This document shows, piece after piece, positions 1 through 40,000 of a stretch of DNA of 40,000 nucleotides. Position numbers and translations under genes: made by a program. Numbering within the stretch: position 1 is the stretch's first letter; each line of letters starts with the position of its first letter. The notes beneath the pieces are model-generated. The model had not been told where the DNA came from, did no database searches, and saw nothing but the letters and a program-made list of their open reading frames with translations. Origin of the DNA: Lysobacterales bacterium (GTDB lineage Bacteria; Pseudomonadota; Gammaproteobacteria; Xanthomonadales; Ahniellaceae); assembly GCA_016703225.1 (NCBI GenBank), contig JADJCM010000001.1:832088-872087 (forward strand), given 5' to 3'.

Positions 1-1175
1 GCGAACCCGAAGACCCGGAGCAGTTTCTCGCGCTGCATCGCCGCTACGGCGAACGCTTCGTCGCCACCCGCGGTGAGCTGTGCCGGCGAATGCCGCCGCG
101 CCAGCCAGGGCCACTGCGCATCGCCTACCTCGGTGTCGACGCGCACACCGCGCTCGCCCGCTTCGTGCCGATGCTGGCGACGCACCACGACCGCACCCGC
201 TTCCATGCTGCGTTCTTCTACGGTGCCAGCGACGAGGCCACGATCGGCGAAGCGCGCCGCCGCTTGCCGCAGGTCGCGCATGTGTCGGTGCGCGACCTTG
301 ATCCGCACCGCCTAGCGGTTTCGCTCGCGCACGGCGGCGTCGACATCGCCGTCGATCTGATCGGTCACGGCCACGGCTGCGTGCTCGAAGCACTCGCCTG
401 GCGACCGGCGCCGCTGCAGGTCACCTGGCTCGATTACGTCGCCACCACCGGCGTCGCCGCCATCACTGCGCGCCTCTGCGACCGCTGGACCGATCCGCCC
501 GACGCGACGGCGTGGTGCAGCGAGCAGGCGCTGCGCCTTGACCTGCCGCAGTGGTGTGCGCAGGCACCGCAACCGGCTCCGGCACGGCGCAGCGGCGGCG
601 CACCGGGGCCATTGCTCGGCATCGTCAATGCCACCAACAAGGCATCGCCGCGCTTGTACCGGGTTGCCGCGCGCGTGCTGTCCGAGGTCGCCGAGGCGCG
701 CCTGCGCGTGATCGGCGTCGCCGGCGAGCGCGCCCGCAATGCCGCGCGCGCACACTTCGACGAGGCACTGCAACCGCGCATCGACTGGGTCGATCGGGTA
801 TCCGAAGCCGACTACCACGCGCTCGTCGCCGGCATCGATGTCGCGCTCGATCCGCTGGTGTTCAGCGGCGCGACCACCACCCTCGACTGCCTGCACGGCG
901 GCCTGCCCGTGCTCACCTGCCCCGGACAGTTGCCGCACACGCGCTCGAGTTACGCGATCCTGGCGCACCTCGGTCTCGACGAACTGATCGCTGCCGACGA
1001 CGAGGATCTGGTCGCACGCGCCGCCGCATTGCTGCGTGATCAACCGCGCCGCCGCGCACTATCGGCACGTCTGCCGGCACTGGTCGCGAACTCCTCGCTG
1101 ACCGATCCGGCGCGCTTCATGCCGGCACTCGAAACGGCGCTGCTCGACGCCTACCAGCGCGCCACCGTGGCGTGA
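1..1175 (+). CDS. GT41/SPINDLY-like O-GlcNAc-transferase-family protein, C-terminal catalytic part (5' end off-window)
   Basis: The frame is open from base 3 (EPEDPEQFLALHRRYGERF) into tracked ORF 90..1175. The blocks LRIAYLGVD..HDRTRF, DIAVDLIGHGHG, RPAPLQVTWLDYVATTG and LPVLTCPG follow the layout of bacterial TPR-GT41 proteins (recognised from memory, no search run). Confidence 0.55.
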   Translation, partial: EPEDPEQFLALHRRYGERFVATRGELCRRMPPRQPGPLRIAYLGVDAHTALARFVPMLATHHDRTRFHAAFFYGASDEATIGEARRRLPQVAHVSVRDLDPHRLAVSLAHGGVDIAVDLIGHGHGCVLEALAWRPAPLQVTWLDYVATTGVAAITARLCDRWTDPPDATAWCSEQALRLDLPQWCAQAPQPAPARRSGGAPGPLLGIVNATNKASPRLYRVAARVLSEVAEARLRVIGVAGERARNAARAHFDEALQPRIDWVDRVSEADYHALVAGIDVALDPLVFSGATTTLDCLHGGLPVLTCPGQLPHTRSSYAILAHLGLDELIAADDEDLVARAAALLRDQPRRRALSARLPALVANSSLTDPARFMPALETALLDAYQRATVA

Positions 1176-1924
1176 GCGAGACCGCGCCGCTGTCGCTGTT
1201 GCACGTCGACGAGGAGCTGCTGGTCGTGGCCAAGCCGGCGCGATTGCTGGCACATGCCAGCCGCATCGCCGCCGACGTCGATGACGATCTGCTCGACCAG
1301 TTGCGTCGCCAATTCGGCGACACGGTGAACCTGGTGCATCGCCTCGACCGCGCCACCAGTGGTCTGGTGCTGGCCGCACGCACGCGCGAGAGCGCCAGTG
1401 ATCTCGGCAAGCAGTTCATGGCGCGCACCATCGAGAAGCGCTACCTCGCGGTCTGCCGCGGCTGGCCGGACGAGAGTGGTGAGATCGACTATCCGCTTGG
1501 CGACGTGCGCCCGAACTCGCCGCGCAAGCCGGCGCTGACGCGCTATCGCCGGCTCGCCACCGTCGAGGTGCCGATCGCGCTCGGCAGGTATCCACAGCAA
1601 CGCTATGCACTCATGGCGGTCGATCCCGAGAGCGGCCGCCACCGCCAGATCCGCAAGCACTTCCACCACATCTCGCATCATCTGATCGGCGACACCAGCC
1701 ATGGTCGCACTGAGCACAACCGTCTGTTTCAGCGCGAATGGCAGGTCAGCCGCCTGCTGCTGCATGCGCAGCAGCTTGCGTTCACGCATCCGGCGAGCGG
1801 CGAACGCCTCGTCTTCAGCGCTCCGCTCGACGACGAGTTCCAGCGCGTGCTCGATGCCTTCGGCTGGAGCGACTACCATCGCCATACCCCGGCTTGCGGA
1901 GTTCCGCGATGGTTCGCTCAGTGA
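1172..1924 (+). CDS. truC: tRNA pseudouridine synthase, RluA family (TruC-like)
   Basis: Motifs HRLDRATSGLVLAA (catalytic Asp), KRYLAVCRGW, TRYRRLATVEVP..GRYPQQRY and GRHRQIRKHFHHISHHLIGDTSHG are collinear with E. coli TruC as recalled. The GTG start overlaps the upstream stop (GTGA). Confidence 0.8.
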   Translation: MSETAPLSLLHVDEELLVVAKPARLLAHASRIAADVDDDLLDQLRRQFGDTVNLVHRLDRATSGLVLAARTRESASDLGKQFMARTIEKRYLAVCRGWPDESGEIDYPLGDVRPNSPRKPALTRYRRLATVEVPIALGRYPQQRYALMAVDPESGRHRQIRKHFHHISHHLIGDTSHGRTEHNRLFQREWQVSRLLLHAQQLAFTHPASGERLVFSAPLDDEFQRVLDAFGWSDYHRHTPACGVPRWFAQ

Positions 1925-2442
1925 TTGTCGGATGGGCACTGGTTGCGTGCAGTGCCGCATGGGCCAAGGTTGACGACGTCAGCGCGACCGGTTTCAAGGT
2001 CAGCCACGAGGTCGCGCTCAAGGTGCGTCCGGCTCGGGTGTGGCGGTCGCTGGAGCGCATCGAGCAGTGGTGGGACCCGGAGCACACCTGGTCCGGTGAT
2101 GCCGGCAACCTGCGCCTGAAGCCCGAAGCCGGTGGCTGCTTCTGCGAGCGCTGGGGCGGGCAGAGCGTGGAGCACGCACGCGTGATCTGGGCGCACCCAG
2201 GGGCGCGACTGCGGATGCTCGGTGCACTCGGGCCGCTGCAGGAATGGGGTGCGAGTGGCGTCGCCGAATTCGTGATCGAGCCGCGCGCGGGCGGCAGCAC
2301 GCTGCGCTTCAGCTACACCGTCAGCGGCGATGCCCGCTTCCAGTTCGACCAGGTCGCGCCGGTCGTGGACCGGGTGCTCGGTACCCAGGTCGAGCGTCTG
2401 GTGCGCCACGCCGAGACCGGGTCGCCGGTACCGGGTCGCTGA
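1909..2442 (+). CDS. SRPBCC/AHSA1-like domain protein with N-terminal signal peptide
   Basis: This is the 3' part of tracked ORF 1738..2442, with the start moved to ATG 1909 ([19 protein letters not shown] signal-like). The remainder is about 160 aa resembling the AHSA1/polyketide-cyclase-type SRPBCC fold ([23 protein letters not shown]). Confidence 0.65.
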
Positions 2443-2965
2443 GGCGGTAGCGACCGGGTTCGATTTCGCCAAGCGCGAACTCGCCGCTGGCGATGCGGAT
2501 CAGACGCAGCGTTGGCAAACCGACGGCGGCGGTCATGCGTCGCACCTGGCGGTTGCGCCCTTCGCTGATTGAAAGCTCCAGCCAGGCATCGGGAATGGCC
2601 TTGCGCACGCGGATTGGCGGATCGCGCGGCCACAACGATGCCGGGGCTTCGATGCGACGCGCCTCGGCCGGACGTGTCGGACCATCGTTCAACATCACGC
2701 CGCGGCGCAGCGCCTCGAGCTGCTCGTCGCGCGGATCGCCCTCGACCTGCACCCAGTAGGTCTTGCGATGCGCATGCTTCGGATCGGTGAGCCGATGCGC
2801 CAGCGCGCCGTCGTCGGTGAGCACGAGCAGGCCTTCGGAATCGCGGTCGAGGCGCCCGGCGGCATAGACGCCGGGCACGTCGATGAAATCGGCCAGGGTC
2901 CGACGGCCCTGCCCGTCGCTGAACTGGCAGAGCACGTCATAGGGCTTGTTGAACAGGACGATCAA
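2321..2965 (-). CDS. rluE: 23S rRNA pseudouridine synthase, RsuA/RluE family
   Basis: [73 protein letters not shown] are collinear with E. coli RluE. The start is chosen at TTG 2965, overlapping the upstream TGA (ATTGA). The in-frame ATG at 3121 would overlap the upstream gene by 160 nt. Confidence 0.75.
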
Positions 2966-3888
2966 TCGCCGGTCGCAGGTGCCGCAGGTTCCGCCGGCGC
3001 CTCGCCGTCGGCGCCCTCGCTCGGCTTGCGGAAGCGCAGGGTCATGCGGTCGGACTCGCCGATCGCGGCGTACTTCTCGCGATCGACTTCCTTGAGCGCG
3101 AAGCTCGGCGGCAGCGTCCACACGCCTTCCGGGTGATCCTTGGTGTCCTTAGGATTGGCATTGGCCTCGCTCTTCTCCTCGAGCACGAAGCCGGCCGCGG
3201 TGGCCAACCCGATCACATAGTCCTCGGTCAGATAGCCGCTTTCCTTGGTCGCCTCGAGCGTGGTGCCCGGGTTCGCGCGGTGTTCGACCACGCCAAGCAC
3301 GCCGCCTGGCTTGAGCACCGCGAAGAACGCCTTGAAGTAGTCGCCGTCGTTTCCGGCCATGGTCCAGTTGTGCACGTTGCGGAAGGTGACCACGGCGTCG
3401 GCCGAGTTCGTTTCACCAAAGCTCGGCGCCTTGGTGTCGAAAGCGTGCAACTGAACCCGGTCGAAGACCGCAGCGTTGGCTGCGAACTTGTCGGCCAGCG
3501 CCTGGTTGGACTTCTTGTAGTACTCGGACGCATCCGCCGCCGAGGTGTCCCAGATCGCCGCGACCAGCTTGCCGGCATCACGCAGGTAGGGCGCGAGGAT
3601 CTCGGTGTACCAGCCGCCGCCGGGGGTGATCTCGATCACCGTCATGCTCGGGTGGAGGCCGAAGAACGCCAGCGTCTCGCGCGGATGACGATACGGATCG
3701 CGCGCCTTGTTCTCGTCCGAACGATGGCTGCCGGCGAGGATGGCGTCGAACGGATCGGCCACCGGTTCCGCAACCGTGGGCGCGGGCGCGGGCGCCACCA
3801 CCGGCTCGGTGCTGGTCACCGGTTCGGGTGCCCCGCCACAGGCGGCAAGAGCGAGCAACAGGGCCGAGGACAACAGGGCGGTGCGCAT
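2962..3888 (-). CDS. lipoprotein, class I SAM-dependent methyltransferase-like
   Basis: Lipobox [17 protein letters not shown]. The methyltransferase-like core includes [19 protein letters not shown] and [12 protein letters not shown]. The tail is low-complexity and Ala/Pro-rich. Confidence 0.65.
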
Positions 3889-4038
3889 GGGCGTTCTCTC
3901 CGTGGGAAAGCGCGCAGGGTATCAGCGTCCCGCCACCACTCCGAAGGGCATCCCCGGAGCGCGCCGGCTTTGACGGCACAGCGACCACGGGTCGGCACGG
4001 CAGGGACTATTGATCCGGCCAAGTGAAGTTTGAAGTTT

Positions 4039-4794
4039 TCAAGCGGCATATTTTACGCGCGGATCCTGGAAATAGCTGCGCACGCGCTCGGGTGATTTTT
4101 CGAGTCTCTCCATGTGCTCGGTCGCGGCGGCTTTCAGCCGTGCCTTGGTGCGTGCCGGGACTTTCGAGCCGATGTGGTGCTTGAGATCGGCGTTGAGTCG
4201 TTCTTCGGGATTCAGTTCCGGGCTGTAGCTCGGCAGGTAGAACAGTTCGATCTGCTCTGCGCGTTCGGCGACCCACGCTTTGACCAGCTTGCTGTGATGC
4301 ACGCGCAAGTTGTCGAGAATCAGAAACACCTTGCGCGTCGTGTCCTTGATCAGCGCGCCGAGAAACTCGATCAATCGATCTGCGTCGAATGCATCGTCGA
4401 TGATCATCCAGCGCGTCTTGCCCTGGTTGGTCACGGTCGCAATCATCGACAGCTTCTGGCGCGTACCGCCGACGGCGTAAGCCACCGGCGTCTTGCCTGC
4501 CGGCGCGTAACTGCGACCACGCACATCGGTGTTGACCAATGCGGTTTCGTCGCCCCAATGAATCTCTGCGCCTTCGGCTTTCGCGCGTCGCTCGACCTCC
4601 GGATACTGCTCGTCGAGCCACGCCTGCACCGCTTCCGGGCGCTGTTCGTAGGCCTTCTTGATCGGATTCTGCGGCTTGAAGCCCCAGCGCAGAAGGTAAT
4701 TGCCGACCCCGCGCACCGACAGCGTGATGCCGAGTTCGCGCTCGATCAACTGCATCACCGCTGATCGCGTCCACAGCGCCCAATCCATCTTCAA
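4039..4794 (-). mobile_element. IS630-family transposase remnant (DDE domain only, N-terminal HTH part missing)
   Basis: LWTRSAV..LSVRGVGNYLLRWGFKPQNP, IHWGDETAL, LILDNLRVHHSKLV and YLPSYSPELNPEERLN are IS630/Tc1-mariner DDE_3 hallmarks. About 100 N-terminal residues are absent, because an unrelated gene starts at 4831. The outer IS end probably lies near TA 4008-4009, where composition changes (inference). Confidence 0.8.
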
Positions 4795-4830
4795 CTATAT
4801 TCGTGCCGCGTCAATAGATACGATTTTCAG

Positions 4831-5715
4831 ATGTCGGAAGAACAGATATCGTTGCCGCTCTTGCCTCTCTCATCGGAACATCTTGTGAGTAATCTGGCCG
4901 TTCGATTCGGGGCGATCGCATGTGTTGTCGCCCTGATCTCAGCATTCTCAACTCCCTCCGAAGCGAAGCCGAAGAAGCCACCACGCGGCACGGTCGTCAG
5001 CGTGACGGACGAGAAGCCCGACCTGGTCGTTCGAATCGAATCGCGGATTCGGGCAAAGGAGTTCGTGGGCGAGTTCGCTGACTCCATGCTGGAGCAGGTG
5101 ATGTTCCTCGCCTGGCCGGGCGATATTGCTATCGAGTACCGAGTTAATGCGTCGGGCCGCGAGTGGTATCTGTTTCTTCTGGAGATGAAACGATACGGAA
5201 AGCACACCACCACATCCCCGCGCACCAAGTACAACGAGCCGTGCCGTACGACGTACCGTCAATACTTCGCGATTGATTCGACCCGCAAGCAGATCGAGCC
5301 TTACACCTACCAAGTCACCGAACAAATCTGCGGCGAAACGGTGACAAAGCGCGATGGAAAGTGGTTTGAGCCGCTCCGCATCTTGTTGCCAGGACGCTTC
5401 CAAATGGGAAATCGGTCGGACCTGCCTGCATTGCCGAAGCCGGCGCCTGTTGCGTCAGTTGCACCTCCGCCGGCAATTCCTCAGCCGACGGAAGCAGAAT
5501 TGGCCCCGTTGAAGCGACGCATTGGCACCAAGCTGTGCAGAGACCGCGAGTCCATGACGTTCATCGGCTACACGGAAGCGGTGAGCCCTGATCTCGATCG
5601 CATTCAGATTCGCGTAGTGGCGCAGACCTTCGGCCCGCCCAAGCATTACCCGGTTCGGGACTATCGCCCCGAAATCATCTGGGACGCCCCCATCAACTGG
5701 CGCCTCTGCGACTGA
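4831..5715 (+). CDS. hypothetical secreted or membrane-anchored protein (orphan)
   Basis: 294-aa ORF in the lower-G+C islet. It has an N-terminal hydrophobic segment (FGAIACVVALISAFSTPSEA) and a Pro-rich linker (PALPKPAPVASVAPPPAIPQP). No family was recognised. Confidence 0.45.
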   Translation: MSEEQISLPLLPLSSEHLVSNLAVRFGAIACVVALISAFSTPSEAKPKKPPRGTVVSVTDEKPDLVVRIESRIRAKEFVGEFADSMLEQVMFLAWPGDIAIEYRVNASGREWYLFLLEMKRYGKHTTTSPRTKYNEPCRTTYRQYFAIDSTRKQIEPYTYQVTEQICGETVTKRDGKWFEPLRILLPGRFQMGNRSDLPALPKPAPVASVAPPPAIPQPTEAELAPLKRRIGTKLCRDRESMTFIGYTEAVSPDLDRIQIRVVAQTFGPPKHYPVRDYRPEIIWDAPINWRLCD

Positions 5716-5907
5716 GCGGCGCAGGTTTGACCGAACCTTGACATCGCCCTGACAGCCTTGACCCATCTCAGGCTCGGACACACACTCCGGCGTCGCCTGC
5801 ACGACCGTCGAGTTCTGGACGATGTGCTCCGGTCTTTAGTTTCATTCTGCCGCCAGACCAGTCTTCGGACTCAGTGGCTTCGCCAGCAACAACCAGAGTC
5901 TCCAGAC

Positions 5908-7173
5908 ATGCTGAAGTACCTGCATCTCAAGAACGTTGGACTGGCTCCCGATCTGCGAGTCGAGTGGGCGTCGCGGCTCAACCTGATTACCGGCGACAAT
6001 GGACTGGGCAAGAGCTTTCTGCTCGATCTGGCATGGTGGGCACTGACGCGCACTTGGGCCGGCGCAGCGGCCTTGCCACCATTGTCGGCCAAGAATCCGC
6101 AGATCGAGTATGTCGTTCAGGGCAGGGCTGGAGAGGCCAAGCCAGTCGTTTCAAAGTTCCGTCGGAGCGACGAGACCTGGCCGGTCGATGCCAAGCGCCC
6201 GCCCATGCCAGGCATTGTGGTCTACATCCGCATCGACGGCGGCTTCTCGGTCTGGGATCCGGCGCGCAACTACTGGCGCAACGACCCTGGCCGCCCTGCT
6301 GCATATCACTTCGCGACCAGCGATGTCTGGGAAGGGCTCGACGTAGGTGGGCAGCGCGTTTGCGAAGGCCTCGAACGCGACTGGATCAACTGGCAGGAAG
6401 GCCGCAAGCCTCAGTTCAAGGCGTTGGAGGAGGTACTGCGCGAATTGTCGCCCATCGCAGAGACGTTGCGCGCCGGCCCGCCGCAACGTCTGTTCATCGG
6501 CGAAGGTCGCGATCGCCCCACCCTGCTGATTGGCGGCCAGACGGTGCCGGTAGCGTTGGCCTCGGCCGGTGTTCGCCGCATACTCGCTCTGGCCTATTTT
6601 CTTGTTTGGGCGTGGCACGAGCACCGCGTGGCGGCGGAACTGCTGGGCAAGAAGCCTGAGTCACGCGTCGTGATCCTTTTCGACGAACCGGAGACCCACC
6701 TGCATCCGCGCTGGCAACGCACGATCGTGCCCAGTGTCCTGGCTGCGGTTGACGCGCTATGGGGCCGATCCGAAGCCCCGCCGCAGATGCTCCTTGCATC
6801 GCATGCACCGCTGGTTGCGGCGTCTCTGGAGCCGTTGTTCGACAGCCTCCAAGATGACGTGGTGCGACTGGAGATTCAGGGCGGTGTGGTGACGATCGAA
6901 CAGGGCGCCTGGGCGCCGCAAGGAGACGCCGCGAACTGGCTGGTGTCCGAGACTTTCGGGTTGGAGCAGGCGCGCTCGCTGGATGCCGAGCGGGCCATCG
7001 AAGCTGCCGAAGCCTTCATGCGAGGGGACCAGGGCGCGCTACCGAAGGGACTCGATTCCAAAGCCGCCATCCACAAGGCGCTTGCGCGCCTGCTGCCCGC
7101 GCACGACCACTTTTGGCCGCGCTGGATCGTTTCGACACAGCAATTACCCGGCAAGCTGGGGACAGGTCGATGA
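5908..7173 (+). CDS. AAA_15/AAA_21-type ABC-like ATPase, Septu PtuA-like
   Basis: The start is moved to ATG 5908 (MLKYLHLKNVG). Walker A is ITGDNGLGKS, the signature-like segment is ASAGVRRILALAYFLVW, and Walker B/D-loop is VVILFDEPETHLHPRWQ. The stop overlaps the next start (ATGA). Confidence 0.75.
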   Translation: MLKYLHLKNVGLAPDLRVEWASRLNLITGDNGLGKSFLLDLAWWALTRTWAGAAALPPLSAKNPQIEYVVQGRAGEAKPVVSKFRRSDETWPVDAKRPPMPGIVVYIRIDGGFSVWDPARNYWRNDPGRPAAYHFATSDVWEGLDVGGQRVCEGLERDWINWQEGRKPQFKALEEVLRELSPIAETLRAGPPQRLFIGEGRDRPTLLIGGQTVPVALASAGVRRILALAYFLVWAWHEHRVAAELLGKKPESRVVILFDEPETHLHPRWQRTIVPSVLAAVDALWGRSEAPPQMLLASHAPLVAASLEPLFDSLQDDVVRLEIQGGVVTIEQGAWAPQGDAANWLVSETFGLEQARSLDAERAIEAAEAFMRGDQGALPKGLDSKAAIHKALARLLPAHDHFWPRWIVSTQQLPGKLGTGR

Positions 7174-7736
7174 TCCGCGCGCCAAGGATTCCGGAGCCGA
7201 CAAACTTCGATGTCAGAGTTCGCCGACCAGGCAAGAAATGGCTGGTGGCGAACCCGACGGCGAAGCGACCCCGAGCGCTTTGGGCACCCTACACGCCGAC
7301 GCTTCAAGCCGGGTACGGCGGGCTTTGCGGATACGCTGCGATGGTGGACTTCACCGGTGGCACGATCGATCACTTCCTTGGCATCAAGAATCATCGGAAG
7401 TTGGCGTACGAGTGGAGCAACTATCGCTTCGCCTCGGCCACGATGAACTCAAGAAAGCGCGCTCAGGACGACCGCGTGCTGGACCCCGAGGAAGTGCGTG
7501 CTGGCTGGTTCGAGATTTTGCTGCCATCGCTGCAGATGCGGATGACCGAGAGGGTGCCGGCGCGCCTGCGCTCGAAGGCCGCCCACACGCTGGATCGATT
7601 GGGACTGGCCGATGGAGAGCGGGTCATTCGTTGGCGGCGAGGCTGGTACGAGATGTACCAACTCGATCGTTTGTCGATCGATGGGCTTCGCGAGGTGGCG
7701 CCTCTGATCGCCGACGCGGTCGAGCGGAGCCGTTGA
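7170..7736 (+). CDS. TIGR02646-like HNH-family protein, Septu PtuB-like (Cys ligands mostly replaced)
   Basis: ATG 7170 overlaps the upstream TGA. The core CGYAAMVDFTGGTIDHFLGIKNHRKLAYEWSNYRFASATMNSRK matches the C.YC...IDHF.P...YeW.NL..C..CN..K pattern of AAA-associated HNH proteins as recalled. Confidence 0.6.
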   Translation: MIRAPRIPEPTNFDVRVRRPGKKWLVANPTAKRPRALWAPYTPTLQAGYGGLCGYAAMVDFTGGTIDHFLGIKNHRKLAYEWSNYRFASATMNSRKRAQDDRVLDPEEVRAGWFEILLPSLQMRMTERVPARLRSKAAHTLDRLGLADGERVIRWRRGWYEMYQLDRLSIDGLREVAPLIADAVERSR

Positions 7737-7818
7737 TCAACCCGGTCACCGGTTGATCGGGCCACGGGGTCGGGCCGAGAGATCGGGCCACGAGTGGCCC
7801 TCCTACAGGGGATCGCGA

Positions 7819-8442
7819 TCAGCGCAGCAGCGGCTTGAGCGCAGCGAGCACATGGTCGCGCAACGCCGACTGGGCTTCGGCGATGGGGCGCAGGTTGTCA
7901 TCCATGAAGTTGCCGCGGTCGTCGGAAATCGGGTCGAGCAGGAAGGGCAACAGCGCGGTGCGGTGTTCACGCGCGAGCTCGACATACATCAGGCGGAACT
8001 GGGTGGTGTAGTCGGGGCCGTAGTTGGGCGGCAGTTCCATGCCGATCAGCATGACCTTCGCCTTGCGCGCCTGCGCGGCCAGGATGATGCGCGTCAAGTT
8101 CTGCCGCGCGAGATCGAGCGGCAGGCCGCGCAGGCCGTCGTTGGCGCCGAGTTCGATGATCACAATCTCGGGTTGCTGTTCGGCCAGCACCGCCTCGATG
8201 CGCGCCGCGCCGCCGGCGGTGGTCTCGCCGCTGATGCTGGCATTGGCGACGCGCCAGCCGGACTTCTGCAGCTTGGCGTCGAGCAAGTGCACCCAGCCCT
8301 GCTGCGGCGCCAGGTTGTAGGCGGCCGAGAGCGAGTCGCCGAACACCAGCACGCGCCGCGGCTCGGCGGCCGTGGCCCAGCCCGCGTACAGCAGCGCGAC
8401 CATGACGAAAGCTTGAATTGTATTCTGCAAGACTGACCGCAT
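7819..8442 (-). CDS. tesA: GDSL arylesterase / acyl-CoA thioesterase I
   Basis: VLVFGDSLSAAY, ASISGETTAGG, IELGANDGLRG and the C-terminal D..H region are present. The start is set at ATG 8442 (MRSVLQ.. signal peptide). The gene is divergent from ybbA, as in the E. coli tesA-ybbAP arrangement. Confidence 0.85.
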   Translation of the reverse strand: MRSVLQNTIQAFVMVALLYAGWATAAEPRRVLVFGDSLSAAYNLAPQQGWVHLLDAKLQKSGWRVANASISGETTAGGAARIEAVLAEQQPEIVIIELGANDGLRGLPLDLARQNLTRIILAAQARKAKVMLIGMELPPNYGPDYTTQFRLMYVELAREHRTALLPFLLDPISDDRGNFMDDNLRPIAEAQSALRDHVLAALKPLLR

Positions 8443-8484
8443 GCTGATCGTTCCCGTGTCTGTGCCCGTTGCCGGAGTGAGTGG

Positions 8485-9201
8485 ATGGATGCCCTGCGTG
8501 AGGATGCCATCGTCGAGGTGAACGCCGCACCCGTGCTGATCGAGGTGCATGGGCTGACCCGGCGCGTGGCCCTACCTGGCCGCGAGCTGACCATCCTCGA
8601 CGACGTGTCGTTTCGCGTGCGCGCCGGCGAGTCGATGGCGATCGTCGGCGCGTCGGGCTCCGGCAAGTCCACCCTGCTCGCCCTGCTCGCCGGGCTCGAT
8701 GTCGCCAGCAGCGGCGACGTGCGCATCGCCGGCACCGGCCTAGCCACGCTCGACGAGGACGCGCGCGCGAAGCTGCGCAGCGAGCGCATCGGCTTCGTGT
8801 TCCAGAACTTCCAGCTGCTGCCGGCGCTGACCGCACTCGAGAACGTGATGCTGCCGCTCGAACTCGCCGGCATCGACGATGCCGAGAGCCCGGCCCAAGC
8901 GATCCTCGGCCGCGTCGGCCTCGGCGAACGCCTCGACCACTATCCGCGCCAGCTCTCCGGCGGCGAGCAGCAGCGCGTCGCGATCGCGCGTGCCTTCGTG
9001 ACGCGACCGCAGATCCTGTTCGCCGACGAACCGACCGGCAACCTCGACACCGCCACCGGCAGCGTGATCGCCGAACTGCTGTTCGAACTGAACCAGGCCG
9101 AGGGCACCACCCTGATCCTGGTGACCCATGACGAACGCCTGGCCGCGCGCTGCGCGCGCCAGTTGCGCCTGGACGGCGGCCGCCTGGTGAGCCGCGCATG
9201 A
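8485..9201 (+). CDS. ybbA: ABC transporter ATP-binding protein (YbbA/LolD-like)
   Basis: GASGSGKSTLL, LSGGEQQRVAIARA and ILFADEPTGNLD are present, and the protein is nearly collinear with E. coli YbbA as recalled. Confidence 0.85.
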   Translation: MDALREDAIVEVNAAPVLIEVHGLTRRVALPGRELTILDDVSFRVRAGESMAIVGASGSGKSTLLALLAGLDVASSGDVRIAGTGLATLDEDARAKLRSERIGFVFQNFQLLPALTALENVMLPLELAGIDDAESPAQAILGRVGLGERLDHYPRQLSGGEQQRVAIARAFVTRPQILFADEPTGNLDTATGSVIAELLFELNQAEGTTLILVTHDERLAARCARQLRLDGGRLVSRA

Positions 9202-11705
9202 GGTCGACACGCTCGCTGCTGCGTCTTTCGTGGCGGCAGTTGCTGCGCGACCTCGCTTCTGGCGAGTTGCGCGTGTTGTTCGCGGCACTGGTACTCGCCG
9301 TGCTCGCGGTCACCGCGGTCGGCTTCGTGACCGATCGCGCCACGCGCGCGCTGGCACTCGAAGCGAACCGCCTGCTCGGTGGCGACGCCGTGCTGCGTTC
9401 GGATTCGGCGATTGCACCGGCGCTGCGCGCGGCCGCGCAATCACCCGGGCTCGCGCACAGCGAAGTGTGGACCTTCAACAGCATGCTGCGCGCCGGCCCG
9501 GCCCTGAAACTCGGCGAGGTGCGCGCCCTCGGCGCCGACTACCCGCTGCGGGGCGAGTACCGCCTGCGCGACAAACACGGCGCGGAGCGCAGCCATCGCG
9601 GTGCCCCGCAGCGCGGCACGATCTGGCTGTCGCGCGCTGGTGCCGATGCACTCGGCGTCAGGATCGGCGACCGCATCACGCTGGGCCGCAGCGAGTTGCA
9701 GATCGCGGCCCTGGTCGTGCAGGAACCGGACGCGGTGCTCGACTATTTCAATACCGCGCCGAAGGTGTTCGTGTCGCTCGCCGAATCCGATGCCACTGGG
9801 CTGGTCCAGCCCGGTGCACGCATCACCTACCGTCTGGTCGTGGCCGGTGACGCCAACGTCGTCAGCGCCTTCGTCGCCACGCTGAAACCGCAGCTTGGTC
9901 GCGGACAACGTATCGAAACCGCCGCCGACGCGCGGCCGGAAGTGCGCAACGCGCTGGATCGCGCCGACCGCTTCCTCGGCCTCGCGGCCTTGGTCTCGGT
10001 GGTGCTTGCCAGTGTCGCGGTGGCCATGGCCGCACGCCGCCATACTGCGCGCCACCTCGACGATGCCGCGGTGCTGCGTTGTCTCGGCGCCAGCCAGCGC
10101 GAGATCGCCAGCCTGCACCTGCTCGCCCTGCTGCTGCTGGCCGTGCTCGCCTCCACGCTCGGCATCACACTTGCATACGCGCTGCAGTCGTTCGCCGGCG
10201 ACAGTCTGGAACGTACGCTCGGCATCAATGTGCCCGCCGCCGGCCCGCTGCCGGCCTTGTATGGCGCGGCGGTCGGCTTCACCGTGTTGATCAGCTTCGC
10301 GTTGCCGCCCGTGCTGGCGCTGCGCCGCGTGCCGGCACTGCGCGTATTGCGTCGGGACATCCCGCTGACCGAAACCAGCGCCATCGTCACCACCGTGGTC
10401 GGCCTGTGCGGCTTGGTCGCGCTGCTGTGGTGGAAATCCGGTTCGGCCGAACTCGCCACCAGCCTGCTCGGCGGCCTCGCACTCGCCTTCGTCGCACTCG
10501 CCCTGCTCGCCTCGCTGCTGGTCTCCGCGCTGCGTCTTCTGCGCAAGCGCCTGCGCGGCGCCTGGCGCTATGGGCTCGCGAACCTGTCGCGACGCGCAGC
10601 ATCGAGCCTGGCGCAGATCGCTGCGCTCGGCCTCGGCCTGACCGTGCTGCTGCTGCTTGGACTGGTGCGTTCCGACCTGCTCGCGCGCTGGCGGGAGGCA
10701 ATCCCCGCCAATGCGCCGAACCAGTTCGTCATCAACATCCAGCAGGACCAGCTCGAGGGCGTGCGCACCCTGCTCGCTGAGCAGGGCCTGCCGAGCACGC
10801 AACTGTTTCCGATGGTGCGCGGCCGCCTGCTCGCGGTGAACGGCAGCGCGGTCAGCGGCGACGACTACGAGGCGCGCGGCGAGCGTGCGCGCCGACTGGC
10901 CGAGCGCGAATTCAATCTCAGTGCCAGCACCAGCTTCGGCGACGACAATGTCGCCACCGCCGGCCGACTGTGGAGCGCCGAGGACGCCGACCAGGCGCAA
11001 TGGTCGGTCGAGGAAGGATTCGCGAAGTCGCTCGGCTGGAAGGTCGGTGACCACGTCGCGTTCGATGTCGGCGGCCAGCGCATCGAGGCGCCGATCACCA
11101 GCCTGCGCGCGGTCGACTGGGAGAGCTTCCGCCCGAACTTCTTCGTGATCGGCACGCCAGCGACGATCGCGAAACTGCCCGCCAGCTACATCACCAGCCT
11201 GCATCTGCCCGAGCACGAGCGCGGCGCCGTGAATGCACTGGTCGAAAGTTTCCCGAACCTCAGCGTGATCGACATCGGGGCGGTGCTGGCGCAAGTGAAG
11301 GGCACCACCGACCAGGTCACCGAAGTGGTCGAGCTGGTGTTCCTGTTCACGCTCGCGGCCGGCGTGCTGGTGCTGGTTGCCGCCATCCACGCCACCCAGG
11401 ACGAACGCCTGCGCGAAGGCGCGGTGATGCGCGTGCTCGGCGCACGCCGCGCGCAGTTGCGATTCGCCCAGCTGTCCGAGTTCCTGGTGATCGGCTTGAT
11501 CGCCGCGTTCGTCGCGGTGATCGCCGCCAACGGCATCGCCGGCAGCATCGCCACCCGCGTGTTCGATCTGCCCTGGACGCCGAACCTGCGCCTCAGCCTC
11601 GAAGTTGCCGCGACCGGCATCGCGCTGGTCGCGCTCGCCGGCTGGTTCACCACCCGCCGCACCGTCGCCGCACCGCCATCGGAGACGTTAAGGGCGTTGG
11701 GGTGA
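9198..11705 (+). CDS. ybbP: ABC transporter permease, FtsX-like (YbbP)
   Basis: 835-aa polytopic protein with two FtsX-type 4-TM modules. There is an ATGA overlap with ybbA. Confidence 0.8.
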   Translation: MRSTRSLLRLSWRQLLRDLASGELRVLFAALVLAVLAVTAVGFVTDRATRALALEANRLLGGDAVLRSDSAIAPALRAAAQSPGLAHSEVWTFNSMLRAGPALKLGEVRALGADYPLRGEYRLRDKHGAERSHRGAPQRGTIWLSRAGADALGVRIGDRITLGRSELQIAALVVQEPDAVLDYFNTAPKVFVSLAESDATGLVQPGARITYRLVVAGDANVVSAFVATLKPQLGRGQRIETAADARPEVRNALDRADRFLGLAALVSVVLASVAVAMAARRHTARHLDDAAVLRCLGASQREIASLHLLALLLLAVLASTLGITLAYALQSFAGDSLERTLGINVPAAGPLPALYGAAVGFTVLISFALPPVLALRRVPALRVLRRDIPLTETSAIVTTVVGLCGLVALLWWKSGSAELATSLLGGLALAFVALALLASLLVSALRLLRKRLRGAWRYGLANLSRRAASSLAQIAALGLGLTVLLLLGLVRSDLLARWREAIPANAPNQFVINIQQDQLEGVRTLLAEQGLPSTQLFPMVRGRLLAVNGSAVSGDDYEARGERARRLAEREFNLSASTSFGDDNVATAGRLWSAEDADQAQWSVEEGFAKSLGWKVGDHVAFDVGGQRIEAPITSLRAVDWESFRPNFFVIGTPATIAKLPASYITSLHLPEHERGAVNALVESFPNLSVIDIGAVLAQVKGTTDQVTEVVELVFLFTLAAGVLVLVAAIHATQDERLREGAVMRVLGARRAQLRFAQLSEFLVIGLIAAFVAVIAANGIAGSIATRVFDLPWTPNLRLSLEVAATGIALVALAGWFTTRRTVAAPPSETLRALG

Positions 11706-12346
11706 TCGGGGCGATGTAGGAGCGACCCCGGTCGCGACCGGTGACGCGATGCAACCGGTGTTCGCGATGCGGTGTTATCGCGATGATCGTGCGTTGCGGC
11801 GTCGATGGTCGCGACCGGGGTCGCTCCTACGTCGCAGGGGTGATGCGACCGGGGGGTCATCCGGGTGTGCCCGGTCCACACCGTGTCCCAATACGCATAA
11901 TCACCGAGGCGCTGCACCAGGCCGGCACGCACCGGATTGCCGACGATGTAGCGCGCGGCCAAGCGCACGTCGCGCCAGCTGCGCAAGGCGCGATCATGGA
12001 AGGCAGGGGCCCACATCGGTCCTTCCACGCCCACGACATGATTCGCCGCCCGTGCGCTTACGCCCTTCAATCGTGCAACGACGCCTGACAGCGGTTCTGA
12101 TTCGCCCAGTTCGATCAACCAGTGCGCGTGGTCCGGCATCAACACCCAAGCCAGCAGACGCGCATCGGCCAGCGCTTCCCGAGTCAGGAAACACCGGCAC
12201 ACGCTGGCCGCGATCTCGAAATCGGCGAACCGGGGCTGGCGAGCCAAGGTCGTGGTGGTCACCAGATAGGTGCCGTGGATCAGCGATTCACGGCCTTCGC
12301 GCAGTGCACGGTGCCCGGCAGGCAGTTCGATGCGAAAATGGTTCAT
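11186..12346 (-). CDS. REP-associated tyrosine transposase (RAYT, IS200/IS605 Y1 superfamily); only 11870-12346 is RAYT-like, and the frame stays open to 11186
   Basis: Part of tracked ORF 11186..12769, with the start at ATG 12346 (MNHFRIEL). HUH motif MPDHAHWLI and catalytic Tyr region AARYIVGNPVRAGLV are present, and homology ends around GDYAYWDTVW. No stop follows: translation would run through the REP (GATPVAT) and antisense into ybbP. Confidence 0.65.
   Translation of the reverse strand: MNHFRIELPAGHRALREGRESLIHGTYLVTTTTLARQPRFADFEIAASVCRCFLTREALADARLLAWVLMPDHAHWLIELGESEPLSGVVARLKGVSARAANHVVGVEGPMWAPAFHDRALRSWRDVRLAARYIVGNPVRAGLVQRLGDYAYWDTVWTGHTRMTPRSHHPCDVGATPVATIDAATHDHRDNTASRTPVASRHRSRPGSLLHRPDHPNALNVSDGGAATVRRVVNQPASATSAMPVAATSRLRRRFGVQGRSNTRVAMLPAMPLAAITATNAAIKPITRNSDSWANRNCARRAPSTRITAPSRRRSSWVAWMAATSTSTPAASVNRNTSSTTSVTWSVVPFTCASTAPMSITLRFGKLSTSAFTAPRSCSGRCRLVM
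11716..11830. repeat. REP doublet (inverted pair of GTAGGAGCGACCCCGGTCGCGACCGG)
   Basis: A forward copy lies at 11716-11741 and its reverse complement at 11807-11830. The pair sits directly 3' of ybbP and next to the RAYT gene. Confidence 0.8.
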
Positions 12347-12438
12347 GCCGCACAGATCGCCGGTCGCCGTCACGCGATTCGTGAGGCCACGTCGGAAATC
12401 CGGATGCGAAAAATCGCAGCGCGGTGTCCACAGGGCCC

Positions 12439-12553
12439 GTAGGAGCGACCCCGGTCGCGACCGGTGACGCCGCGCAATCGGTGTTCGCGATGCGACGTGG
12501 TCGCGACAATCGAACGACGCGGCGTCACCGGTCGCGACCGGGGTCGCTCCTAC
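12439..12553. repeat. REP doublet (inverted pair), upstream flank of RAYT
   Basis: A forward copy lies at 12439-12464 and its reverse complement at 12528-12553. It uses the same 26-nt unit as 11716-11830. Confidence 0.8.
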
Positions 12554-12569
12554 GGGCGCTGTAGGTGGC

Positions 12570-15485
12570 CTACGGCACCCACCGTGCCAGATACAGGTCG
12601 GTGTCGCGTTCGCCTTCCTTGTTGGCGCGGTTGCTGGCGAACACCAGCCACCGGCCGTCGGGGGAGAACATCGGGAAGCCGTCGAAGCTCGGCGCGCTGG
12701 TGATGCGTTCGTCGCCGCCGTCGAAGCGCACGATGCGCAGGTCGAACTCGCGGGCGTTGGCGCCGACATTGGTTGCGTAGATCACGCCCTTGCCGTCCGG
12801 TGTGGGATACGGCGCGAAGCTGCCGACACCGTGGCGGGTCAACTGTTTCACGTTGCCGCCGTCGGCGTCCATCACGAACAGTTCGAGCTTGCTCGGGCGC
12901 ACCAGGCCCTGCTTGAGCAGGCCTTCGTAATCGGCGAGTTCTCCACCCTCGGGGCGCGAGGCGCGCCAGATGATCTTCGAACAATCCGGCGTGAAGAACG
13001 CGCCGCCGTCGTAACCGGGCAGGCTGGTCAACTGCTTCACGTTGCCGCCATCGCGATCGGCGACATAGAGATCGAGATCGCCGTTGCGGGTGCTGGTGAA
13101 CAGGATGCGGCCATCCTTGAAGCACTCGGTCGCCTCGGCGTCGTATCCGGGTCCGCTGATCAGCGGCGTGGTCTTGCCGTGGGCGTCGCGGCGCACGATG
13201 TCGAAGCTGTCGTAGATCGCCCACACGTAACCTTGCGAGTAGTCGGGCTTGGGCGGACAAGTCGGACCGGCGGCTTCGGTGGTCGCATAGATCAGCGAGT
13301 CGCCGTGCGGATAGTCGAAGTAGCCGCAGGTGGTGCGGCCCTGGCCGCTCGAGACCAGCTCAGCCTTGCCGCTGTCGAGGTCGAGCACGTATTGCGCATC
13401 GCAGTCGCCGTCGCGCGGCGTGCGCTGGAAGCTGAGCTTGCGCCCGTCCGGCGACCAGTACGCCTCGGCATTGTCGCCGCCGAAGGTGAGGCGACGCAGG
13501 TCGGCGAGGTGCGGCTCGTCGGCGCGCATCAGCTCGGGCGCGGCCTTGCCGGCGCGCGGGCGCCAGTCGCCTGCGGCCGCGGCATCGACACCGACCTCGA
13601 AGCTGGCGTGCTGCACCGGCGCGGTCGCCGCGGCCCCTGCCGGCGGATGCGCAGCCGGCGCCGCTTCACCCGGCCGCTGCGACAGCGTCGCGCGCAGTTT
13701 CACTTCCTGGCCATCACGCTTGACGACGATGTCGATGGTGTCGCCCGGCTTGTGCTCGCGCAGCACGAAGGTCATGTCGTAAAGGTTGTTGATGGTGATG
13801 CCGGCCATGCCGATGATCACGTCGCCCTTGCGCACGCCGCCCTTCTCGGCCGGACTGTTCGGGCGCACGTCGCTGAGCTTGACGCCGCCGGTGGTCGCTT
13901 CCATCGCCGAGTAGTCCGGCACCGAACCGAAGTAGGCGCCATACCCGCGGCTGTCGCCGGCCGTCGGTGCCGCCGCGCTGGTGCGCGCGTAATCGAGGCG
14001 TGCCCCGACGCGTGCGCCATCGGCGAGTGCCGCGGTGATGCGCGCAACATGGGCGCCACCTTCGAGATTGAGCAGGGGCGCATCGTCCTCGGGCGAGTGG
14101 TACTGCTCGTGCGCGCCAGTGAACAGATGCACCACCGGCACGCCGCTGGCGTAGAAACTGGAATGATCGCTGGGTCCGTAGCCGTCGCCGCCGGCGCTGA
14201 TCATCACCTCGGGCGCGACCTTGTTCGCGGCCGCGACCAGCGCGTCCCAGCCGGTCGAACTGTCGGCACCGAGGATGTTGAGCTTGTGCTCGTGCATGCG
14301 CCCGACCATGTCGAGGTTGATCATGGCCGCGACGTCGCCGATCTTGCCGCTCGGCAGATGCTCGACGAACCAGGCGCTGCCGCCGAGTCCGATCTCCTCG
14401 GCCGAGAAACCGACGAAGAGCAGCGAGCGGCGATCGGGGGAGAGCTTTCCCAACTGGGACTCCTGCTCAACCAACAAACGCGCCGCACACAACATGCCGG
14501 CCACGCCCGAGGCGTTGTCGTCGGCGCCGTTGTGGATCTCGTGGCGATCGGGGGCACGGCTGCTGGGTCCGCCCATGCCGAGATGGTCAAAGTGCGCGCC
14601 GACCACGACGACCTCGTTCGCGAGTGCACCGCGACCGGGCCACACGCCGACCACGTTCTGGGTCTTGGCGATCACCGCATGCAGGTCGACGCGACCGCTG
14701 ACGCGACGGTCCTTCACTGCGAACGAGTCCGACTTGTAACTGGTGTCGATCGCCGCCTGCGCCTTCGCGAGCGTGGTGCCGTTCGCGAGCAGCCAGCGAT
14801 CGGCGAGGGCGCGCGTGACCTGCAGCACCGGGATGCCGGCGTCCGACAACGGCCCCATGGTCTTCAGCGGCGGCAGCTTGTCGGGTTCGTCCGCGGTCTG
14901 CGGCGGCGAGACCAGGATCAACGCGACCGCACCGGCTTCGCGCGCCTGGATCGCCTTCGCGCGCAGGTCGGAGTAACGCGTCGGCTTCTTGCCGTCGAAC
15001 GGAGACTTCTCATCGTTCTCGCCCGGCTCGAAGCGCAGCGCGAGCACGGCCTTGCCTTTGACGTCGAGCCCGGCGTAATCGTCGTAGTTCAAATCCTTGG
15101 CACGAATGCCGTAACCGACGAAGACCAGCTCGCCGGAGAATTCACCCGACTTCGCGAAACCGAGCGGCGTCCAGTCGCTGCCGTAGACGGCGTCCTGCAA
15201 GCTGTTGTGTTCGCCGACGCGGATGCCGGTGTTGGCGTCGAAGGGCTGCATGCGTCCCTGTGCCGGCGCCTGCAGTCCGATTGCATCCATCCACTCGGCG
15301 ATCGCGAGTGCGGCCATGTCGTTGCCCTTGCTGCCGGTGCCGCGGCCTTCCATCGCGTCGTCGGCGAGGGTGTGTGTGACTTCGCGGAAACAGGCTGCGG
15401 GATCGGCCGCCACGGTCGCGGCCACGACCGTGGTCGTGGCCAGTGCCAGCGCGATGGTGAACGACAACAAGCGGTGAAGCGGCAT
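12570..15485 (-). CDS. secreted M28 metallopeptidase with PA-like, PDZ and TolB-type beta-propeller (PD40) domains
   Basis: The start is set at ATG 15485 (MPLHRLLSFTIALALATTTVVA signal). M28 motifs are GAHFDHLG, NGADDNASG and FSAEEIGLGGS. The PDZ region is GVKLSDVRPNSPAEKGGVRKGDVIIGM. C-terminal repeats are WSPDGRKL, FTPDC, PTPDGK and FSPDGRWLVF. Confidence 0.8.
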   Translation of the reverse strand: MPLHRLLSFTIALALATTTVVAATVAADPAACFREVTHTLADDAMEGRGTGSKGNDMAALAIAEWMDAIGLQAPAQGRMQPFDANTGIRVGEHNSLQDAVYGSDWTPLGFAKSGEFSGELVFVGYGIRAKDLNYDDYAGLDVKGKAVLALRFEPGENDEKSPFDGKKPTRYSDLRAKAIQAREAGAVALILVSPPQTADEPDKLPPLKTMGPLSDAGIPVLQVTRALADRWLLANGTTLAKAQAAIDTSYKSDSFAVKDRRVSGRVDLHAVIAKTQNVVGVWPGRGALANEVVVVGAHFDHLGMGGPSSRAPDRHEIHNGADDNASGVAGMLCAARLLVEQESQLGKLSPDRRSLLFVGFSAEEIGLGGSAWFVEHLPSGKIGDVAAMINLDMVGRMHEHKLNILGADSSTGWDALVAAANKVAPEVMISAGGDGYGPSDHSSFYASGVPVVHLFTGAHEQYHSPEDDAPLLNLEGGAHVARITAALADGARVGARLDYARTSAAAPTAGDSRGYGAYFGSVPDYSAMEATTGGVKLSDVRPNSPAEKGGVRKGDVIIGMAGITINNLYDMTFVLREHKPGDTIDIVVKRDGQEVKLRATLSQRPGEAAPAAHPPAGAAATAPVQHASFEVGVDAAAAGDWRPRAGKAAPELMRADEPHLADLRRLTFGGDNAEAYWSPDGRKLSFQRTPRDGDCDAQYVLDLDSGKAELVSSGQGRTTCGYFDYPHGDSLIYATTEAAGPTCPPKPDYSQGYVWAIYDSFDIVRRDAHGKTTPLISGPGYDAEATECFKDGRILFTSTRNGDLDLYVADRDGGNVKQLTSLPGYDGGAFFTPDCSKIIWRASRPEGGELADYEGLLKQGLVRPSKLELFVMDADGGNVKQLTRHGVGSFAPYPTPDGKGVIYATNVGANAREFDLRIVRFDGGDERITSAPSFDGFPMFSPDGRWLVFASNRANKEGERDTDLYLARWVP

Positions 15486-15580
15486 CGGTCCGACTCCGGC
15501 AATCGAAAGTGCCAGCCTATCAGCCACGCGCGTGGCGCCGCTGTGACGGTTGGCGTTGGTTGCGCTGGTCCAGGAAAGAG

Positions 15581-17953
15581 TCACCGCGCCTTGAGCGCGA
15601 CCGCTGTGCGCTCGCGCCAGCGCGCAGCCTGCGCGGGCCGGCGCCAGGCCTCATACAGCAGCACCAGTTCCTGCGCGACTTTTTCCGCGCCGGCGAAGTG
15701 GCGATCCTCGCTGCCGAGCTTGCCTTGGTAGGCGGCGAGCAGCCACGACTCGGCTTCGGCGTATTGGCCGCGGTCGCGCAGCAACTTGCCCAGACCGGCG
15801 CGGCGTTCGACGCAGCCGGGGTGGTCGGCGCCGCGCAGCGCGTCGCACATCGGGATGTACTCGCGGAACGCGGCTTCGGCCCGCGCCACTGCACCGGCGC
15901 GCATCGCAGTGGCGGCCAGGTTGCCGATCGCGATCAGCGTGTCTGGGTGGCGTTCGCCGAGGGTCCGGCGACGGATCGCGAGGATCTCCTCGCATTGCAC
16001 CAGCGCCTCGGCGGCGCGGCCAAGCATGCTCATCGCGCCGATGATGTTGCTGCGGATGATCAGCGTGTTCGGGTGCTCGGCGCCGTAGTACGCCACGTAT
16101 CGGGGCAACACCGCCTCCGAGACCGCGAGCGACTCGTCGTAGCGCTTGGCCAGGAACAGCGTCGCACCGAAGTCGCCCCTGAGTTCCATCAGGTCGAAGT
16201 CGTCGGCATCGACGCGCCGCTCGCGTGCCGCGATCAGTGCACCGTGAATGGCGATCGCGGCGTCGTGGTCGCCGGCGGTCGAGTCGGCCAGCGCGACCTG
16301 GGTGAGCAGGGCCTCGAACGGCGCGGTGTCGTGGGCCAGCGCCTCGGCGGCACGCAGGGTGTCGCGCCCGAGACGACGCGCGGCCTCGATGTCGCCGCCC
16401 TCGCGCAGCCGCTTCACGAGACGCACGGCGCTGATCAGCGAGTCTGCGTCGGCGATGCCGAACAAGCGCCGCTGTTGCTCCAGCACCCGGTTCAACAACT
16501 CTGGCTCGATCTTGCCCCGTTCGGATTCCCCACGCGCGTTTGCGGTCTCCGAGGCCAGACGCAGCAGGGCGCGGGCGTCGGGCGGGAGGCGGGCCTGCGC
16601 GGCGGCGTATTCGGTCTCGGCGATCGCGACTGCCTTGTCGGGCTCGCCCAGGTTGACCAGCGTCTCGACCAGAGTGGCGGCGATTTCGGCGCGCACCTGC
16701 GGCGCATCGCCGAGGTCGGTGGCCAGGCGCTGGCCGGCCTGTTCCAGAACCAGGCGCATCAGCGTCCGATCCAGCCCCTGGGCGCGTCCCGGGCTGACCC
16801 CGGACAACACCGACGACAGGAACTGCGAAGCACGCGCGGCCTTGTCGCGCTCGGCGACCACCGCATCGCGTTGCGTGCGCCAGACCAGGCCGCTGGCGAG
16901 CAAGCCGAGCAGCACCGCGGCACTCACCGCGAGCGGCAGGCGGTTGCGCTCGAGGAAGCGGCCGAGGTGATACAGGCGACTGCCCTGGCGTGCACGCACC
17001 GGCAGGCGCTGCAGGTGGCGTTCGATGTCCTCGACCAGTTCCTCGACGCCGGCATAGCGCCGCGCGGGATCGGTGCGCAGGGCCTTGAGCACGATCGCAT
17101 CCAGATCGCCGCGCAGGCGCCGCGCCCTGGCTGCAGGCAACGGGCGCAGGCTCGGCGGCAGCGGCTCATGACCGCGGATCGCCTCGATCAGGCCGACCGA
17201 GTCATCGCCGTTCGCGTTGCCGTCCGCATCGTAGGGCGCCGAGCGGGTGAGTAGTTCGTAGAGAATCACGCCGAGCGCATAGACATCGACGCTGACGCCG
17301 CTGTGTCCGGAGAACTGTTCGGGCGCCGCGTAACGCGGCGTCATCAAGCGACGATCGGCGCGGGTCTCGTCGCGACCGCCCTCGCCGATCACCTTGGCGA
17401 TGCCGAAGTCGAGCAGCTTGGGCTCGCCGTGCGCATCGACCAGGATGTTGCCGGGCTTGAGGTCGCGATGCACCACCAGCATGCGGTGCGCCGCCTGCAC
17501 CGCACGACAGACCTTGGCGAACAGCCGCAGGCGCGCGACCAGGTCAAGCTGGTGTTGCTCGCACCAGTGATCGATGCGCTCGCCCTCGACCAGTTCCATC
17601 ACCAGGTAGGGCGTGCCGTCGACGAGCGTGCCGCCGTCGAGCAGACGGGCGATGTAGGGATGGTCGAGCTGCGCCAGGATGCGTTGCTCGGCGGCGAAGC
17701 GTCGCGCCCACTCGTTGGCGTCGGCGTCGCTCGCGCGTAGCAACTTGACCGCCACCGCCTGCGCGAAGTCGCCCGCGTCGCGTTGCGCGCGATAGACGCT
17801 GCCCATGCCGCCGCTGGCGATCAGGGATTCGATGCGCCAATGCCCGACCTGCAGCCCGATGCGCGCGTCGGCCTGCGGCAAGCTCGCCGCCACCCGACAC
17901 AGCCCGCCAATCCGCGCGCTGCGATCGGAAGGTTCAGTGATCGGTTCGGCCAT
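15581..17953 (-). CDS. Ser/Thr protein kinase with C-terminal TPR array
   Basis: Kinase motifs are GGMGSVYRA, AVKLL, HRDLKPGNILV, DFGIA and APEQ. They are followed by a TM segment and TPR-like repeats. ATG 17953 (SD-like GGGGTG 7 nt upstream) is preferred over GTG 18058. Confidence 0.8.
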   Translation of the reverse strand: MAEPITEPSDRSARIGGLCRVAASLPQADARIGLQVGHWRIESLIASGGMGSVYRAQRDAGDFAQAVAVKLLRASDADANEWARRFAAEQRILAQLDHPYIARLLDGGTLVDGTPYLVMELVEGERIDHWCEQHQLDLVARLRLFAKVCRAVQAAHRMLVVHRDLKPGNILVDAHGEPKLLDFGIAKVIGEGGRDETRADRRLMTPRYAAPEQFSGHSGVSVDVYALGVILYELLTRSAPYDADGNANGDDSVGLIEAIRGHEPLPPSLRPLPAARARRLRGDLDAIVLKALRTDPARRYAGVEELVEDIERHLQRLPVRARQGSRLYHLGRFLERNRLPLAVSAAVLLGLLASGLVWRTQRDAVVAERDKAARASQFLSSVLSGVSPGRAQGLDRTLMRLVLEQAGQRLATDLGDAPQVRAEIAATLVETLVNLGEPDKAVAIAETEYAAAQARLPPDARALLRLASETANARGESERGKIEPELLNRVLEQQRRLFGIADADSLISAVRLVKRLREGGDIEAARRLGRDTLRAAEALAHDTAPFEALLTQVALADSTAGDHDAAIAIHGALIAARERRVDADDFDLMELRGDFGATLFLAKRYDESLAVSEAVLPRYVAYYGAEHPNTLIIRSNIIGAMSMLGRAAEALVQCEEILAIRRRTLGERHPDTLIAIGNLAATAMRAGAVARAEAAFREYIPMCDALRGADHPGCVERRAGLGKLLRDRGQYAEAESWLLAAYQGKLGSEDRHFAGAEKVAQELVLLYEAWRRPAQAARWRERTAVALKAR

Positions 17954-18271
17954 CGCGAAGCACCCCTGCGACGATGCGGCACTGTAGCGGTGCGAGCTAT
18001 CCCGTGTCGCGCGATGGCGTTGCGCGATGCGCGCGGCCAGCGCAAGGCGGGCGGCCACGGGGGGCCTCCCCTACGCGGTCGCCGCGATGCGGTCGGGATC
18101 GGTGCCGCGGGTCCCGACCGATCCACACGTCCCCACGCACCGGTAGGGGCAGCCTCCCGTGGCTGCCCAAGCCACACGTCCACCGCACCACCCCCCGTAG
18201 CTGCCCAGGCACTTGTCGCCCGCTTTCGTGACAGTGAGACTCGACCCGCGCCAGCGGGCGCGCGGAGGAGC

Positions 18272-18907
18272 ATGCGCATGAACACGACGGCACGATGGGC
18301 CGCGGCGGCCCTGGTCTGCAGCGGCGCGGCGGCGGCCACGGAGCGCGCGTATCCGCCGGCCAAGGTCGACTTCGACGCGTTCCAGCAACTGGTGGCCGAG
18401 GTCGAGCCACACCGGCGCGAACGGCTGGTCGATCTGGACACGTTCCTGAGAATGAGCCGTGAGCCGGGCGTCGTGGTCCTCGACACGCGCTCGACCTATC
18501 GCTACGACCGCATCCACCTGCAGGGCGCGCGCCACCTCGGCTTTTCCGACTTCACCCAGGATCGCCTGGGCGAAGTGATCCCCTCGCTCGACAGCACGGT
18601 GCTGATCTACTGCAACAACAACTTCGACGGCAACCAGGTGGACTTCCCGACCAAGGTCGCGCTGCCCGTGCGCACGGTGACGCCCGGCGTGCAGATGCGC
18701 GTGCAGGAAAAGCCGCTGATGCTGGCGCTCAACGTCCCGACCTACATCACGCTGTATGGCTACGGCTATCGCAACGTGTACGAACTCGACGAGCTGGTGC
18801 AGGTGACCGACCCGCGCATCCGCTTCGAGGGCAGCATCGTGCCAGCGGCGGCGTCCGCACAGACCCCGGCGCTCACGCCGAGTGACGCGACGGATGTGAA
18901 GCAGTGA
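18272..18907 (+). CDS. rhodanese-like domain protein, secreted
   Basis: The start is moved to ATG 18272, preceded by GGAGGAG. Signal peptide is MRMNTTARWAAAALVCSGAAAA. The rhodanese-like core is VVLDTRSTYRYDRIHLQGARHL..VLIYCNNNFDG. Confidence 0.65.
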   Translation: MRMNTTARWAAAALVCSGAAAATERAYPPAKVDFDAFQQLVAEVEPHRRERLVDLDTFLRMSREPGVVVLDTRSTYRYDRIHLQGARHLGFSDFTQDRLGEVIPSLDSTVLIYCNNNFDGNQVDFPTKVALPVRTVTPGVQMRVQEKPLMLALNVPTYITLYGYGYRNVYELDELVQVTDPRIRFEGSIVPAAASAQTPALTPSDATDVKQ

Positions 18908-19287
18908 TTTACAGCGGTAGCTGCCATTGCGGCGCGGTGCGCTTCGAGGTTGAGGCGCCGGAGGCGGTGGAGGTCGAGCAATGCAACTGCTCGATCTGCG
19001 CCATGACCGGGTTCCTGCATCTGATCGTGCCGGCGAGCCGCTTCCGCCTGCTCGCCGGTGCCGACCAGCTCAGCGTGTACACCTTCAACACCGGCGTTGC
19101 CCGCCACACCTTCTGCAAGGTCTGCGGCATCAAGCCGTTCTACACCCCGCGCTCGAACCCCGACGGCGTCGACGTCAACGTGCGCTGCCTCGATCCACCG
19201 CCGGCGCAACTCACGGTGGTGGCCTTCGACGGGCAGAACTGGGAGCAGAACGCCGCGGCACTCGCGCACAAGAGCCGCGATTCCTGA
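18904..19287 (+). CDS. GFA (glutathione-dependent formaldehyde-activating / CENP-V) family protein
   Basis: GSCHCGAVRFE, CNCSIC and HTFCKVCGIKPFY show the Zn-binding Cys pattern of PF04828. Confidence 0.8.
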   Translation: MIYSGSCHCGAVRFEVEAPEAVEVEQCNCSICAMTGFLHLIVPASRFRLLAGADQLSVYTFNTGVARHTFCKVCGIKPFYTPRSNPDGVDVNVRCLDPPPAQLTVVAFDGQNWEQNAAALAHKSRDS

Positions 19288-19360
19288 ACACCCGGTGCGC
19301 CTTCACGACCGCGCCGCCGCGGATCATCCAGGCGTCGCGATCGATGCAGCTGCGCGTCGG

Positions 19361-20640
19361 TCAAGGGCCCTCGGTGCCGTCGCCGAAGATCCAGTCCACG
19401 GTCGTTCGGTACACGCCGCCGATGTTCCAGTCGGCCTGGCTGTGCGCCTCGAAGGCGACGCGGCCGGAGTCGAAGCTGTGGGGACTCAGGTAGAGACTCT
19501 GCACGACATAGCCATCGAGCGCATCGCCGGTGCGGGCAATGAATTCGTAGCCCGCCGGGGTCAGCGCACACAGCACGATCGGTCCGGACACGCCCTGCGG
19601 CTGCTCAGCGGAACGCGCCCAGCTCACTTCCGCCGCGAACACCACGACCTGGCCGTGCAGGTCGAATCCGCGGAAGCTGTGGATCGTCGCCACGCCGGGC
19701 GGCCGGTTGGCATCGGTGCTGAGCACGCGGCTGAGGGTCCCGTTCTCGGCCAGGTAGAGACCCGGCTTGCCGGCGCCATCGACCCCTCGAACAGGATGCG
19801 GCCGCGATCGAGTGCCAGCATCGGATGCCCGCTGATCTGCAGGTCGGTGAAGCTGCCGGTTCCGCCCGGCACCGGGGTCGAGAGGTCCACCACCCGTGAG
19901 GTGATGCCACCGCTGTGCCGGTAGATGCCGATCGGCTCCTCTGCGCTGCTGTTCTCGTGCACAAAGGCGATCAGACCCGCTTCCAGTGCCAGGTTGTCGC
20001 CGTCGATGCGCTGAAAGTTGTGTCCGGGGTCTTCCGGCAAGGGCATCCCGCCCGCCGCGATCAGCGTGGTGCCGCCGCCCGAGTGCAGGTACAGGCCCGG
20101 CCGGTAGCTGACCTGCTCCCAGGCAACGAACGCGATGTCGTCGCCGTCGATCGCGGTCATGCCGAAACCGTTGTAGGGATGGCTGCCGCTGGGCGCGGGA
20201 TCGTCGTCATCGGCGATGCGTAGCAGGCTGGCACCATCGAAGGCCAGCAGCACGTAGTCCGAAGCCTGCGTCAGCGCGGTGAACGCCACTCGTTCGGCGC
20301 CGAGCGAGATGCCCCACTGGGCACCGAGATTGCCGCCGCCACCGGGAGTGCTGGTGAACACGTCGGCGATCACTGTCAGCGGCCCGCCGTCGCCCCGGTA
20401 GATGCCGCCGTCGGTGCTGGTGTTGGGCTGCAGCTGCACGTTGGCACGGAAGGTCACTTGATCACCGTCGGCCATGGGCCGACTGAATCCGCTGAGCGTG
20501 CCCTGCGGATAGCCGGGCGGATACCCCCCCGGGTTGGGCGTGGTGTGGTTGGCGATGCGCACGATGGTCGGGCCGCCGGCGTGCGCGGCGCAACCGAGCA
20601 CGAGGCCAAAGAGCACAAGTGCGATGCGCGAGATCGGCAT
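19361..20640 (-). pseudogene. lipoprotein with repeated G-x-Y/I-R..GG..L/V and (D/N)G..(I/V)AF repeats, disrupted by a 1-nt frameshift
   Basis: The start is ATG 20640 (MPISRIALVLFGLVLGC lipobox). The upstream frame loses sense after ..LDRGRILFEG. The other frame continues VDGAGKPGLYLAENGTLSRVLSTDAN.. into tracked ORF 19361..19726. The switch sits at the C4 run 19783-19786, and a fifth C would restore a 426-aa ORF. Confidence 0.65.
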
Positions 20641-20782
20641 GACGCGTTCTCCTGTCGTTGCGGACGAGGGCGAAACGTTGCTGGCGCGATGATACTCCGG
20701 CCCTCGCGACGCGCATCCCGTCGTCAACCGCCTTGGCGCCCGCGCGTTGTCCGCTGCAGGCGAAGAACGCGGGAGATGGATC

Positions 20783-23029
20783 ATGCGACGGGTGTTATCG
20801 GTCTTGCTTTGGATCGGCGTGTCGGCAGCGGCCGCGGCGGAGCGTGCCGAGGATGGCGTGTGGTGGAATCCGGATGCGTCCGGCACCGGTTTCCAGATCG
20901 AGCGGCAGGGCGACACCTACACGCTGGCGTTCTACCTGTACGAGCCCGACGGCGGCGCGTTGTGGCTGATCGGGTCGGCGCCGTGGGATGCCTCGGTGAC
21001 GGGCAGCGGCCCTATCGGGCAGTTGCAGGGCACGCTGTATCGCGGTCGCGGCGGGCAGTGCCTGGGCTGCCTGTACCAGGCGCCGACGATCAGCGTGCAC
21101 GAGGCCGGCGGCTTCACGCTGGCGTTCGACTCCGCGGTCAGCGGCGTGCTGACCTGGGGCGGCACGAGCCAGCCGGTGCAGCGCGCACTGTATGCCTGGC
21201 CGGACCGACTGGACCGCTTCGCCGGCCGCTGGCTGCTGACCGAACGCGACGGCGAGTCGCCGGGCACGACGCGCGCCCTGCGCGGCACGCTCGAGGGCAG
21301 CGAGGCGTGGCTGCGCGACGCGAGCGGGGCCGAGGTCGCGCGCGTGCAGCGCGACGGACTGCGCCTGCGGCTGCGCTTCGCCGCCGCGCCCGAGGTGGCC
21401 ATGCCGATCGAGGTCGCCGAGCGCGACCGTTTCGTCGCCAGCGACGGTGGCACGCGCAGCATCATCGGCGTGCGCACCGACGACATCGCGCTCGACGAAG
21501 GCGTCGCCGCACCCGCCGGCGCGTACGCGGTGCGCGTGGACGCGGCGCTTGCACGCGGCCCGATCAAGCGCCTGCTCGGCGTCAACAAGGGTCCGGTGCA
21601 TGGCGGTCGCGTCGCGCCGAACTACAGCTACGACAGCAGCGTGGGTTACCGCGCCTTCGGCGTGCAGAGCGTGCGCCTGCACGACGTCGGCGTGGACCTG
21701 TGCGAGATCTACCGCGACGCCCGCATCGAAAACCTGGGGGCCCAGCCACCGACCACGCTGAGTGCCTGCGTGAACACGCCCTCGGGGCCGAGCCCGCGCG
21801 TGGCCTGGACAGTCAACGACCCGGGCGCGATCGACGATCCGGTGCAATACGACTTCGCCGCCATGGACGCCCGCGTGCGCGAGGTGATGGCGATCGGCGC
21901 GCGCGTGTACCTGCGCCTCGGCGAGAGCTTCAACGGACCGAACGACAGTCGCGACGTGGTCGCCTGGGCGCGCGTTGCCGGCAACCTGTACCGGCACCTG
22001 GTCGGCGACTTCGCGCCGGGCGCGGGGGCGGTGGTCGAGCCCGAGTTCGTCGAGGTCCACAACGAGCCCGACGGCATGTTCTGGAACGGCAGCGACGGCG
22101 ACTTCCACGCGCTGTTCCAGAACAGCGTGGACCTGGTGCGCGCACACGCCGCAGGCGCCGGACGGCCGCTCGCGATCGGCGGGCCCGGTTTCACCGACAG
22201 CGTCACCCGCGGCATGGCCACGCCCGGGTCGTTCACCGCCGGCCTGATCGGCGCGGTCGGTCGTGATCGTTTCGATTTCCTCTCGGCGCACTACTACGGC
22301 GACTGCGCCGCGGCCTCGCTCGTGGAGATGCGCGACTGGCTGCGCACGCTGCGTGGGCAGATGGCGGCACAGGGACTGGCGAGCATGCCGCTGCATGTCA
22401 GCGAGTGGAACATCGGCCTCGGCCAGGCCTGCGGCAACGCGTTCTATGGCGACCGGCGCATGGCCAGCTTCGTCGCCGGCGCGCTGGCACTGCTGCACGA
22501 GGACGAGTTCGCGGTCGAGGCCGCGCATTTCTACGCCGGCACCACGGTGATGTCGCTGTTCGCCGCCAACGATGGCCAGGCGACCATCGACCTGCGCCCC
22601 GGCGCGTGGGGCTTCTGGGCCTACCGCCAGCTCGCCGATGGCGTGCGCGTGCACACCGAGTCCTGCCGCCAGGGCGTCTGCGCAACCCTCGCCGCGTCAC
22701 CGGACGCACCCGCAGTGCTCGCGGCACGCGTCGGCAACACGCTGCGCCTGCTGGTCGCCAACGACAGCAGCGCCAGCCGCACGCTGCGCGTGCAGGTGCA
22801 CAACTCCGACGCCGCGAGCGCGCGCGTGCACACCGCACCCTCGGCCGCGACGCTGCGTCTCGAGACCGAGCTGCACGGCCAGACGGTCGCCATCAGCGAA
22901 GCCGGCATCGCCGCGGCCCTCGCTGGCGTCGCCACCACCACTGTCCCGATCACGCGCCCCGCCACCCGCACCGCCCAGCTCGACCTCAACCTCGGCCCCT
23001 ACGCGGTGATCGTGGTGGAGTTGTCCTGA
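20783..23029 (+). CDS. secreted protein with clan GH-A-like glycoside hydrolase core
   Basis: The start is moved to ATG 20783 (GGGAGA upstream, signal MRRVLSVLLWIGVSAAAAA). The N-terminal WWNPDASGTGFQIERQG domain is followed by FVEVHNEPDG (acid/base NEP) and LHVSEWNIG (nucleophile Glu), typical of TIM-barrel clan GH-A. Confidence 0.55.
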   Translation: MRRVLSVLLWIGVSAAAAAERAEDGVWWNPDASGTGFQIERQGDTYTLAFYLYEPDGGALWLIGSAPWDASVTGSGPIGQLQGTLYRGRGGQCLGCLYQAPTISVHEAGGFTLAFDSAVSGVLTWGGTSQPVQRALYAWPDRLDRFAGRWLLTERDGESPGTTRALRGTLEGSEAWLRDASGAEVARVQRDGLRLRLRFAAAPEVAMPIEVAERDRFVASDGGTRSIIGVRTDDIALDEGVAAPAGAYAVRVDAALARGPIKRLLGVNKGPVHGGRVAPNYSYDSSVGYRAFGVQSVRLHDVGVDLCEIYRDARIENLGAQPPTTLSACVNTPSGPSPRVAWTVNDPGAIDDPVQYDFAAMDARVREVMAIGARVYLRLGESFNGPNDSRDVVAWARVAGNLYRHLVGDFAPGAGAVVEPEFVEVHNEPDGMFWNGSDGDFHALFQNSVDLVRAHAAGAGRPLAIGGPGFTDSVTRGMATPGSFTAGLIGAVGRDRFDFLSAHYYGDCAAASLVEMRDWLRTLRGQMAAQGLASMPLHVSEWNIGLGQACGNAFYGDRRMASFVAGALALLHEDEFAVEAAHFYAGTTVMSLFAANDGQATIDLRPGAWGFWAYRQLADGVRVHTESCRQGVCATLAASPDAPAVLAARVGNTLRLLVANDSSASRTLRVQVHNSDAASARVHTAPSAATLRLETELHGQTVAISEAGIAAALAGVATTTVPITRPATRTAQLDLNLGPYAVIVVELS

Positions 23030-23061
23030 CGCACGCCCCGCCGCAGCGCTATCGTGTCGGC

Positions 23062-24420
23062 ATGAACCGACGATCCCGTATTCCGAAGCCGTTGCGCCAT
23101 CTGTTCTGGTGGTTGTTCGCGTTGCTGCTGGCCTGGTCCGGCATGATTCTGAGCGGGTTGCTGCCGCGCATCGATGCGAAGCAGCGGGCGGCGCTGGACT
23201 TGCTGCGCGCGCCCTACGAGCGGGCGCGTGGCGAGCACAACGCCTTCGAGTTGCTGTGGCTGTTGCCGCGCAATGTGCCGGAGACGGAACGCGACTCGGT
23301 GTTCGCGGCCGACATGGCCGCGCTCGATGCGCTGGCCGCGACCGGTGTCGAGCCGGTGCTGGCGAGCGCGCGTTATCCGCGACACGTCGAGGACAGCAGT
23401 CCGCAGCTCGGCGCCTGCGGGCGCAAGCCCGGCTGCCTGGCCGCGGTACGCGCCGACGCTGGGGGCGTGCGCGCCGCATTGGCCGAGCGCGCGCCGCTGC
23501 TCGCCGGGCTCGACCAGGTCTGGACCTACGATCACCTGCGCACCCCGCATCGACCGAGCTTCGCCGCACCACTGCCGCAGTACCAGCAGGGCGCCAACCT
23601 GCAGCTCGCGCGCGCCGCGCTGCGCCAGGTCGATGGCGACCCGGTCGGCGCACTGACCGGGCTGTGTCGCGACCTGTCCGGCTGGCGTCGGCTCAAGGGG
23701 CGCAGCGACAGCCTGGTCTTCGAGATGGTGCTGCTGTCCTGGCTGCAGGGCGGGGTGCAACTCGCCGCCGACCTGCGCGCCGAAACTCCGCCCGGCACGC
23801 CGCTGCCTGCGGAATGCGCGGCCGCGCTGGCGCCGATCGCCGAGATCGAGCGGATGTCCTGCGACGTCTACCGCGCCGAGTTCCAGGGCATGGCCGACCT
23901 GATGGAACCGCAGCGCATGTTCGCCAGCGGGTCGCGGCCGAGCCTGCTCGATCGCGCCCGCGTCCTCGGTGCGCGCTTCGTCTACAGCCCCGGGGCGACG
24001 CGCGCGCTGTACGCGACGCACCTCGCCCGCGCCTGCGCGGCGTTGGCGGCCCCGCCCGCGGCCGCGCCCATGTCGCCGCCGGCCTGCGATCTGGAAGGGC
24101 GCGTGTTCAATCCGCTCGGCTGCACGCTGGCCGAGATCGGCATGGCCGACTACGACCGCTACCGCCTGCGCGAACACGACGTCGATGCCCTGCTCGCGAC
24201 CTTCGCCTTGGGCGAATGGCTGGTGACCGAACCCGATGCTGCCGCTGCGCTCGCCAGCCGACCGCAGCGCTTCACCGCGCTGCCGGTCACGCTGGCGGCG
24301 GATGGCCACGGCCTGCGCCTGGCCAGGCGCGAGCCGGTGCGCGACGATCCGCCGGAACTGGCACTGCCGCTGCCCGGCAGCCGCGTCGCGGCCATCGTCG
24401 CGCCAGAACCGGCACCGTGA
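23062..24420 (+). CDS. hypothetical membrane-anchored protein
   Basis: The start is moved to ATG 23062 within tracked ORF 22405..24420. It has an N-terminal TM segment (LFWWLFALLLAWSGMILSGLL). Composition and codon usage are gene-like, but no family was recognised. Confidence 0.5.
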   Translation: MNRRSRIPKPLRHLFWWLFALLLAWSGMILSGLLPRIDAKQRAALDLLRAPYERARGEHNAFELLWLLPRNVPETERDSVFAADMAALDALAATGVEPVLASARYPRHVEDSSPQLGACGRKPGCLAAVRADAGGVRAALAERAPLLAGLDQVWTYDHLRTPHRPSFAAPLPQYQQGANLQLARAALRQVDGDPVGALTGLCRDLSGWRRLKGRSDSLVFEMVLLSWLQGGVQLAADLRAETPPGTPLPAECAAALAPIAEIERMSCDVYRAEFQGMADLMEPQRMFASGSRPSLLDRARVLGARFVYSPGATRALYATHLARACAALAAPPAAAPMSPPACDLEGRVFNPLGCTLAEIGMADYDRYRLREHDVDALLATFALGEWLVTEPDAAAALASRPQRFTALPVTLAADGHGLRLARREPVRDDPPELALPLPGSRVAAIVAPEPAP

Positions 24421-24478
24421 CGAGGGGCGGGGGAAGCCGTATCCTCGGCGCCTGCTTTCCGCGGAGTAGCCTGCGTCC

Positions 24479-25435
24479 ATGATCGTTTCTGTCCGCGACC
24501 GCGACGGTGCGCCGCGCGGCATTCCCGTAGTGCCGGTCGATGCCGTCGGTGCCGAGGAGCGCGCGGCGTTCTTCGCCAAGCGCAGCATCAAGGCGGCGAG
24601 CAAGCTCGACCTGCTCTATCTCGCCATCCGCATGATGGACCTGACCACACTCGAAGGTGCCGACACGCCGGCGCGCGTGCGCCAGATGTGTCGCAAGGCG
24701 CTGCAACCGGCAGCGCCGGCGCTGACCGAATCGCTGGACAAGCTCCCGGGCTTCCGCCCGATTCCCTCGGTCGCCGCGGTTTGCGTCTATCCGCTGCTGG
24801 TGCCGCACGCGGTCAAGGTGCTGGAAGGTTCGGGCGTGCACGTCGCCTCGGTCGCGACCTCCTTCCCCTCCGGCCAGGCCTCGCTGAAGACGCGCCTGCT
24901 CGACGTGCGCGAGGCGGTCGAGAACGGCGCCGACGAAATCGACATGGTGATCAACCGCGGCGCCTTCCTCGCCGGCGACTACCAACAGGTGTTCGACGAG
25001 ATCGCCGCGGTGCGCGACGCCTGCGGCGCGGCGCATCTGAAGGTGATCCTGGAAACCGGCGAACTCGGCACGCTCGACAACGTGCGTTTCGCCTCCGACC
25101 TCGCGATCGCTGCCGGCGCGCATTTCATCAAGACCTCGACCGGCAAGATCGTGCCGGCGGCGACGCCGCCGGTGACGCTGGTGATGCTGCAGGCGATCGC
25201 CGACCACCAGGCGCGCACCGGAGAGAAGATCGGCATGAAGCCGGCGGGCGGCATCCGCACCGCCAAGCAGTCGATCCAATACCTGTGCATGCTGTACGAG
25301 ACGCTCGGCCCGGACTGGATGCACCCGGAGCTGTACCGCTTCGGCGCCAGCGCCCTGCTCAACGACGTGCTGCGGCAGGTCTACCGCCAGTACACCGGCC
25401 GCTACTACTACGACAAGGGCTACTCGCTTGACTAA
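24479..25435 (+). CDS. deoC: deoxyribose-phosphate aldolase (long form)
   Basis: MMDLTTLEG, AAVCVYP, VASVATSFPSGQ, GADEIDMVI, LKVILETGEL, FIKTSTGK (Schiff-base Lys) and GMKPAGGIRT are present. Confidence 0.85.
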   Translation: MIVSVRDRDGAPRGIPVVPVDAVGAEERAAFFAKRSIKAASKLDLLYLAIRMMDLTTLEGADTPARVRQMCRKALQPAAPALTESLDKLPGFRPIPSVAAVCVYPLLVPHAVKVLEGSGVHVASVATSFPSGQASLKTRLLDVREAVENGADEIDMVINRGAFLAGDYQQVFDEIAAVRDACGAAHLKVILETGELGTLDNVRFASDLAIAAGAHFIKTSTGKIVPAATPPVTLVMLQAIADHQARTGEKIGMKPAGGIRTAKQSIQYLCMLYETLGPDWMHPELYRFGASALLNDVLRQVYRQYTGRYYYDKGYSLD

Positions 25436-26930
25436 GACCACCGCCAAGACCGGCCGCGCCGCCCCGGCCCCGTCGGCCGCGCCCGGGCTCGTCGTCGACT
25501 ACGCCCCGAGCATCGAGTCCGACAAGATCGTGACGATCCCGCCGCGCCACCAGCTGTACATCGGTGGCGAGTGGGTCAAGCCTGCCGCCGGCCGCTACTT
25601 CGCCAGCGTCAATCCGGCGACGTTGGCACCGCTGTCCGAGGTCGCCGAGGCCGGCGCCGAGGACGTCGATGCCGCGGTGCGCGCCGCAAAGCGCGCCTAC
25701 GACCGCACCTGGAGCAAGCTCTCCGGACGCGAGCGCGGCCGCTACCTGTTCCGCATCGCGCGCCTGATCCAGGAACGCGCACGCGAACTCGCGGTGCTGG
25801 AAACGCTGGACAACGGCAAGCCGATCCGCGAAACGCGCGACGTCGACATCCCGCTGGTGGCCGCGCACTTCTTCTATTACGCCGGCTGGGCCGACAAGCT
25901 CGGCTACGCGTTGCCCGGGGCGAAGCTGGCGCCGCTCGGTGTCGCCGGCCAGATCATCCCGTGGAATTTCCCGCTGTTGATGGCGGCGTGGAAGATCGCC
26001 CCGGCGCTCGCCTGCGGCAACACCGTGGTGCTGAAGCCGGCCGAGCAGACGCCGCTGACCGCGCTCAAGCTGGTCGAGATCTTCGAGGCCGCCGGCCTGC
26101 CGCCCGGTGTCGTCAACATCGTCACCGGCGCCGGCGCCACCGGCGCGGCGCTGACCACGCATCCGCTGGTGCGCAAAATCGCGTTCACCGGGAGCACCGA
26201 GGTCGGCAAGAGCATCGGCCGCGCCGTCGCCGGCAGCGGCAAGAAGCTCACGCTCGAACTCGGCGGCAAGTCGGCACACCTGATCTTCGCCGACGCCGCC
26301 ATCGACCAGGCGGTCGAGGGCGTGGTCAACGGCATCTTCTTCAACCAGGGCCACGTCTGTTGCGCCGGATCGCGCCTGCTGGTCGAGGAACCGGTCGCCG
26401 ACCTGGTGCTGGCCAAGCTCAAGGCCCGCATGCAGAAGCTGCGCGTCGGCAACCCGCTCGACAAGAACACCGACATCGGCGCGATCAACTCGACCGCCGA
26501 GATCGAGAAGATCCGCCGCCTGATCGAGACCGGCAAGCAGGAAGGCGCGCGCTACTACGAGCCCGAGAACATCGCGCTGCCGAGCAAGGGCAATTTCCTG
26601 CGCCCGTGCCTGTTCAGCGATGTCGCCTCCTCGCACACGATCTGCCGCGTCGAGGTGTTTGGCCCGGTGCTCGCGGTCTCGACTTTCCGCACCCCGGCCG
26701 AGGCGATCGCCAAGGCCAACGACACGCCCTACGGGCTGGCCGCCGGCATCTGGAGCGAGAAGGGCTCGAAGGTGCACGCGGTCGCCGCGCAACTGCGCGC
26801 CGGCGTGATCTGGGCCAACACCTACAACAAGTTCGACCCGACCTCGCCCTTCGGTGGTTATGGTGAAAGCGGCTACGGCCGCGAGGGCGGACGCCACGGA
26901 CTGCTGCCGTACCTGGAGGTGGTGCCATGA
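25428..26930 (+). CDS. NAD(P)-dependent aldehyde dehydrogenase
   Basis: IIPWNFPLLMAAWKIAPALACGNTVVLKPAE, FTGSTEVG, LELGGKSA (catalytic Glu) and FNQGHVCCAGSR (catalytic Cys) are present. The TTG start overlaps the deoC end. Confidence 0.85.
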   Translation: MTKTTAKTGRAAPAPSAAPGLVVDYAPSIESDKIVTIPPRHQLYIGGEWVKPAAGRYFASVNPATLAPLSEVAEAGAEDVDAAVRAAKRAYDRTWSKLSGRERGRYLFRIARLIQERARELAVLETLDNGKPIRETRDVDIPLVAAHFFYYAGWADKLGYALPGAKLAPLGVAGQIIPWNFPLLMAAWKIAPALACGNTVVLKPAEQTPLTALKLVEIFEAAGLPPGVVNIVTGAGATGAALTTHPLVRKIAFTGSTEVGKSIGRAVAGSGKKLTLELGGKSAHLIFADAAIDQAVEGVVNGIFFNQGHVCCAGSRLLVEEPVADLVLAKLKARMQKLRVGNPLDKNTDIGAINSTAEIEKIRRLIETGKQEGARYYEPENIALPSKGNFLRPCLFSDVASSHTICRVEVFGPVLAVSTFRTPAEAIAKANDTPYGLAAGIWSEKGSKVHAVAAQLRAGVIWANTYNKFDPTSPFGGYGESGYGREGGRHGLLPYLEVVP

Positions 26931-27790
26931 GCCGTACCGAAACCGCACGCCTGCCGGTGCCGAAGACGCACAAGCTCTACATCGGCGGCGAGTTTCCGCG
27001 CAGCGAATCCGGACGCAGCTATGTGCTCGCCAAGCCGGGCGCGAAGCACGCCTATGCGCAGCTGTGCCTGGCCTCGCGCAAGGACCTGCGCGCCGCGGTC
27101 GATGCCGCCAAGGCCGCACAACCCGGATGGGCCGCGCGCTCCGCCTACAACCGCGGCCAGATCCTGTATCGCATGGCCGAGATGATCGAAGGCCGCGGCG
27201 ACTCCTGGCGCGCGCTGCTGCGCGATGGCCTCGGCCTGACCGCGACCCAGGCGACGCGCGCGTTCGAGGGCACCATCGACGCACTGGTGTATTTCGCCGG
27301 CGCCACCGACAAGTACCCGCAGGTGATCGGTGCGGTGAACCCGGTCGCTGGTCCGCACCACAACTTCACCACGCCGGACGCGCTCGGCGTGGTCGGCCTG
27401 ATCTTCCCGGACGAGCCTGACCCGGCCGCGATCGCGGCGCGCATCGCTGCAGTGATCGCCGCCGGCAACAGCGCGATCGCGCTGCTCCCCGGTCGCGCCG
27501 GAGGCCTGGTCGCCGAGCTCGGCGAAGCCTTCGCCACCGCCGATCTGCCCGGCGGCGTGATCAACCTGCTCTCCGGTGACGCCGCCGAACTGACACCGCA
27601 ATTCGCTTCGCACATGGAGATCCAGGGCCTCGCCTACCTGCGCGACGAACCCGCGCGCCGCGCCGAACTCGAACGCGCCGCGGTCGACAACCTGAAGCGC
27701 TGCGTCGCCAGCCACGGCCCGCTGCTCGCCCTCGAACGCGTGCTCGACTTCGTCGAATACAAGACCGTCTGGCACCCGATCGGGGTTTGA
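26927..27790 (+). CDS. aldehyde-dehydrogenase-like protein lacking the catalytic domain (287 aa)
   Basis: ATGA overlap with the upstream ALDH. The N-terminal ALDH-like part (LYIGGEF, ASRKDLRAAVDAA, RGQILYRMAEMIE, LGVVGLIFP) is present, but there is no ELGG or Cys loop. Confidence 0.6.
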   Translation: MSRTETARLPVPKTHKLYIGGEFPRSESGRSYVLAKPGAKHAYAQLCLASRKDLRAAVDAAKAAQPGWAARSAYNRGQILYRMAEMIEGRGDSWRALLRDGLGLTATQATRAFEGTIDALVYFAGATDKYPQVIGAVNPVAGPHHNFTTPDALGVVGLIFPDEPDPAAIAARIAAVIAAGNSAIALLPGRAGGLVAELGEAFATADLPGGVINLLSGDAAELTPQFASHMEIQGLAYLRDEPARRAELERAAVDNLKRCVASHGPLLALERVLDFVEYKTVWHPIGV

Positions 27791-27832
27791 GCGACCCCTC
27801 CATCGCTTGCGCAGGCAGAGGTGCGAAGCGAG

Positions 27833-27959
27833 GTAGGAGCGACCCCGGTCGCGACCGTTGACGCAGCCACATGCGATGGTCGCGATGCGGTGTGTTCGCC
27901 CCCCCACCACCACGACGCAATTCCATCGTGCGGCGTAGGAGCGACCCCGGTCGCGACCG
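27833..27959 (+). repeat. two direct REP copies (GTAGGAGCGACCCCGGTCGCGACCG)
   Basis: Copies lie at 27833-27857 and 27935-27959. Each is followed by a ..GATGGTCGCGATGCGG.GTGTTCGC tail. They lie between the ALDH-like gene and the intI stop. Confidence 0.75.
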
Positions 27960-28043
27960 ATGACGCAATAACGCCGATGGTCGCGATGCGGGGTGTTCGC
28001 AACACCCCCACCACCACGATGCAATCCCATCCTGCGCCTTAGC

Positions 28044-28988
28044 TCAGCCACGATCCAGCGGGCTCAGCAGCCCGACCGGCCCGCGATTGAGCACGTGCGT
28101 GTAGATCTGCGTGGTCGCCACGTCCTCATGCCCGAGCAGTTCCTGCACCGTGCGAATGTCGGCGCCGGTTTCGAGCAGGTGCGTCGCGAAGCAATGGCGC
28201 AGCGTGTGGCAACTGGCGCCGCGCTCGATACCGGCGAGGCGCAATGCACGCTTGAGTGCACGCTGCAGCAGGTCCGGGTTCAGGTGATGGCGGCGCTCGA
28301 CACCCAGGCGCGGATCGAGGCTGCGCGACGCTGCCGGGAACACGTATTGCCAGCCCGGCTCACGCGCCGCATTCGGATACTTGCGCGCCAGCGCATGCGG
28401 CAGGAATACCGCACCGAACCCCGCGCGCAGGTCCGCCGCGTGTATTGCCAGCGCCCTCGCCACGGCGTCACGCAGCGCATCCTGCGATTGCCGCGGCAGC
28501 ATCGTCACCCGGTCCTTGCCGCCCTTGCCATCGCGCACCAGAATCTGGCCGCGCTCGAACTCAATGTCCTTCACGCGCAGCCGCACGCACTCGGAAACGC
28601 GCATGCCGGTGCCATACAGCAGCCGGATCATCGGCGCATACGTCGGCTCCAGTGCCTCCAGCACGCGCCGCACCTCGCCCACGCTCAGCACCACCGGCAA
28701 CCGCGCCGGCCGCTTCGCGCGCACCACCGACTCCATCCACGGCAACCGCACACCCAGCACCTCGCGATACAGGAACAGCAACGCCGCCAGCGCCTGGTTC
28801 TGCGTCGACGCCGCCACATCGCCCTCAACCGCGAGCCGCGACAGGAACACCTCGACCTCCGCCCCACCCATCTCGCGCGGATGGCGCTTTCCATTCGCCA
28901 GGATGAAGCGACGGATCCACCCGCAATACGCCGCCTCGGTCTTCAGGCTGTAATGCTTGACCCGGATCCGCTCCCGCACCTGATCCAT
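28044..28988 (-). CDS. intI: integron integrase
   Basis: MDQVRERIRVKHYSLKTEAAYCGWIRRFI is the N-terminal core-binding part. Catalytic R (GTGMRVSEC), HTLRHCFATHLL and GHEDVATTQIYTHV (Tyr) are present. The IntI-specific insertion is ALARKYPNAAREPGWQYVFPAASRSLDPRLGVERRHHL. The start is set at ATG 28988 (314 aa), although the tracked ORF stays open upstream to 29315. Confidence 0.9.
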   Translation of the reverse strand: MDQVRERIRVKHYSLKTEAAYCGWIRRFILANGKRHPREMGGAEVEVFLSRLAVEGDVAASTQNQALAALLFLYREVLGVRLPWMESVVRAKRPARLPVVLSVGEVRRVLEALEPTYAPMIRLLYGTGMRVSECVRLRVKDIEFERGQILVRDGKGGKDRVTMLPRQSQDALRDAVARALAIHAADLRAGFGAVFLPHALARKYPNAAREPGWQYVFPAASRSLDPRLGVERRHHLNPDLLQRALKRALRLAGIERGASCHTLRHCFATHLLETGADIRTVQELLGHEDVATTQIYTHVLNRGPVGLLSPLDRG

Positions 28989-28996
28989 CAACCGCG

Positions 28997-29079
<83 letters not shown>

Positions 29080-29259
29080 TTGCCCGCGCCAGTGGCCGAG
29101 CCGGCGGCCGAGCCCGAACTCCTGCCCGCCCCTCCACGCACCCGCCGATCACCCGTTATCCCGTCTCCACCGTCGCGATAAGACATATCCCCACTCCACC
29201 GTCGGACATGCCCCATCGTGCCCCCCTGCGAGCCGCAAGTCCTCAGCGCAAGTCTGGAT

Positions 29260-29346
29260 TCTCCCTGCGAAATTTCTTGACCCGCCCCTTCCCCCCACCA
29301 CAGACTCCCGCCCATAGCCCGACCCTTCCGTCGGAGAATTAGCGTA
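29260..29346 (+). other. attI region (approximate) and attI/cassette-1 junction
   Basis: Unique sequence between intI and the first cassette. Identity to the duplicate cassette starts at 29345 (..AATTAGCG|TAGAAGCG..). Confidence 0.4.
29277..29306 (+). promoter_or_regulatory. candidate cassette promoter (Pc-like)
   Basis: TTGACC (29277-29282), an 18-nt C-rich spacer, then CAGACT (29301-29306). It faces the array about 40 nt before the first cassette. The -10 is weak and this is a by-eye call only. Confidence 0.25.
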
Positions 29347-29542
29347 GAAGCGTTTGTCCGAAGCCTTCCGCCTGCTTGTGCAGTAGGTCATTGCGCCGCA
29401 GGGTGCCGCGTTGTTGCGCGCGGTGGCGCCCTCATGCCGATCTCCTCTTGTTGGCCGCGCGCAGTGTTCGTGCGGTCAAGGGCGCGCGCTTCGAAGGTGG
29501 CCCCAGATCTCGCCGAAAGTTGCTCTGTCGCGAGAGGCCGCA

Positions 29543-29571
29543 TTGACGCGCGGGAACGTTCGTCGCATTGT
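29543..29571 (+). promoter_or_regulatory. promoter-like core of ORF-less cassette 1 (TTGACG-17-CATTGT)
   Basis: Lies inside the conserved block GCCGCATTGACGCGCGGGAACGTTCGTCGCATTGTCCGC (29537-29575). Confidence 0.3.
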
Positions 29572-29681
29572 CCGCACGTCGCAGCGCGCGCGAATGTCGG
29601 GCGGCCGTTCGTCAGTCGCCCACTCGCAGCGGTGCAGTCTCAGCCTTCGTCGGAGGTTCGCGGTTTCATGGGCGCAAACGT

Positions 29682-29771
29682 TTCTAACTATGTGTTCAAG
29701 CCGACCGCCGAGGAAGTTCTTCGTTTCAACCACAGCCTGTCGCGCGGCGGCGGCTTAACACGGCGTTAGCG
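29682..29771 (+). repeat. attC, cassette 1 (type A, 90 bp)
   Basis: TTCTAACTATGTGTTCAAGCCGACCGCCGAGGAAGTT...GTCGCGCGGCGGCGGCTTAACACGGCGTTAGCG. Confidence 0.85.
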
Positions 29772-29964
29772 TCGATTGCCCGTAGCCTTTTCTCAGGTTG
29801 TGCACCAGGTGAGCGTGTCGCAATCTGGCCGCGTGATCGTCGGCGCGCTCCATCGAGTTCGGGCTGTCGAGTGTTGTTCGTGGTCGCGTGCGCGCGGTCA
29901 TCGCTCGGCGCTTCGTTCACGCCCCAGAGCTCGCGAGTCTCTTCTTCATCGCCAGCTTGCCGCA

Positions 29965-29993
29965 TTGACGCGCGGGAGCGTTCGTCGCATTGT
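29965..29993 (+). promoter_or_regulatory. promoter-like core of ORF-less cassette 2
   Basis: The same 39-nt block at 29959-29997, with one A>G change. Confidence 0.3.
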
Positions 29994-30101
29994 CCGCATA
30001 CCAGCGAGCGCGAACTATGCGCGGTTGTTCGTCGGTCGCGCTTTTTCAGCGGTGCAGGCTCGGGCTTCGTCAGAGGTGTGCAATGTTTCCGCCGCAATCG
30101 T

Positions 30102-30195
30102 CTCTAACTATGTGTTCAAGCGGACCGCGCGGAAGTAGCGAATTCGCCCTGAACATTTCTCTTCGGCCGCGCGGCCGCTTAACACGGCGTTAGCT
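30102..30195 (+). repeat. attC, cassette 2 (type B)
   Basis: CTCTAACTATGTGTTCAAGCGGACCGCGC...GGCCGCGCGGCCGCTTAACACGGCGTTAGCT. Confidence 0.85.
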
Positions 30196-30198
30196 CTC

Positions 30199-30765
30199 AT
30201 GTTCACTCGGCGCGGCATTTCGATTGCTCTGCTGGTTCTTACGAGCCTCGGTGCAGTTGCCGTGTTCTACGTGGGCATCGCGTCCCTCAAGCCTTCTGCG
30301 CGTGCGCGCGCGGACGCAGAGCTTTTCCTGCCAGCACAGCCGCTTCTCCCAGGCGTTCCGACGGTCCTCAACATTTCCGGACGTCAGCTCGTCCTACTCC
30401 GGCCGACCGACGATCAACTCAGTGCCCTCAAGCGCCTGGATACCCATGTATGGGATCCATCTCGCAGCTCTTACAAGGCAGGCCTCGGTGCCTTTGTATT
30501 CTGGGGGGGCGATACTCGCCGTGGTTGTACCGTCAAGTATGTACCTCCCCACGAATCCACCCTTGTTCGCTACTCTCGGCCCGACGCGGAATGGCTCGGC
30601 GGCTTCGCGAGCGACATTTGCGAGTCAGCGTACGACCTTGCAGGTCGAACCATTCGCACGTGGCGTTACTCGTACAACGGGTTTACCGCAGCAACTCCAA
30701 ACCTTGAGTCTCCCGTGGTCCGGCCCTCGGGTCAGCGATTCGTGGTGTCGCTTCATGAGAGCTAA
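30199..30765 (+). CDS. cassette 3: membrane-anchored Rieske/PetA-like protein with degenerate cluster-binding boxes
   Basis: An N-terminal TM segment is followed by SLKPSARARADA and GRQLVLLRPTDDQLSAL. DTRRGC corresponds to CTHLGC, GGFASDICESAYDLAGR to GGWFCPCHGSHYD..GR, and ATPNLESP to PAP.NL.P. Confidence 0.6.
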   Translation: MFTRRGISIALLVLTSLGAVAVFYVGIASLKPSARARADAELFLPAQPLLPGVPTVLNISGRQLVLLRPTDDQLSALKRLDTHVWDPSRSSYKAGLGAFVFWGGDTRRGCTVKYVPPHESTLVRYSRPDAEWLGGFASDICESAYDLAGRTIRTWRYSYNGFTAATPNLESPVVRPSGQRFVVSLHES

Positions 30766-30849
30766 CTGTGTGTTCAAGCGGACCGCGCAACCTATGCTTC
30801 TTCAACGTGGTGGTCCGCGCCTGCGCGGCCGCTTAACACGGCGTTAGGT
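30760..30849 (+). repeat. attC, cassette 3 (type B)
   Basis: AGCTAACTGTGTGTTCAAGCGGACCGCGC...GCGCGGCCGCTTAACACGGCGTTAGGT. The ORF stop TAA lies inside R''. Confidence 0.85.
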
Positions 30850-30854
30850 GCCGC

Positions 30855-31364
30855 ATGACAGGTTTCGTTTGCGCAACGTGCGGAGAGCTTCATCGAGAAT
30901 TGCCACTTTGCTTTGGCAGTCCGGCACCTGCGCTTTGGCTATCGTTGCCCGAGGCGGAGCGCGAAGCACGCGCAACACTGAGCTCCGACCAGTGCATCGT
31001 TGATGATGAGCACTACTTTGTGCTCGGGCAACTCATCTTGCCAATCCTTGGAACGCCGCAGCATTTCACCTGGCTAGCTTGGGTGTCGTTGAGCGAGTCG
31101 AATTTCAATAGAGCCTCGGAGTTGTGGGAAGCCGAAGGGCGTGAAAGTGAGCCTCCATACTTCGGTTGGCTGCAAAGCGCACTCCCCTACAGCCCGTCCA
31201 CACTCGCCCTAAAGGCAACTGTTCATACCCAACCACTCGGCGAGCGCCCACTCATCGAGCTAGAGCGCACGGACCACCCGTTATCCATTGAGCAACACCA
31301 AGGCATTACCCTTGCTCGAGTGCAGCAAATCGCTGAGCACGCGCTGCACGGCGGCGGCGCCTAA
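30855..31364 (+). CDS. cassette 4: DUF2199-like protein
   Basis: FVCATCGELHRELP, SSDQCIVDDEHYFV, WVSLSESNF, PPYFGWLQSALPY, ERPLIELERTDHPL and QGITLARVQQI match the DUF2199 pattern as recalled. Confidence 0.65.
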   Translation: MTGFVCATCGELHRELPLCFGSPAPALWLSLPEAEREARATLSSDQCIVDDEHYFVLGQLILPILGTPQHFTWLAWVSLSESNFNRASELWEAEGRESEPPYFGWLQSALPYSPSTLALKATVHTQPLGERPLIELERTDHPLSIEQHQGITLARVQQIAEHALHGGGA

Positions 31365-31448
31365 CTATGTGTTCAAGCCGACCGCCGAGGAAGTTGCTCG
31401 TATCATCCACACACCGTCGCGCGGCGGCGGCTTAACACGGCGTTAGAT
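31359..31448 (+). repeat. attC, cassette 4 (type A)
   Basis: GCCTAAC...GGCTTAACACGGCGTTAGAT. The ORF stop lies inside R''. Confidence 0.85.
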
Positions 31449-31795
31449 GTCTTTGGCTCCTGGTGGTTTCTAAACATCTCCTAGCGTAGAGTGATGCCGC
31501 AGTAAACCATGGGTTCTGGTCACCCTGAAGCTTTGGGAAAGAGCTTGCAAGCCCGAGACCGGTTGTTCCGGGCGTGATGAAAGTGGGCTACTGGACAGAG
31601 CCAAGCCTCGTAGATGAGTCGCGAGTTCCCGCGAAGAGCGGGCGCGGAGGGAGTCCTCGGCGGTTGCCGTGCTTTGTGCTCGGGTGCTTTGTGTATTTTG
31701 CTTCGGCTAGTGTGCGCAGGCTCACTGGCGCGCCCCGAATTACATCTGGTGGAAATATTAGATATAGATGACACGATCAAGATCAGGGGGATGCA

Positions 31796-32290
31796 ATGAC
31801 TGGTGAAGTTCTCGGCTTTTTTGCTATTGCGTGCTTCTTGTTTCTATTTGTTTTCGCAATAGAAAAGATTGGTCAGAAACATGATGAAGAACGGAAGCAA
31901 ATGCTGAAGGAGCGTGAATTAACTAAAGTGTTGGAAGATCGAGAGTTTCAGCGTGATGCGAAATTGATTCTTCGGGAAGCCTTCATCGCGTCACTCGGCG
32001 AATTGGTTTCATCAGAATGGATATCATCGTTTTCTAACGAATCCATTGATTCGGGGGCGTTTCGTCGGGGCGAAGGATATCGTTTTACCTTAAGCGCCAA
32101 AGTTGAACGCGATGGGTGGTCGCGCCTGCGGAGAGATCCGAATAGCGACCAAGCAGCGTGGAGATCTGAGCTATTGAGGGTAGCAAAGGTAATCGCCGGA
32201 AATTTCTCCCTTGTTATTGATGAAATTCGCGTCACTGATTCATATTTTAGTATTAGATACACGACGAAGGGTGCTTGGTACCGTGAGTAG
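31796..32290 (+). CDS. cassette 5: hypothetical membrane-anchored protein, strongly low G+C
   Basis: 164-aa ORF with an N-terminal TM segment (VLGFFAIACFLFLFVFAI) and a charged coiled segment. AT-rich codon usage is unlike the host's. No family was recognised. Confidence 0.55.
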   Translation: MTGEVLGFFAIACFLFLFVFAIEKIGQKHDEERKQMLKERELTKVLEDREFQRDAKLILREAFIASLGELVSSEWISSFSNESIDSGAFRRGEGYRFTLSAKVERDGWSRLRRDPNSDQAAWRSELLRVAKVIAGNFSLVIDEIRVTDSYFSIRYTTKGAWYRE

Positions 32291-32631
32291 GAGCACGAGA
32301 TAGATCCATCGGTACGAGTCATTTGAACACGGCGGAACTTCGGAGAATCAGCCCCCTCGCGAGTTGAACACGTTTCGTGGCTTCGGTTCAGCTAGAAAAG
32401 CGGGTTTCATTCGCAGTAGTCCAAATTGGCGCTTAACCGGACGCCGGGTGGGCACTGCGGCGTCATCCCAACCTTGCCGGCGGGCGCGGACATGCGGCGG
32501 CGTGGGTGCGGAAGAGGCTTGCAGTCTGGGGAATTGCGGCCTTGACCCCAAGAGCTTTAGGGTGCAGTCTTTCGCAAGGGTTTGGTGGAGCCTGTTTTTT
32601 GCATTATCTCGGCACCACCGCAAGCAGAGAC

Positions 32632-32720
32632 ATCTAACTAAATGTTCAAGCCGACCGCCGTCCCACCAGTTCGCACTTACCACCGATGTCGCGCGGCGGC
32701 GGCTTAACATGGCGTTAGAA
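32632..32720 (+). repeat. attC, cassette 5 (type A variant)
   Basis: ATCTAACTAAATGTTCAAGCCGACCGCCG...GGCGGCTTAACATGGCGTTAGAA. Confidence 0.8.
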
Positions 32721-32912
32721 GCGTTTGTCCGGAGCTTTACGCCGGCTTGTGCAGTAGGTCATCGCGTCGCTTCGTGCCGCGCTGTTGCGCGCGGTGGCGC
32801 CATCACGCCGATCTCCTCATGTTGTCCGCGCGCAGGCGCGTGCGGCCATGGTCGCGCGCTTCGACAGTTGCCCCAGAGCTCGCCACAGGCTGTGCTGTCG
32901 CGAGTGGCCGCA

Positions 32913-32941
32913 TTGACGCGCGGGAGCGTTCGTCGCATTGT
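32913..32941 (+). promoter_or_regulatory. promoter-like core of ORF-less cassette 6
   Basis: The same 39-nt block at 32907-32945. Confidence 0.3.
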
Positions 32942-33051
32942 CCGCGCACCGCAGTGCGCGCGAATTTCGGGCGGCAGTTCGTCAATCGCCCACTCGCAGC
33001 GGTGCAGTCTCAGCCTTCGTCGGAGGTTCGCGGTTTCATGGGCGCAAACGT

Positions 33052-33141
33052 TTCTAACTATGTGTTCAAGCCGACCGCCGAGGAAGTTCTTCGTTTCAAC
33101 CACAGCCTGTCGCGCGGCGGCGGCTTAACACGGCGTTAGAA
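33052..33141 (+). repeat. attC, cassette 6 (type A)
   Basis: Identical to the attC of cassettes 1 and 7. It ends GTTAGAA. Confidence 0.85.
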
Positions 33142-33334
33142 GCGTTTGTCCGAAGCCTTCCGCCTGCTTGTGCAGTAGGTCATTGCGCCGCAGGGTGCCG
33201 CGTTGTTGCGCGCGGTGGCGCCCTCATGCCGATCTCCTCTTGTTGGCCGCGCGCAGTGTTCGTGCGGTCAAGGGCGCGCGCTTCGAAGGTGGCCCCAGAT
33301 CTCGCCGAAAGTTGCTCTGTCGCGAGAGGCCGCA

Positions 33335-33363
33335 TTGACGCGCGGGAACGTTCGTCGCATTGT
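33335..33363 (+). promoter_or_regulatory. promoter-like core of ORF-less cassette 7
   Basis: The same 39-nt block at 33329-33367, identical to cassette 1. Confidence 0.3.
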
Positions 33364-33473
33364 CCGCACGTCGCAGCGCGCGCGAATGTCGGGCGGCCGT
33401 TCGTCAGTCGCCCACTCGCAGCGGTGCAGTCTCAGCCTTCGTCGGAGGTTCGCGGTTTCATGGGCGCAAACGT

Positions 33474-33563
33474 TTCTAACTATGTGTTCAAGCCGACCGC
33501 CGAGGAAGTTCTTCGTTTCAACCACAGCCTGTCGCGCGGCGGCGGCTTAACACGGCGTTAGGT
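33474..33563 (+). repeat. attC, cassette 7 (type A)
   Basis: Same as 29682-29771 at offset 3792. It ends GTTAGGT. Confidence 0.85.
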
Positions 33564-33569
33564 CTGCAC

Positions 33570-33890
33570 ATGCGCGTCGATCGCACTCGTCACATTGACT
33601 CCAGCGAGCCCGATGCCTCGGGCATGCTCGACTACTACTACGAGTACGACATCTATCGTTTCGTCGAGGGCGCTGAGTGCCTCGTCGCGCGAAGCTACAC
33701 GGACTCGCCTCAGGAAGCGCACTTCCTCAGGTGGGAACTGGGCTCACAACAACGCTCCCTGCAACGCTCAGATTTCGCGAGGCCAGTTGCATTCGCAGCC
33801 GAAGCCTTCCTGAGATCCGAGGGCAAAATTGAACTGAAGTGGCTTGGTGAGCAAGGCACTTACGAGCGGCTCCCCGCGAGGCAGGCCTAA
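33570..33890 (+). CDS. cassette 8: hypothetical protein (106 aa)
   Basis: The ATG lies 8 nt after the GTTAG core and the stop lies inside attC R''. Composition is non-shadow-like. Confidence 0.55.
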   Translation: MRVDRTRHIDSSEPDASGMLDYYYEYDIYRFVEGAECLVARSYTDSPQEAHFLRWELGSQQRSLQRSDFARPVAFAAEAFLRSEGKIELKWLGEQGTYERLPARQA

Positions 33891-33974
33891 CTATGTGTTC
33901 AAGCCGACCGCCGAGGAAGTTGCTCGTATCATCCACAGCCCGTCGCGCGGCGGCGGCTTAACACGGCGTTAGAG
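33885..33974 (+). repeat. attC, cassette 8 (type A)
   Basis: GCCTAAC...GTTAGAG. The ORF stop lies inside R''. Confidence 0.85.
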
Positions 33975-33981
33975 CGCATCC

Positions 33982-34176
33982 ATGGGCCGGTTCAGAGAGT
34001 TGGAAGACTTCGAAAGTCGATTCGCAACCATGGATGTTCCGGAACTCCTTCGCTGGAAGACCTATTGGACACAGCATGCGCAGAATTTGGTGCCAAAGGT
34101 GCGGAAGGAAGCCATGCGTCGCGTCTACGAAATAGAAAAGGCCATTCACGCTCGCCAGTTGTCGCAAGAGCAGTAG
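33982..34176 (+). CDS. cassette 9: hypothetical small protein (64 aa)
   Basis: It is the only sizeable forward ORF in a 315-bp cassette. The ATG lies 9 nt after GTTAG. The sequence is helical and charged. Confidence 0.45.
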   Translation: MGRFRELEDFESRFATMDVPELLRWKTYWTQHAQNLVPKVRKEAMRRVYEIEKAIHARQLSQEQ

Positions 34177-34199
34177 TCAATGTCCTCCGCGTGCATGCG

Positions 34200-34289
34200 C
34201 TCTAACTATGTGTTCAAGCCGACCGCCGAGGAAGTTGCGCGTATCATCCAAGCTCCGTCGCGCGGCGGCGGCTTAACACGGCGTTAGGG
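34200..34289 (+). repeat. attC, cassette 9 (type A)
   Basis: CTCTAAC...GTTAGGG. Confidence 0.85.
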
Positions 34290-34294
34290 CTCAC

Positions 34295-34645
34295 GTGAGG
34301 TTTCTGCAACTGCTGTTGGTCGTTTCACTCGCATCTTGCGCAACCACTGTTGTGCCGGAGTCGTCGAGACTTTCAGGCCTACTGACTGTCCAAACCCACG
34401 TGCAGCATCCAAATGGCGGAGGCTCAATGCGTGAAGCACCAGTCATTGAACTGACCTCGCCCACTCTCTTTGATGGTGAAGAATTCGAGTCCGTCCAGCT
34501 AATTCTTGGCGAGCGTGAACTTGTCGAATGGAGCTCCCTTGCGGGCCGCACTGCGACAGTCCGCTGCTCTCCTTTGGAGCTGGGTACGTTGTGGGCACAT
34601 CGGCACCTGCAATGTCAGCCTGTAAGCATCAGTCCTGAGCCCTAA
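34295..34645 (+). CDS. cassette 10: lipoprotein (116 aa)
   Basis: GTG start. Lipobox MRFLQLLLVVSLASC. The stop lies inside attC R''. Confidence 0.55.
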   Translation: MRFLQLLLVVSLASCATTVVPESSRLSGLLTVQTHVQHPNGGGSMREAPVIELTSPTLFDGEEFESVQLILGERELVEWSSLAGRTATVRCSPLELGTLWAHRHLQCQPVSISPEP

Positions 34646-34729
34646 CTATGTGTTCAAGCCGACCGCCGAGGAAGTTGCTCGTATCATCCACACACCGTCG
34701 CGCGGCGGCGGCTTAACACGGCGTTAGGC
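34640..34729 (+). repeat. attC, cassette 10 (type A)
   Basis: CCCTAAC...GTTAGGC. The ORF stop lies inside R''. Confidence 0.85.
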
Positions 34730-34748
34730 TTCCTAGGGGATATCGCGG

Positions 34749-35222
34749 ATGGCGGGAATCTTGCGCAAGTTGTTTGGTCATCGAGCGCCTCCGGTCGTGC
34801 CCAAGGCCGACGACCCGTGGGTTGTTGCGGACGGAGTAATTGGCGGCAAGCCGCACCTATTCCGTGTTCGCACGAACGCCATGCGACTTGTGCGGTCCAC
34901 TGAGTACTCCGAGATGATTGCCATTTCGTGGGAATACGAGACCGACGCGAGTGGAATGCCCGGAGCTGAAGATCTCGGGAGAATGAAGGTTCTAGAAGAC
35001 CGGCTCGAGAACTGTCTCGAGACGGAGGGCGTGTCGTTGCTCACGGTCGTCGTCACAGGCGACGGGGTTCGCGAGTGGCAGTGGTACACGCGAAGCGTCG
35101 AGGACATGATGCGTATCGCAAACGAGGGACTCCAGGGCGAGCAGCCATTTCCGGTTTCTTTTTCGCACGAGCACGATCCCGAATGGCGCGCGTTCAAGCG
35201 GTTCGCGCAGACGGAAGCCTAA
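34749..35222 (+). CDS. cassette 11: DUF695-like protein (157 aa)
   Basis: ISWEYETDASGMPGAEDLGRMKVLEDRLENCLE...VVVTGDGVREWQWYTRS resembles DUF695 as recalled. The stop lies inside attC R''. Confidence 0.55.
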   Translation: MAGILRKLFGHRAPPVVPKADDPWVVADGVIGGKPHLFRVRTNAMRLVRSTEYSEMIAISWEYETDASGMPGAEDLGRMKVLEDRLENCLETEGVSLLTVVVTGDGVREWQWYTRSVEDMMRIANEGLQGEQPFPVSFSHEHDPEWRAFKRFAQTEA

Positions 35223-35306
35223 CTATGTGTTCAAGCCGACCGCCGAGGAAGTTGCGCGTATCATCCAAACACCGTCGCGCGGCGGCGGCTTAACACGGCG
35301 TTAGCC
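35217..35306 (+). repeat. attC, cassette 11 (type A)
   Basis: GCCTAAC...GTTAGCC. The ORF stop lies inside R''. Confidence 0.85.
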
Positions 35307-35321
35307 GCCAAGGAAAGTTCA

Positions 35322-35675
35322 ATGGAATGCCTATTGCACGAGGGCTCGACCGCCGTTGGCGTTTGCCAGTTCTGTGGCCGCGGCGTATGTCGAGCGTGTC
35401 GACTCAAGTCCTCGCAAGTGGTGGTGTGCTCCGAAGAGTGTGAACGAGCATCCGCTCTCACCCGCAAGGGCATTGCGGGGATGGTTCAAAAATCACTCCG
35501 CGTCACCTTGGTCACGGCTTGGTTCTGCTGGTTCATTGGCGGTGTATTTCTGGCCTGTGGCGTTGTCGAGGCGTTCCATGGCAAGAATATGCTTGCTGCT
35601 TTTCTCGCCGTTAGCGGCGCCATCTTTGTCGCCGTAGGTTTTGCGTATGCCAAGTCGGTCAGGAGTGGCGGCTAA
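35322..35675 (+). CDS. cassette 12: B-box-like zinc-finger membrane protein (117 aa)
   Basis: The Cys/His cluster CLLHEGSTAVGVCQFCGRGVCRACR...VCSEEC is followed by two hydrophobic helices. Confidence 0.55.
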   Translation: MECLLHEGSTAVGVCQFCGRGVCRACRLKSSQVVVCSEECERASALTRKGIAGMVQKSLRVTLVTAWFCWFIGGVFLACGVVEAFHGKNMLAAFLAVSGAIFVAVGFAYAKSVRSGG

Positions 35676-35759
35676 CTATGTGTTCAAGCCGACCGCCGAG
35701 GAAGTTGCTCGTATCATCCACACACCGTCGCGCGGCGGCGGCTTAACACGGCGTTAGGC
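35670..35759 (+). repeat. attC, cassette 12 (type A)
   Basis: GGCTAAC...GTTAGGC. The ORF stop lies inside R''. Confidence 0.85.
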
Positions 35760-35764
35760 GCATC

Positions 35765-36154
35765 TTGTTAACCCGCCCATGTCCACATTGCGGTGAGACC
35801 TCTATTTCGGGCAGCGCTTTGGTCGCGGCGTCGATCGGAGTGCCGCGACGCTGCACACGCTGCGGTGGGAGTGTCACGACCTCCGGTGCTACCAAACTCT
35901 GCGTAATCGTTTTCGCTGGCATTGGCTTGTTCGGCGGCGTCGCGGAGAGCATCAAGTATCGCTCGATGCTCGGGTACCTCTTCGCCGTTGCGGTGTGGGG
36001 CACGGGGTGTGCGTTGGTATTTCGCTTCGCTCGGGCAGAGGTCGGTTCCAAGCCCGGCGCCAGTCGTGCTGCCTGGACGGTCGCTGCTGGCCTCGCATTG
36101 CTAGTGGCGCTAATTCTTTGGTGGCGAAACAACGTCGCGCCCGCGCCTAACTAA
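35765..36154 (+). CDS. cassette 13: zinc-ribbon membrane protein (129 aa)
   Basis: TTG start (the only start upstream of the CPHC...CTRC zinc ribbon). Three hydrophobic helices follow. Confidence 0.5.
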   Translation: MLTRPCPHCGETSISGSALVAASIGVPRRCTRCGGSVTTSGATKLCVIVFAGIGLFGGVAESIKYRSMLGYLFAVAVWGTGCALVFRFARAEVGSKPGASRAAWTVAAGLALLVALILWWRNNVAPAPN

Positions 36155-36234
36155 GTGTTCAAGCCGACCGCCGAGGAAGTTGCTCGTATCATCCACACAC
36201 CGTCGCGCGGCGGCGGCTTAACACGGCGTTAGGT
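36145..36234 (+). repeat. attC, cassette 13 (type A)
   Basis: GCCTAACTAAGTGTTCAAGCC...GTTAGGT. Confidence 0.85.
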
Positions 36235-36574
36235 GCGCATGCAGCTTGTATCGCAAACCGAAGTGGAGCGCGTTCTCCGCAATTGGCAGGCTGGCGCACT
36301 GACTGAGGTTCAAGTGCACGAGTGGGCGGAGCTCCGCTATGCCGTCGATGCTTACGAACCCGAGTCCGCCGCTTGTAACGCCGTCCTCGCGGAGCTCGAC
36401 TGCATGAACATGAATCTCCTCACCACCGCGGACATCCCGGTATTGCTCGAGGCTCTTCCGCTTAATTCGCCCGAGTTCGAAAACATTCTCTCTGGGCTCG
36501 ACAATTCAGCCACCATCGAAAGTCGTAGGCGAGCGCTTCGCACGCACCCGTTCTATGCGCAATTCTGCGGCTAG
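36233..36574 (+). CDS. cassette 14: hypothetical protein (113 aa)
   Basis: GTG 36233, or ATG 36239, immediately after GTTAG. The protein is acidic and helical. Its attC is interrupted by the IS. Confidence 0.5.
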   Translation: MRMQLVSQTEVERVLRNWQAGALTEVQVHEWAELRYAVDAYEPESAACNAVLAELDCMNMNLLTTADIPVLLEALPLNSPEFENILSGLDNSATIESRRRALRTHPFYAQFCG

Positions 36575-36593
36575 TGCGCGCCTAACTATGTGT

Positions 36594-37550
36594 CTATGGA
36601 CTCCTCCCCCACGTCAAGCTGATTGATCCTGCTCTGCTTCATCACGGTTGGATCGGTGCAAGCGTCTATCCGTCCTCGAAGTGGCGGGATCATCCGCCGG
36701 GACATCATGGGATCCGCGGGTGCGGGGCCTATCGTTCAAGCGACCTCGCGGGTCGACATAGTTATCGGCCTTGCCGCACCGCGGCCGAGCCGCTGGTGAT
36801 GAGGTTGATGGGATCGATCCGTTGACGTGCCGCTCTGTGGTGAAAGGGTGTGCTGCGTTGACTGCGTGTATCGATCAGGCGTTGCTCATCGCGATCTCCT
36901 GATCGAAGCGCTTGGCGTAGTCGCCATCGAAACTGCGCGCGTGGCGCCAGGTCGCCCAGAGGATGCGCACGATCTTGTTGGCGAGACCGACCGCGGCCTT
37001 GTTGAAGCCGCGGCGCTCGGCGAGTGCGAGCGCCCAGGTGCGCAATCGATCGAGCGGCTTGCCTGCAGCCTGCGCGCGCTTCGCCGCGGCGAGCACCGCG
37101 CGCGCGCCTTGGATCAGCAGGGTGCGGCAGTACACACCGATCGCGCGCACCGCCTCGATCATCGCCAGGCAATCGGCCGCATCGGTTTTGCTTCGCCGCA
37201 CATACGGGCGAACGTACTGCGCGGGAATCAGGATCACCTGATGACCAAGCGCCGTGAGCCACCGCCCGAAATGATGCGCCGAACCGCAGGCCTCCATCAC
37301 CACCCGCACCGGCGCGCGGTTGTGCCAGAACGCGATGAACGCGGCGCGCGACAGCCGATGCGATTCGAGCACGTGGCCGCGCGCGTCGACAGCCAGCAGT
37401 TGGAAAATGGATTTCGCGAGATCGATGGCGATGGTGGCGACAGCGGGATTACACTTCACGACGGACTCCTCCGGCGGTGACTGATGCCTCAACACCTTCA
37501 GACTGGCACTTCGATGCCTGCGCCGCGTCGGGAGGAGTCCATCCCATCAT
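36594..37550 (-). mobile_element. IS110-family element of the attC-targeting IS1111 type, internally deleted (957 bp)
   Basis: It interrupts attC 14 between ..CTATGTGT and TCAAGCC.. with no target duplication. Subterminal inverted repeats are GGACTCCTCCC (36598-36608) and GGGAGGAGTCC (37530-37540). Confidence 0.8.
36875..37459 (-). CDS. IS110-family transposase, apparently internally deleted (194 aa)
   Basis: The GTG start is preceded by GGAGGAG at a 6-nt spacing (the tracked ORF begins at ATG 37495). The N-terminal DEDD part (IAIDLAKSIF, VVMEACGSAHHFGRWL, LIPAQYVRPYVRRSKTDAADC) joins directly to the C-terminal tail (RTLLIQGARAVL, NKAAVGLANKIVRILWA). The middle region with the IPGIG-type motif is absent. 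Confidence 0.7.
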   Translation of the reverse strand: MKCNPAVATIAIDLAKSIFQLLAVDARGHVLESHRLSRAAFIAFWHNRAPVRVVMEACGSAHHFGRWLTALGHQVILIPAQYVRPYVRRSKTDAADCLAMIEAVRAIGVYCRTLLIQGARAVLAAAKRAQAAGKPLDRLRTWALALAERRGFNKAAVGLANKIVRILWATWRHARSFDGDYAKRFDQEIAMSNA

Positions 37551-37627
37551 TCAAGCCGACCGCCGAGGAAGTTCTTCTTTTCATCCACACACCGTCGCGC
37601 GGCGGCGGCTTAACACGGCGTTAGGCC

Positions 37628-37655
37628 TTGCAAGAGCATCGATCATCCATACAAT
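37628..37655 (+). promoter_or_regulatory. candidate sigma70 promoter of the brnTA cassette
   Basis: TTGCAA (37628-37633), a 16-nt spacer, then TACAAT (37650-37655). The brnT ATG lies 6 nt downstream, so the predicted mRNA is leaderless or near-leaderless. Confidence 0.45.
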
Positions 37656-37661
37656 GTACAG

Positions 37662-37940
37662 ATGATCAAGTTTGACTGGGATCCGGCCAAAGCCGCCTCA
37701 AACCTCAGGAAGCATGGCGTCTCCTTCGAGGAAGCCCAGACCGTCTTCTACGACGAGCTCGCAGTCCAGTTCTATGATGAACCCCACTCGTCAGACGAGG
37801 AACGCTTTCTCATGCTTGGCATGAGTAGCGGCGCCTACCTTCTCTTGGTCTGCCACTGCGAGCGCGACCGTGGCGGCGTCATTCGCATCATTTCAGCGCG
37901 CAAAGCCACGAAGCACGAAAGCTCCTTCTACAGCCAGTGA
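37662..37940 (+). CDS. brnT: cassette 15: BrnT-family toxin (DUF497)
   Basis: FDWDPAKAASNLRKHGVSFEEAQTVFYD, ERFLMLGMS and VIRIISARKATKHE match the BrnT pattern. Confidence 0.85.
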   Translation: MIKFDWDPAKAASNLRKHGVSFEEAQTVFYDELAVQFYDEPHSSDEERFLMLGMSSGAYLLLVCHCERDRGGVIRIISARKATKHESSFYSQ

Positions 37941-38173
37941 CCGCCATGAAAGCCGAATACGACCTGTCAAAGATGAAATCTCGCCGCAATCCTTATGCGG
38001 CCAAGCTCAAGAAGCCTGTCTCTATGCGCCTCTCGGAGGACGTAGTGGACTACTTCAAAGGCATGGCCAATGAAGCGGGAGTTCCCTATCAGAGCTTGAT
38101 CAATCTGTACCTGCGAGATTGCGTCATGAAGCATCGCAAGGTTCAAATTGCATGGCCAAGCGGCAAGGCCTGA
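37937..38173 (+). CDS. brnA: cassette 15: BrnA-family antitoxin (RHH/CopG-like)
   Basis: EYDLSKMKSRRNPYAAKLKKPVSMRLSEDVVDYFKGMANEAGVPYQSLINLYLRD. GTG 37937 overlaps the brnT stop, and ATG 37946 is an alternative start. Confidence 0.8.
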   Translation: MTAMKAEYDLSKMKSRRNPYAAKLKKPVSMRLSEDVVDYFKGMANEAGVPYQSLINLYLRDCVMKHRKVQIAWPSGKA

Positions 38174-38175
38174 CG

Positions 38176-38292
38176 ATTCAACCGGACCCGCTACGGCAGG
38201 CCACCTTGGCCCGGTTGGCGGTACGCCGTACATTCTCGCCAACCGGGCCAAGGCGTCCTGCCTCCGCGCGCCGGTTACCTCAAACGTTGGGC
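38176..38292 (+). repeat. attC, cassette 15 (heterologous type, 117 bp)
   Basis: R'' is ATTCAAC (38176-38182) and R' is GTTGGGC (38286-38292). An internal perfect palindrome is CCTTGGCCCGGTTGGCG / CGCCAACCGGGCCAAGG. The sequence is unrelated to the type A/B sites. Confidence 0.7.
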
Positions 38293-38343
38293 GGCACCGT
38301 TTTCCCCCAGCCCGACCATCGCATTTCGAAAGGCACACTCGTC

Positions 38344-38790
38344 ATGGCTACTGGTACTGTCCAGCTTCACCGCGTGCTGCGCGCACCGCCGGCGCGCGTC
38401 TATCGCGCTTTCCTCGACGCCGATGCAATGGCCAAGTGGCTGCCGCCGAACGGCTTCACCGGTAAGGTCCACCAGTTGGACGCCAAGGTCGGCGGTACCT
38501 ACAGGATGTCTTTCACAAGTCTCGCAACGGGCGCCAGTCACTCCTTCGGCGGCGAGTACCTGGAGTTGGTCCCTGACGAGCGCATCCGCCATACGGACAG
38601 GTTCGATGACCCAAACTTGCCCGGCACGTTGGTGGTAACCGTGTCGCTGAAGAAGGTCTTCTGCGGAACCGAGCTGAACATCCTGCAAGAAGGCATCCCC
38701 GAGGTCATCCCCGTTGAGGCCTGCTATCTCGGCTGGCAAGAGTCCCTCGCGCTGCTGGCAATGCTCGTCGAGGCCGAGATCCCAAGCTAA
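38344..38790 (+). CDS. cassette 16: SRPBCC/AHSA1-like protein (148 aa)
   Basis: The start is moved to ATG 38344. VYRAFLDADAMAKWLPPNGF, GGTYRMSF and GEYLELVPDERIRHT are typical of the AHSA1 (PF08327) pattern. Confidence 0.75.
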   Translation: MATGTVQLHRVLRAPPARVYRAFLDADAMAKWLPPNGFTGKVHQLDAKVGGTYRMSFTSLATGASHSFGGEYLELVPDERIRHTDRFDDPNLPGTLVVTVSLKKVFCGTELNILQEGIPEVIPVEACYLGWQESLALLAMLVEAEIPS

Positions 38791-38799
38791 AAAAGTGCC

Positions 38800-38889
38800 G
38801 CCCAACCCGTCGTTCAATCCGACCGCCGTGGAAGTTCCGCGTATCATCCACACGCCGTTGCGCGTCGACGACTGAGCACGGCGCCAGTC
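38800..38889 (+). repeat. attC, cassette 16 (type A-derived, R' core mutated)
   Basis: GCCCAACCCGTCGTTCAATCCGACCGCCGTGGAAGTT...GACTGAGCACGGCGCCAGTC. GTTAG is replaced by GCCAG. Confidence 0.65.
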
Positions 38890-38906
38890 TGTTTGCGGAG
38901 GTCAAG

Positions 38907-39149
38907 GTGGCCATTTCCATTCTTTGGTTCTTGTTTGCCATTGGCGTCATCGCGTTTGCCCTTGCCTTCGCCCGGCCAAAGTCTGGGCGCGGTGGTTCAG
39001 CGCGCGGCACGGACGCATACGGATCGAGTAGCTGGACCGCCTCTTCCGACTCATCGACGCATGACTCGCGCTCGTCGTGCGACTCCGCCGGCGACTCGTC
39101 GAGTGGCGGCGATTGCGGGGGCGGCGATGGTGGCGGTGGTTCCGACTAG
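38907..39149 (+). CDS. cassette 17: small membrane protein with Ser/Gly/Asp/Cys-rich tail (80 aa)
   Basis: GTG start. One TM helix (ISILWFLFAIGVIAFALAFA) is followed by a low-complexity SSGGDCGGGDGGGGSD tail. Confidence 0.45.
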   Translation: MAISILWFLFAIGVIAFALAFARPKSGRGGSARGTDAYGSSSWTASSDSSTHDSRSSCDSAGDSSSGGDCGGGDGGGGSD

Positions 39150-39192
39150 GCTGCGCCAGCACGTGCAAGCCGGGCCGAACCCTGCGCCTTTG

Positions 39193-39283
39193 GCTTCCTC
39201 CCTCGCTTCAGCCCGACCGCCGAGGAAGTTGCGCGTATCATTCGAGCACCGTCGCGCGGTGACGACTGAACACGGCGTTGAGA
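39193..39283 (+). repeat. attC, cassette 17 (type A-derived, R'' lost, R' GTTGAGA)
   Basis: ..CGCTTCAGCCCGACCGCCGAGGAAGTTGCGCGTATCATTCGAGCACCGTCGCGCGGTGACGACTGAACACGGCGTTGAGA. The CTAAC core is absent. Confidence 0.6.
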
Positions 39284-39287
39284 CTCC

Positions 39288-39617
39288 ATGAAGCACTTCC
39301 TCGCGATTTCCGGCTTGCTGCTTTGCCTGGCATTCGTTGCGTGTGCGCAACCGGAGCCGCGCGACGCCGCCTCCCCGACATTTGAGTGCGCCGACTCTCT
39401 GGATCGGGCTGACGGGCAACCTCGAACGAAGACGTATTGCCAGATGCGAACCGAGTACTGCTACGAAGCCACGGGTGGGCCAGCACTCAGCCATGGTGCG
39501 CAGTGTCGGCTTCTGCCGAAGGACAACCCGACGTGTGCGGGGATTGTGCTGCTGCCCGGCGGCTCCTGCAGTGGCGACGTCTCGACGGGAATTCGCGTGA
39601 GCTTTGCCTTTCCGTGA
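39288..39617 (+). CDS. cassette 18 (last, no recognisable attC): Cys-rich lipoprotein (109 aa)
   Basis: Lipobox MKHFLAISGLLLCLAFVAC. The ATG lies 5 nt after the GTTGAG core of attC 17. Confidence 0.55.
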   Translation: MKHFLAISGLLLCLAFVACAQPEPRDAASPTFECADSLDRADGQPRTKTYCQMRTEYCYEATGGPALSHGAQCRLLPKDNPTCAGIVLLPGGSCSGDVSTGIRVSFAFP

Positions 39618-39766
39618 GATGCGCCCCGCGGGCATGAGGCAGCACCATTCGTCCATGGTGTCGCGACTCAGGCATGACGTGGGCGCGCGGAAGGTGCGGG
39701 GAAGTGGCGTGTGCGCGCGCGGGCGGCATCCGCGGGATCTGCTCAACGACAGGGAGATGACAGGCG

Positions 39767-40000
39767 ATGGCGAACAGGAATGGCAAGGTCGCGCTGGTGA
39801 CCGGTGCGAACAAGGGGCTGGGCAAGGAGATCGCGCGGCAGCTCGGCGCGCTCGGCTACACCGTGGTGCTGACCTCGCGCGACGAAGCGGCCGGGCGCGC
39901 TGCGGCGGCGGAACTGGTGGATGCCGGCAGCGACGCGCATAGCATCCAGCTCGACGTCACCAGCGCAGACGACATCGCCCGCGTCGCGCGCGAGATCGAT
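39767..40000 (+). CDS. short-chain dehydrogenase/reductase (SDR), 5' part; continues off-window
   Basis: Not in the ORF track because there is no stop in the window. AGGGAGA lies upstream of ATG 39767. Translation is MANRNGKVALVTGANKGLGKEIARQLGALGYTVVLTSRD, with the TGxxxGxG dinucleotide-binding motif. Confidence 0.7.
   Translation, partial: MANRNGKVALVTGANKGLGKEIARQLGALGYTVVLTSRDEAAGRAAAAELVDAGSDAHSIQLDVTSADDIARVAREID

Follow-up and report, generated by a model that had tools for sequence, protein, structure and literature searches.

Four of the first seven cassettes in a chromosomal integron of an uncultured Xanthomonadales bacterium contain no gene and belong to one lineage-restricted family of mobile cassettes, in which a c1-like and a c2-like subtype can be told apart. 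Since the copies encode no protein and the only strictly conserved part of their interior is promoter-like, they are most likely promoter cassettes. With moderate confidence, the function for which they are selected would be to carry an internal, sense-oriented promoter of the sigma-70 type, TTGACG-17-CATTGT. We infer that RNA polymerase uses this site and that transcription reaches the downstream genes.

The integron platform in the window (the whole 40-kb stretch of DNA that was analysed) includes the following features.

28044 to 28988, minus strand: integron integrase gene intI, matching Pfam PF00589 and PF13495, called as a 314-aa gene in sister assembly L029
29277 to 29306, plus strand: candidate Pc (cassette promoter), TTGACC-18-CAGACT, lying some 40 nt before cassette 1
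29338 to 29348, plus strand: attI/cassette 1 junction, GCGTAGAAG in the window and GCGTTAG in relatives and the sister assembly

The open frame of intI continues to 29315, the 314-aa product being that of the sister call, and homologues at 83 to 99% identity carry the name integron integrase. The candidate Pc has identical hexamers and a substituted spacer in the related platforms L011 and L030, and in relatives that share the platform the first cassette is a coding one. At least 16 attC sites were counted on the plus strand. The attC type of this array is about 89 nt long; a shorter type of about 56 to 59 nt occurs in neighbouring arrays of the same order. The gene-less family is represented by four cassettes.

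29345 to 29765, plus strand: cassette 1, gene-less, c1-like subtype, identical to cassette 7
29766 to 30189, plus strand: cassette 2, gene-less, c2-like subtype, 80 to 88% identical to seven copies on contig L052
32715 to 33135, plus strand: cassette 6, gene-less, c1-like subtype, mosaic relative to cassettes 1 and 7
33136 to 33557, plus strand: cassette 7, gene-less, source or sister of cassette 1

Each is bounded by attC, scored here with a covariance model trained on the attC sites of the window's own array.

29681 to 29769, plus strand: attC of cassette 1, 108 bits
30101 to 30193, plus strand: attC of cassette 2, 77.7 bits
33051 to 33139, plus strand: attC of cassette 6, 108 bits
33473 to 33561, plus strand: attC of cassette 7, 108 bits

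An earlier, sequence-only reading had described these as paralogous cassettes with normal attC sites, and the full-length attC sites and end-to-end alignment agree. All are 421 to 424 bp long with 62 to 66% G+C. Cassettes 1 and 7 are 100% identical over 29345 to 29769, so that the window holds only three distinct sequences; cassette 1 is the copy at attI, and it occupies the first position because IntI inserts cassettes there. Cassettes 1 and 6 had been taken to be of the same length, but a 1-nt indel separates cassette 6 from the 1/7 sequence, along with 38 substitutions. All of these differences fall within alignment columns 1 to 274 and none in the last 154, making cassette 6 a mosaic. Cassette 2 is 65% identical to cassette 1 overall (55% in the 5' part, 93 to 98% in the conserved block described below, and 66% in the 3' part). 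In cassette 1, the R'' box of attC is lengthened by stem pairing with the first 13 nt of the cassette, an extension that shows compensatory changes (alignment columns 6/341 and 10/337).

Eight extra members lie on two metagenome contigs, L051 and L052, bringing the family to 12 copies and 10 distinct sequences, with the window, L051, and L052 as independent sources. Seven of the 28 cassettes in the L052 array belong to the family; they alternate with stretches of one to at least five coding cassettes, and two of the seven (L052e and L052f) are identical. IntI has repeatedly copied family members within arrays, and the mosaic relationships among members point to recombination between copies.

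Could these be degenerate or very small protein-coding cassettes after all, using open frames of 111 to 130 aa or encoding a short peptide? Long frames of 111, 115, 120, and 130 aa are present, gene callers in other assemblies called two of these (P0121 and P0122), and the single base of the block that varies within the window is the third codon position of one frame. This explanation is nonetheless scarcely credible. A G+C content of 62 to 66% accounts for the open frames by chance. Close relatives are separated by 1-nt and 2-nt indels, the latter polymorphic within the c2-like subtype, and two members, L052b and L052d, have at least two stops in each of the six frames. Substitutions between cassette 6 and cassettes 1/7 are spread 14/12/12 by position modulo 3, bearing out the earlier remark that they lack 3-nt periodicity; variable columns are spread 42/37/29, and in no frame do silent codon differences rise above about 35%. 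A search of 1.84 billion representative proteins found no homologues other than these spurious gene calls and attC-encoded tails, Pfam gave no match on the cassettes, and sister assembly L029 has no gene called in cassette 1, 2, or 6. The non-coding nature of the cassettes, already proposed from the sequence, is thus upheld by the non-triplet indels, the six-frame stops, the absence of codon periodicity, and the lack of homologues.

What, then, has been conserved? The best conserved element is a 39-nt block, present as follows.

29537 to 29575, plus strand: block of cassette 1, -35 TTGACG at 29543 to 29548, 17-nt spacer, -10 CATTGT at 29566 to 29571
29959 to 29997, plus strand: block of cassette 2, -35 at 29965 to 29970, -10 at 29988 to 29993
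32907 to 32945, plus strand: block of cassette 6, -35 at 32913 to 32918, -10 at 32936 to 32941
33329 to 33367, plus strand: block of cassette 7, -35 at 33335 to 33340, -10 at 33358 to 33363

Both its position and its reading as TTGACG-17-CATTGT are confirmed, with exactly four occurrences against zero expected by chance, and a search beyond this genome, suggested at the time, found it in the eight further cassettes. In the 10 distinct members, the only invariant interior runs of at least 8 nt are CATTGACGCGCGGG and TTCGTCGCATTGTC. TTGACG and CATTGT lie within these two runs, 17 nt apart and facing down the array, and the three positions that vary within the block all fall mid-spacer, among the four columns that separate the runs. 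Both hexamers are unchanged in 10 of 10 sequences, whereas beyond the block 58% of interior columns are variable and the lineages are only 61 to 66% identical, a contrast that supports the block as the element under selection. The block is in sense orientation in all 12 copies. Sites of such promoter quality are rare: the 40-kb window has 10 on both strands, of which four are the block and one is the candidate Pc, whose -10 resembles that of the block (CAnnnT). Finally, a Chiayiivirga array (L013/L028) contains another family of gene-less cassettes, dissimilar in other respects, that carries TTGACG-17-CATCGT in the same orientation.

Several observations count against a promoter. (i) The motif matches the consensus at 8 of 12 positions and its -10 hexamer at only 3 of 6, below a stricter 9-of-12 scan that returned no site in 29200 to 33700. 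In Vibrio cassettes, in silico promoter calls failed to predict measured activity (PMC11014356). (ii) Besides the hexamers, 14 of the 17 spacer bases and bases flanking the site are invariant, which exceeds the needs of a plain promoter; what is constrained may therefore be something else (an operator, hairpin, or DNA site). (iii) An additional promoter brings little to cassettes 1 and 2, which adjoin the candidate Pc. (iv) In cassette 2, a terminator-like hairpin lies about 25 nt past the predicted start. (v) High copy number can also be produced by selfish spread.

The second point would suit a protein-binding module, in which the boxes, readable as CRCATTGWC repeated directly at 25-nt intervals, would serve as an operator or decoy for a DNA-binding protein, with or without a promoter. 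The boxes are indeed 14 nt long, well past the hexamers, and share CGCATTG(A/T)C. This is a very improbable explanation, however: the cassettes have no candidate binding protein associated with them, and the L013 family lacks the repeat while retaining both the -35 and the -10 hexamer.

The fifth point leads to the idea of selfish or neutral "empty" cassettes made abundant by efficient IntI copying. The boxes would then serve the cassette itself (in folding, recombination, or propagation of the excised circle) or be a relic of an attC core, their likeness to a promoter being incidental. The recent identical duplicates, the mosaic members, and the family's 25% share of the cassettes in two arrays fit this idea. 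So does the attC model, whose best non-attC matches fall on the block (10.4 bits, model positions 24 to 70; E of 0.2 over 11 kb and 0.014 over 761 nt). The block also agrees at 16 of 17 nt with the attC loop of an L013 cassette, and its invariant bases can form a small hairpin with two of the three variable columns in the loop. Against this, the block shows no significant match to the attC consensus of the window itself (66 to 207 of 500 shuffles are as good) and a marginal one to the L013 attC (4 to 9 of 500). The family's attC sites are ordinary for these arrays, in which coding cassettes also carry extended R stems. Useless cassettes, moreover, are easily excised, yet the boxes have stayed invariant across divergent lineages. 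Overall, this explanation is rather unlikely.

It is also quite improbable that the cassettes are genes for a noncoding RNA or cis-acting RNAs, whether a small RNA transcribed from the block or a structured leader on transcripts from upstream. Mean pairwise identity is higher 3' of the block than in the 5' part (76% versus 71%), a trend also seen between cassettes 1 and 2. Cassette 6 has a long hairpin (z = -3.7), a gene-less Xanthomonas cassette is credited with sRNA-Xcc1 (PMC6557892; 10.1101/2025.06.18.660453), and cassette 2 has a hairpin that would give an RNA of about 45 nt.

30019 to 30046, plus strand: terminator-like hairpin followed by TTTTT, private to cassette 2

The small or structured RNA suggested earlier is nevertheless not supported. 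The T-run of this sole terminator-like hairpin is missing in the other nine distinct members, and Rfam gave no family for the cassettes even at E up to 10. Fold z-scores are ordinary (-0.9 to +0.8 for the putative transcript; -0.8 to +0.5 for the hairpin regions of cassettes 1 and 2). Double changes affect 6 of 70 predicted pairs, a number reached by 88 of 500 shuffles; nearly all are split by the two subtypes, so that each represents a single event, and pairs inside the block never vary.

How would a promoter cassette benefit its array? Transcription from the proposed promoter would start about 110 nt ahead of the cassette's own attC and, running in the direction of the array, would pass through that site into one or more of the following cassettes. 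Expression would thereby restart inside the array, offsetting the polar effect of an untranslated cassette. Poorly translated cassettes lower the expression of downstream ones (PMC11511950), which is why an untranslated cassette lacking a promoter of its own would be costly. The earlier suggestion that the cassettes re-prime transcription beyond the reach of Pc does not suit positions 1 and 2, a pair lying about 40 nt from the candidate Pc. It is possible, though doubtful, that the cassettes also aid translation of the next cassette, through a conserved GGAGGT and start codon that open a frame of 31 to 36 codons across attC.

29652 to 29769, plus strand: putative Shine-Dalgarno-like GGAGGT (29652 to 29657), 10 nt, and an ATG-led 33-codon frame (29668 to 29769)
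33022 to 33139 and 33444 to 33561, plus strand: putative equivalent GGAGGT and frame arrangements in cassettes 6 and 7
30072 to 30193, plus strand: AGAGGT, 5 nt, and an ATG-led 36-codon frame (30083 to 30193) through the attC of cassette 2

The 33-codon frame would cross the attC of cassette 1 itself and end on the TAG within GTTAG. The Shine-Dalgarno-like motif belongs to a patch, GCTTCGTC[G/A]GAGGT, of which 13 of 14 positions are invariant. Where cassette 2 has its ATG, the L052 copies carry GTG.

The sequence-only reading knew of no described function for such an element, but gene-less cassettes with sense promoters have been published (PMC11014356, PMC6557892), and by analogy the family is most likely a further case of this kind, known from Vibrio and Treponema. 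In Vibrio chromosomal integrons, most tested gene-less cassettes had sense promoter activity (Blanco et al. 2024, PMC11014356). Like the family here, they are attC-bounded, sense-oriented members of long chromosomal arrays, have a predicted start in the interior rather than at the 5' end, and are proposed to transcribe downstream cassettes. They are backed by reporter assays, RT-qPCR, and 5'-RACE, while the promoter of the present family is predicted from sequence. They are also AT-rich, 491 to 666 bp long, and mostly unrelated singletons with often diffuse starts, unlike this G+C-rich, shorter, multi-copy family with one sharply conserved -35/-10 pair. The Treponema cassettes from oral metagenomes (Tansirichaiya et al. 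2019, PMC6557892) are likewise ORF-less and act as promoters, and one occupied the first position beside Pc, as cassette 1 does, with no synergy with Pc in constructs. They bear no sequence relationship to the family, come from a reverse integron, and were assayed in E. coli. Closer in taxonomy is a recurrent multi-copy "empty" cassette noted in Xanthomonas integrons, for which its authors proposed promoter activity (10.1101/2025.06.18.660453); by description only, it is alike in order, in being gene-less, and in occurring several times per array. The sRNA-Xcc1 of Xanthomonas campestris (Chen et al. 2011, cited in PMC6557892 and 10.1101/2025.06.18.660453) is a non-protein product attributed to a xanthomonad integron cassette. 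As those citing papers present it, that cassette contains symE as well and is oriented opposite to Pc, whereas the present family is gene-less and sense-oriented and has no Rfam match or supported RNA structure. Array-internal promoters independent of Pc are found as well in the cmlA1, qnrVC1, ere(A), and toxin-antitoxin cassettes (listed in PMC6557892). Those promoters serve the gene of their own cassette, while any transcript started here would serve the cassettes downstream.

The sequence-only reading had described a family of four cassettes without genes, each with a normal attC site. All four exist as described, in the array of a chromosomal integron. Each ends in an attC with R''/L''...L'/R' boxes and the GTTRRRY core, scores 78 to 108 bits with an attC covariance model, and lies in array orientation in an array that adjoins intI and attI. 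The window has a G+C content of ~68%, and pattern searches together with the covariance model place at least 16 attC sites on its forward strand, of one homogeneous type of ~89 nt and reaching to 39.3 kb. The nearest integrases carry the label Xanthomonadales, and relatives of the attC sites are found in Chiayiivirga, Ahniella, Dokdonella, and Rhodanobacteraceae genomes.

Features of the integron platform and of the cassette family (window coordinates)
28044-28988, reverse strand: intI, the integron integrase gene (Pfam PF00589 and PF13495; a 314-aa product is called in the sister assembly, L029)
29277-29306, forward strand: candidate Pc, TTGACC-18-CAGACT (hexamers the same in the related integron platforms L011 and L030, where single spacer bases differ)
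~29340: junction of attI and cassette 1 (homologous to the junctions in L011 and L030)
29345-29765, array orientation: cassette 1, with the 39-nt block at 29537-29575
29766-30189, array orientation: cassette 2, with the block at 29959-29997
32715-33135, array orientation: cassette 6, with the block at 32907-32945
33136-33557, array orientation: cassette 7, with the block at 33329-33367

The candidate Pc is the likely one, since its hexamers are kept in L011 and L030 while the spacer carries substitutions. The host is represented by metagenome assemblies only. In the sister assembly, GCA_016707955.1 (L029), this locus recurs with 98.8% identity, which confirms the arrangement. L029 was rejected as independent evidence because it covers practically one and the same genome and is a noisy product of long reads; its run of ~475 A inside a gene (L029 16299-16774) and the many closely spaced indel errors where it repeats cassette 7 are assembly artefacts. 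Two details of the platform may be added. At the attI/cassette 1 junction (29338-29348), the window reads GCGTAGAAG and lacks one T of the GTTAG crossover core, for which L029, L011, and L030 have GCGTTAG. Either the assembly is wrong here or the lesion is genuine, in which case it would put the first recombination site out of action. Directly upstream of the called intI start, within a longer open frame, lies the hexanucleotide repeat (GACGCC/GATGCC)n (28990-29083), with fewer copies in L030 and a different hexamer repeat at the same place in L011; it behaves as a variable-number repeat in the leader or N terminus of intI.

How are the four cassettes related? They are paralogous, as had been proposed, but cassettes 1 and 7 are base-for-base identical (29345-29769), and copies 1 and 6 are not of the same length. 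The latter differ by 38 substitutions and one 1-nt indel, all within the first 274 of 428 alignment columns, a mosaic pattern indicating that copies have recombined with one another. The overall identity of cassette 2 is 65%, with 55% identity 5' of the block, 93 to 98% within it, and 66% 3' of it. Including the relatives described below, the family comprises 12 copies, of which 10 are distinct in sequence. They fall into two subtypes: the c1-like one takes in cassettes 1/7 and 6 together with the member on metagenome contig L051, and the c2-like one takes in cassette 2 and the members on metagenome contig L052. Identity is 61 to 66% between the subtypes and 80 to 95% inside them.

These relatives were reached indirectly. 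Exact-pattern scans for the block gave 0 matches in genome contigs, JGI metagenome contigs, and viral contigs; members turned up later by another route, so those collections simply lack them. Cassette 6 had no blastn match among plasmids, and nhmmer and blastn showed the family to be absent from 27 loci with the attC pattern and from 21 loci chosen for their close homologues of IntI. When cassettes 1 and 2 were translated in six frames and concatenated, the query matched nothing among 5.8 billion proteins, where the word index probably failed on a long, low-complexity query, since phmmer with the 130-aa open frame of cassette 6 later found two spurious gene calls (P0121 and P0122) among 1.84 billion representative proteins. 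The contigs of these calls hold family members, one on L051 and seven on L052 (two in tandem, two identical), and the 13.7-kb L052 thereby devotes 7 of its 28 cassettes to the family. The block is therefore kept in 8 further cassettes outside this genome, a point on which the sequence-only reading had made its idea depend. An insertion sequence with an rve-type transposase breaks into both arrays (L052 3602-5028 and L051 1580-3048).

Indirect evidence suggests that the family cassettes are mobile as a unit through IntI: cassette 7 has an identical copy at attI, related platforms have other first cassettes, and L052 has copies spread along its array, including an identical pair. Platforms 99% and ~88% identical to that of the window carry different first cassettes; in L030 (99% IntI identity) and L011 the first is an ordinary coding cassette, so cassette 1 is a recent insertion at attI. 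The proposal that the family re-primes transcription beyond the reach of Pc does not fit cassettes 1 and 2, both of which adjoin Pc and whose position reflects IntI insertion at attI. The identical pair in L052 (8812-9232 and 9647-10067; 100%) has one coding cassette between its copies.

In each family cassette, the first 13 nt can base-pair with the stretch that immediately precedes R'', and differences between the subtypes in this stem are compensatory. The same pairing occurs in coding cassettes 3, 4, and 8, which makes it a general extended attC stem with nothing particular to the family. In cassette 3, the first 12 nt (TTAGCTCTCATG, 30190-30201) are the exact reverse complement of the last 12 nt before the attC spacer (CATGAGAGCTAA, 30755-30766), so that the start codon and the gene end both fall within an extended R'/R'' stem; in cassettes 4 and 8 the complementarity extends to 9 to 10 of 11 nt. 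Cassette 5 (31443-32714) is atypical, with 1272 nt, just 52% G+C, and a single 164-aa ORF (31796-32290; no Pfam match). Between the cassette boundary and the start of this ORF lie 350 nt, and the ~420 nt beyond its end show no obvious gene.

Could the family encode a protein after all? As the sequence-only reading had it, no frame is preserved. Indels between members are of 1 nt and 2 nt, the 2-nt indel just after the block being polymorphic within the c2-like subtype, and two L052 members (L052b and L052d) have at least 2 stops in every one of the six frames. Variable columns show no periodicity (42/37/29 by position modulo 3), and synonymous differences are in excess in no frame. Pfam has no match to the family cassettes, L029 has no gene calls in cassettes 1, 2, and 6, and protein matches to the family consist of the two spurious calls and attC-encoded ORF tails, SNYVFKPTAEEV...GGGLTRR. 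Many short public proteins (among them P0123-P0130) have this tail, which results when this type of attC is translated in one frame, with the TAG of GTTAG as the stop; they look like gene-calling artefacts or short frames reading through attC. A small reverse-strand ORF from the CAT of CATTGT (MRRT[FL]PRVNAA...) was discarded, its lengths being 14, 30, and 59 aa in three window copies.

A published working definition of the gene-less cassette is the absence of both an annotated gene and any ORF of >210 bp (PMC11014356). Family members exceed that size, with open frames of 111 to 130 aa, two of them called as genes in other assemblies. The literal size rule is ill-suited here because the DNA is 62 to 66% G+C, and long open frames are the chance expectation at that composition. 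In the evolutionary sense the family is gene-less, with no frame kept among homologues and no protein homologues. A degenerate gene is an exceedingly improbable reading.

A small RNA had also been envisaged, and this suggestion fared poorly. Rfam 15 has no match on the window at gathering thresholds, and only chance-level matches at E values up to 10 in 29200-33700. For the putative transcript, fold energies resemble those of shuffled sequences (z between -0.9 and +0.8), and a long hairpin is exceptional only as it occurs in cassette 6 (z = -3.7). In a 10-sequence alignment, double changes affect 6 of the 70 interior pairs predicted, a number that 88 of 500 shuffles reach, and almost all of these changes split 3:7 along the two subtypes, so that each amounts to a single event. 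The RNAalifold covariation term is -2.8. Two further candidates were rejected, namely, a T-run hairpin in cassette 2 (30019-30046) as a terminator of the family, which is private to that cassette, and a hairpin around GTTCGTC (columns 258-280), which several L052 members cannot form intact. That the family is an RNA gene or element, for which the cassette 6 hairpin might speak, is distinctly unlikely.

What is conserved, then, is the block. It occurs 4 times in the window, at the places first noted, against an expectation of none, and it is indeed the best conserved interior element. The only invariant interior runs of at least 8 nt, CATTGACGCGCGGG and TTCGTCGCATTGTC, lie there, separated by four columns of which three vary ([A/T][A/G]C[G/A]). 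Of the interior columns outside the block, 58% are variable, and the one other invariant run of that length is the attC R''-L'' box. TTGACG and CATTGT stand 17 nt apart on the array strand in 12 of 12 copies (10 distinct members), and variation sits in the spacer. Sites of comparable quality (-35 matching at least 5 of 6; spacer of 16 to 18 nt; -10 matching 3 or more of 6, A2 and T6 among them) are rare, numbering 10 in 80 kb, both strands counted, four being the block and one the candidate Pc. The block site fails a stricter 9-of-12 promoter scan. Motifs of sigma-54 and ECF-type promoters, inspected by eye, were set aside, the candidate bases not being conserved among members.

The comparison demonstrates strong selection on two boxes with promoter geometry in sense orientation; that they form a promoter we infer. 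RNA polymerase would use the TTGACG-17-CATTGT site, and transcripts would cross attC into the next cassette. Such an internal sense promoter is the selected function that we favour for the family, at about even odds. As a caveat, 14 of the 17 bases in the spacer are invariant as well, and this suggests that an operator or a structure overlaps the site. A module for protein binding, with CRCATTGWC as its direct repeat, to which this invariance might also be put down, is very unlikely.

A different kind of explanation is selfish or neutral spread, in which the boxes serve the cassette itself or are a relic of attC. The identical duplicates and the family's 25% share of the cassettes in two arrays speak for it, as does a marginal match of the block to the attC covariance model (10.4 bits; E of 0.2 for a search of 11 kb and 0.014 for one of 761 nt). 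In Smith-Waterman comparisons of the block with attCs, with shuffles, p ranges from ~0.01 to 0.4 according to the attC used, and a fossil attC is at best a marginal case. Spread of this kind is an unlikely account of the family.

Other gene-less cassettes exist in the retrieved loci. A second family, of 295 nt, occurs four times within 8 kb of a Chiayiivirga genome (L013 877-5299, reverse strand), with two copies in tandem, and once more on a metagenome contig (L028 1904-2200). It carries TTGACG-17-CATCGT in the same sense orientation, and its attC is of the window's type, though the array around it is made mostly of short attCs. Homology between its interior and that of the family described here was considered and is not significant. 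Other cassettes consist almost wholly of tandem repeats of ~19 to 37 nt, such as AGAAAAGCCAATCGGTTAG repeated ~15 times (L019 2572-3042 and 7006-7425, in reversed-strand coordinates; L006 1178-1683; L014 524-1035).

Might the cassettes provide translation as well as transcription? In the patch GCTTCGTC[G/A]GAGGT, 13 of the 14 positions never vary, and every member has a start codon and a frame of 31 to 36 codons after it. The start is an ATG 10 nt downstream of GGAGGT in c1-like members and a GTG or ATG 5 nt downstream in c2-like members. The frame crosses the cassette's own attC, and its stop, either TAG (in GTTAG) or TAA (in CTTAAC), lies only a few bases short of the start codon of the next cassette. 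The family could be read as a self-contained mobile expression module, a promoter followed by a Shine-Dalgarno sequence, a start codon, and a leader frame through attC, that would transcribe the next cassette and unlock its translation. Selection for such a function would explain the spread of the family to a quarter of an array. Against the leader, GGAGG occurs about once per kilobase here, and two of three frames cross attC anyway. We think the module rather doubtful; a leader frame, if true, would link the promoter-cassette model to the finding that translation of the upstream cassette governs array expression (PMC11511950).

The sequence-only reading knew of no described function for such an element. 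That was mistaken, the closest parallels being the promoter cassettes of Vibrio and Treponema and a recurrent “empty” Xanthomonas cassette. Most gene-less Vibrio cassettes tested show sense promoter activity, and transcription is not terminated at attC sites (PMC11014356). Expression downstream of a cassette falls when that cassette is poorly translated (PMC11511950), so that a cassette with neither translation nor a promoter should carry a cost. In Vibrio, in silico promoter calls are unreliable and promoters are not predictable from sequence (PMC11014356), and part of the promoter-cassette activity in its AT-rich arrays may be spurious, AT-driven initiation. The block, in turn, is a compact element of ~40 nt open to trial in Xanthomonadales; if confirmed, the family would extend promoter cassettes to another order and show that they can multiply to ~25% of an array. 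Whereas the Vibrio promoter cassettes were proven by experiment in AT-rich arrays, the family described here is G+C-rich, has 10 distinct sequences, and has a putative promoter that comparison suggests. It differs from these parallels as a multicopy, G+C-rich family whose comparative data pick out one promoter-like core. Purifying selection on a single -35/-10 pair amid a freely varying background is comparative evidence that a promoter-like element, and not the mere absence of a gene, is what is maintained.
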